Positions 1 to 64,000 are shown, counted from the stretch's first letter. The stretch is 64,000 nt of DNA from Camelus ferus (GCF_009834535.1 NC_045696.1:46378001-46442000), one strand, 5' to 3'. A program made the numbers and translations. The notes: a model not told the origin generated them from the letters alone.

Positions 1-69
1 GTAAATAAATGAGGTTTTGAGGTGTAGCTACCTACCACTACTGCCTCAACAGTTGCCTCCCTGGTCTCT

Positions 70-160
70 TTCTGAACAAATCAGAATCTTCAGGGTAGGA
101 TCCAAGAATTTGTGTATTATTCACAAGTCCTGCAGATGATTCTGCTGTGCCCAAATGCTA
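70..160. mobile_element. MER5-type hAT-Charlie DNA transposon fragment
   Basis: aatcagaatct...ccaagaatttgtg...acaagtcctgcagatgattctg resembles the MER5A/B consensus; edges approximate. Confidence 0.55.
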
Positions 161-710
161 GTAGGATATGGCTAAGTATGTGGAGAGAGTGAAATGAATG
201 AAATGGGATTTGGGATCTAAACCCAGGAGTGCTGAGTATGTGGAGGGCTGTTCTTTTTCTGAAGAGGAGAGCTGAACACCAGTGAACAAAAGAGACAGTG
301 GTGAGGGGCTGTTGATTACAGACGTGGGATGTTATTCATTCTTAGGCTGTAAACTCTTTTCTGGCTATTTGAAAATGAACTGATCTTTTTCTGTTATATT
401 TTCTGTGTGTAATGTGGGTCTATGTTAAATGACCTGGTACCCAAAGAGATTTTGTTGTAGATGAGCTAATATCATTTCACTTAATTTTTTGAGCACAATA
501 TTAATTTTAAGCAAAAGATATGGTTATTCACTCAGCTTAACTTTTATGGATTTTATTAATTCTTTAAATTATTTATTCTGTCTAGTTTCATTAAATCTTT
601 AATTCTACAAACTTATTTTTTAGATTTCTAACAATGATGTTATTTCAGAAAGATGGTACTATTCTAGGTTTGCTTTGTGATTTTTTTTAATTTTTATTTT
701 AATGCTCCAG

Positions 711-757
711 GTAAGCAGCTACCATGAGTAACTCTGGAGGAGTGGCTGTATCTTATG
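711..757 (+). other. Candidate 47-nt exon carrying the start of a short spliced ORF (ATG at 724)
   Basis: T-rich tract plus CAG acceptor ending at 710, ctaccATG Kozak-like context, ATG|gtttgt donor at 757/758; GC-richer than its flanks. Confidence 0.4.
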
Positions 758-1476
758 GTTTGTAAATACTTTAAACTTGCTAACAGTAATTTTTTTCTCT
801 AAAACCTCGAGTGATAGAAAAGAAGATGATATGGAAGTGAATCTGTGGGAGGACTATCCAGAAGTAATATTGAATCTGGTGATGGGGTTTTCCTGAGGTC
901 TTTTTATCCACAGCAATTATTATAACATCATTTTTTTTTTTGCCTTTCTCCATATTGTCTAAATCTCTTTACTACATAAAAAAATATTTTTGGCAGGAAA
1001 TAAATCCATGCAAACGACTGAGAATGGCTTTATCTTAACATGGCAATCCGTCCTTTGGAAAAAAAAATCTTTGTTTCTACTTCTTTTTTCAGAGTATTTC
1101 TACTCAGCCAAAGCCTCCTGTTTGAGGTTTAGTTGTTCGATTTCCCACCCTATCTTACCCTCTCTATTTGCATGTAGACTAACAGTTTTGAATAGGATGG
1201 GGTGAGAACAGAATATTTGACCAAATAAAATAACACAGTTGGGTTACTTTTCTTGTGCCTGCCTCTTGGTTTAAGGTTTTAGATATACCTATTTTACAAA
1301 GGAATTTGTAGATTTCCAAGGGCACTTTAGAAAGGAAAAGTGATGTGCAAAGGTCAAAATAATTCACACAAGTTGGATTCTTCATTAAAGACCCTAGAAG
1401 AAGCTTGAGTGCTTGTTAACTTTTTCAAGAAGACATTACTATGATCACATCACTACTATGATCATGAAGGTCCAGC

Positions 1477-1542
1477 AACAAAAAATTATTCATCAGAAGG
1501 CAGAAACAAAAAATTATTCATCAGAAGGCAGAAACAAAAAAT
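1477..1542. repeat. Perfect 28-bp tandem duplication (about 2.4 copies)
   Basis: aacaaaaaattattcatcagaaggcaga at 1477-1504 and 1505-1532, plus a partial third copy. Confidence 0.95.
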
Positions 1543-2378
1543 ACCGTCCCACTCATGTTTAAGAACACAGTGCTCATCTTCTAGAAATACAGTATGCATC
1601 TCTAGGTTAGAAAGATGTGAGTTAAAGAAGCCCCAAGGAAGGGCATCTGAAACACTGCTGGGATGGAGCACTGTCTTTGAAGGAGGCTCTTTTTGAATGC
1701 TGAAGGATCCCTGGTTTAAACCTATGGAATCATGGATAAAGCCAGCAAAGTATTGTTCACCCAAATTCTTGTGAATTCGAGTGAGTGGTAATGCCTTATA
1801 GTCCTAAAAATTTCCAGACAAATACCATCCCCATCCCTCCACAGCTCTCAATGCATGACTGTCTTAAACATTAGGGGAGAAATGTTATACACTGCTGTCC
1901 TCAGAGCAGATAAAAATAGAAACTACACATTTCTGCAGAAGTATAATTTAAATAAACTTACTATGGAAAAATAATGGAGCATTATAGCAAGTAGGACGTT
2001 TTGGAGTTTACCCATAATCTTGTGAGGTTGATGTCAGGGGAGAAAGCCCTGTCCTTCCACAACAAGCCCCTTGTCTCTACTGTCAGATCCAGTACGGGCC
2101 TGGGTGGCTCAGGGCCTGCCCAGCTTTGTTGTTCAGTGCTCTGATATTATATCACTCTTTGTTGCTATCCTGCCAAGTTCCACCAAGATTCTAGGACTTT
2201 GCTTTCCATTTTAGAAAATTACTGGTTAATAGAATCCACTGCCTATTCAACTCTGTGATTCAACAGATATTTATTGAATAGATTTATATGCTTTTAATTA
2301 CATATAAAATAGCTCACATTAGATTAATGATTTTTAAGAGTGTTATGTGTATTTTATTTATTTTATATTTTGGATTAG

Positions 2379-2479
2379 ATGCTGGCCTTGAGCCAGGTCA
2401 TTTTGCTGAGCAACCTTTCAGAGCCCCTCTCCCTGTAGAAGACAGTTACATCTAAGTTCTGGGTGTTACAGCTTTACAG
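2379..2479 (+). other. Candidate 101-nt exon carrying the end of the short spliced ORF (TAA 2453-2455)
   Basis: T-rich tract plus TAG acceptor ending at 2378, CAG|gtatct donor at 2479/2480, abrupt rise in GC content. Confidence 0.4.
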
Positions 2480-2571
2480 GTATCTGGTAACTTTCTGCAG
2501 TTATTCCTTTAAAGAGCAGAACCATTGGGGGCTGCCCCACTGGGGCTACTGTGGTTGTGGTGATTTTTCTG

Positions 2572-2599
2572 TTTTTTTTTTTTTTTTTTTTTTTTTTTT
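2572..2599. repeat. Poly(T) tract (28 nt)
   Basis: Homopolymer seen directly. Confidence 0.95.
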
Positions 2600-2924
2600 G
2601 AGGAGGTTGCTTTAGGAAATGTATTTTAAGGCACAGACCAGTCTTACATGGTAATTCCATCAGGTCATCCATTTAAATTTCCAGAAAAGGCTCAATTTAT
2701 ACAAAATAACCAATGAAACATCAATAGTTGGTTTTCTTAGTGTTCTGCTTCTCAAATTTTCTGCTAAAGTACCTGAATCGCAGAAGACAATACTCATTTT
2801 TTTGTGAAATCACAAATCATAGGCCAAATTGTGCTTCCAGAAGCTTACATTTTGTTGAAATTTCTAGAATGCTTTATCTTAAAAATCTATTTGCATATTA
2901 TATTCTTTTTCCATAATATATGCT

Positions 2925-3120
2925 TCTTTTTTTAAAAAAAAAGTTGAGGTAAAAATGGCATACACCAAAATGCATAGATCGATCTTAAGTATAGAATTTG
3001 GTGAATATTGACAAAAGGATATACTGGTGTAATCTACACATCTGTCAAGAATATACCTACCTGTTTTAACATGGAAGTAGTATTTGAAGTTACTTTCCAT
3101 CAAGAAAATTTCTGTCCCTC
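2925..3120 (-). mobile_element. Old L1 (L1M) 3' end fragment
   Basis: ttgaggtaaaaatggcatacaccaaaatgcatagat...cttaagt...ttgacaaa is typical of an antisense L1MC/ME 3' UTR terminus. Confidence 0.65.
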
Positions 3121-4009
3121 CAAAGAAGAAAAAAAAAATTCATGTCCTAGGAATATCTGCCCTTTTAATTTTGTGTCTTATACTTGTTGTACCACTCTGT
3201 ATTCCCTAGGGATGGTGGCAGTGGACATGACATGATTATGCTAAAGAAGTGTGGGCTTCATCAGGAGAGCTCTGCACAATGGCTAGGCATCTTAATGGGT
3301 TTTTAGTGAAAGCCTGGCTAGAGAAGTTGGTTAATTCCAGTTGTTTACTGAAACATCAAAAGATTCTGACTGCTCTAATTGTAAATTGTTTTTCAAGTCA
3401 AGCAATAGACCTATGATCAGGAAATTAAAGATTTGTTCAACTTCATTTTTTTTTGCTGGTAATCTATTTTATAGTAAGGCCTTATTCACATATGTGTGAT
3501 CTATCATTTAGTTCCTTTGACATTCTTTTCAGATAACATTTGACTCTCTTTCCTTTTCAGTAGTCACCTTCCAGGAATCCCTCTGATAACCCACTCCCAG
3601 CTTTTTATTCTCATTTTTTGAATTCTTTCTTTCTATAACTGAGTGCTTATACTTTGTTCTCCTCCAGATTCTTTCAGAGGCCAGGTATTAAAGCTCCCTT
3701 TTAGTAGAGACCAGGTTTTAATTATTGTATGTAATGCAGAGCACGATACATTAAGCCCACTAGGTTAATTTCAGTTGTAGGTATTGGTGTTAGATAATAT
3801 AGGAGATGCAAAGTTGGACAAGGGTAGACCCTATGCTCAAGGAATGTTTAGTAATATTAGGGGAGCTGGTGGTAGTAACTAATACTTATTAAGAGCTTTT
3901 TGTGTGCTAAGTACTGTTCTAAGCCTAGTGCATATATTACCTGATTTTATCTCCATAATAATTATTTAAGCTAATTAATTGTGTACCTGTTTTATACATT
4001 TAAGTTGTG

Positions 4010-4599
4010 TGTCTTAGATCAGATTTCTCAGAAGCACAGCCTGAGTTGCAGAGTCTTGCACAGGTGATTTATTGAGGGAGGGCCCTGGAGGATCCTGAAC
4101 AAGGGAGGGAGATAGGATGGGGGAGGGCACTGGTCACAGTGATGCCTGAAAATACATATTCTCAGGTTTCACTCAGGAACCCTGAGTCAGGAACTTGGTG
4201 TGACTGGGCATCAACTTGTGGTTTAACTAGTCTTCCAAGTGATTCTGATTGATACTAAAATTTGAGAACTACTTGGATAGAAGGAGAAGCCAGTAAAGAT
4301 ATGGGTTTTGATAAAAATGTATCCTCAGCAGATCCTTGGAGTAGTTATGGAGTGGGAATGGTACCACAGAGTTGCCATTGAGAAGAGGGCCACTGTGATA
4401 CTCCACATCAGTCAGACATTGGCTGTGGGCGATTGCCCTGGGGGACAGACCATGAGGGAAGGGCTTAATTTCCCAGAATCTCTGGGAATGGTAGCTCTTG
4501 TGCATTTGTGAGCCCTTCGCATTCAGCACTCCCAGCAGCTGGGCAGTGGGTCTGCTGGCCTCAAGGGGATCTAGGTGGGGCATGCCAGTGTCCACCATA
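4010..4599 (-). mobile_element. ERVL solo LTR (LTR16/LTR33 group)
   Basis: Starts tgtcttag...agaagcacagcctgag...tttattgaggg and ends gcactcccagcagctggg...ggggatctaggtgggg...ccata, matching the reverse LTR16 consensus. Confidence 0.75.
4135..4273. mobile_element. MER5A-type DNA transposon nested in the LTR
   Basis: gaaaatacatattctcagg...ccaagtgattctgat...aaaatttgagaactact. Confidence 0.7.
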
Positions 4600-5111
4600 C
4601 TGAGGCACAGGGAAGTTAAGTAACTAGCTTGAGGTCCCACAGCTGGTAATGGGATCTGAACTCAGGCAGCCTGGATCCACATCTTCTAACCGTTAGCTGT
4701 ACTTACCATCTCCTGTGGTCAGAACAATGATAGAAATAGCAACATGGATGCAAATGAACAGGGGACAAGAGGAAGGAGTTTCGTCTGGCTGAGGAAAACA
4801 GAAACCCTCATGAAAGGAGTGTCATTTTATTTTGCCTTGAAGTAAGAAAGATCTGGGCATGTATATAAATATTTCTGTGAGGGGTTTTCTAGATGGAAGG
4901 AATAGCCTGAGAAAAGGCATAGAGTAAGGATGGGTTTGTGTCTAGAAAGCTAGTTATTCTGTTGTGCTGCAATTTGGCTTATTGAAGAGTTCAGGGAGAA
5001 AAGTCAATCCATAGTGATTCGAGACCGGGTCATGGATATCCTTAGATGCTAGGCAAGTGAAGATTTTTAATCTGGAAGTGAAATAGTCAGAGCCATAGTT
5101 TAGAAAGATTA

Positions 5112-5950
5112 ACAACCTAATAAAAGATGGTGAAAGATTGAATAGACATTTTATCAAAGAAGATAGGTGATGGCTACTAAACACAAGAAAAATTCTCAAC
5201 ATCATTAGTCATTACGAAAATGCATATTAAAGCCACAATGAGATACAACTACACACCTAATTAAGATAGCTAAAATTAAAAAGACTCATCATATCCAGTG
5301 CAGAGAAACTAGAACTCTCATAGACTATGGATGGGAATGTAAAATGGTATAACTGCTTTGGGAAATAGTTTGGCAGTTTATTAAAAAGTTAAACCTATAC
5401 TTATCACTGATTTCATCATTTTCCTCTTATTTATCCAAGTGAAAGAAAACATATGTTCATACAAAGATGAGTACATGAATGTTCATAGTAGATTTATTTG
5501 TAATATCCAGAATATCCATCAACAAGTGAATGGGTAAACACATCATGGTCTATGCTTACAATGGAGTACTATTCAGCAATAAAAAGGAATGAACTGTTGA
5601 TCCATCCATCAACATTGGTGAATCTCAAAATAATTATGCTGATTGAAAAACTCAGGCAAAAAAAGTATGCATACTGTATGATTCCATTTACATGAAATTC
5701 TAAAAAATACAAACTAATCTGTAGTGAAAAAGCAGATAAGTAGTTGCTTCAGAATAGAGAGGAATAGAGGGAGGGATTACAAAGGCACAAGAAAAAATTG
5801 GGAGGATGATGGATACGCTCATTATCTTGAATGTGGTGATGGTTTCACAAGAGTCTCAAACTTGTCGAATTGTACACTTCAAATATGTGCAGTTGATTGT
5901 GTCAATTATACCTCTATAAAGCTGTTAACAAAACAGACTTAAACAAAAAA
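5112..5950 (+). mobile_element. L1M (L1MC/MD-like) ORF2 C-terminus, 3'UTR and A tail; 5'-truncated
   Basis: ttgaatagacatttt...ctcaacatcattagtcatta...gccacaatgagatac...gggaatgtaaaatggta...tcagcaataaaaaggaatgaact...caattatacctctataaagctgtt; possible TSD attaaca (5108-5114 / 5951-5957). Confidence 0.9.
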
Positions 5951-7164
5951 ATTAACACGACTGCATATGTGTAGGATGAATTCAGGAGGAGAAACTGAGG
6001 ATAAGTGGATGCGAGACAAATCTGGAAGCAGAGAGTAAACACGGTAAACTAGGACATGCTCTTGGCTGTGGCATTTAAACTGGAAGAGAAGAAATAGAAA
6101 AGATGCTGTGGAAGAAACAGTACAGGAGTTAAGGGAATAAAGGAGAGGAAGCCATTGAGGAAGCTGGCTGTGTGTTTTTTCAGATGAATGACGCTTATGC
6201 AATGGAGGGTGTTTGAGAGCATACAGAGAAATTACAGTTTAGGTTCTGGAGCATGGAATTTGGTGAGGGGCAACCATTGTGGAGACGTCAAGTAAGTAGC
6301 TGGAAATATTGAACTAAACCTCAGTGATGGATATATAGATTTAGAAGACTTCATTGTAGAGACAATTACTGAGAGCCACAAGATCAGATAATAAAATTGC
6401 CAAGGATGGCAGTTATAAGAGAGGGTCACTGTCAGTTAGGATTAAAATTTTTGGTCTCATAACTTGTTCAGTTTTTTAATCCATTGACTCACATGGCCTC
6501 CAAATGAACAATGAAATTACATCTTGCATATTAAATTGAGAGAAAGTTAAACCCTTTACTGCTTTCTAACTCAGGATAGGGAATATAATGGGGAAAACGG
6601 GGAAAAAAAATCCTCTCAGGCAAAAGCAAACATGTATCTTTTCAGCTCTTCTAGGTAGTATCTTGACCTTTTATTGCCTGTCTCCTTTTATTTCCAAAAG
6701 AGATAATTAAATAGTTTAGCTTAAAAATCTTTCTTTCTTGCTCCTGCTATGGCTTAGATATGTAAATAAAAGAAAAGGCAAAAATGTCAGCCAGGATACT
6801 AAGTAAAGTCAACTACAAAGTGAGAGTAAGATTTCATTCTGATAAACCATGAGACTCAGATTTAGTTGTATTTCCAGTTGTTTCAGTTTAGATACGTGTA
6901 GTCAGTTACTTCACAAAAGAGGTGTTTTAAATAGCTGATTAATGGGGCTATAGAATGTACGTGCTGTATGTAGCTTGTTCTTATTGAGTCCAACTGTGAT
7001 ATCAGAAAACACTTCCACTTGAGGTCACTGCTTATTATTATCTAAAGAACGATTTCAGAGGCTGAAAGTTTTTTGAATTTATACTTGGCCAAGGAGTGAA
7101 AGTGAACTTATTCCAGAACAAACCAGTTGTACATTTTATTTTTCAAAAGGTAACTCTGGGAAAA

Positions 7165-7268
7165 GTGGGACATCCCTGATCTCTAACACTAGATGCTAGT
7201 ACCATTCCCCTAGTCATGACCATCAAAATGTCTCCTGGGGCATAGTCACCTCTGGTTGAGAACCACTG
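7165..7268. mobile_element. MER20 hAT-Charlie DNA transposon fragment
   Basis: catccctgatctctaacactagatgctagtacc...aaaatgtctcc...ggttgagaaccactg terminus. Confidence 0.8.
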
Positions 7269-7379
7269 TGCTAACTGACCTAAGCAGATCAAACAAGAGC
7301 ATAAGGCTGTGTGTCTGTGTTTTAAGTATTGTAAGGTGTGGAATAAATGGAATTTTGTCATTTAAAAAACCAATTCCTT

Positions 7380-7469
7380 AAAAGAATATATGTATGACTA
7401 AAACATTATGCTGTACACCAGAAATTGACACAACATAGTAAACTGACTATCCTTCATTAAAAAAAAAGG
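7380..7469 (+). mobile_element. Extremely 5'-truncated artiodactyl-type L1 (about 90 bp of 3' tail) with 13-bp TSD
   Basis: gctgtacaccagaaattgacacaaca...aactgactat followed by an A tail; aaaccaattcctt at 7367-7379 and 7470-7482. Confidence 0.85.
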
Positions 7470-7552
7470 AAACCAATTCCTTGAACACGATGCTTGGGAC
7501 AGATTGTCCTGATTCTGATTATATAAAACTTATTCCAAATCAAAATACAGTT

Positions 7553-7735
7553 TTTTTCCCCTTTTTTAAAACTATTGAGGTATGATTGACGTACAAAAAG
7601 CTGTATACATAGTTAATGTTGACAATTTGATGAATTTGTAGAGAAGCATACATCTGTGAAAGCATTACAACACCTATGCCATAAATTTATTCATCTCCTC
7701 AAAAGTTTTCTTCCATCCTCTTTATTATTACTATT
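7553..7735 (-). mobile_element. L1MB-like 3' end fragment
   Basis: tattgaggtatgattgacgtacaaaaagctgtatacat...acaatttgatgaattt. Confidence 0.7.
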
Positions 7736-7769
7736 AAAAATAATTATCTTCAAGGGGCATTTGCCCAAA

Positions 7770-8360
7770 GTACAGTTTGGTACAACCACTTAGGGGAGCA
7801 ATTTGTCAATATCTAACAAAAGGTGAGAAATACAGCAGTTCTTCTGTATCTGGCTATACCCTAGAGAGAGGCTCTCAGACATCTGCTCTCAAACAAAAAT
7901 ATTCATGGCAGAATTGTTTTGTAATACAGAAAACTGGAAATAGCATCATTGACCACCAGTAGGGAAACAGATTATGGTATATTCACATGCTGGAGTAAAT
8001 ATGAACCAGTTAGAATGAATGAAGTGAATTAGTATATATAAATCCCAGAAACAAAGTTGATAGACAAAAAAGAAAAACAAATCATGGAATAGTTTTTACT
8101 TTATATCTTCTATTTATGCTTTATAAACACCCAAAACTATGCTATATATACTGTTTAGCTCAAATTCATGACAGTGACCTCTTCTGAAGAGGAAGAGATA
8201 AAGATAAATAGAACCAAGGAGAGAAAAATGGGGGATATTAATTTTATTTATTTATTTATTTTTAAGATCTGAGGTATTACTACAAAGTGTTAAATTTCAG
8301 TGGGTAGGTTCATGTGTATTTGTTATTTATCATTCTTTGCATTTTTCTTTATTATTTTTT
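7770..8360 (+). mobile_element. L1ME-like 3' fragment, highly diverged
   Basis: ttggtacaaccactt...caatttgtcaatatct...gtaatacagaaaactggaaa...attatggtatattcac. Confidence 0.65.
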
Positions 8361-8596
8361 CAAATGAAACATAAAGAGACACTTTAATGTTTGACAGTAA
8401 AAATTGGTATTCCTAAGTTCATTATGGGATACATTGAACTGTACCTTTCCCTGAAATATCTTTTAGCTGTAGATTTACTTTTCAGTGACATGTTTGAAGA
8501 AAGTGATTGTGCTGTGTGCAATTTCCTAGTCACATTTCCATGCACTAAGCTGTGGTTTCATGATTCATTCTTGCACAAACATGTGTAGATCTCTAT

Positions 8597-8640
8597 TCTC
8601 ACACGTTGAAATAAACTCAGCTGTGTTTATTTCAATGAGA
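8597..8640. repeat. Inverted repeat / near-perfect 30-bp palindrome
   Basis: ttgaaataaac-t-cagctg-t-gtttatttcaa (8606-8635), extended by tctca/tgaga. Confidence 0.9.
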
Positions 8641-10149
8641 TTACATTCAAATAAACACACATGTGATCCCTTATGAGTGTGAACCCGTAAAACACTTGTT
8701 GATTTGGTTCTGAAATTGTGTGTTCAAATAAACACACTTGTTTTAAGGGAAGTTTTGCTTTACTCAAATATTCATGCTTTGAACATGTGTTTTATAGTAG
8801 GCAGATGTGGACATGAGTGTCTTAAAAGAATAATAGTTCTTTAGAGTCTGTCATTGCTTTAGAGAAATGCAGGGTTTATTTAGTTGGCTGTTTTTTTAAT
8901 ATGTTGGTAATTGTCCTATGTAAGTAATTAATTAAAAATAATCTTTGAATATTATTTTTTATATAATTCATTTATTCTTGACAGGTTACTGAATGTAATT
9001 TAAAATAAATTATGTAATCCTTAAAGTATATTTGTGAGTATATTTTTAAGAAACATTAATGATAAGTTAAAAAGTGAAGGAGATTTTTATATTTTGGAAA
9101 CTGCTTCTTGTTTAACCAGACTTGTAAATCTGTATTTTTATGTTTTAAATTTTAGAATGAAAATAAAGAAAAGTTCCAAACTGGAAAAAGTACTGTTCAC
9201 ATTTATATTTTTGCTGAAATGACTGTAGGTAACATGCAAAGAAATGAGTTAACATGCTTCAGCCTTCTACAAAATAATTTTAATCAAATAGAATATAACG
9301 TATGAAGTACCAATATTTGAGTTTTTTTCTTACCAAATGAACCATAAGATTATAGCAACTAGAGGTCTTGCTTTCCTTCCAAAATGAGGTGGGTGGCTTT
9401 TTATGTGTGCTATTGTGCAGATATTTAGAGAAGTAGACAAACTGACATCTGTTTTTGACCTGAAAGGCTGTAAGTTATTTTACTGTCCATGTAAGTTTTT
9501 TGGTTTAGAAGTCTTGTCAGCCCCACAGCTCTGGGCACTACAGCTTCTTCTTCCTGCTTTGTGGGAGGAATTCAGGGCAAGAGTGTGTCTCAGAGTGTGT
9601 ATCAGAGACAGAGAGAAAATAAGGAAGAGAGTGGCAGGTTGTAAATGGAGTGTCTTCAGACAGTCTCCTTCGCTCAGTTAGGGCCCGAGTGTTTGTGACC
9701 TTAAGGGCCATTCCTTGCCTTCGTCTCAAGACCCATGGAACTTGCCACCACCTGTGTGAAGCCCAGTGTGGCTTTCAGCTCTGTCTCTTGATGGATATAC
9801 AAATATCTCTCCATAAAGCCTGAATTTCTTTCATTAAACCTCCATTTTCTGGTCAGTCATTGCTAGATTTGGCCTTTTAGGAATTTTTATCCAGGTACTT
9901 CAGAAGGTTAAATACTTCTATGTGCATAAATTCCTTAAATATAAACTGTTACAGAGAAAATAAAATTTTAATAAATTTTCAGAAGTTAATGTTCCTATTT
10001 CAGAGCTAATGCATGAATACACTTTGCCAAAGACTAATACATTTTAGAATAAATATACTCCTGTTTTACTTTTCCTACTATTTACTAATTTCTGAAGTTA
10101 CTGTAATATAAAATTAAAAGCATTTTAGTTATTTGCTGGCTTGCATTTT

Positions 10150-10300
10150 TAGAGCCTTGCCTCTCTCTTTCTAGAAAGGAAGCTTCATGAAAACAGGGCC
10201 CTTTGTTTTGTTTGCTCCATGTATCAAGTGCTCATACCAGAGTCTGCCACATATTAAATACTCAATAAATGTTTATGAATGAATGCTGAATGAATAAAAG
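10150..10300 (+). mobile_element. L2 3' end
   Basis: ctagaaaggaagcttcatgaaaacagggcc...ctcaataaatgtttatgaatgaatg. Confidence 0.8.
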
Positions 10301-12892
10301 CTAAGAATAAATTTCCTTTGACTTTTCATTCCTAGTCTTAGTGTTTTACTGTCCACCCCACTAACTCCCAAAGCCAGGTATTGTGTCTGTTAGGTGTGTT
10401 TTCTTTTAACTTTGTTTTAATGTCATTTCCCCAGGGTACATCGACGGCTTTTATCTAGTCAACTTTATCAATCTTTTCTTTCTTTTCATTTGTATTTTAA
10501 GAAGGCCTTTCCTACCCCGGAGTCTATGATACTTTGTGCATTCTCTTATACATGTATCTGTTTGATTCTCATAGCTTTAAAAAAATTCTGTCTGCAATTT
10601 ATTGTTAATGTTGTGAGGTAGAGATGCATCTTGTTAACCCTTGCCCCTCACCTTCCCCACGAGACACACACCACACACACAGACACACACCCCCACCAAG
10701 GTGCAGCTAGTTGTCCCTGCTCCTTCTGTGGAATAGTGTGTGCTTTCTCTAATTTGAAATGCTTTTATCATATACAAATGTTTTGGAACTTAAAATACTG
10801 TGTTCTATTGATATATTTTTCTATTTCTGTGGAAATAACAGATTGAAATATGAACCTTTCTTACGAGTTTCATCAGTTTGTCAGTTGATTCTCTTGGGCA
10901 TTTTCTTACAAAAAGTCAAATTGTGAGACGAATGATAATCGTCACCTTGTCCAATCTTTTCCTTTTCCCATTTTTGTTTTTTTTTATTTTCGCTTTTGGT
11001 TAATGCATTGGCTAGTACCTCTGCTATAATGTTGATCACTCCTGGTGATAGTGTACATTTTTTCTTGTATATATTTTTATGTATTTTAATGCATCTAATA
11101 TTTATCTAACTACTGGAATTTTTTTTCTGTCCTTCACCTAGATCCTTTTTTATCAGGTTAAGGAAATCCTCTCCTATTCTTAGCTAAGAAATTTTATCAT
11201 AAATGGGTGGTAAAATGCTTTTTTGGCCTGATCATGTCATTTCCCTCTTTACCCTGTTGATGTAATTCATTGCATTGATAAATTTTCTGAAGGCAATCAT
11301 CCTTACATTTCTGGGCTAAATTCTGTTTGTTATTATGTTTTATTCTCATTTTAAACTTCCCTTAAGAATTTTGCATCCATACTGAGGTGTGATGGAATAG
11401 TAATTTTTTTCTTTCCTTTGCTGTTTTTACCTGGTTCTTGGATGGAATTAAGTGAGCCTCAGTTTAAATAGTTTCTTCTGCCTTTCTATGCTATGGAATA
11501 GGTAGCTTCAGGTATAAATTATTTATTCTGAATGCTTATTTAAACTCCTATAAAACTGACTCAGGCTAGTCCCTTTTTTTTAAGGATGTAGACTTTTGGC
11601 AACTGCTTTAATTGTTTTACTTTGGTTATTGTGGTGGTGTTTTCTTTCTGCTTGTTCTTTGGTAATTTTTGATAATTTATATTTTGTGAGGAAACCCTTT
11701 CATTATAGACTTTTAAGTTTTTGTTATATAGTTGCTCTTAGTGTTCTCTTAGAATGCTTAATTTTTTTCTGTCTCTAGTTTTTCTCATATGTTTATTAAT
11801 TTTTACCCTAGTTAATTCTGGGTTTTTTTGGTTCTTTTTCTCTTGTTTTTCTAGTGCTTTTTTTTTTTTTTGAAATAATTCATTTGTCTTCAAACTTCTA
11901 TTGTTCTCTAAAATGTCATTTGTCGCACTGTTTACAATGAGTACCATTTTGATGACATATCTCACACATTTTCTTGTATAGCATGATCATTGTCAATTTG
12001 CAATATTTAAAAATTGCACTTTGATTTACTCTCTAATATGCTACTTTTAGAAATATGGTTTAAAATTGCCAGTTAAAATTTTTTTGGCTGGTATTTAATT
12101 AATGACTTCTTATTGTATTTAGGTTAGTGACTGTGGCCAGCAGGATAGCAGTATTTAGTAATTTGTTAATTTAGCCTTTGTTGTTTGCCATATGATCAGT
12201 CTCTGAATACTTCTTTGAAAAGAATGTGATTTCTTTTTATGTGGAGTCCAGGATGCTACATATTTTTATGTTTGTTAGGTTAATATTATATCTACTAGGT
12301 TAATTTGAGTATGTTATTCCTATCCTTTTATAACATTAATTATTTTTTTAAATTTACCTTTTATTTTCTGAGAGGGATATTTAAAAATCTGTGATTGTGA
12401 TTTGTTAATTTTTGCTATTTGAAATTTCTTTGTTTTTACATTTCAAAAACTGCACTGTTAGATGTATAAGAATCAGTGACTATTATTTACTCGTGGAAGA
12501 TTATTCTTTTTGGCAGTGTAAATATATCTTTTTCCCTTTTAATGATTTTCTCTTTGATTTCTTGTCTGGTGTCACTGTTGCTATATGTACTTTCTCTTTG
12601 CGTTTGCCTGCTGTAGTTTCACATCCCTGAGTTTTAAACCTTTGTGTGTCATTTTGTTTTAGGTGTGTCTTTCATAGATGTGGACTTAGATTTTTATTTT
12701 TTAATTTAGCCAAGCATATCTCTGACTAAGTGTATTTGTATTTATTATGACTTATCTGCTATTTTTTTTAATATTATTCTCGCTTTCCATTTTCCACACT
12801 ATCATTAGAATGATCACATTTTCTTTGTTTTAGTCTTTATTTGTTCTGCTGGTTTGAATAGCACACATTTTTTTCCTACTTCGTGATTACTT

Positions 12893-13240
12893 CTACTTAT
12901 TTGTTTATTTTCTTTCAGTTTTATTTAGATACAGTTAGCATACAACACTGTGCAAGTTTAAGGTGTACAGCATTAATAATTTGACTTACATATATGGTGA
13001 AATGTTTACTACTATAAGTTTAGAACATCCATTCTCTCATATAGATACCCACCCCCCCAAAAAAAAGAAAAAAATGTTTTTCTCTTATGATGAGAACTTT
13101 TAGAATTTAGTCTCTAAGCAACTTTCAAGTATACCATACAGCAGTGTTAAATAGTCATCATGCTGTACATTACATCCCCAGTACTTATATTTATAACTGG
13201 AAGTTTGTATCTTTTGACCCCCTTTATCTAACTCCTCCAC
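12893..13240 (-). mobile_element. L1MA9-like 3' end nested in the older L1
   Basis: tacaacactgtgcaagtttaaggtgtacagca...catcatgctgtacattacatccccag...ataactggaagtttgta; degenerate TSD cttcgtgattactt (12879-12892) / cttcatgatatactt (13241-13255). Confidence 0.8.
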
Positions 13241-13994
13241 CTTCATGATATACTTTTAACAGGTGTATTTAAACATGTTTTTCTTACAATGTCTGGAGTT
13301 ACAGGTGTCTGTAGCTTTTTTTCTAAATGAGAGAAGAACTTGAGCATGCTCTTATTTTCCCCCATTCTAGGTTTTCAGCCTTTTAGGTTGATAAAGACAG
13401 AAATTTCCTCCTGGATAATTGTTAAAAGTAGAAGTTTGGTATCTCTTTTGTGGATAAATCTTTTCTCTTTTTTATGATAATTTTAAAGATTTTTGCTTTA
13501 TCCTTATTACTCAAAATTTCTCTTTAGTATGTGTAAATGTTTTTGTTTTTAATGTATCCCAGTTGGCACTCAGTAACAGCTTTCATTGTGACGCTTTCTG
13601 CCTTTGGAATCATGTTCTTCAATTATGTCAATTTCTCAAATACTCAGTTTTCAGATGTTGCCTCTCCTTCACTCTCAGTTTGCACCTATTGGAATTGCTG
13701 GTAGATAATGGAAAGTAGATCTGTACTCTGGGTCTCAAATCTTTTCTTTTTTTACCTTTGATTTCTTTATTCTTTTCTTTTACGTTCTGGAGAAATCTTT
13801 GGCTCAGGTTCGAGCTCACTAACTCCCTCTTCAGTAGTGTTCCTTTAGTGGTGTCCTACTATTCATTTTCAGTCTTTTAGTTCAGTAAATACATTTTTTT
13901 CATTTCCAAGCTGTCCAAAGTTTCATTTCCATAATTCAAGGTTCTTTTTACACACATCCAGATGGTTTTGAAGTACATGTAAAGTACGTGTCTG

Positions 13995-14165
13995 ATATAA
14001 GCATGCAGCTTCCAATAATCACACAGACCTGTGTTCAGATCTTGTTTCACTACCACTTAACTGTGTTATGGCTGGTTACTTGATGCCTCTGTTTAAGCTT
14101 CAATTTTCTGGCAAAAGTGTGATAAAATATCACTATGCTGTGTTGGTGTGGGGATGAAATTCTGT
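13995..14165 (+). mobile_element. MIR SINE
   Basis: cagacctgtgttcagatcttgtttcactaccacttaactgtg...ttacttgatgcctctg. Confidence 0.65.
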
Positions 14166-14169
14166 AACT

Positions 14170-14278
14170 GTAATATTAGCTAACTTGTTAGACACTACGT
14201 GCCAGGAACTCTACTAGGTTATTCTACTCACAACTGTTATCTTATTTAATTCAGAAATTCCTTTTCAACAATCCTAAG
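14170..14278 (-). mobile_element. MIR SINE fragment
   Basis: tagctaacttgttagacactacgtgccaggaact...ttatcttatttaattc. Confidence 0.6.
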
Positions 14279-14305
14279 AAACTATCCTATCTAGGATAGT
14301 TTCTT
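14276..14305. repeat. Perfect inverted repeat, 14-bp arms with 2-nt spacer
   Basis: aagaaactatccta-tc-taggatagtttctt. Confidence 0.95.
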
Positions 14306-16059
14306 GTTTCTTATTCCCCTGAAAGCAGCTGATCATGTTGTTCTAGTTGTTGAAATTCATTGCCTTAAGCAAATCTTTGATCACTAGTTCTATTGGCTTC
14401 TCAAACTTACTAAGTAAACAGTATATTGAAGAGAGGTATGCTTGGCCTACCTTTGACTGCATTTCTTTTTTAGAGTGATTCCTTTTCCATCTTATGTTCC
14501 CCTGCTCATTGTTAGGTCCTTGTGTGTGTGAATTGTCGCTTCATCCCTTTGCTGGGATTCATTAATTGAGCTATGTACCATTGGTGCAGTTTCTCCCGTT
14601 TGCTGTTGACTGTACAGGGCATTTACTCTTTCTGAAAGGATAATAGACTTGGGGAAGAAATCATTTAGCTACATAGAGGGTAAATAAAGGTTATGGGAAA
14701 TTATATCATGAAAATATTAACCCAGAAAGTACACTACGTTCTTTAAGATTCTTAGGATGGTACAGTTATTCCTGAATAGAACCACTGTGTGCTGGTGACC
14801 ACTTCTGAAACTGTTGCCTCAACTTTTTGGAATTGCAGTATTCAGCTAGCCCTTTCTTTTCTTCTCAACAATTCCTAGTGAAAGGATTTGTGGACAGTTG
14901 TTTATGTTTTAAAATAAGAGCAAATAAGTTAAAACTAATTTAATACATTGTCTTGAGACAATTGGTGCCCATTAAAGGGCTATTTTACTGAGACTGTCAC
15001 TCTTCAAAGAAGCCCAGAATGCCTGAAATGGATTGGAGGTTTTCATGTGTTAAAAGTAATTGCATGTTAGTCTTTATATCTGAATGTTTTATAATCATGA
15101 GTAAACTCTCAACATGTTACCTCCTTTCATTGTTATCTTCTGATTATTAGTATGTTTACAAATTCTTTTTTAAAAAAGACTAAAATTACCATCAATATGG
15201 TATAATCATTGCAGTGTTTAATATACAAATATGTGTACAGGCTAGTTTTTAAAAGTAACATTTAAATTATGAGCCACTCAAAGTAAACAATTTATTGAAA
15301 GATGACTAGGAAAGCTAATGTTTTTGGAAATACAGTGATTTACCTCTGATACAGTAAGATGCCCATTTTAAATAATATGAAACAACAAAAATTTCTTAAG
15401 TGATGTTCCTAAATGAGCCACACTATTGGTTAAGTCTGTCTTCAAAAGAAGTCAATGCTTTTAATTTACTGCCAGTATACCAATACATGTATTTTTTGGC
15501 TTATTTAAAAATTCTGAGTAAATGTGTAACTCATATACCAAATTTTAATGTTATTCTAATTTAGTAATTAAAAGATTAACCAAGTAAAAACAATGAAAAG
15601 ATTATATTCAATCTTACACCCTTATTATAGGAATAAGATTATATTTATAATAATTAACCTGTATTAATGCAGCTATTTTTCAGTGTTTCACAATTATGGT
15701 CCTTTAATAATGTACATAGATTAAATCTAAATAAGAACAGAAAGAAATCAAATAAATTATGTCTTATGAAGATTATGAAGTGTTCGCCTTGAAGATTTAT
15801 TAGTCAAATCATCTGATATCTTTGTATAAACTCTGAGTTTCTTGAGGTACAAATAATAAATATGTGAAAATATTACACAGGCTTTAAAAATGAAACCGTA
15901 GATTAAACATAGTTACAATTTTATTAGCTAATTTCAGTATATTTAACAGGAACTACAAAGTTTTGGCTTTCTGGGACAGTCCTAATTTAAAATCTCTCTC
16001 ATTGTCTTTATAAATACATGAGCATTTTCTCAGATCATGGTTTGGAAAATATATGTGGA

Positions 16060-16290
16060 TAATAAAAATAATAGCTGCCATTTATTGAACACTCATTATG
16101 ATAAAGCAGTATGGTTTCAAGGATTATGTCACTTATTCTTGCCAAAAACTGGTGGTAAGGATTATACACATCCCCATTTTATAAATGAGAAAATCGAGAT
16201 CCTCAAAGTTAAGTAACATCCATGATTACACAGCTAGTAGAGGACTCTAGATTCAAGCCCAGCATTCTCTTGTTTCAAGATAACATTATA
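16060..16290 (-). mobile_element. MIR SINE
   Basis: ataatagctgccatttattgaacac...atccccattttataaatgagaaaatcgag...agttaagtaac...gattcaagcccag. Confidence 0.8.
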
Positions 16291-18759
16291 TTAAATTACA
16301 TTTGGATGTAGGCTATTTCACTCTTCTTTGCAATATAGCAGCTTTAGCTTGATCTTTCAAGAAATGTAATTTCAAATACATATATATGTTTAATTGTCTA
16401 TTAAAGCTTAGGCTGCTCTTCGGAAATTATGAAGAATAAAGGATTACATCATACATTTTTTGGTACTCTGACACTTAGTGTAATGTCATGTATAATGACA
16501 AGCACTCAATAATTGTTGAAATGAAATAAGGAAAATTCTTGATTGGGAGCTTAATGAATAAAAGTGGGTAACGATATGTAACAATATATAAAAATTCAGC
16601 TTTCAAGTTTCCATTATTAATGTGATTTAGAGATGAACACTAAATGCTGAAGAATATCTCTTGACCCATTCCACGTTATGAATATACAGATTTATTTTTC
16701 AGAAAGAGTGACTCAAGGCTGTAGAGGGCAGTGTAGACCAGCTCAAGTGGACTTTCTGTGTTAGAGAGATGCTATAATTGTTGCTGTGGTCCAGCTATCC
16801 AGTTAAGTTTTAACAGCCCAAGTATCTGACCACTGACTATTAAAATTGTCTGACACTTAAAAATGGAGAAGGATAAATGAAAGGTGTATTAGAACCAGAG
16901 AATTACATAAACCCACAAAGAACCTGGCAATTAAACACACACTCTTTCTGTTCTTATAAACTCTAGTGGCAAAACCAGGATCATTACCTGGATAATTTAG
17001 GCCTAAAAATAGCATTTTTGTGTCAGTGAACTTGGTGATAAAGTTTCTTGTAAAGGATTTTCTCTCCTCTTTAGTTTTCTAATTAAACAACTTGAATTAA
17101 AAATAGTGGCACTCTCAGTTGTTCTCCCCTTTTCCTCTCCCCTCCTCACCACTTTATGAAGACATAGACTATTTAGTTCTGTATTAATTTATGCACCATA
17201 CTAAATTTTTAAAACATTTAGTAACATCAATTCAGGTTTATTTGACATTCTCTCATTCTGTTGCCAGTATTCATGGACAGCTTGATTATCTAGTTTGCTT
17301 GTTTTTATCACCCTCCTAGTGAATAGGATGTTTTTGGACTATATTTTGCAGTGAGTGGCATAGGTTTTAATTTAGGGGGGAAAAAACCCCAAAACCTATC
17401 AGCTCACAAATATTTCAGTTTTTGGCAAAACTGCCACCAGCGTTGCATATACTGACCGTCTGCTGGGGACAGGTATCTATAGTCTGAAGAAGTACCATAC
17501 GGTATTATGTTAGTTATAATATTAATTTTTATTAAAATACTGTATTATCTGCCCATTTATCTTAGCTTTTTGGTTTTGGCTTTAGATAAATACAATTTCC
17601 ATAACTGAAAATTTCATAAGTAAAAATCACATCTTCGGTAATTGCAGATGCAGTATACTGGTCATTGTACTAACTTCACTGGGTAATTTAAATAATTTTA
17701 AGAGGCACGTAGTCCTTGAGTAACAGAATATCTCCAAAGCTTTAATGAAAAATGAAAAAGCAAATTTTCTAAATGTAGATAAATGAAGCCTATATGCCAG
17801 AAATTAGAGGAGTGCTGACTTCAAGTCTTTCTGTTGTATGTTTGACAGTTTAAAATGTGAAGAGAACCAAGGAACATACAGTTCAGAAAAACTAACTTTA
17901 TATTTTTAGATTCCATCCATATTCTCATTTAATTTTCAGAACAACTTATGGTAGAGTCAGGGTTGCCATTGTTATCTTTGCAGATGTGGGGGAACTGAGG
18001 CTCAGGGCAATATGAGGGATATGGTGAAGTTGAAGTGGCTCATAACTCATTACACTACAACAGGAACCCAGTCCTGCCTGTGGTGTTTGCTTAGAATTAA
18101 ATGGCTGTTTTATGATGTTGTTAGCACAAATATAAGTGATTTTTTCCATGCTTTTAAGAATTGAAACACTACCGATATTTTGTTGAATGAATAACTGACT
18201 TTTTTAAAAAAACAATATGTTATCTGGAAACTCTCAGTAACAGTTTATAATTTCAACTTATTGGCCTCACTAGTACACTAACTTTGGGGCAGTTTCTAGT
18301 TTTCAGTTTTGCTTTAAGTCTAAGGTTTGATCTTCCTGTCTGCTGTCTACCTATCTATCTAGTTATTTTTACCCTGTGAATTTTGTTTTATTATTAGGGT
18401 CTTGTGTCTTTGGCTGCAAGGGACTGATCAAAACTTTTCTTGTGATTTTTTTTTTTTTTATTCTCCCAAAGCTCTTTATAAACATTAAATCACAAGAAGA
18501 AATTTATTTTTTTACTGCATCTCTGAGAAGCACATAAAATTTGCTGCCATAAATCCCATTAATTAAAGTACTAAAAAGGATCCCTAACACACCTGTTCTT
18601 CTCTGAAGGGAGGGAGCTGGACCAGTGTGTGGTACTGTTGATGTGAGTGTGAAGCACAGTGTGATTCACTTAGCAAGCAAGTAAATGCACATTTATGGTT
18701 TTAAATTTATCAAAACAAAATTTCACAATAAAAATTAGTAGAAATAGAAGGCAAGGTTG

Positions 18760-19000
18760 GAAGATAAGGATATTCTGGCTCTGTCTTCCTAGGAGAAGAA
18801 TTTGAGGCTTACTTTAAGTGTGTATGACTTTGGGCAAGTTATTTAAACTCTCTAAATCTCCGTTTCCTTATCTTTAAAGTGGGGGTAATAATAGTACCTT
18901 CCTCATTGACTGTTGAGAGAAATAGTGAGATAAAACATGTAAATGGCTTCTATACTTCTTGGCATATGATATTCTCTAAGTAAATGATAATAGTAGTAGC
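18760..19000 (+). mobile_element. MIR SINE
   Basis: tgactttgggcaagttatttaaactctct...ccgtttccttatctttaaagtgggggtaataatagtacct. Confidence 0.85.
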
Positions 19001-19559
19001 AGTAACTCTTGTTGCTGCAATAATCTTTAATGAAAATCAGTTCATAGCTAAAGTTCAGTGGTAGCAAAAGGTGTGGAAAGGAATGATAAAATGAGTGAAG
19101 AATAGATAACTAGACTCCATGGGGGCTTAGCAGCTGGTGTGATGTGGGTGTTGAAGTTAAGGGGGCACCAAGGTGACTGTGATCAGTCAAGGATAGGGGG
19201 CTGTTTTAAAGATATGGTATTCTCCCTTACTTCAAGAACACAGGATTTCAAAGAAATATTACTGAGGCAAAGTAGTAGGTAAAAGGAAAGAAAAAAAAAA
19301 TAAAAAGAATTGAGGATAACTTTTGTTTTTTATTTGACACACTTGTTTTAATTAATTTGTATTTCACGTTCACCAGTTTCAAATGCTTTTTTATGTATAG
19401 TGCTTTTGTTGTTGTTCTCCTGTCTAATTCAAGTTTTTGGTACTAATTTGTTTGGCTAGTGAATGGCAAAAAGTCTGCCATTGCTCTATTTAAGACTCGG
19501 CTCTTCTTTAAGATAAACAGTATCTAGAAGCATGACCAGGTACATTCACTGCATTGTAA

Positions 19560-20500
19560 GAGGGAAGGGGGGGAGTAGTCAGGAAGCATGTAGGTGGGAA
19601 GGGTTTCCTGTTTCCAGGCAACAGCGAGGAGCTACAGAGGGAAAGCAACTTGAATATAAATTCATTCAGGAGAGGACATTTTGCCACACTGCCTTGTAGC
19701 CGATGGGGACACAGACTTGATTCTGGAAGATAGTGTAGGTTTAAACTTCACTTGTCAATGGGTAAAGTTATTGGAAACCTCATTCTCTTCAGGTTTTGTG
19801 TGTACTAAAACAATACCATGTACTAGTGGCCAAGTTAGAATTTTGCAGTATTTTGAAAACAGTAGCAACCAGCGTGCTCGCCTTTCTCCTTTTCCAGAAG
19901 CACGGGGCATTCTGTGCTTCATTTTCCCGTCTAGACGTCTGCGGAGAGAGCGGAGGGACTCTTGGCTTTAGAGCAGGCGCCTTCCCCGCCTGCCTCCATC
20001 TGCAGGAAGGAGGGAGAAGCACAGCACCCTCGCTCACAGGGACGTGCTTCCTCCTGCGGTGAAGCCAGCCCCGAGGTTCAGCCGGAGCGGAGGGGACAAA
20101 TCCCTCCTCCCTGGGCCAGGGGGAGCTTGGGCTGGTCACCTGCTTGTGGCATTTTTTTCCCTGACCCGTGAAACGCAGGCGAGTGGTGTATTTGGAAGAA
20201 TGGAAGAAGGCGTCAGCGGGAGGCAGCTCCCTGATGGGGGTGGGTTAATCCTGGGTATTAAGAAAGGTGGTTGTTTAAATACTGGTTCCCCAAAGATCTT
20301 GTAACTGATGCAGTAAATCTCTGGGCCCTGAAGGACCCTCCAGTTTTACACTCCAGCACTGGAGTGCGTGGGTGGGCAAGTTTAGAGATTGGTGAGAAAC
20401 CCGGAGACGGTTACACACGCAGAAAAGAATTGCCTGTGTAGAATGCATTCTTTCCTCACTTTCACATTGGATTCCCTTTAGAGTTGTTAAGGTGAGCTAC
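19560..20500 (+). promoter_or_regulatory. Non-repetitive GC/CpG-enriched element; candidate enhancer or internal promoter/first exon
   Basis: Cluster of CpGs at 19870-20420 in an otherwise CpG-depleted window; ccccgcc GC box; several GGAA (ETS) cores; donor-like CAG|gcgagt (20178) and AAG|gtgagc (20491). Confidence 0.5.
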
Positions 20501-21238
20501 TTTTCTTTTAAAATCTACTTTTCATTGTTTCATTAGACTGCTTATGTTTATAAGAGTTTTCTTCAAAATCTCAGGCAAACGATAGGTCTTGTGAAGGGGT
20601 TAAGCACCCTGTGGATCTTGCACTCGGAACTGCCCTCTGCTCAGAGGAGAGGAGAAAAGCAGGTGCTGTTGGTTGGGGGTTGGCCTGGGCGAGCCCTGCA
20701 TTTTATTGCTTAGTCTGGAGCCTCCTTGAGTGACTCCTCCAGGGACTATAGGTGCCTTACCTCCACTAATTACTTTCAGGGCCACAGAAAGAGCTGCCCA
20801 GACTCTTAAGCAAACATTCAGGATCCAAGCTTTATATTGGATCCCCTCTCACCATGTCTCTGAGGATGAATCACCCCTTGAAGGGTCTAATCTGTTTCCT
20901 TATTGTCTTGTCTGGAAGGGTCACATTATTTAAATGTAACTCCTGAGAGCCTGGCAGGTCTTTTCAAACAAATGTTGATGGATGCCTTGCAGTCCCTCCC
21001 ACCCCAACAGATTTCTTTATGCTTCTTTTTACATAGACACTTAACCTACATAGAGTGTGCCTCCTTTATGACCAGAGAGAAGAAATTAAAGGAGTTTCAT
21101 CCTCACGGTTTATAGTTTGTTTTTCTTTGCCTGGTGGCTTTTAGTCAGATGTCAAACTGTATCCCTCTTTTCTGTACTTGTGTACTTCTATCCTATGGGG
21201 ATGTTTAAAAAGGACCTATGGTAGACTGAGTCTCTTTT

Positions 21239-21487
21239 ATTTTTTTTTTAAAAGAGCTTCTTTTTTATTAATTTTTTTCTTCTTTCTTTTTTCTTTACTT
21301 CTGTTTTTATTTGAAGAGCCTAGGTGTGGTTTTTTGTGTTTGTTTAGGTTTTTTTGGGGGGGGGAGGTAATTTAGGTTTATTTATTTATGTATTTATTAA
21401 TGGAGGTACTAGGCATTGAACCCAGGATCTCAGGCATACTAGGCATGCTAAGCCCTCACTCTACCACTGAGCTATACCTCCCCCCGG
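21239..21487 (-). mobile_element. Camelid tRNA-derived SINE (vic-1 type) with a long composite tail
   Basis: Reverse strand reads ggggaggtatagctcagtggtagagtg...cctgggttcaat...tacctccattaataaata...aaacctaaattacctcccccc; TSD gtctctttt at 21230-21238 and 21488-21496. Confidence 0.9.
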
Positions 21488-24400
21488 GTCTCTTTTGAGT
21501 TTTACTGTCATTTTCTATAGAATTAATTTTTAAATTTGGTTTTAAGGACATGATTTGGCAAGTTCTGGTGTACTTGTTAATCATGTTATATAATTATATA
21601 TTAATGGCTGTGAATTTTTTAACTTCAAATAACTTTGAATTGTACTCGAGAAGCTCACTTTAAATCAGTGCAGCAGATTTTAAAAGGCCAATAATCTTTT
21701 ATGTAAAATTTGAGTTACTTATGGCATTATATAGGCAGTTAGTTGGGTCTAGTTCATTTTAACTACTTGACATTAGGTATAGAATTTAATTTCAGATAGA
21801 GGAAATTATGAAAGATTAATGTAATAAAATAGACTCTACACATCATACTTTAAAAATGAAAAAATAATTGTTTATCAGGAGTTTATGTTGGCTCTTTACG
21901 CGATTTTTATAGACATTGCTTCTGTTACGCTAACATTTTAGACAGAAGATGTCTTAAATCCAAAGATTTTTGTTTGTTTTTTCCCTTATTCTCACTAGTC
22001 TTCTTCAACATAGTCATCCTTGATATTTCTTTGCATGTTCAATACTGTTTTCAGCATGTTTGTATGATAATATATATTAACAATTTGCTTTATTTTACTG
22101 AAGAGTCAAAAGTAAGATTTCCATGTGGGATTCAATTAATAAAGGCACATTGTCTTTTCTTTTTTAAATTTAAATATCACAACATGCTTTTAAAGACACT
22201 TTGCATTGTGCTTACATACCCTTAAATGTTGTTCCCAAAGGTGCTCAGACTCTAGCCTAGCTGGAATCTCTGGGGAGAGACAGAGTACAGTTTGGCGAAG
22301 GAACATTGTTCTTTGATGTTAGCCACTTCAAACTTTAATTGAAATCTTAGTAGTTAAGTAATTACCAGAAATACAACTGATATATAGGTATGCTATCAGG
22401 AAGAAAAATATTCTATAGTTAAAGAAATTAAACCGTCAATATTTTAAATAAGAGATATTAAATTTTATGGTGTAATTATATAAATAAATGTTTAAATACG
22501 TAAAACCTAAAGTCTACCTGATACCTGGTCTCTTGCTAACCTTTTTAGCTGTTATTAAGTGAATTCGTGAATGAGTTTTGCTTAATAAAGAACAATCTAT
22601 ATTTAACAAGGATCAAATTTAAACCCAGCTACTAAGTTTTCATAGAAGCTGCTACTTTTGTGTTAAAATACCTTTAATCATACTTTCACTTACTGAGCTT
22701 TTAGAGAGTAATCACACTTAAGTGCTGAAGTGTTGGATGGATAAAAGAGAAATTTAAGACCTTTCCCCCACATCCTGGGAAAGGAATAGTCATTTCCCTG
22801 TTTATGCTGAATCGTCTTTGGTGATACAGGCCAGTTTCTTTCAGAATTCCTAAACTTGGAAATTCCCTTTCTGTGATCCTGTATTTGTGCCTTGCTCCTA
22901 CCAAGTCTGAAGTGAAGGGACCATATTTTTTTCATTCTTCCAACTTGCACAGCCGATGTACATACTAGACAGGTAATAACTGTGGAATTAAGCAGAGATT
23001 TTTTGAAAAAGTAGCTTTAAGAATGGAATGATCCTCCAAATTAAAATTAAAATTTTGCTAATTAATCTTTTCTGTTATGGGCATGAGCTGATGTTGTTTG
23101 GTTTTTATACATTGCATACAACCTTGGTACTTAATATCCTTGAGTTGGCGGTTTCTTTTACTTTGCAAACAGGAATTTAAGATAAAATCTGAATTCCAGT
23201 TTTACATAAAGAATACAGTTTATCAACAACAGGGCAGAATTTATAGAATTTATTAAATATAATTCTTAATCATGTACTATTTCCTCTAAGGAGTAGTCTG
23301 ATATTTTTAGAAAAAGAATAATGCTTTATAATTGTAATTACTATTACTAAAATGTTTTAAAATATAATTTGGATTCTATTAGTTTATATAGTATTACTAC
23401 ATCTATGGTGGCATAGTTGTAAGACATATTTACTTTATAATATTCATTTTAGTCCAATATGTATATGTGAGAGTAGAAAGAAAGACTCTCTAAAAATTAT
23501 TTTTTTCAAAGATTTCAGCAGAAGCAATAGTTTCTTCTTAGCTTGTTAGGGCATCAGATATTTTGGCAAACTTTCTGTTTAATAAAATATTCACATTGGC
23601 TTGGTAGAAGTATTTTTTTAAAGTATTTTCCACAGGTAGTAAATATTTAGCAAAACTGTGTATCTTGAAAACATTTGGCAAAAAATTGTGTAGTATTTAT
23701 TAAGAAGTTTCAGTATGTATATGAAATATGTGGGAACTGTTTTTACATGACATTTTTATTTTTTTCTGGAAGGTTGTACCTTTTGACCACATTCACTTGT
23801 GTGTTTTGTTTTTAGGTCACATTACGTTTAGTTTTATCCTAGTACCCAGACAGTATTTATAAAACTAAGATTTTTTTTGGCGGTATTAATTTTTTTTTTT
23901 TATAAAAGCATTGAAGTTATATCTTTGCGGTTAAAAGATTTTCTTAGTATGCATGGTAAGTAGCCATCTTTAAAAACCCAGAGTCAATCAAATTTCAGAC
24001 AATTAATACTAATTTTAGGACAGTTTCCAGACATAAATATCATCAAAGAGAGTCTTCTCCCTTTTTTTTTTTTTTTCTTTGTTTGTTTTAAATCATGAGT
24101 GGGAAACAGTTCTTTACTTACTAGTATCTTACTAGTATAAGTATTACTATCTTAAGTAGTATTTTTCCATCTTAAAGCTGTTGGCATATAAAAAGGTAAT
24201 ACTTCCTGTGTTAATGTTTTATCTCTGGGACAGTAATGCATCAGGTCAAGTGTAGTGCTTGGTAGTTTAAGTTCTAGGATCTGTTGTTTTTAATAGTTTT
24301 TAACTTTAAAAAAGTGTAAGTTTAAATTTTAAACATTTCAATGATGATCTGTTTTCCTGCTTTGCTAAATAGAATATAACAAACACAATTATATTTTTTT

Positions 24401-25419
24401 GATCATTAAAAATCATTATTTCTGTTAGTATTAATAGAATGATGTAGGTATGAGCTATGGAAGTTTATTGTGCTCTTTGCTTTACTAAAAAATTCTATGT
24501 TGCTGTTCTTTAGAGAATGATCTGTGCTTTAATATTTTTCCTGTTCCATTTTTCTTATCCCATTCCCTTTTTTGACTCTTCTCAAGGCTGTTAGTAGCCT
24601 AGTTATGATTTGCTGCTGGATAATGAAACATATTGCAACAATGATCAAAATAAAAATCAAGGTGTTGTGAAAAGTTTAAAGGCCTGCCTTAAATATATGC
24701 AATTTGTCGGGTATTAAGAAAAACAAATCTTGGCTATTCGGAGGGCTTTTAATGTTTTTTCTAGGCTTATAATCTTTTGTATTTTGAAAAGTTAAAAGAG
24801 ACTCAGAAGCAGACTTTCAGATTAACTAGGATGTTGCTGTGTTAGGTTTCTTGCTGTAATTCTTAAACTTTCAAAAGGGTTGGAAAAGAACTCACAGATC
24901 AGCTACTCAACTGCTTATTTTATGAATGAAGAAATGGAGCATGAATGATTTACACCTTATTACCAACAGCACAGGATACTAGATTTTTGGAGTAATTAAT
25001 GCTTCCTTTATCATTTTAAGAACAAATTGAATCATCGAGAGTAGTTTTAAAATGTTAATTCAGGTTTAAGAAATATTTATTCCAGTATGTTTATGATTTT
25101 CTTCATTAGAGCCAGATTTCTGCTGAGCCTGAGAGGGTTAATTATTCTGCAGAACAATCTTCAGTTTTGATTTTGGAACTATTTTTTTAAAAATAGAGTT
25201 GTAGTTGTTTTAAGTGCCAGTCATTTCAATCTTCAGGATAAATTGTACTTTAAATAATATATAGTATCTCTTAATATTATTTGTTGGAACCTCAACTAAT
25301 TTTGCAGTTGGTTTATTTTTAACACCTGAATCAAATTATTGAAACAATGCCATGTTTTTCTTTAGTTTACGTACGATTTAGATTCAGAGTTAATAGTTAG
25401 CAGTTTAGCTTGTGAAACT

Positions 25420-26130
25420 CATTCCTCCATCCATCCCTTTCTCCCTTCATTCCTTCAAATGTTCATGTATAGAAGGCTGTGTACAGGGCACCATGGTTCA
25501 CAGCCGCTAACCTTACATTCCAGTGAGGACAACTGACATCACATAATTACTTATACAGTTCTTTTAACTCAAATAGTAATAAATGCTTAAAAACAAATGA
25601 ATGGGGTAGTAAGAGAATTATAATTGAGTAGCTGACCAAAGCTGTGGAAACAGGCCTGGCTGCTATGAGGAAGTGATGGTTCAGTTGAAATATTAAGAAT
25701 TGTTAGGCCTTTGGGAGATGGACATGCAGGGGAGTATAGAAATAAGGCCCAGAAGAGGGCAGATGGCATGAACCAGTATAGGGGCTGAGGACTGGTCAGG
25801 GATGTAGGAAAGAAACCGGGGGAATGGCAGATCAGTAACTCAAGCAGAGGAAACAGGTGAGGATGTAGATCCACCAGTGCATTTAGCAGTGTTCAGGCTG
25901 TTGATGATCTTGAGGAGAGCTGTTTTTGAGAATTGGAAGGGGTGAGACCTGTATAGCAGTGGGTTGAGGAGCAAGTAGGAAGAGAGAAAAAGGTGATAGT
26001 TGCTGCTGACAAACGTTTTGATAAGTGTTATTTGGAAAGCAGGTGAGGGGATAGGATAGTACCTGGAGATAGAATTGGGAGATGGTTGGTTATTAATGCT
26101 AAGATAAGAAGGAAATATGTTTATTTCCAA
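25420..26130 (-). mobile_element. L2 LINE fragment
   Basis: Starts with a (cattc)-like tail; purine-rich body with tgcatttagcagtgttcaggctgttgatgatcttgaggagagctgttttt. Confidence 0.75.
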
Positions 26131-26712
26131 GTAGGAAAAAATAGCTTCTTGAAAGGCCCCTACTGTATATATGAAAGCAAGTACAATTAAAAAGTCTTTA
26201 ACTTATTTAGTTTTTTTGTATTTATGGTGTTTATGAGAAGCCTTTCTTTTCAATTATATGGCTTTTAGCTAACTCAATACCATAAAAATACAATCCTATT
26301 TATTTTTCTATGGTTCTTTGTTTTCTTTGGAAAATATTGTATCAAAACGTATAATTTTTAGTGATGCTAAATTGGCATGAGACAACTGAAATAATAAAAA
26401 TATTTCCTGAATAGGAAACTTGTGCTTTATGTATTTAAGACTCTCCGGATAACTAAAAAGTAAACTTATTTTGTTGTTATTAAAACGCATTAGAGAGATC
26501 CAAGAAAACAAGATAATTGGTTGTATTATTTATTTCACAGAGGAGGTCAGTAACCCCTAAACTAAAGGGTTCCAGAATTTTCAGATTTCAGTCCACAGTA
26601 ACTCTTGTTGGTTAGGGTTACACTCTATCTATAATTTTTGTACATTTGTTTTTAGTGAACAATAAAAGATCAACTTTCAGATCTGTTTGTTGATGCTCTT
26701 TCATATAACTTT

Positions 26713-26855
26713 TTTTTTTTTTTTTTTTTTTTTTGTGGAGGGGAGGGAATTAGGCTTACTTACTTATTTATTTTTAGAGGATGTACTGGGAATTGAACCC
26801 AGGAACTTGTGTATGCTAAGCATGTGCTCTATCACTTGAGGTATACCCTCCCCCC
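26713..26855 (-). mobile_element. Camelid tRNA-derived SINE (vic-1 type)
   Basis: Same head as the copy at 21.3 kb; pure poly(A) tail; perfect TSD catataacttt at 26702-26712 and 26856-26866. Confidence 0.92.
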
Positions 26856-28147
26856 CATATAACTTTAACGTTAAACAAACGTTCTCATTTTAAGAAAATC
26901 CAATGCAAAATCAGAAGTTAATATCAAATAAACAGAGGATAATTGTTTGGCCAAGGTAATTCATTCACATGGTTCTCTTAAATAGCACTAAGCTGCTGTT
27001 TTATAGAGTTTATTTATGTATGTTAACATATTTGTTCATCAGAACTGTGGCTGATGGGCAGAGAAATTTAAAATATTAATGTTTTAAGAATCACTAGCAT
27101 TTGAGTAGTAATTAGGAATGAACTTTGATTAAAGTACTGGGTGTGTTGTACACATATATACCGCAAATATACATCAATTCATTTCCTGAGAGATACCTTT
27201 CATTGTATTCTTTTAGATCTGAGTTTCTTCAACTTAAGTCAAGTAATAGACATATCCTCAGGGGTTAGCTAGTTCTTAATGAGAAAAAAATTTTTTTATG
27301 TTTCATTTAAATGATAAATACAAAAGAAAGAATGTATTTCTGGGTGCCCTGGTTAGTTAACTTATTTATAACTAAGCATTATCACTGGATTTTTGTCACA
27401 AAGTTTGAATTTGTGTTTATGATACTGTTAATTAAACATGCACCTAAAGTGAGTATTGAACTATTAAGACCATGATCCTTAGATGGGGGTCCACAGAGTT
27501 GTCTGTGTAATTATTTTTGTTGTCAAGGCTAAATAAATAAGTTTGAGAAGCAGAGTCCTTGATTATGGTCTGTGATTATTCTCTCCAGTGATGTAAGCAA
27601 GTGACTCCACACTATTGGGCTTTGCCATTTTATCTTGCTTTAATTTAAAAATGTATTCCACCTCTTCTGAATGTTTTGAAAACTTAAATTAGCATTTTTA
27701 AAAATAAATGAAATTAATTTTGATAAGCTTTTGAGAATTTAGTCACATATTAGAATGATTCAGAACCTCTTATAATTTTAGATAATCTGAGCTAGAAATT
27801 GTTGTTCTCACAACCTCTAAAGACTTAGTTAAAATTATGTTATGGAGTTTCTCAATTTTCTATCTACTGTTATTAAATTTTGGCATCTTATCCTAAAGGA
27901 AAGTCTGCACAGGGACAGATACTTGCAGGAGCCAGGCAGGGAGCTTGACTATGGGAAATGGGCATTGGGTAAGATAGGAAATAGTGAGGATCATGCTTAA
28001 GTAAAGGTGCCGCCCTGCATAAAATCCCTCAGATTCATCGTCACCTTCACTGGGCAAGCCAGACCAAAACAAGTTTGCAGGCTCTAGACTCTCCACCCTC
28101 AACCTAGTTGGGAGAAGCAAAACTTAGAGATGGAGTGGTTTAGTCAC

Positions 28148-28800
28148 AGTTTGAGGCGGTTGCTTTTTCATTCATTCTTCCATTCATCCTTCCTTCAGTC
28201 CACCCATCTATCATTCTATCCAGTCATCCATTCTTTTCATTTATACATTCATTAATTCACTGATTAATGGACTAACTAGTACATGCCAAGTTTTAGACAA
28301 AAGATGGACTTCTTGTCTTCAGTAATTCACAGTTTTAAAGCAAGTTGCCAGAAAATTAGGCAGAAATAGTACAGAAATCATCTTGTTTTCATAATATGTA
28401 TCACTGGCATTATTTTTGCATTTTTGAACTTGTGTATCTTCTGTTCTTCTGTGAGAGTAGAAGCCTTGTGTGTTTTGTTCCCCTTTCTACCCAGTGCTCA
28501 GAGCAATATCTGATACACAGTAGGTGTTAACATAAGGAATTATTGAATGATTTGAATGAATCATTGAATCATTGAATGAGTGAAGGTTCTGATGGTCCTG
28601 TAAGATCTTATGGAGGGAAGGGGACATGAGTCAGATATTAAAAGGGGGTCAGGCTTTGAGGAGGTGGAAAAGGAGGAAGTGACTGACAGTTTGTCTGAAC
28701 AAAATGGTCACAAAGTACAGAAAGGAGCCTGGTTCATGGGGATATGGGATGATATGGTGGAGAGTAGGTGGATCAGTAAAGAAGCCAGCCTAGATTGACT
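28148..28800. mobile_element. Cluster of L2 fragments in both orientations
   Basis: (cattc)n tail at 28150-28260; sense 3' end with acacagtaggtg...tgaatga at 28440-28585; purine-rich L2 body at 28590-28800. Confidence 0.65.
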
Positions 28801-28914
28801 AGCCCTTTCATGTTGGAGAGAAGCCAGGAGCTAACAGGGTTGAATAGGCATAGGTGGGAAAAAGGGGGGTGGGGCGTGTGGCATACGTCACACAAAATGA
28901 AGAGGCATTTTGTT

Positions 28915-29050
28915 TACTAGCATGGGCTCTGGAATCACACACTGTGGGTTCAAATCCCAGTTTGCTACCTACAAGCTGGGTAGCTTTGTTCAAGATGCTT
29001 AACTTCTCCGTTCCTGAGTTTCCCCATTTCCTTTTTAAAAAATTCAGCCA
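28915..29050 (+). mobile_element. MIR SINE
   Basis: agcatgggctctggaatcacacactgtgggttcaaatcccag...cttaacttctccgttcctgagtttcccc. Confidence 0.8.
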
Positions 29051-29189
29051 TTAAGATTATATTCACTTTATATTTTTGATAAGAGGAGGAAATCCTTATG
29101 TTATTTTTCCTAAAGCTAACATAAGTGAGTAACAAAGAATGGGGTACAAAATTTTTTTTGAATATCATTCATTCAATAGATCAATTAAT

Positions 29190-29420
29190 TTTGCTATACT
29201 CATTCAACACACCATACAGCCATATAATTGAAAGAGCTAAACACAGGTACTGAGTTGAATATCAAATATATAATCCTAAGAGAAGGGAGCAAGTCACAAA
29301 AGAATATTTCACATATATAAAGTTTAGAAGCTGGCAAATTTAAACAGTGTATTGTTTAGAAATACTCATGCGTAGAGGCAACTACTATAAAGAGAAGCAA
29401 GTTTATGATAATTGCAGCTC
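29190..29420 (+). mobile_element. L1ME 3'UTR fragment
   Basis: agcaagtcacaaaagaata...tataaagttt...ctggcaaa...tattgtttag...aactactataaagagaagcaag. Confidence 0.6.
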
Positions 29421-29469
29421 ATCATCTTTAAAAATACTCCCCAGGAAGGATTTATGGTAAAACCTCCCT

Positions 29470-29875
29470 TTCTCTCCCTGTCTTTCCATCTGCTACCCTG
29501 GTACGTGGAATCATCAAGTCTAGTTGATTCCACTTCCTGTGCATCTCTGGAGTTGATTCGTAGCTCCTCTTTCCTGGTCACATCCTAACAGATCACCACA
29601 TTACTTGCTTGTGTTACGTAAGCAAGTTCTTAACATGTGTCCCTGCCTCTAGTTTTGCCCTTTTTTTGTCCATACCCTCATTCCTGCCAGAAAAGTCCTT
29701 CCAAAATACAGATCTGATCTTATTACTCCTATACTGAATTCTCATCATTCTTAGGATAAGTACATACTCCTTACCGTGGCTAAGAAATTCCTGGATGATT
29801 TGGCTGTTTATCTTTTTGTTCTTATTTCTCAATGCCCACTTATCTTTTCCTTTTATCTCTTGCCCTTCTCATGTC
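29470..29875 (+). mobile_element. L2 fragment
   Basis: atcatcaagtctagttgattccacttcct...ctgccagaaaagtccttccaaaatacagatctgatc. Confidence 0.7.
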
Positions 29876-31785
29876 CTATTCTCTATGATTGTAATGTTCA
29901 AGAATGGGGTAAAAATTGAACATAGATAGCATGATCTAATGGTAGAATACTTATTTATGTGGCAGGCTTTGAGGTTACAAAGAAAAAAAGACTGGCAGTC
30001 AAAAATCACTATTGAGTGATGTGATGGTAGATATTTATTTCAATTTAAAATCATATATGTAGTCTATTTGTGAACATTCATGAATGTGAGAAATTAAGTC
30101 TCCTAAATTAGGTAAAAAAAAATAACGTAAATGATGTTTACAAAGAAAAAAACTGATGTCAGAGTCAGGGATGATATGTTACACACACTTATTTCCATTT
30201 CTGCCATTTACTCTGCCCCATAAAACTTCCCTTTAGCCTTGTTGACACATCACATTGGAACCTTTAGAAATCATTTTATGCTATTTCTCCTATTTTTAAT
30301 GCAAACTTTAGTGGGGAAAAAAATAAGGAAGCATTTTATTATTTGAGCTTATTAATTATACTCAATGAGTAAGTATCTTTTGAACATCTGATATTTGACC
30401 ATTTTCTTGTTGTGTTCTTAGGAAGATAGATAAAGAAATATACTTGGTTCCTTACTCTCTAAAATCTTAACAATGAAGACTGAGAAAACAAAGCTATTAG
30501 GTGAAAATAGAGAACTGTTGAAGTCAAAGCACTTTAATCCTAATTCAGAACCGTTCTGCCTCCTAATCTTTGTTTCCAGAGCGCCTTTTTGATCAAATTA
30601 CTTGGTCCTTCAGATAATTATTTGAAAACAAAAATGTAACAGAGAAATGACCACTGAATCATATACTCCAGCTGCTTCTAACTCATCAGCACTGGTTTAA
30701 GTGATCAAATGATTCTTGGCACTGTTTCAAGAAGTTCCACCAGAGGAAGCACGAAAGCCTAAGTGCTGGCTTGGTTTTGAGCAGTGCCACAGAGCAGTGC
30801 TTTTTCAAAGTTTCGAAAGTGGAATTGTGCGCTTCATTTTCTCTGGGAAGATAGCAAAGAGGGCAGTTAACCTGACTGTTGTTCAAGTACAGAAATATCT
30901 CAATGTTTCTATGCCTGTTTTGAGAATTTTGGCCTTCTTAATCATAAAAAAGGTACATAAATGTATTTAGAGAAAGGGCAAGATTTAGCAAAACAAAATT
31001 TGTTTTAAAAGTGTGATTTTTATAGTTGGCTAGAAATTTTGCAGCATGCTCCATGGATTTTGATTAGTCCTTTATGCCTTGGTCTTATTGCTTTCTGACA
31101 TTTGGGGATGTAATTTGGTCCCTTCATCCTTTTTATAGACATTAATTCTTTCATTTTTCCCCCCAGGAATATATGACTTCTCATATACAACATTAAAGAG
31201 TTTCACAGTTTCAAATAGGAAGTATTTTGTTAAAGTAAACCTTTGTAAACACTTCTGAAAATGTTTTCATAAATAACCATTCTGTGGGACCAGAAGGGTT
31301 GTATCAACCTTAAGTGTGATGATTTAATAAATCAAATAATTAGTTATATGATTTGTATTATGAATAAACAGGAAATTATTTATGTATGTTTATATACATG
31401 CATCAATTTTATTTCATTTTTCTAAATCGTCATCTCTCTTATTTTAACAGTCCTTCTCTTATTTCTTTAAATCATTTTAGAGTTTAACTTTCATCCAGAG
31501 CACTTCCTACCTGCATAGATGAATCCCTGTTTCAGTGACCATGTTGGGCTGCTTGCTTCTCTGTTTCACATCTGAGAGCTTATTTACTAATTACTTACTC
31601 TATCATCAAAAGCCACATCAGGTGGGCCTACGAACAGCACTTGGGGTTTGGGACAGATAGTAGGAATTAAGCTGTTTGGGAGTGTGAGGTCAGGGGTCCC
31701 ACTCATCAATAACAGCACAGATTGTGTGTGGTCCCAGCAGAAGTCACAGCTTTGCCTGCCCCAGTATTGCCGGAAACTTAGTTAC

Positions 31786-31801
31786 TGACCTTTCGTGACC
31801 T
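31786..31801 (-). promoter_or_regulatory. Perfect DR4 nuclear-receptor element (TR/LXR-RXR type)
   Basis: TGACCT-ttcg-TGACCT, i.e. AGGTCA-cgaa-AGGTCA on the minus strand, in unique sequence. Confidence 0.55.
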
Positions 31802-34369
31802 TGCCTCCTTAACACAACCCATAATACCTCCAGCTTCCAGGCATTATCCACTCTTGGGAATCGGCCAATTTCCTAAAGGTTAATGCCATTCCGGATAGAT
31901 TTTTTCCCATAGTCTTAAGGACAGAATCATAGATTAAGTATAGAATCACATCATTAGTTTTCAAGGTATATATCCCTTCTCCTTGGTTCTTGTAAGTTCT
32001 AAAAGAAGCCTTTTTAAAAAAACTATAACTCCTATGTTTTTTAAAAGCTAACTTAGATAACATTCTTCACTTTTCATAAGATAGTGAAGAAAGTTATAAA
32101 AATAATGAAAGAGATAATGGAAGAGATCGAAACCATAGTTAGAGAATTCAGGGGAGCAGTGCAAGTCTAATGAAAGAGGCTTAGAAAGACTTGGTTTATG
32201 ATACAGAAACAGCTGCTTACATGGAGGGTAGATGGAAAAGCATGAGGCATTTGAGAAACATGTGAAATTCCCTGCTCCCCCCAATTTTATTCTGCACTGA
32301 TGAACAAATGTATTTTTAAACTTTCCAATATATGCTAAAAGCACCTGATTTCATTGAAGAAAACTTAGTTCAAATCTTTACTTTTTAAGGTTATTTAATA
32401 GGTGAAGTGCTTGGCCTTTGTGGAGCTTCATGTGTTTCCTCTGTAAAATGAAAATAATATTTACTTTAGTGGTTTTCATCTAAGTGAAAACATACTGTAA
32501 AATATGCTTGCTAAATTTCTATCAGTAAAAATTTGTGTATTGTAGACCCATCTTAGATATCTGTAACTAGAAGGGGCTTGCCAAGACATTGACAAATTAT
32601 GATTTTCAATTCTGAAACCTCTTAGACCTAGAAAGATGTTAGAGGATAATAGAAATAAACCTTTTCTCTGGGAAAGTTATCATATTAAAAAGAACATGCA
32701 GATAAATGATATGTAATCTAATTTGAGAGAATATATTTCTACCAAATACGATTTATTTATTTTCTAAGGAACTATAAAAATCAATGAATGTTATATCTGT
32801 TAGTAATGGTACAGTTTAAAGGAGGATACAAATCGCATACCTAATAACGTTTTATTTATTTTAGAGGGTCTCAATACTAATAGAAATGTTTCCTTGAGGC
32901 AGAGTATTTTACTATAGGTAATTGAAATATTCTTACTAAAATTTCAAGAAAGTGAAAGGAAAATATTTGAATGTATGTGGTGAGGAGAATCTGTAACTTG
33001 CCAGTAAATGTATGCTGTTCAACCTTTATAATCATTATGGTACCAAAGAAGTGTTATTCTGAGTATTTTTTGGCATTGTATATATAACTTTGATTATATG
33101 GTAGCTGTGACTGTGGCTTTGTGTTTAAGAGATTTACTCCATCAGGAAGTTAATAATCTCCCAGTTTAGTGTGACTTTGATATTTGGGAAAATTTGTAAG
33201 CTTAGGAGGATGCAAAATGTAATCTACTTACTGTACTTTTTTTTTTTTTCTTAATGTTTTTGGTTAAAAAATGGATGTTAAGATCACCAGATGTTCTTTG
33301 AGAGACTGCTGATTTTTAAAAATACCTTAAAATGATTTTTAGTATAATAGCAGCCTTAGCATTGAACAGAATCTCAATCTTAGTTTCTCTTGGAGTCCAA
33401 TAATGCAAGGAAATCTTAGGGGAATTTGAAAATTTAAAGATAGATTTTCATATACAACCTAAATTTTTAGTTTAAGTTTTTTTGTTGTTTTAAAATTTGT
33501 TTATTTTGCTCTGTTTTACCAGTACACACAAATTTAGGTTTTATTAACAAAAAGGATCATGCAATTTTCATTAGTCCCCCAAGTAACTTCTTCGAACAGG
33601 TATGTTTAGTTTTAACAGGATAATAGTCAGATTTGGGAAATTTCAGTATTGTCTGATCATTGATCCTGAGTCCCCTCTTCATACACATACCTTAAGGACC
33701 AACAATTTCTGTTAGGTTGTGCCATATAGTTTATGGGAGAGTGGGTTTTTTTTCAGATTAAGCTTAAAACTTTTTTTAGCACTATGCCTTTCAAAGACTT
33801 CCATGTGGAAAAAAAAATAGAAGTATGATATTTTGGGGGAATTTTTATTGTCTCTGACTCTATTTAATCATAATTTTCCATTTCTAAGAAGTTAATGATT
33901 TATAATTAGAAACTAACTGGTGTTTTGCTGAATCTTTACACACCCTTGTTCAAGGATCTTCTGCATTTGGCCTGTAGCAGTTCTAATAGCAGTAGTCAAT
34001 TAATCAACCATATAAAAGTCTTTACCTGACACTGACCTTGTGCCAGGCACTTTGCTGGTTATTATGGGATAAACAAAGCCTCTTGAGCTAGTCAATAAAT
34101 TTTAAGTGATCATGACCCTAAGGCATATCCTTTTTCTGAAAACTGAGTGCTAGCCCTGTTCAGCAGCGTGGATACTGAAACATCAACCCAGGGGTGTTTC
34201 CTTTTTATTTCCCCAACCAATTACCAGAGAAGTAATCACTAATCTACTAAATCCTAATCACTTTTGGTGATCCAAGATTATTACTATCTAAAGAGAGAGG
34301 TTTTTAGAGTAAGCTCAGTGGCAAGGGAAACCTTGAAGGAGTAAGAAAACAGGCTCAAAGACTTTCAGC

Positions 34370-34590
34370 TAATCTTTTAACATTTATTGAGTTCAGCACA
34401 GTGTACTAGATGCTGGGGTTGTAACAATGAGCAAAACATGGATTCTCTTCTGTGGGATTTTACAGGGTAGTGGCGAGACCAGATCTGTAGTCACAAACGA
34501 GGGTCATCAGTGCTCTAATGGTGGCATATGCAGGGCTTTTGGGAACACATGGGATGCAGCCTAACTCAGCCTGAGGGAGTTAGGGAAACT
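34370..34590 (-). mobile_element. L2 3' fragment
   Basis: aacatttattgagt...tgtactagatgctgggg...aacaatgagcaaaac...gcctaactcagcctgagggagttagggaa. Confidence 0.7.
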
Positions 34591-34791
34591 GATTTCCAGC
34601 AATCCCTTTAAGTGAAATAAAACAGGTTTTAGATTTAGACAAAAGCCATAGAGGAAAATAATGTAGATTGAAAGCCCAAAACACCATTACCCAAAGGAAC
34701 TCAGAAATAACATTGCATGAGCATGAAATTTAAGATTTGCCAAAGGAGTAGAAGGGACATTCAGTAGTTAGAGGGACATTTTGCTGGGCCC

Positions 34792-34839
34792 TGATACTTT
34801 CAGAGGTAAATACCTGTGATAACTTTCAGAGGTAAATAC
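34792..34839. repeat. Short tandem duplication (26-bp period)
   Basis: actttcagaggtaaatac at 34796-34813 and 34822-34839. Confidence 0.9.
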
Positions 34840-35321
34840 ATTGTGCCTACTTGAGTGTCATCAATGAGAGATGATTTAAATGATCACATTTCCCCCCAGA
34901 GTTGATAACAATTATTAAATAGATAGAGTAGATCCCAAATTATATCACAGACCAGGTTTTTAAAAGTTTTCTTTTTGGTATTCCTTTAGGCACCTGAGAA
35001 AATTTTATAAATAGAGGTTTGTTTTTCTTAGACTAAATCTCACCCTTAATCTGTAGCTGATATTTTTTCCTGTTTCCACTTTCAGGCCTCCATTTAGTTT
35101 CTTCATTCTGTTGCACCTTATTCTCTTCCAGGGACCAGCTTCCTTCTTGACTTCTTCCCTGAAGCCCTAACTCCTGTCAGTCTCACTTAGTCAGAGTCCT
35201 AGGTCTTTATGTCTCATCCCCGGGGTGCTTCATAGACCTGAGTCCCTTCAGGCTAACTGTGGAGAAGGTGGGTGATGATGATGGTGAGAATGAAGGTAGT
35301 GCTCTCATTAAACTCACGTGT

Positions 35322-35530
35322 AGAGAGGCAGTGTACAGCAGTTGAGAGCATGAGCCCTGGAGTCAGGCTGCTGAGCCTCAGGGCCAGCTCTTGCACTTCT
35401 TAGCTCTGTTCCCCTAGGCAGATTGCCTTTCCTCTCTTGGACAGTCTTCCCTCCTCTGTAAAACAGGATGATAATAATAGTATCTACTATACCATAGGAT
35501 TATTGGGAAAATTAGGTGAATTAAGGCACA
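35322..35530 (+). mobile_element. MIR SINE
   Basis: agaggcagtgtacagcagttgagagcatgagccctggagtcag...ctgtaaaacaggatgataataatagtatctac. Confidence 0.85.
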
Positions 35531-35589
35531 ACACCTAATGGAGCTCAAACATATTATTGTTATTTAGTAAACTTAAGTTTGTGACTACT

Positions 35590-35765
35590 GTGACACTATC
35601 TCTTTTAATCCCCACAACCACCTTATAGATGCTGTTACTACCTTTTACAGATGAGGAAATTGAGCTTAGAAAAGCTAACTAACTTGCCTAAGGTCACATA
35701 GTCTGGATTCAAACTCTGATCTGTGCAATTCCAGAATGCCTGTTCTTTGAACTAAAACCATGGTG
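35590..35765 (-). mobile_element. MIR SINE
   Basis: ttttacagatgaggaaattgagcttaga...aacttgcctaaggtcacatag...ggattcaaact. Confidence 0.85.
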
Positions 35766-35889
35766 CCCCGTGGGAAACACAGAACAGAGCGGGAATGCTG
35801 CCACAGCTGCACACTGCAGTTTTTGTTGATTGTACCAGCAGTTTCAGTGGGGCAAGTACGTGTACTAGGGAACTTTGCTGGACCATCTG

Positions 35890-36010
35890 TCTGCAGGATT
35901 GAGTTCTAGTTCTGTCTTTCATTGCCTACCTTTGTGATCTTGAGCAAATCACTTAAAATACTGTTGAGGCTAAGATTCATAATCAGTAGCCTGGAAATAA
36001 TAGTAGAATT
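35890..36010 (+). mobile_element. MIR fragment
   Basis: tgagttctagttctg...tgtgatcttgagcaaatcacttaa. Confidence 0.6.
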
Positions 36011-36769
36011 GTTTAAAGGGTCAAGGGAGACTATAATGATAGTAACTACATAATAATTCATGGAAGAGAATAAGGTACCTGGCTTACCATATGGACATTT
36101 TAAATAGAACAGGTAATATCAGTTAACTGTTTAAAAACCTTATCTCCTCTTTGATGTTACTTTAATTTTATTTGCTACTTTTGAAAGTGAAAGGCTTATT
36201 TTGTGCTTCTGGGAATGAATCTAAGGTTCTATGGCCCTAGATGGACCAGCAACTTGGGAATTGAAGTTTTGGACTACCAAACACCATAATAAAAAACATT
36301 TAGTGAGCAGATAATTAATAAAAGCAAGATGTATCTGTGTATTGGTGGTTGAGGGGGTGATGGGTTTGATCCTAAAGTGAATGAAGATCACATCTTAAAA
36401 ATATGTTAGGCTTTGCCTGTTTGTGAATCCTTTGTTGTATCAGAGCAGGTTGAAGCTTTGGGTGGAACGTTGTATAGAGTTGTATCTTTCTGCATATTAC
36501 TCAGCTGTCCAGCAGTATCAGTGATCCAGAACTCATATGACCTCTGGAAATAAATGTCACAAACTTGATGTTATTTTATAGAAGACCCCCATCCCTTACT
36601 TAAACCATTTTTATCAGAATTAAACAAACAGATCTAGCCAGCTTTTTGGCTGATTTCCACACCGACAGCACTTAGAAAGGAAACGGGAGCTTCATGCAGG
36701 TGCTCAGTGATGAGACCATGTGTTCTTGATATGGAATTTTTAAGTAAAGCATGCTCACATCTGTGAACT

Positions 36770-36920
36770 CATCTCAATTTTGTGAGATAGTTTAAGGAAG
36801 TAAGATTAACTTAGTTTTATAGGGAAGAAAGTTGAAGCTCAGTACTGTTTCAGTACTTCGGCCTAGGGGCTGATAGCTTGTTGTTGGCAGGCTAGGAATT
36901 GAACCCGCATCCCTGACTTG
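36770..36920 (-). mobile_element. MIR fragment
   Basis: ttttatagggaagaaagttgaagctcag...gctaggaattgaacccgcatccctgact. Confidence 0.6.
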
Positions 36921-38919
36921 CTGGCAGAAATGCAGAATGCCAAATAGGAGGAGCAGCAAAACCCTTGTGGACATTATATGAATGCTCTGCAGGATTGGGG
37001 TTAGTAATAATTGCTTGGGAAACACTAATATACAGTTAAATCACATTGATGTGGTCTAAGAAGTTCCCCATTTTGAGAAGATTTTCATTTATCATAGCTT
37101 CAAATTAGGAGACAAACTGTTGTGGCACTCAAAGAATATAACCACAGGTAACAGGAAAAGTTAATTGCTCTGAGTGGCTCATTTCCAGAGGTTCTTGATT
37201 TTCTGTTCTTTTTGTTTTATTGTTTATTTATTAATTTTAAACTCTGTAGTAACACTTGAAAGATGTGCTGGAATAGAAGGGGGTGAACCAGTCTTTAAAC
37301 GTTTTTGTTGCAGTGGAAGAATTTTGAAAACTATTGGATTCCCTCAAAGATTTCTTCAATGACATCTAAAATTTCATCATAGCTTTAATCATTTGCTAAT
37401 GATAAAATTGTCATTGATTGTAAGTATTGACATTTCTTAGTAAAACTGTTACAACCTTCTTAAATGTATTTAATTGAATCAGATACCATAGCTGTTTAAT
37501 ACTTAGCACTGTCCATTTACAACTACTCTCTTAACAGTCCGAAATTTTAGTGTTAATTTTTCTCTTTGAAGTCTTTATTATTTACTTTTCTCAGTAAATT
37601 TTATCCTTATGTGTTATTATGTTTAAAAAATCTCTTTTTGATCACCCTGTCATACTTCTGGTGACAAAATTTAATTTATGGTGACCATAAGACTTTAAGT
37701 GACTTTTTAAAAGTTATTATGGTGATTATCAGTACACAGTTGATCAAAATAATGTGTGAGTTATAAGTTTTGATAAATAATGTAGAGAAAAAATACAATT
37801 TTACTGAAAATTTATCTCAGTGCATTATTGGTGCTTTTCTACTAATTAGTTCATATATCAGCCCATGAATATTATTCACTGCAAAAAGAGTTCAGTATGT
37901 TAATATATACACTGTGAAATTTTGTTTACATAGATAAGTTGAAAAGGATGAGAGTATTAATATAGCAGTGTCACTCAGTTCTTTGAACTCCTCAGTTATA
38001 TTCAAAACCACAGTTCTCTGTCATTTAAAATTGTCTTTAATGATTTATCAGCTGACAAGCAAATTAGGTCCTCCTCCAATTTTATCAAGCAAAAAGTTGG
38101 CAAAACCACCTGAGTTGCAAGAGAAGAGAGATTAGGACCACGCACTTTTTTCACTACCAGTACTTCTAATTGTCCCCTTGTGTGCTGCTCAGAGGTTTTT
38201 TCCCTACCTTAAGAAATGCCCCAGAGTGAGGTTTGTGATGGGTGACTGAGTGCCTTGATTTTGTAAAGCGGAGGAAAAGGATTGGAAAAGGGAAGGTGGG
38301 AAACGTGAACCTGCTCTCCAGGGCCATTCTCAGTCACATCAGTTTTAGGAAAGGGTGCCTAGAAAGGTTGATATGGAAATTGACTTGCCGTCTATGTGCC
38401 TGCATACCCTTCATATCCTTTGGAAAGTCTCATGTACTTATAGGAGTTTGGCTACCCTAATTTAAAGACTGTTGTCCTAATAACCAGTATATTGTGGGCT
38501 CTTAATTTAAAAGAATTTTTTTTTTGTCTCTCGTGTGTGTGCATATGTGTGTGTGTGTGTCTGTCTGTATGCCTGTCCTTTAAGCTTAAAACACTGCTGA
38601 CCAAGGTAAATAGTTTCTGTTGTCTAAGGTAATGTCATAGATCTTAATTGCTTCTAAGCATCTGTTTATAAATTGTCCTTTTCTGAGTATGAATCTTCAC
38701 AATCCTAGTTCTCTATAAATTCTCCAGGGCAGGATTAACACTTGAATTGTCTGTAACTTTTTCCCCTGGACATCTTTTGCTTGTCCTACTCATATTTACT
38801 AGCACCTTGGCAAAGTATATCTTACATAACTCAATGTAAGAATTACATGCAATTTTGAATAAACAACTAACAGTCAGCCACAGTCAGGTTACTTTTTTAC
38901 TCCTGATTTATTTCTTTTG

Positions 38920-39090
38920 GGAATCAGTTCATAAAATTACCACAAGAGACCTCAGACGTAATTTATGTCATCTCTTTCCTTTTACAGAAAATGAAACCAG
39001 AGAGATTAAGCCAATTGTTCAAGGTCATTGAGGTAGCATTAGAATAGGAGAATGGTGTCTCCTAACTCCCATTATTACATCTTTTGCTAC
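38920..39090 (-). mobile_element. MIR/MIR3 fragment
   Basis: ttttacagaaaatgaaaccagagagattaag...ttcaaggtca...gtctcctaactcc. Confidence 0.6.
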
Positions 39091-39369
39091 ATCACACCTC
39101 TGCTGCCTTATGCCAAATTGCATTCCTTACTCCACGCTATTTAATATTATATGTCTTGGGGACTGGTTAGCTTTTGTCATTTCAGGATTATTTTTTAAAT
39201 AGACATTTGCTTTATCATTGAAGACTTTTCTCAAAACAAAAATGCTCCTTATCCCCTGGCAAATACTTTCTGCCGCACAGTAGGACACAGCCAGGAGAGC
39301 CTGGGGCCCTGGCCGCCCCAGGGCAGTGGCACTGCGGGAGGGAGGGGATGTTAACAGGTCAGTAGAGGT

Positions 39370-39939
39370 GGATTGGCAGAGCAGGGGCTGGTGGGAGGTG
39401 GGAAGCTTACATCATTTCCCTGCAGCTGGGCTCTGGCGAGGCTGTAAGGCCTCACCTTCCCCTGAGTAATAGTTTGCCAGATTGGCAGAGATTCGTAAAA
39501 GAAAGAAAAGGTACGGCAGGACGGATGCTCACCCTGTTCGTAAATCTGTGCTATAAGATGAAACTGTCAATAAGTAACTAGAAGCAGCCAGGACTATCTG
39601 TGCTTCGCTCTCCCCCAGCTCAGTTCCTTTCTGCTCCGCCCCATCCCTGCTCTCTCTGCTGCTCAGATCAGCTTCCTGCTTCTCATGAAAGCTGTTCTCC
39701 TATAAAGCTGGTCTGCTTTCACTGAAAGCATTATATTCATAAGTCTGAGTCAGGTTTTGTGGAAGTATTGTTGGTTTAGTTTTCTTTGGGGGACGGAGTA
39801 GGAGGGAGGAATTTAAAAAAAAAAAGGAAAGGGCAGGCTGAAAAAGCAAAATCATCATGAATTTTGTTGTCACATCGTGCCGGTGTTATAACCAGCTTTG
39901 TAGACTGCCGCACTGAAAATATTTCTGTGAGAGGTATGT
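39370..39939 (+). promoter_or_regulatory. Candidate internal promoter and alternative first exon
   Basis: Inverted CCAAT (attgg 39372, 39481), GC box ctccgcccc 39634-39642, TATAAA 39701-39706, AP-1 TGAGTCA 39746-39752, donor GAG|gtatgt 39933/39934; unique, CpG-enriched sequence. Confidence 0.5.
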
Positions 39940-41185
39940 GCCTGAAAAATGGAAAGGTGGCTGTTGGCTATAGAGCAGACTGTCTGCCCAGCGGCTGCTC
40001 AGATGGCTGTAAGGTCGTAATTCTTTCTAGTGTTTTGATATGGAAAGAGCAATCATTACTTGAAATGTGCTACAGTTAGCCAGCTACTAGTAAAATGTTA
40101 ACTGTGTGCTTGGTCCCCGCATCAGAACTCCTGAAATGCTCGTTCAGCCTGAATCTTGTCTAGTCAATTCCACGGCGTTATTCCAGGCTTGTTTGATGGT
40201 TGTTGTCTGTAAACAGGGTAATGATTGTTCATATTTCTCGTTATTTAGAACCACATGACAAAGATTAATGAGAGACTTTGAGTAGCCTAGAAGAAGCTTC
40301 AGATTCGTTTGGAGCTTTTTGCATTGACAGATGGCAAAAGTAAAAGGAAATTGTTGATGATTTACCGTAACCTAAAGTGAAAGTTTTAAAGTTTAAAGGG
40401 TGTGTTACGTCTAAGTGGAAAAATCTGGAGGGGTCTCTAAAATTTAGAAGCATAACTCCACCCGTCTAAGTGTTTGCTTGACCTATATTAAGACCAGAAG
40501 GCTCTGGTTAAAAAAAAAAAGAAGACCAGAAAGCTCTGGATGTATCTTTTCTTCAAAGGAGATTAGGAAATGTGTATAAATGCCTCCATTCAGTGGTCAA
40601 AGGAATAGGATAGGATTAAGAATAAGGATAAAACCAAAAACTGAGGAAAGTATGGGGGACTTTATATTGATTACAAAAAAAAAAAAATTCCAGGCTATTA
40701 TGTTATAAAATGTTTTAGAAAATATTTAAAATTAAAAAATAACATATTTTATCATGTACATGGGGTAAGCAACTAGTGGCAGAGACCATTCAAACTAGCT
40801 TCTGCTTGATGTTAAAAATTATTTTATGGAAGAAACTTGAGAACTCTTGAATGTTTTAAATTTATTTTACATAACTTTGGAATTAAATTGTTCAAATTTA
40901 TCAACATATACACATGTCAGTGTTGTCCTTTTCCACAAAGATGGTAATGCTTAAATCATTGAAAGCACTTATTCATGAATAGAGTAGGTTACCTAATATA
41001 ACTCAGTGTGAATTCTTCCCTTTAAGAGGCTGCGCCATTTAAACTTGATTTCTTCTCAAATATTTACAAAGAGAGCCAATCTTCATAGGTTAAAAATAAG
41101 TAAACCTAATTCAGGCTTCTGAGAAGGAATCCCCTCTGCACTACACCACACACAGACAGGTGGCCACCCTGACTGTGTTTACCTT

Positions 41186-41360
41186 GGTCATTCTCAAGTG
41201 TAGCTGCACATTAGAACCCCCTGAAGAGCCTTTAATACCTACCGTTGCCCAGGCCTAACCCCAGGGATTCTAATTTAATTGGTCGAGGGTAGGGCCTGGG
41301 CATTGATAGACTTAAAACCATTCCCAGGGTTTCTGTGTGTAGCCAGAGTTGACAGTCGCA
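41186..41360. mobile_element. MER5A DNA transposon, near full length
   Basis: ttctcaagtgtagctgcacattagaacccctgaagagc...tgcccaggcct...gattctaatttaattggtc...gggcctgggcat...agccagagttga. Confidence 0.85.
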
Positions 41361-41384
41361 TTACCTGAGCGTTCCAGCAGTGAT

Positions 41385-42305
41385 GAAGCAACAGCCCATT
41401 GTGTTTTGGGTTCTGTTTGACACCAAATCTGCTTTGGGTATGTGTCCTCTTAGATCTGAACTCTTTCACTAGCAGCTCATCAGATATTTAATATCTCTCC
41501 CTTAAGACTTTGCTTTTCCAGGCAAAATAGTCTTTGTTTCTTCAGTCTTGAGGGCTTATTTGCTAGATCCTTTCCCATTCTGCTCACTTCCTGTCTTGAA
41601 ATTGAGCATGTGTTGTCAGTATCACTCTTAAAGAGGGTGTCCTCGGGACAGAGCTCATCATTCTGGAAGTGTGGTGCCCAGCACAGGATGCAGAGAATGC
41701 AGTAAAACTGTAACTCCCTTGTTCTGGACACTACACTTCTGTTGTTGGTGGCTAAGATTATGTTAGCTTTTTTAGCAGTCACGTCACACTGTTGACTCAT
41801 GTTGAGCTCAAAGTCAGCTCAAGCTCTTAGTTCTTTTTCACATGAACTGTACTGAAGTCAGGCCTCTACTACTCCGTGCTTGGTGGATTTTTTTTCACTG
41901 TAGTACCAGGGTTTATATTTGTACTTGTGAAATGTAAGAGGAAAACCCAATGAATCAGTTATTCCACAGAGGGAGAGTGATGTATCCAAACTGAATGCCA
42001 GAAGTTTGTTATATGCGTGTAACAGTAATTCTAGAGTAATCTAGACTATTCATCTGAATCCACAGTTAAATTTAATCTTGTTAGTTCAGTCCATCTTTCC
42101 AGCATTCCTTCTGATTCATTACTCAATGCTTGCTTTTCAAAGTAATGACCTATTTGACTGTACAGCCTGTCTTACTGTTTGTATTCAATACTTGGTCAAA
42201 TGGCTTTCCAAAATCAAAATACATCCATGGCATTCTCCTGAACTATTTGTGTGATATCTTTATTTTAAAAGGAAATGTGTTGAATTTGTCATGGCTTTCT
42301 TGTTT
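41385..42305 (-). mobile_element. L3/CR1 LINE, 3' part of the reverse-transcriptase ORF
   Basis: ORF 41480-41800 translates to MSQQCDVTAKKANIIL...RSVVSRTRE...LFCLEKQSLKGE, matching CR1 ORF2 motifs (MSQQC.LAAKKAN.ILG; LFSLEKRRLRGD); interrupted near 41935-42065. Confidence 0.88.
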
Positions 42306-42309
42306 AACG

Positions 42310-42440
42310 ACAGAAGTAGAAGAAACTATTTTGCAGATGAGCAGATGATGACTTGTCTAAGATCACACAGTTTGCTACTGTCAAGGCTAGAACCCAAATC
42401 CAGCTCTACTGGTGTTCACTCCAGTGCTCTGTGGATCAGA
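42310..42440 (-). mobile_element. MIR fragment
   Basis: attttgcagatgag...tgacttgtctaagatcacacag...ctagaacccaaatc. Confidence 0.7.
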
Positions 42441-44461
42441 CTGCAAGTGCCAATGCCATTTGTCATTTAGGATAAGACTTCAAAGGAAATTGAAAGGAAT
42501 TAAGACCTCCATGGATATTTCACTGTTTCTTTTGGAATATTTAATATTTAATACCTTAACATATAGCTGAATCAACTCTTGATTTGTTATTTATTTAATA
42601 TTCTGCCCAGATCAATAAAAGAGGAATAAAATAACCAGCCAGCATTCCTAAATAAACTGCAGAGAATAGTATTCTTAGTAGTTTGGGCATCCTAGCTCCC
42701 TTTGGAAAGTTATTTCACAGCCTCCTGCCCACTGCATACACACACAGTGGATGGTAGAGTAATATCACTTTGTTCATAGTGAATCACAGCACGGGAAGAT
42801 CTTGTATATTAAACGAGAGGCATATATAGGTTAACTTCTAATTTTGCAGGTGAAGAAACTGAGGCCCAGGTACGAAAGGCTTACTGAAGCTGTAGTGCCT
42901 CGCTGTGTACTTAGTATATAAGCAATATTAGTACATAATACATATGTAGTAAATACCTGGATATTGCACAGCTTTCTTCAGTGTTGTTTTCTTTTCCACA
43001 CAGGAATTGGATTTTACCTTTCTTTTTCCCCAGCTTTGCCCTTGGGCAATTCATTTCCTTTAAAGTGTTGAAATGGAACAGATTTTTCAAGAATACCTAT
43101 TACTTTAGGAAATCACCAGTGATATAGTAAAAGCTCAGGTAACCAGGTTTATTTTTTCCCGCTTTTTGACTTATAGGAAAATAAGCTCCTTTTCTCCCTT
43201 TTGAGAAATTTATTTCAAACAATTTAGTTTAAAAAAAAGGAGCTTCCAAAGAATGAATAGCCTAGGGCCAGTCTGTATACATTTAGTCCAAATGTGCACA
43301 TCTTCATTAGGGTCCAGTGAAAACCGATGCTCACAAGGCTGCCCCTAATGTATGATAAGACCTGCAGTCACCAGTGATTTAATTATGCTCACTGTACGGT
43401 ACTTACTAAAGCAAGAACGTATTCCTTAATACATTTTAGAAAGATTTTCAATACTAGTAGTTGAAACAAAAAGGCCTTATAAGTAAATTTAGTCAGTCAG
43501 ACTAAACTCCTCCTCCAGCCTTTTGGTTAATATAGGTATGATTGTGTGTCTTTCTTCACAGTTTGGAAGCACCCAGTTTTAGTAACCTGAGTCTGGCAAA
43601 ATATGAACAGTAATACCCTGTGAAGCTGTACTTTTAGAGCATCCCTTGCTGCTTTTGCAAAACCCAATAGTCCCAAGTGTCTATTTCCTACTTTATAAGC
43701 ACATTTTACATCAGTTAATAGTGGTTGTATTTTTACATGGCTATTCTTATGTCGTATCTTGAAATCCAGTCTCATGAGCCCTTCATTATTTTTAATGCTT
43801 CATAATGGTGCTTTTAATGATGTTTTTAGTAGGTAACGAAGATACAAATGTATACAGAACTATGAACCATGTATACATGAACTATACAGAAGCATACAGT
43901 TGAAAACTGTAATATGAAAAATAAGTGTAGGCATGATTACTAGTGGGATTAGTCAAGAAGTAGTATTCAGTACAAAGTGTCCATATTTAATTTGAAATCA
44001 ACATGGGATATTGGAAAAAACATGAGATTGGGAAATACAGATTTGTTATGAATACTTGTAGAATTTTAAAATGTAAAGATCTAAAACCCTAACATCTTTA
44101 AATTACTATTTAGAGAGTGCTATAGACATATTTTCTAAAGCTTCAAACAAATTATTTTTTATGTGGCACATCCCAATGGTCATTTTCCTATATTTTTTTC
44201 CTTGTTAATTGTTTGTATCATTATTAAGAGACTGGGTCGAGCTTATCAAACTTTAGAAAGAATGATGGATTAACTAAACTTTATGTTTAATTTTCAGTAT
44301 TTATTTACAAATCATGTGTTGTTTTTCACACAGCAAACTTAACAACCTCTAACAAAATGTGTGTGTGTGTGCCCACAGTTGCCCTTAAAGCCCATAAACT
44401 GGCAAAGAATTGCAAGAAATTAGCGCATTGGGTGTTAAATTATTCATAGTGAATAATAGTC

Positions 44462-46538
44462 TGTCTTAGTCTGTTCAGGCTGCTATAATGAAATACCACA
44501 GACTGGGTGGCTTATAAATAAAAAACATTTGCTTCCTATATTTCTGGAAGTTGGAAGTTCGCGATCAGAGTGCCAGCATGGCCAGCATGGCCCTCTTCTG
44601 AATCGCAGCTTCTTGTATCCTCACATGACAGAATGGCCAATTAAAGGGCGCTACTCCCATTCATGAGGATTCCACCTTTATGGCCTAAGCACTTTCCAAA
44701 GGCCTCAGCTTCTAATACTGTCACATTGGACACTAGGATTCCAACGCATGAATTTGGGAGTGGGGACACAAGGATTTAAACTACAGCATTCTGCCCCTGG
44801 CCCCCAAAAATTCATGAATTTCTTGCATGCAGAATGCATTCATTGTCATCCCAGTAGCCCTCCAGATCTTACTGGTTCTAGCATCAATTCAAAAGTCTAA
44901 AATCTAAAGTCTCATCTAAATATTATCTACATCAGGTATGGGTGAGTCTCAGGGTATGATTCATCCTGAGGCCAAATTCCCCTTTAGCCGTGAATCTGGA
45001 AATCAGTTATGTGCTTCCAAAATGTAGTAGTGGGACAGGCATAGAATTAAACACTCCGGTTCTAAAAGGACAATAGGCAAGAAAGGGGCAATAGTTCCTA
45101 AGCAAGTCAGAACCCAGCAGGACAAACAGCATCAAGTCTTAAGGCTCAAGAATAATCCTTACTTGATGCTCTGCCTGCCAGGTCCACTGGGGCAGGAGTC
45201 CCACTTTCGGGACACAGTAGAGTGTCCCTGCACCCCCCTGGCTTTGCTGACCGCAGCCTCACAGCATCTCCCAGGCTGGAATGGTACACCTGTGGCTCTG
45301 CTGGTTTGGAGTTGCAGTCCTACCCCAACAGCTGTGCTGGGCATTGCCCTAGTGGGGGGCTCTGTGGTGGCCTTGCCCTTGCTCCGCCCTCTGCGTGGGT
45401 CTTGCGCCTAAAACTCCAGGTGTCTCCATTCTTTGAAATTTAGGTGGAGATAGCCACTCTCCAACAGCTCTGCTGGGGAGGATTCTGGCTGCCATGGCTT
45501 TTGGTGGGAGTCTTTTGGCCTGTTGAAACCCCTCCCCACTTTTGAAACTGAACAGGAAGCTCTGATGATCTCTGAATCATCTTACCTTAAATAACGCACG
45601 TGTGAAGCAGAATAGATCTAGGTCTCCCTCCTGTGAATTTCAAGAAGTCCTATAAACAACGTTCGTTTGTTCTGTCTCCTTCCCTTTGGGCTCAAATTGC
45701 CGTTTTCTTCCTGGGGTGGCTGATTAAATCTCTGTTTCATACACATGCCAATCTTCTTATCAAAGGGTCTCTTGGCCACACCTTTAGTCATCTTTTCCAA
45801 ACATGCTTGCTCATTTTTTGTAATATGGCTAAGCCGAGAATTTTCCAGATTTAAAATTTTTGCTTCCCTTTTGATTAAAAATTCCATCTTTAAGTCATTT
45901 ATTTCTTCTCACATTTTACTATAACATTCGAGGGAACCAAGTGGCACCTTTAACACTTTGCTTAGAAAAAGATTCACCCAAATAGAGAATTTCGTTGGCT
46001 ATTTCTGTTTTCCGCAAGACAGTACTAGAAGTTTTTATCTTCCTCAAAACACTAGGTCATGAGCACAGTTCAACCACGTTCTTTGCACCTTTTTAGAACA
46101 ACAATGGTCTTTCCTCCAGTTTTCAGGAACATGTTCCTCATTTCCATCCGAGACTTCATCAGGATGGCTTTAACTGTCCATATTTCCATTAACATTCTGT
46201 TCAAGACCACATCGGTGTTCTCTAGGAAGATTGAGGCTTTCTCTGAAGCTCTTCTCTTCTTCTGAGCGCTCACCAGAGTAACTTTTAATGTTCCGTTCAC
46301 CATAATGTAGGCTTTTTCTAGCATGCACTTCAAAACTCTTTCAGCCTCTACCCGTTACTCAGTACCAATGCCACTTCACTTTTTTAGTTATTTGTTAAAG
46401 CAGCAGCACACTTCTAGTACTAATTTTCTGTCTTAGTCTATTCAAGGTGCTGTGACAGTATCACAGACTGGGTAGCTCATAAACAACAAACATTAATTTC
46501 TCACAGTTCTGGAGGCTAGAAATCTGAGATCATGGTCG
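44462..46538 (-). mobile_element. ERVL-MaLR (MLT1A/MST-type) provirus: 3' LTR 44462-44788, internal region 44789-46428, partial 5' LTR 46429-46538
   Basis: Two direct copies of tgtcttagtc...cacagactgggt...ataaa...ttctgga; PPT (ttctgcccctggccccc) next to the left LTR; PBS-like cttctagtactaattttc next to the right LTR; 5-bp TSD tagtc. Confidence 0.9.
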
Positions 46539-46829
46539 TAGTCTGACTATGAATGACAAAGCTTCTTACTAGGAGAATTATTATTGCCCTTCATATTTAG
46601 AATGTTTCAAAGAAAATAGATACCAAGTATCTTTATCAAACAGGTCTAAATTAACCTAAAAAAGCACCAAACCAAATATATATGAGTCGTATATTGAAAT
46701 ATATTGATTTATACCTTAGATATTACCTTTGCATAAATCTAAGAATTATTTGATTCTTTGTGTTAAAACACTTCAGTTAGGTTTAAGTTGTATAGGTATC
46801 TCTTTCATTATTCAATAAGGGATCGATTC

Positions 46830-47445
46830 TCATCTGAGAGTTCAGGAAAACCCATTTTGGAGGAAGTAATGGATAAGATAAAGTCTGATGAGTAGATATT
46901 AGGTAGATTGGGCTGGGAGTGGTAGGAGGAAATGCAGAGGCTCTGAGGTGAGAAAGTACAGGATGCCTAGGAGAAACTAGAAGAATATTATGGCTGGAGT
47001 TTATAGAAGAGTAAAAAAGGTGGAATCGTGCAGGTAGAAACCGGAATATGTGGGCTTTTTTGTGCTTTGATGAGATTATTGCAAGCACAGTGGGTAACAC
47101 TGAAAAGTTTTTGGCTAGAGAGTGAGGTGTTCGTATTTACACCTTGTAAAGATAAGTTTGGTTTCTACGGTAGGGATGCTTTTGAGGGAGGCACAAATGG
47201 GGATGCAGAAGTCAGTCAAGAGATTGTTATAGTGTAGCTTAGAACAGGTTTACCAGTGAAGATGAGAAGAATGGTCTCATCTTTTCTGATTTACCATTTA
47301 TTTAGGAACTTGGATTAATTGTGTTTTATGATTGACTAGGCGTGTGAGAGTGAGACAGAGGAAATGACACATTAACATTAGTGTCTGGTGCACTGGATGA
47401 TCAAGTGACAACTGCCTATACAGGGATGGCCCTAGGAAAAGCAGA
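46830..47445 (-). mobile_element. L2 fragment
   Basis: aatgcagaggctctgaggtgagaaag...tggctggagt...cactgaaaagttttt...gagattgttatagtgtag. Confidence 0.7.
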
Positions 47446-47449
47446 TCTT

Positions 47450-50400
47450 CTTCAAAGGGTTTTTGGCAGGGCAAAAGTCTTGAATTTTGTTAAGAGTTCA
47501 GTTTATCAGTTTTTCCATTTTGGATGTGCTTTTGTTGTCAGGTCCAAGAACTCTTTACCTAACCCTACGTTCTGAAGATTTTCTCATTTTTTTCTCTAAC
47601 AGCTCTTTAGTTTTGTGTTTTACATTTACATTCATGATTCATTGTGAGTTAATTTCTGTTTAAGATGCAATTCTTAGGTTGAGGTTCTTTCTTTGCATGT
47701 GAATGTACAGTTGCTCCAGCACTGTCGGTTTGAAAAGCAACTCCATTGCTTTTGTGCCTTGGTCAAAAGTAAGATAGTCATATTTATATGGGTCTATTTC
47801 TGGATTCTCTGTTCTGTTTCATTGATCTATGTGTCTGCCTCTCCACCAATATCATACATTCTTGATTATTACTGTAGCTATGTATTAAGTCTTGAAATCA
47901 TGTAGATTGATTTCTCACACTTCATTCTTTATTTTCAAAACTGTTCTAGCTATTCTAGTTCCTTTGTTTTTCTATATAAAGTCTAGACTAATCTTGTCTC
48001 TATCTATTGAATCTTCAAAAATCTTTCTGGGATTTTTTTTAAATTGTGTTAAATCTGTATATCAGTTTGGAGAGAATTTAAATCTTTATTATATTTAGTC
48101 TTCTATTTCTTGAACACAGTGTATCTCTTCATTTATTTAGATCCTTGATTTTTTTTCCTTGAGCATTTTATACTTTTCAGCATACATGTGTTGGACATGC
48201 TTTTATCAGATTTAAATATAAAATAATTCATATTATTTCATTTTTAAAAACTACTGTAAATGGTGTTGTATTTTTAATTTTGGTGTTTACATATTCATTT
48301 CTAGTATATAAAATATGTCATTCTGGCATCCATGTGTTCATTGCTCATAAATAAAAATACAATTGATTTCTGTATGTTTAATTTGTATTTTTTGACCTTT
48401 TAAACTCATGTATTTATTTTAGAAATTGTTTTTGTACATTCCTTGGGATTTTTCATGTAGACAACCCCGTCATCTGCAAATAGGGATAGTTTTATCTCTT
48501 CCTTTTAGAACTATATGCCTTTTATTTCCTTTCTTTAGTTTACTGTGCTGGCTAGAACTTGCAGCACTATACAATAAAAGTGATGAGAGTGAATATTTTT
48601 GCCTTGTTTCTGATCTTAGGGAAAGGGCATTCAGTCTTTTACTGTTATAAATATTAGCTGTAGGTTATTTTTACATGCTTTTCATCAAGTTGAAGAGATT
48701 CTCCTTGATTTTTCTTACTGAATGTTTTTATCATGAATGGATGTTGAATTTCGTTGAATACTTTTCCTGAATCAGTTGATATGATCATATGATTTTTCTC
48801 TTTTTACCTATTAACATGGTGGATAGTATTAATTGATTTTTGAATATTGAACTATCCTTGCATTCCTGGAATAAATCTCTGGTTATGTTATGTAATTCTT
48901 TTCATATATTGCTGAATTCTGTTTGCTAATATTTTGTTAAGGATTCTTGCATCTGTACTAATGAAGAATAGTGATGTGTAGCTTTCCCTTTTGGTACTTT
49001 GATTTTGGTATCAAGGTAATACCAAATCAGTTTTTCTGTTTCCAATTTCATTGATTTCTTATCTTTAGTATTTTCTTAATTTCTGCTTATTTGGATTTAT
49101 TTGTATCTTTTCCAAGGTTCTTGGGGTGGGAATTTAAATTACTGGTTTTAAAACTTTCTTTTTCAAAAGAAAGCATTTAGTGCTACAGATTCCCCGTCAA
49201 ACACTGCTTTTGCTGGGTCCCACAAATTTTAATAGGCTATATTTTTATTTTCATTTAATTCAATGTGTTTTAAAAAAATTTCCCTTGAGACTTTTGATTC
49301 ATGCATTATTTTTAAGTATATTATTAGCTTTCAAGTGTTAGGGAGTTTTCCTGTTATCTTTCTGTAAACAATTTCTAATTTGATTCTGTTTGTGATCAGA
49401 GAATATACTCTGTAAGATTTCTATCTCTTTAAATTTGTTGTTTTATAGACCAACATATAGTCTTTCTTGGTATGTGTCCCTTGGGCACTTGAAAAAGAAT
49501 GTGTATTCTGCTGTTGTTGGGTCAAATGTTCTATAAATGTTAGATCCTCTTCTTTGATGGTGTTATTGAGATCTTGTATATTCTTTCTGATTTTCTCTCT
49601 TTAGTCATTTAGTCAATTGCTGAGAGAAGTTTGTCATTGTCTCCCATTCTAATTGTGGATTTATGTCTCATTTCAATTCTATAGATTTTTATTTTACATA
49701 TATTATAGATGTGTTATTAGTACATACATACTTAGGATTGCTCTGTCTTCTTGGTGGTATGGCCCATTTGTCATGAGGCCCTCAACATCCCTCTCTATGT
49801 CTGATGATTTTCTTTGAAGTCTACTTTTCTAATTAATATAGCATTCTTGTTTTATTTTGATTAATATTTGCAGGGTATACCATTTCCATTCTTTTATTTT
49901 CAGCCTACCTATGTCACTATATTTGAAGTGAGTTTTTTGTAGCATATAGTTGGATCATGTTTTTTAACCCACTGCCAGTCTGTCTTTTTAATTAGTGCAT
50001 TTACTTCCACTTTCTTTATGTCCCTTTACTTCCTCCATTTATAATACAGTTGTCTTAAGCACTTATCTACATACATTTAGAACTGTATTAGGCACTTTAC
50101 AGTTTGTTAAAACCATCAAAAATAATTTAGAAAATTCAGGAGAAGAAGGAAAGCATGTTGTATTTACCCATATTTTTATCATGTTCTTTTTTCTTCTTTA
50201 CGGTCGGAGATTTCTTCTTTTATGTTTTCCTTTTCATTTATTGGACTTCTTTAGTCACTCTTTTTGGTCAAGGCTACTGGTGAAAATTCTCTTGAGTTTT
50301 CTTTCACCTGATAATATCTTTATTTTCATTTCCTTCCTGAAGGATATTTTCATTGGATATAGGATTCTAGGTTAATAGTTCTGTTCTTTTAGCCCTCAAA

Positions 50401-52045
50401 AAATTGCCACTGCCTATCTCCATGGTTTCTAGTTTGGTTGTGATGTGTCTTAGTATATGGTGGTTCCCAGACTTGGAAAGTTTTCAGCTGTTGCTTGTTT
50501 TGAGTACTTTCTCAGCCTTGCCCTTTTATTTCCTTCCTTCCTGGATTGCAGTAACATGGATTTAAAGTCTTTTATTTTTTTCGTAGATCCCTGAGGCTCT
50601 GTTTAGTATTTCCATAAATTTTTCTTGCTTTTGCTTCACTTGCATAAATATCTGTTGTTTTATTTTCTAATTCACTGATTCTTTCCTCTGTCTCCTCCAC
50701 TCTGCCTTTGAGCACATTCATTAAGTTTTAAATTTTGATTATTGTGTTCCAATATTTCCACTTGGTTCTTTTTTATATCTTTTATTTATTTGCTGAGACA
50801 TTTTATGTGTTTAATTTCTTTCAGGTATGTTTGTAGCTGCTCATTGAAACACTTTTAATAATATCTACTTTAAAATCTTTGTCAGATAATTTTAACATCA
50901 CATCTTTAGTTTATTGTCTGTTAATTAACTTTTTTTCTTTTTCATTTACATTGAGACAGTCTTGGTTTTGGTATGTGAGGTGACTTTTAATTGAAACCTG
51001 GATATTTTGGGCATTAAGTTTTGAATCTTTGGATCTTACACAAACCTCCTCTTTTAGCTGACCTCCTCTGACACTGCTGTAGCAGGAGGAAGGGATGGCA
51101 CCATCTTATTACTGCCAGATTGAGAGAGAAGTCTAGTTTTCCCCACTTGGCTTCCATTGACATCCAAGGTAGGAAAGGACTGCTTGGTACTTCTGGGCAG
51201 AGGTGGGAGTTCCCATTCCTTAGTGGGCCTTTGATGGTACTGCTGCAGCTGGAAGGGTTAGCAGTGTTTCATTACTGCTTTATGCATGGCTTCTGCTGAT
51301 ACCAAGGGTCAGGGTCGAGGGTGGCCTTTTTATTGCTGGGCAGTGATCAAAGTTCTGATGTGTCTTATCTAACCTCTTCTGATACTACCCAGCTGGGGAG
51401 AGAGAGGAAAACTGCTAGAACAGAGGAAAATTACTGATAGGTGGGAGTTGGTAGTTTTGTGTCCGCACATGATCTCCATTGACTCTCTATATGTTGCGGG
51501 GAGAGGGAGAACTTGGACTTACCATCTGACAGGATGAAAATCCCAGCTCCCTACTTGTCCTTATCTGACACTTCTGCGTTGTGGGGATTGTGTCTCATCT
51601 TTATATTCTGGAGAGGATGTTAGTCTAGATTCTGTGCTTAGCCTTAGCTGGCATTGGTAGGTATGGGGCCATAGTTTTTTCTGTTATGTTTGTCTCATGT
51701 AGCACAGTTATTGTCTAAAAATGATCTGTCTTGCTAGACTTTCCTGGTCCTTTGGCTGGAGAGAGCTGGCTTTCTTTGGGACTCTTTTGTCTGCTCCTCA
51801 TTGGTGCTTCTGGGTTGCTGGCTTCTTCAGTTCCTAGTCTAGGATGTATAGGGCAAAAAGAAGATCCAGGGAACTCAACACTGTGTTGCTCCTGGGTCTT
51901 GAAGTCCCTAGCTAGATTGCCTTTTTTCCTTCCTTTTAGTGTCTTCTTGCAATTGTTTTATGTATGATCTCCAGTGTTTTTAGTTGTATTTAGTGAGGAC
52001 CTTAGGGGTAAGTATGTTAGTACCACCTTTCTGGCAGTAAAGTGC
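47450..52045 (-). mobile_element. Old L1 (L1MB/MC/MD-like), about 4.6 kb: degraded ORF2, ORF1 remnant and 5' region
   Basis: Many antisense ORF2 motifs (gggtctatttctggattctctgttctgtttcattgatctatgtgtc; ccttgtttctgatcttagggaaagggcattcagtcttt; gcacttgaaaaagaatgtgtattctgctgttgttggg) followed by a GC-richer 5' segment. Confidence 0.88.
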
Positions 52046-52419
52046 CCTCAACCTGTTTTTTAATGTGGCAGAAAAAATAAAAACACTGCATAGATGGTAT
52101 TATGGAGAACATAGCATGGAATTTCCAGGTGGAAGTATTAATATTGGAATGGATCTTCCAAAGACAAAGAGTCTTCTCTCAAGTAATTTAGATATCTTTC
52201 AGCTTGAATACCCGAGTTGCTGTTTGGTGACTGACAATGACATGGTGTTCTTTGATTTTCTTTCCATGTGCTGTTTTGGTCTTGGTTTTGTATATATAAT
52301 AGAATAGAAAGCGTATTGGGTAAGAATACACTTTTGTAAGTCATTTTCAGTTCTGATGCTTATGAGTTGATTCCACTGGGCTTTAGTGCAATGTACCAAA
52401 TCAACTTTGGGCTTAAAAA

Positions 52420-53800
52420 TTTTTTTTTTGTATTTTTTAGATTAACTGACAAAAAATTGCCTTTCAATGTGTACAGTTCCATTTATTTTAAACCATGAAT
52501 AGATTTTATGAACAGTTCAATGTTAAAGTTTATAAAGTTCCACCCTCCCAAACTTCCTTTATGCCATTTGTAGAATCATACCTTCCCCCAACCCCAACCC
52601 TTGGCAACGCTGTTCTTTTCTTCACTTCAATAGTTTTGTCTTTTGGAGCATGTAATATAAATGGAATCATATAGTATGTTCCTTTTGAGACTTTTTTTTT
52701 TTAACTTTCTATAATGGCTGAGGTTCACCAAAGTTGTTGCATCAATAGCCTGTTCTTTGTTTTTTCTGAGTGGTATTTATTATATTATATATGTATTAGA
52801 GTTTATCTGTTTACCAATCAGATTGTTTCCAGTTTATGGCAATTATGAATAAATCCATTATAAACATTCATTTACATATTTTTCTGTGAACCTGACCATT
52901 GATTTCTCCTGAAATAATACCTAGGAGTGGGTCTGCATGTTTACACTGTGCATATTTATATAAGGAATGTCCAGACTTTTCAAGAGCAAGCTATACCACC
53001 TTTCTTTCCTTTTGTCATCTTTAAGAGTGTTTGCCTTTACTTGTTGGAACATTTTAAAAATCTTTGCCAGATAAATTTGATACCTGCATTGTTTCAGAGT
53101 TGGGGTCTGTTGATTGTCTTTTTCTGTGCAAGTTGAGATTTTTTTCTGTTTCTTCATATGCTGACTAATTCTGGGTTTTATCCTGGTCAGTGTGATTATT
53201 ATGAGACCCTGGTTCTTTTATTAAGTCTGTGGAAAATAGCGATGTTTTAGTTTTAGTAGAAAATTTGTTTTGGTTAAGTTCAGGATTCAAGTTCCAACCA
53301 GCCATCTGTGAGTTGTTTCCTAGATCAGTTCCGTTTTTAGTCTTTTTAGTGTTACTTGGATTTATCTTCTTATTTGCCCCCTAGTGGCCAATCTGAGAAC
53401 TGAGCAGAGCCAATAGTTCAGTTCTCAGTGTCCAATGTATACTGTTGAGGATGAGATCCATGCATGTGTAGCTTGGGGTGAGACCAAGAGTTCTTAAAGA
53501 ACTATTTTCTACCACCTCCCACTTTTGTTTTGGTTCTCTGGTTGGAAGGCCATTTAGTTATCTTTTCTTACTGTGCACGTCCCATGATTGAACCCATGTC
53601 TGGCAGTAAGTGGTGGGAGGTTAAAGAGAATAAAAGCAACACCCTCTTGGAACCAATGTTCCTCCTTCAGAGATGAAGGTTCCCCTTGCTCAGAGTTTTT
53701 GTTCCCATGGGCTCCTGTTTTTGCTGCCTCCCTCTATCAGAGAAATGCTTGAGGTCCAGCACATGAGAGAATAGAGAAAATTGTGAAAAAGAAAGCATGA
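52420..53800 (-). mobile_element. Old L1: 3' end (~52420-53000) joined to an L1M 5'-region fragment (~53000-53800)
   Basis: tataaatggaatcatatagtatg...ttgtttccagtttatggcaattatgaataaa...aatacctaggagtggg; then ggaacatttt...aaaatctttgccagataa. Confidence 0.75.
53375..53390 (-). promoter_or_regulatory. CTCF-like motif
   Basis: Minus strand TGGCCACTAGGGGGCA, close to the CTCF core consensus. Confidence 0.55.
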
Positions 53801-53844
53801 ACTCTCTTATTTAATGTTTTTCTTTAAATGGTAACGTAAATATT

Positions 53845-53861
53845 TGGCCACTGGAGGGCTC
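53845..53861 (+). promoter_or_regulatory. CTCF-like motif (weaker)
   Basis: TGGCCACTGGAGGGCTC. Confidence 0.4.
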
Positions 53862-53985
53862 CATATTTTAAAAAATTACACTAAAGATAAAAATGCTCAC
53901 TGCAATAATTTTAAACAGTGCAGAAAGATTTAAAGGGCTCCATATTTTTTAGTAAAGATTAAATTAAATACTTGCTAGTTATAAA

Positions 53986-53992
<7 letters not shown>

Positions 53993-54028
<36 letters not shown>
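53993..54028. repeat. (TG)18 microsatellite
   Basis: Perfect dinucleotide run. Confidence 0.97.
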
Positions 54029-54029
<1 letters not shown>

Positions 54030-56094
54030 AAGTAAAGTGTATTTAACAGGTGCTTGCTTTCTCCTTTTCCTTATTTTGGAATGAAAGTAAAACATTACAC
54101 AATTTCTTCATAAATAAAATATTTCCCAACTCTGATGTCAAAATATAAGACTAGTCACATGAAAGCCCCTCATAAACAAAGAGGTTGAGACAGATTAAAT
54201 AATTTTTTTCTCATCCCTCTCCTGTATATTGATTTTATATGAGGAAACTTATTTTAGGGTTCATTGAGATGATTTCCATTTAGTTTAAGGAACTCAGTTA
54301 TCTCAGTGAATGCTATGATAGAATTAATAAAATTCACAAAACATTAGTAGGAGACATTTCGAAATGGAACCAAACCCAAAAGTAGATGTTGCATCAAATC
54401 ATTGGCAATCACTGATTTTAAGAAGTCTTTTTATGTTTAATATTAGCATTTCTTTGATCCAGATGTGTAGTTTACATTGTTATACACTGAAAACTGAGCT
54501 TCAGGGTTTATTTTCCAGTATTAAAGTAAAATGGGAACTTAAAAAATTGAGAATTTGGAAACTCATATAGCAGATATCAGTACCTGAAGGAAGAATCTTT
54601 TTGTCTAGAAAAATTCTAGGTAGGAAACTACTGCGTTTCTCAGAAACAGCATTTTTACTTCCATGGTCTCTCCTACTTGAAAGAAATGTTTTGGTTTCTT
54701 TATAATTGTGAAGTGTTTACTTTTTAAATGTTTGATCTGAACTCAGGGAAGCCTGCAATTTCTAGGGTAGTTAAGCATTTTTTCCCCTGAAAAGAAGTGG
54801 GTCTCTTTGTACTGAGCTTGCAGAGCTGAGTCTGTGTGTTTTGGGTGATCTGAGTAGTTAAATTACCCAGTTATTTGGTATCTTTGTCCCTTAGCACCTC
54901 CTCTTCATAAAGGAAGCTGTAAGGCAAATTAATTGCTAATGAGGAGGAAACAAACCAAAACCAAACAGAGTGAAAAGCAAACAACTTCTGTACCTTTTCC
55001 TTTGAAAGTTTTCCAGGGTCTATGAGTAAATCCTTCCTTGTTTCAACATAATAAATTTATGTTGAAAATAGTTTACTAACTATTAATATAGGGACAAAGA
55101 TACCAAAAAATCATGCAAGGTGGTAGTCCCTAATATTCCTCACTAATTCTGCACATGATGTTGAGGCACTGTATGGAATGATTTTTTTTTTTTAAACCCA
55201 TCATAGGCATTCTCACAGAGTATTCGTGTTTAAGTGATTTCAGGGTAGGAAGTGCCTAAGCATCTGCATTTTTTTTTTACATTTTTTTATTGAGTAATAG
55301 TTATTTTACAATGTTGTGTCAAATTCTAGTGTAGAGCACAGTTTTTCAGTCATACATGAACACGTATATATTCATTGTCACATTTTTTTTTTGCTATGAG
55401 CTACCACAAGATCTTGTATATATTTCCCTGTGCTATACAGTATAATCTTGTTTATCTTTTCTGCATTTTAAAATCCCCAGTCTGTCCCTTCCCACCCCCC
55501 ACCCCTTGGCAACCACAAGTTTGTATTCTATGTCTATGAGTGTGTTTCTGTCTTTTATTTATGTTTTGTTTGTTTGTTTGTTTTAGATTCCTCATATAAG
55601 CGACCTCATATGGTATTTTTCTTTCTCTTTCTGGCTCACTTCACTTAGAATGACATTCTCCAGGAACATTCATGTTGCTGCAAATAGCGTTATGTTGTCG
55701 GTTTTTGTGGCTGAATAGTATTCCATTGTATAAATATACCACATCTTCTTTATCCAGTCATCTGTTGATGGACATCTAGGCTGCTTCCATGTCTTGGCTA
55801 TTGTAAATAGTGCTGCTACGAACATTGGGGTGCAGGTGTCATTTTGAAGTAGGGTTCCTTCTGGTTATATGCGCAGGAGTGGGATTCCTGGGTCATATGG
55901 TAAGTCTATTCCTAGTCTTTTGAGGAATCTCCATACTGTTTTCCACAGTGGCTTTCCTTGCTTCCCTCTCCCACTCTTAATGATTTAGATGTCTTCTTTT
56001 ACAGTTTTGTGTTTATTCTTTTTGTAATTCATGGCAGTTATCTCCTTTCCAGTTATGAGTTTCTTATTTTTGTAGCATCCTACTTCTTTTCTAT

Positions 56095-56973
56095 TTAGAG
56101 TAGACCTGTCAATATTTCTTTTAGCATGGGTTTAGTGTTGCTAAACTCTTAGTTTTTGCTTGTCTGTGAAGTTCTTTATCTCTCCTTCTATTCTAAAGGA
56201 TAGCCTTGCTGGATAGAGTATCTTAGGCTGCATCATTTTTTCATTCAGGACTTTGAATATATCTTGCCACTCCCTTCTGGCCTGTAGTGTTTGTGTAGAA
56301 AAATCAACTGAGAGCCTTATAGGGGTTCCCTTGTAACTTACTCTTTGCTTTTCTCTTGCTGCCTTTAGGATCATTTCTTTATCCTTGACTCTGGCCATCT
56401 TGATTATGATGTGTCTTGGTGTGGGTCTGTTTGGGACCCTCTGATCCTCCTGTATATCTGATTCCTTCTTTAGGTTTGGGAAGTTTTCAGTCATGATTTC
56501 TTCAAATACCTTTCCAGTCCCCTTTGTTCTTCTTCCCCTTCTGGAACCCCTATAATGCATAGATTGGCACGCTTTATATTATCCCACAGGTCCCTTATAT
56601 TGTTTTCATTGTTTTTTATTTGCTTTTCTCTCAGCTGTTCTGATTGCGTGCTTTCTGTTCTCCGGTCTTCTAGGTCACTTATTCGTTCCTCTGCATTATC
56701 TAGCCTGCTTTGCACAGCCTTTAGGTCAGCTCTCATCTCAGCAAGTGAGTTTACTAATTCTATTTTGCTCTTCTTTATAGCTTCTATTTCATTTTTGACA
56801 TATTTTATATCTCTAAACACTATTTCTTTTAGTTCCTTCAGTACTTTGATCAGTCCTTTTTTGAAATCTTGATCTAGTAGGCCATCAATGTCTATTTCCT
56901 TGCTCATGCTTTCAGGAGATTTCTCTTGATCTTTTACGTGGGAGTGGTTCCTCTGCTTCTTCATATTGCTCAT
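56095..56973 (-). pseudogene. L1 ORF1p (coiled-coil/RRM/CTD RNA-binding protein), frameshifted
   Basis: RLDNAEERISDLED, IRDLWDNIKRANLCIIGVPEGEE, ENFPNL, RPTPRHIIIK, ILKAAREK, YKGTPIRLS, ARREW, YPARLSF motifs; frameshifts near 56525 and 56150; stop at 56095-56097. Confidence 0.95.
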
Positions 56974-57099
56974 ATCTCTCTGGCACTGTGGCTTAAGGAG
57001 TATCAGTTATCTAGTTCTCCTGGAGATGGTGTACTCTTAATGATTTTATCGAGAGGTCTTTGTGTCTTCGTCCTGTTTTGCAAACTCAGCTTGCCGTTT

Positions 57100-58298
57100 C
57101 CAGAGGCCCTCTGTGGGCGCCCTCGTCTATGCTGCTCCCAGTGGCTGTTGGTTAGCAGATCGCGCCCCCTCCTAACACTGGGTCAGGAGTTGAGCTCTCA
57201 CTCCCCCTCCTGATGCCGCAATCAGATGCTGCGCTCTGGGGGAGGCAGGTGGGCGGATTGCGCCCCCTCTCAGCACTGTGGTCAGGTGCAGCGCTCCTAC
57301 CAGGAAGCGGGGTGGCCGCCCGCCCTCTCCCAGTGCCGGTTGCTCCGCTGCTCTGTGCTGCTGCCCGCTCCACCTCGGGTCGCTGTTCCGAAGGTGGTCT
57401 TGGGGAAGACCATGGAACGGCCCTGCCCCTGCTCCGTGCCAAATCTCAGCTCCTTGTTTGTCTTGGTGGCATGAGTTCTCTGAGGTGCCAGGGCAGAAAG
57501 ATCCTATCTGCCTCAGGCTGTAAACAAGTCTCAGTCCTACCTAGGAGGTTGCAGAGCCCCTGGGTGCAGATTCAGGTCTTGGCCCCGCCTGCACCCAGGC
57601 CCTGCGCACAGGAGGAGATGGTGGCTGTGGCTGAGCCCTGACTCTTCTCGCTGAGAAGTGCCAGTAATGGCAGTGCAGGTCTGAGGAGACAAAGGCTATG
57701 GCGCCCCTCCCCACAAGGCACACAAGCCGTGCCACTTTGCTTTTTTCGCAATTTATGGGGGCCTGAGGTTGTTCTGCTCCATATACCCTCCCAGCCACAG
57801 CGAGCAGCCCCCTGCAGTCCCCGGGGCTGCCTCAGTGCAGCTGCCCCAGTCCTCTGCCCGGCTCGGGCGGCCTGTCCCGGTCCCAGCTGCCGGCTCGGCT
57901 CGTGTCTTGGGCTGGGTGTCGCGGAGACCCTTTGTGTCCATTTAACTCAGTTCTGTCGGTCAAGGGGTGCTCAGGGCAGATCTGAGCCTCGGAAGCCCCC
58001 CCTCCATCCCGCTGGCCTCTCTGTTGGAGGTGAGGGGCCCAGTGAACAAGCGCCAGTCCTCCTTTGCCGCTCCCTCCCCGCGGGATGGGTCCCGCACTGT
58101 TTGGTTTTTCTTCTTTCTTTTTTCCTTTTCTCCTACCAGATTTTTGGCGTCTTTGTCTTTCGAAGAGGGCGATGTCCTGTCGGAGTTCGGCAGGTACTCT
58201 GGTTGTCTGAGTAGGTCCGTAGATGTGAGTTTTGGTGTATTTGTGGGAGAGGGTGAGCTGCAAGCGTTCTTCTACTCTGCCATCTTGCTTCTCTCTCG
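57100..58298 (-). promoter_or_regulatory. CpG-rich L1 5'UTR internal promoter
   Basis: The most CpG-dense stretch of the window; YY1 site at the element start. Confidence 0.8.
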
Positions 58299-58860
58299 GC
58301 ATCTGCATTTTTAAAAGCGTCTCATGTGATTGTGTTTTGTGGTCTACATTGAGTGATTGATTCAAAAGGAAGCTGCATTGTGGAAACTGTGGCCCCTCCA
58401 AGTTCTGGTTAGTTAAACAAATGTCTCTGAGTAAATATAGCTACTCTTTATATTTGAATATGTTTTCTCCTCACCCCCAACTCACCCCTAAGGAAAAACC
58501 AAACTTGGTATTATTTTGGTTGCTAACATTGCCTAAATTATTTTGAATTGAACCACTGAAATTTCTGGGGTGAGAACTGGGGAAAGTGATTCTAGATTTT
58601 CGAATAGGATTTGCTCTGTCCTGATAAGTTTGTTATTTCTGTTACCCACTCAAGCAGTCAGCTTATCTTTTCACTTTTAAACCAGTTCTAACAGAAAATG
58701 GCACAAGGTCTGGCCAAGGAAACATAATTCTATGCTTAGGTGTATAGAGATCTTTTGCAACATGTGGGATTATAAATAGGAAAAGTCGTGGAAGAACAGT
58801 ATATGCTCCAGGCAGGCTGTAGGGAGAGGGAACTTCAGGATCAGCAGGCTCCGCGACAGC

Positions 58861-58875
58861 AGGTCACACTGACTT
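58861..58875. promoter_or_regulatory. Near-consensus estrogen response element (IR3)
   Basis: AGGTCA-cac-TGACTT, one mismatch from AGGTCAnnnTGACCT. Confidence 0.35.
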
Positions 58876-60341
58876 TTAAAAATACTCAACAGTGTCAGTC
58901 GTGGGCTGGCGTGATCATCCCTCATGCGTCTTTCCTAACTCTTCTCACAATGATGAAGGAACTGTCGAAAGGCACGCTGTAAAGATTCCCTAAGATTTCA
59001 GTCCTGGGGCTTCTGGTCTCCCCATTCTTCTTAGCTGAGGACCCTGGATGACACCTCTCATCCATGAATTTAACCTGTGTGTGTTGGGATGACTCACAGA
59101 TCCTGCTGTCTGCTCAACTTTTATCTAGTTCATTCCATGGTAACATTCCATCACAAACTGGATCTCTGCCAACTTGAGCAAACAGTTTTGCTCCCTCCTC
59201 ATCCTAACTACCAGGACACTCCTCTTTTCCATGACAGTAGGGTAATACTACCTTGTCACTCTGCCCTGGCCTGAAAGCCCTTGGGCTCTTTCTGGGCTCA
59301 TCCCCCAGTTCACTTAACACATCTTACTGTTGCCTAATCATATCTGCCTCATCAAGTGCCCCCGGCATGCAGTGATGATAGTAAACTTGGATGGAAACAG
59401 TGAAGATATTTAGGTTAAAAGGAAGAATAAAATCTTCAAAGAATATCTGTGCAGTAGGAGAAAGTAAAGTGTTAGGAAAAAGGTCAAAGTTTTAAATAAG
59501 CCTCCTGGATTAGAGTATATAGAAGATTTTAATTAAGCATTGTGTTTGATATGTTAGTATAGTTGTATTCTTGCCTATTTGGTCTAGAATCATTCTTTTT
59601 GCTTAGAATTAGCTTAAAAGGAAAAGGAAAAGCTAATAATTAAAGACAAGTTTGGGGGTTCTGTTTTGTTTTTAAAGACATTGTCTTTTTTAGTAGGAGA
59701 TCTCTTGCATATAAATATTACCAGTGCATGCATTCTTCTTGCTATTTGTGGATTATCCATAGCAACCTGGTGACATTTCATTCAGGTCAGTTTTCTTTAG
59801 CTACCAAAGACTCTTTTAACTTCTCTCCAGTTGCTACCTTTCTGACCTGTACTTAAGAAATGTAAAATCGATTTTACTTTTAACTACAAGAAATAGCAGT
59901 AGTAGTTATTTAAGGTTTTATATATTTAAAACTTTATTCAGATTATTTTTGCATATATTTTATCATTTTAAGGAAATTAATTTATGGGAAGAGAGTATTC
60001 CAAAGTGAATTGGAAATGGTTTTCAGAATACTGAATCTAGTTGCCTTCCGTAAGCATGGGCAATGAAGAGCTGGCTAGCATGTCCCAATTACAGATCCTG
60101 TTGGGAACCTTCCATGGTGTCTTAGAAATGCTTGTTTCTACTTGTTTATTAGTGCTTTTCAGTTTTTGGAAGTGTCTACGTGTATCTACTTGTAATTTAT
60201 TTAAAATTCATTTTTATTGCGGAAATATGATTTCTAAAGTTAGGGTTGTAGGATTTTGTTTCTTGCTTTTAAGTCAGATGCTTGGTAACCTCTAGAGAAG
60301 GGTTCGCACGATAAAAATGTACAATTACAAAAAGAACTCAC

Positions 60342-60531
60342 CGGGCAGGTATCAAAGTACTTATCTGTACAGTGGAATTTTAACTGAAAGGGAATGTCCT
60401 CTGGCAGGAGAACAGTGGCATGATCCCTCAGGAAGTCAACTATAAGGTATATTAATCCTACCAAGGTATTAACCTCATGTTCTTCAATTCCAGGGTGTAT
60501 TCTCCACCCTGCAAGTTCAGCTAAAAATATG
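60342..60531 (-). other. Candidate 190-nt exon with one open frame (antisense to the presumed host gene)
   Basis: Minus strand: ttcttatttcattatcttacaaaatttgcctttcag| acceptor and CCG|gtgagt donor; 63 uninterrupted codons. Confidence 0.3.
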
Positions 60532-61299
60532 CTGAAAGGCAAATTTTGTAAGATAATGAAATAAGAACGTGGACCTAAGTCTGAAAGATGCACATTAGAA
60601 AATAAAATCCCTAGCCAAATGTATCTGACAAATCTCTGCTCTCTTACAACTAGTAGCCTGGTCTTTAAAGATGTTCATAAAATAATGATAAAAATAATAC
60701 GTATAGAAGACATGTGGTTAAATGACTTACCCATCTCCTAAATTTTACTCTGGACATTTTTTCCATATTTGTGAAGTTGATGAGTATAACTACTGTTGGT
60801 GGCTGTGTCTTCTTTATATATAAAATTAAAAAAATGTTATATCAATTACTGTAATGATTTTTTTATAGATTTGAATGTGTTGAAAGTCTCTTGGATTCCA
60901 AAGAACAATTTTATGAAAATAATAGTACTTCATATTTATTATGAATTTATTATATTAAACCAGTTTCAGTGTAACAATTTGAGCATAAGCTTAGTAGGTG
61001 ATAATTGAATTGTATTAATATTAAATCTTAGGATTATATGACAAGATCTGTATAGACTGACTTTTAATTAGAAACTAGCATCTGATCAATTCCCAGTTCC
61101 TTAAACTAACATTCATTGGGATTTAAAGCACAAATAGCCTAAACTTTCTTTTGATATATTACTGCACTAACAAGTTTGGCATTTGGATCAAGGACATAGA
61201 TCTGTGGCTGCTGGGCACCATGACTGCTGAATATGATGGATTCCAAGTCTCGTGGCTTCCAGCTTTTATTTGCTTTGATTTCAGAAAGCTGGAGAATCT

Positions 61300-61900
61300 T
61301 GAAATGTTTGGATTTTAGACGATAAGGCTTAGTGATCAGCCCTCAGTACTCATACAGTAAACCCTAAAATTCTGTTTGAATATCTCCGTTGATGGATAAA
61401 TATCCAAGAGAGATTTGCTTCATTTTGGGACAGATCTGATGGTCAGAAACTATTTCCTCATACTGAATACCCAAAAATGCCTCCTAGAAACATCTGTTAA
61501 TTGACTCCAGTTTTAAACTCTGACACCACCATATAAATTATGTCTGTGACACCTCTTCCTTAAAACATGCCAAAAAGATATGAAAATAGCACTTCTTCTT
61601 TTCCAAAGAAACATTTTCATTTCCTTTTACCATTTTGCCCCTAACAGGTTTGCTAGCCCCTGTCAAAATCTCTCAGGGATCTAGCCTAGGGGCACTTTAG
61701 TTCTTTTCTGTCCTCACTTGACAGAGACAGACAGCATCAGGTAGAGTGGGTCTCTTTCCCTCTTGCTGGACAGTGTAATTCTATCAAATCCCATTTCTTT
61801 TTGAGTTCTTCACTCTGATGACTCATTGCAGTATGTCATTTTATATGCTTTTCTGTTAAGGTGGGCATCCCTTATTTGACACTTTCAGACTTCTATTCAT
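61300..61900 (-). mobile_element. L3/CR1 3' end, highly diverged
   Basis: tctgtttgaatatctccgttgatgg...ttcattttgggacagatctgatggtcagaaactatttcctcatactga...tgcctcctagaaac resembles the reverse L3 3' consensus. Confidence 0.6.
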
Positions 61901-62813
61901 TCCATAGATGCTACTCAGTTTAGGCTATAGATGTTACAATTTAGTGATATAAAACATAGAAAAAATAAAGGTAAGATGATGATGGTTATTTATAAATCTC
62001 TGGGTGTGCTTTCATGTTACCTACTCTTACTGCTCCACAGTTGGAGATTTTTTTACTTGGACATAGTGCTTGTTACCATGCAAACTTTACTCTAGTTATT
62101 TTTGTCAACATTCTCAGTCATTGATGTAAAAGCAGGTTTTGATGTGGAGGATGACAGAGTGAAACCTCCTGGTACCTGTGGTGGAGTGAGGAATCTTTCG
62201 GGGAGGGGAGATTTGTGAAGAAAATTTGAGGGCAGCAAACCTCAGATTTAACTTCGCTCAGGACCAATTCTATAGTACTTCTTCTAATTTTAAATCTTTA
62301 TGCCACAGATAAGCAAACAGTTCTGTATGTTTGTTGAGACTCTTTGCTGAGTAATTGAGTATTCATGAGGCAGAAACTATGTTTTTTGGGGAAACTTTAC
62401 AATGAATTTTTGATGCCTTGAAGCTGCTTTGTAGTCTGAAAGTTATATCATACAGTATCTCTGGTCTTGTCAGATTTACATTAACTTTGTCAAATCCTTC
62501 TCTCTTCCTGTCCCAGTTCCCACCAACCTCTTTACCAAGAGTTAGGTGACCCAAGTTTAAGGTGGTGGTGAAGGTGAGGTGGGCAGAGAGTTGAACCTTC
62601 AATTTTGTTTTGCTTTAAGGGAAATAACATAGCTCAGAAAATAAATAGAAGAAAAGTATTATTTAAGTTCTAATATTGGAAATTCAAGAGATTTCCCTCC
62701 TAATAGCATCTGTCCTTTCACCCACCTCTGTTTATCTGATGTACTATTCTCAGTTCTGTGTGAAATTAGTACACATTCAAAATACTGAGTAAGCACATTA
62801 AAATGATTGCTTT

Positions 62814-64000
62814 GGAGGAGTGGCCAAGATGACGGAGTAGGAAGACGGTGAGCTTACCTCTGCCCGGGGGCACACTAAAATTACAAGTGTCTACAGAGCA
62901 ACTGTCGATGAGAAAGATCGGGAAGACTAACAGAAAAGATCTTCTACAACTAACGATATAAAGAAGGAACCACAATGAGACAGGTAGGAGGGGCTGAGAC
63001 ATGGTATAGTCAAGACCCATACCCCTGGGGGAGGAGGGGGGCGACCCGCAAATGGGAGGATAATTACAACTGCACAGGCACAGGTTCTCTCCAAGGAGCG
63101 AAGGGTCCGAGCCCTAAATCAGGCTCTCCAGGCTGGGACCTGCACTGGGAAGACGAGCCCCTAGAACAGTTGGCTTTGCAGGCCAGCGACTCTTACTTTC
63201 GGCAGACCCAGAAGGCTGTGAGAAACAGAGACTCCACTCTTAAAGGGCACACACAAAATCTCACATACTCTGAGACCCAGGGCAGAGGCAGGAATTTGAA
63301 AGGAGCCTGGGTTAGACCCACTTGCTGATCACGGAGAGCTTTCTGGAGAAGCAGGAGGCAATTGGGACTCGCCCTGGGGACGAAGACACTGGCAGCAGCC
63401 ATTTTGGGGAGCTTGTTTTACAGCGAGGACACTGGGGCTGGGAAGCACCATTTTAGAATCCTCCCTCTGACTTGTAAGTGCTGGGACCCCACCCCCCTCC
63501 CCCAATAAGCCTATTGGCTCCTGTGCTGGGATGCCTCAGGCCAAGGAACTAGCCAAGCAGGAGCGCAGCCCCGCCCACCAGTAGCACAGCAGCCTTAAGA
63601 TCCCCTGAGCTCACAGCTGCCCCAGGACTAAGCCCTGTTCACCACTGGGACTGCACTAGCCCCAGCACCCCCTGGGCCTCAGCCCTGTACCAGCAGGCCG
63701 ATACCAGCTTCAAGACCCCCGGGGCCCAGCAGCCAGAGACCCCAGGACCCAGCCCACTCATCAGTGGTCCAGCCCCAGCCCTGGATCCACCCTCCCCCAG
63801 CCCTTATCCCATGCACCAGCGGGCTGACATCAGCTTTGGGACACCCTGGACCCCACAGGCATCAATGTCAGGAACCAGCCTTGCCTACCTGGGGTTAAAT
63901 GACAAAAGGAGTAAAATCATCTATATAATAATTAGTTAAGGCATGCAAAAACAGAAACTGTAAAACATGAGGTCAAAAATAGTAAACATTGTGGGGGAGA
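62814..64000 (+). mobile_element. Older cetartiodactyl-type L1 5' end: 5'UTR joined directly to the inter-ORF spacer; runs off the window
   Basis: TT/AAAA site at 62798-62803, then ggaggagtggccaagatgacggagtaggaagac...gagcttacctc...aaaattacaa; GC-rich UTR with degenerate repeats to ~63890; then an A-rich spacer-like tract. Confidence 0.85.
63480..63890 (+). repeat. Degenerate GC-rich tandem units inside the L1 5'UTR
   Basis: Recurrent (c)cacca/gcagg...accagc(tt)...gacaccc/gaccccc...ccaggac(c) units. Confidence 0.6.

Follow-up and report, generated by a model that had tools for sequence, protein, structure and literature searches.

Structure of the element

The stretch of Camelus ferus DNA analysed here, 64,000 nucleotides in length and referred to below as the window, carries on its minus strand a 3.0-kb element, which is a decayed camel LINE-1 that has kept both ends and ORF1 and has lost nearly all of ORF2. 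It spans 55274-58298, between exact 14-bp repeats, and comprises the following features in order from the 5' end (positions are counted from the first letter of the window).

58299..58312, minus strand: 5' target-site duplication (TSD), 14 bp; together with the flank it forms a nick site of endonuclease type, TTTT/A, on the plus strand
56974..58298, minus strand: 5'UTR, 1325 nt; 59% GC, CpG observed/expected 0.48, partial CpG decay, YY1-like core
56095..56973, minus strand: ORF1, broken; Pfam trimer, RRM and CTD domains
55953..56094, minus strand: inter-ORF spacer, 5' part only (142 nt); the final 49 nt align to a pig-like L1 (L004:2854-2902)
55951..55953, minus strand: deletion junction; the A at 55953 probably represents 1 nt of microhomology and the G at 55952 probably belongs to an ORF2 Gln codon
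55583..55951, minus strand: ORF2 tail, last 122 codons and stop; begins just past the camel L1 HCWWEC motif
55279..55582, minus strand: 3'UTR; AATAAA at 55291-55286
55274..55278, minus strand: A-tail remnant; 5 A outside the TSD, or 10 A with the TSD's own included
55260..55273, minus strand: 3' TSD, 14 bp; exact direct repeat

The perfect 14-bp TSD reported by the first-pass annotation is borne out, as the repeats at 55260-55273 and 58299-58312 are identical and none of ~3000 random pairs of 60 x 60 nt windows at the same spacing reached a repeat of this length. The 5' flank of the element together with the repeat reads TTTT/A on the nicked strand; in the accessible text of PMC2912911, TTTT/A is the preferred site of the L1 endonuclease and 14 bp the peak TSD length of full-length L1. 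With TSD, TTTT/A site and A-tail all present, the element was inserted as a unit by TPRT.

The 5'UTR had also been described correctly as CpG-rich: over 1.3 kb at 59% GC it holds 56 CpG sites, an observed/expected ratio of 0.48 compared to 0.19 for the whole window, while TpG reaches a ratio of 1.2–1.6 in the middle three of five 5'UTR segments. A YY1-like core, AAGATGGC, lies at 58286-58279, 12 nt inside the 5' end, in agreement with the YY1 start proposed earlier.

Downstream of ORF1, a spacer measuring 142 nt (about 140 nt had been noted) gives way abruptly, as first described, to the final 122 codons of ORF2 with their stop, which run from 55951. The reported absence of EN and RT likewise stands, since the camel ORF2 C-terminus used as a query found no further match inside the element beyond the tail, and the three-frame translation of the element leaves no room for either domain. 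In camel proteins the residues HCWWECSLVQ lie immediately before those kept in the element, so the Cys-rich motif was lost together with EN and RT. The missing segment, which takes in the remaining spacer as well as EN, RT and the Cys-rich motif, would measure ~3.5–4 kb, given an ORF2 of ~1275 codons. Ordinary Camelus dromedarius L1 is like the element in its ORF2 tail and ORF1, and differs in possessing these ~3.5–4 kb. On the minus strand, the reading frame of the ORF2 tail can be followed back across the junction to an ATG in the spacer (56032-55583), interrupted by a single TAA at 55987-55985; such an arrangement has a one-in-three chance of arising, and no protein with such a start was found.

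Comparison of the 64-kb window with itself gave only two short matches to old L1 sequence. An old L1 ORF2 3' end lies at ~5150-5900 on the plus strand, and a 76-nt piece resembling the 3'UTR of the element at 7390-7465 on the minus strand. A much-decayed old L1 at ~51300-48900 on the minus strand, oriented like the element, retains remnants of ORF1, the spacer and the start of ORF2; it was considered as a source of spacer sequence for comparison and rejected as too diverged. The window also contains a perfect (TG)18 microsatellite (53993-54028) and two pairs of dispersed repeats that are ~73% identical (21331-21485 with 26710-26855, and 44454-44567 with 46421-46532). AT skew is negative on the plus strand in 30 of 32 bins across 1-64000, a pattern consistent with a long intron of a plus-strand transcript, to which the L1 would be antisense. 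Pfam matched none of the 100 longest open frames, out of 246 lying outside the element, and so identified no host gene or exon.

Decay and age

ORF1 is present, as described earlier, with its trimer, RRM and CTD domains, but is not intact. Scored against a single intact camel-type ORF1 (P0143), to which it is 78–85% identical, it carries a 1-nt frameshift at ~56528, the loss of two codons at ~56450, the loss of five codons at ~56430 and a 2-nt frameshift at ~56146; the three pieces that stay in frame are free of nonsense substitutions. Its present ORF1 thus cannot encode a full ORF1p, which decay after insertion may explain. All four indels are losses, lying within ~400 nt, and the protein comparison suggests that short runs or repeats contracted at these points; for the two frameshifts, an error in the assembly is another possibility. 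P0262, a second camel-type ORF1 fragment nearer to the subfamily of the element, has the full loop. A loss similar to that of the five codons was found in 5 of 171 scored non-camel ORF1 proteins (240 examined), and is therefore a recurrent passive lesion rather than a family marker.

The ORF2 tail contains three in-frame stops and no indels. Its best matches are Camelus dromedarius L1 gene models (e.g. KAB1262767.1), at up to 88% identity in the database search, and it is 82–91% identical to 26 camel-type proteins. It differs from the majority of these at 11 of 122 residues (9.0%), compared to 3.3–12.3% (median 6.65%) for ordinary camel-type tails, a set biased towards stop-free copies and ordinary L1s. 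A nucleotide divergence of a few per cent would correspond to an age of some millions of years. The element had been called young, a description contradicted by the broken ORF1, the three stops and 9.0% distance of the tail, the 5-A tail and the TpG enrichment of the middle 5'UTR; it is a dead, middle-aged copy, neither young nor an active L1.

Origin of the junction

The junction reads GCAAGGAAAG|CCACTG and falls on an AG, as had been observed; the CAG that the first-pass annotation gave for usual L1 at this point fits the Gln that precedes PLW in camel L1 ORF2. One reading is that a spliced L1 RNA of the SpIRE kind, in which a spacer donor was spliced to an acceptor AG within the 3'-terminal part of ORF2, was subsequently retrotransposed. 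An AG does precede CCACTG, at a position where camel ORF2 has Gln, and spliced L1 integrants exist in human (PMC5860796, in its accessible text). The element resembles SpIREs in being an L1 that lies within a TSD and keeps both ends around an internal gap; however, the classes described in the available part of that paper delete 5'UTR or 5'UTR/ORF1 sequence at GT-AG sites, whereas the gap here runs from spacer to ORF2 and its donor is apparently absent. The Gln codon would allow the missing segment to end in CAG, and the sequence ahead of the corresponding site in an old L1 of the window is purine-rich, with 6 pyrimidines in 22 positions, where an acceptor would have a pyrimidine tract.

Because an acceptor AG is lost with the intron, an AG at the junction of a spliced RNA would have to end the upstream exon, with GT next in the full-length L1. 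The spacer of L004, which is the sole homologue compared and is a host-derived contig in a bacterial MAG record rather than a camel full-length L1, aligns to the last 49 nt before the break with 34/49 identities (69%) and no gaps. This score was matched by 1 of 500 shuffles of the whole L004 contig, and a longer, looser alignment by 7 of 1000. Past the shared AGGAAA, the L004 spacer continues TTTAGAC, with no G|GT at the break; the junction G is thus best assigned to the Gln codon of ORF2, and the supposed acceptor AG would have been kept. Since only one distant homologue stands behind this comparison, it gives a strong lean and not proof. The AG was probably retained from ORF2, with the preceding A representing a 1-nt microhomology, and we consider it highly probable that ORF2 was lost by deletion without splicing. 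The splice option among the earlier readings is accordingly disfavoured and in our view extremely unlikely. Fainter still is the chance that a spacer-to-ORF2 splice yields a natural ORF1-only message with a promoter, which was retrotransposed and founded a family, as this requires both that camel L1 gained a G-GT donor absent from the pig-like homologue and that the junction recurs. If true, splicing would be a birth route of half-L1 parasites, linking SpIREs and HAL1.

The L1 on L004 (2284-2946) lies in a Clostridiales MAG record as host contamination, and its ORF1 has pig proteins as best matches (68–76%). It jumps from the ORF1 RRM into spacer-like sequence, the CTD being lost, and ends in a T-run, after which comes sequence that is presumably an antisense pig SINE. 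Mammalian L1 ORF1 was also seen in a metagenome contig and two short Streptococcus mitis assembly contigs (L001, L002 and L003), again as contamination of public microbial records.

A family of ORF1-only elements or a single deletion

We put at about even the chance that the element is a dead copy of an ORF1-only (HAL1/RNHAL1-like) camel L1 family, and at even or a shade below it the chance of a hitherto undescribed camel family of the RNHAL1 type that originated by simple deletion; whether the source element made several copies is close to a coin toss. Under the family reading, a source L1 would have lost ~3.5–4 kb by a DNA-level or template-jump deletion at ~1 nt of microhomology, and the shortened source would have kept its promoter, ORF1 and 3' end. 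Its 3-kb RNA would have been transcribed, coated by its own ORF1p and copied in trans into the present site by ORF2p of full L1s, and the integrated copy would later have gathered slippage deletions and substitutions. In favour of this, the break spares the promoter, all of ORF1 and the 3' end and removes ORF2, which is the HAL1 layout as given in the accessible portions of PMC5753468, PMC5786205 and PMC2241872. In addition, members of a family would outnumber one-off deletions of the same shape, so that an example met at random would more often be a family member.

A source lineage that kept ORF1 while its ORF2 remnant drifted should leave the tail as the more damaged part. The three nonsense changes are indeed confined to the tail, the ORF1 pieces having none (rough P 0.047). 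Private residue changes number 3–5 of 123 in the ORF1 RRM/CTD against 8 of 122 in the tail (Fisher P 0.14–0.41), the former counted from two comparators and the latter from 26. However, the contrast is gone when all inactivating lesions including frameshifts are counted (P 0.16). The 9.0% distance of the tail falls within the ordinary range and the tail has no indels, and thus there is no sign of a long history without enzyme. Against a family there is also the dead state of ORF1, with both frameshifts lying in it, and the fact that no second junction was found.

The searches for such a junction had little power. A spacer-derived N-terminus was present in none of the 26 camel-type ORF2-tail proteins (23 have normal upstream sequence and 3 are uninformative), and a spacer-like peptide in none of 138 collected proteins. 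With the sense frame spanning the junction as query, the best 120 of 8000 candidates scored included no camel-level match covering the spacer, models below 81 residues being out of reach; this is a weak test, since any copy carrying the junction would probably fall under that limit. The antisense junction frame had 2 matches in 1.84 billion proteins, both to unrelated tandem-repeat proteins and hence attributed to chance. At the DNA level no camel L1 was found in viral or genome contigs, plasmids, phages, the genome behind L004 or, among the matches listed, metagenome contigs; the scan of genome contigs recovered 3 non-camel L1 fragments, a 65-nt match in a Fusobacterium plasmid was rejected as a low-complexity chance match, and the metagenome contigs contain at least one L1 locus, with a short unrelated spacer. 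As no camel L1 of any kind came out of the contig scans, their silence on the junction is uninformative.

A large deletion can also arise when RT or second-strand synthesis jumps along a full-length RNA during insertion, or later through microhomology-mediated repair, and by either route the element would be an ordinary full-length camel L1 that suffered a single internal deletion, with nothing mobilised in trans. We regard this as a serious possibility at somewhat less than an even chance. It accords with the single junction so far seen (in searches of low power, which equally weakens the point), with a tail that is colinear and of ordinary divergence, with an ORF1 that was not spared inactivating lesions, and with four other deletions in the same copy, one of which, the five-codon loss, recurs passively elsewhere; it leaves to chance that the break spares all of ORF1 and that the nonsense changes are concentrated in the tail (P about 0.05). 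Internal deletions in the accessible text of 10.1101/2024.08.27.596794 are short and tied to 5' inversions, whereas the element has no such inversion. We think it very unlikely that the junction is instead an assembly misjoin, with a full-length L1 collapsed between two repeat ends. Camel assemblies are partly based on short reads, and the junction is known from assembled sequence alone; yet the 64-kb window contains no N, and the two sides share ~1 nt, which would be too little for an overlap-based collapse. For three coded organism labels, DNA-type runs contain 0.69–0.71 of the words sampled from 54300-59300 (14 of 24 rows, those with small shares being set aside), shares that fit a locus common to close species, do not thereby demonstrate the insertion in each, do not tell flank from element, and have no bearing on the junction itself. 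All four readings (family, one-off deletion, misjoin and splicing) are known kinds of thing.

HAL1 families of mammals were reportedly treated by Smit in 1999 and by Bao and Jurka in 2010. HAL1 ('half-L1') elements contain ORF1 only, lack EN and RT and have several independent origins, according to the accessible text of PMC5753468, PMC5786205 and PMC13756887. The present element is like them in being derived from L1, with ORF1 but neither EN nor RT, both ends kept and TPRT hallmarks; it differs in its broken ORF1 and in that the junction, which in a HAL1 family would recur at many independent loci, is represented here by a single locus. Rat RNHAL1, as described in the available part of PMC2241872, arose from a contemporary L1 via deletion of ORF2, keeping 5'UTR and ORF1, and has about 7500 copies, is still propagating and shares 98% identity with active L1 across the 2600 bases at its 5' end. 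The camel element similarly keeps the 5'UTR and ORF1 of an L1 with ORF2 deleted, but is one decayed copy and retains 122 ORF2 codons. At most, therefore, it works like a HAL1: its structure is real and of a known kind, and its membership is that of a candidate.

No camelid-specific HAL1 and no identical junction was found in the literature consulted; Bao and Jurka 2010, Repbase and Dfam, which lie outside that scope, may list it. PMC8605555 has no mention of HAL1, and its supplements, also outside that scope, may hold a repeat library. HAL1 does not occur in the main text of PMC6675863, whose supplement has 869 matches, the 2 inspected being ancient HAL1ME; PMC6726744 has one HAL1-3_ML match, in a table, and look-ups of terms in PMC5203782 and 10.1101/2025.02.02.635956 gave nothing relevant to camels.

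If the junction is unique, the element is an ordinary scar in a dead L1, useful only as a phylogenetic marker. If it recurs, it would represent a further case in which an ORF1-only L1 parasite arose independently, and a missing entry for camel repeat libraries. Such an origin would be recent enough to read both the parent L1 subfamily and the exact break, and would thus permit a test for selection on ORF1.
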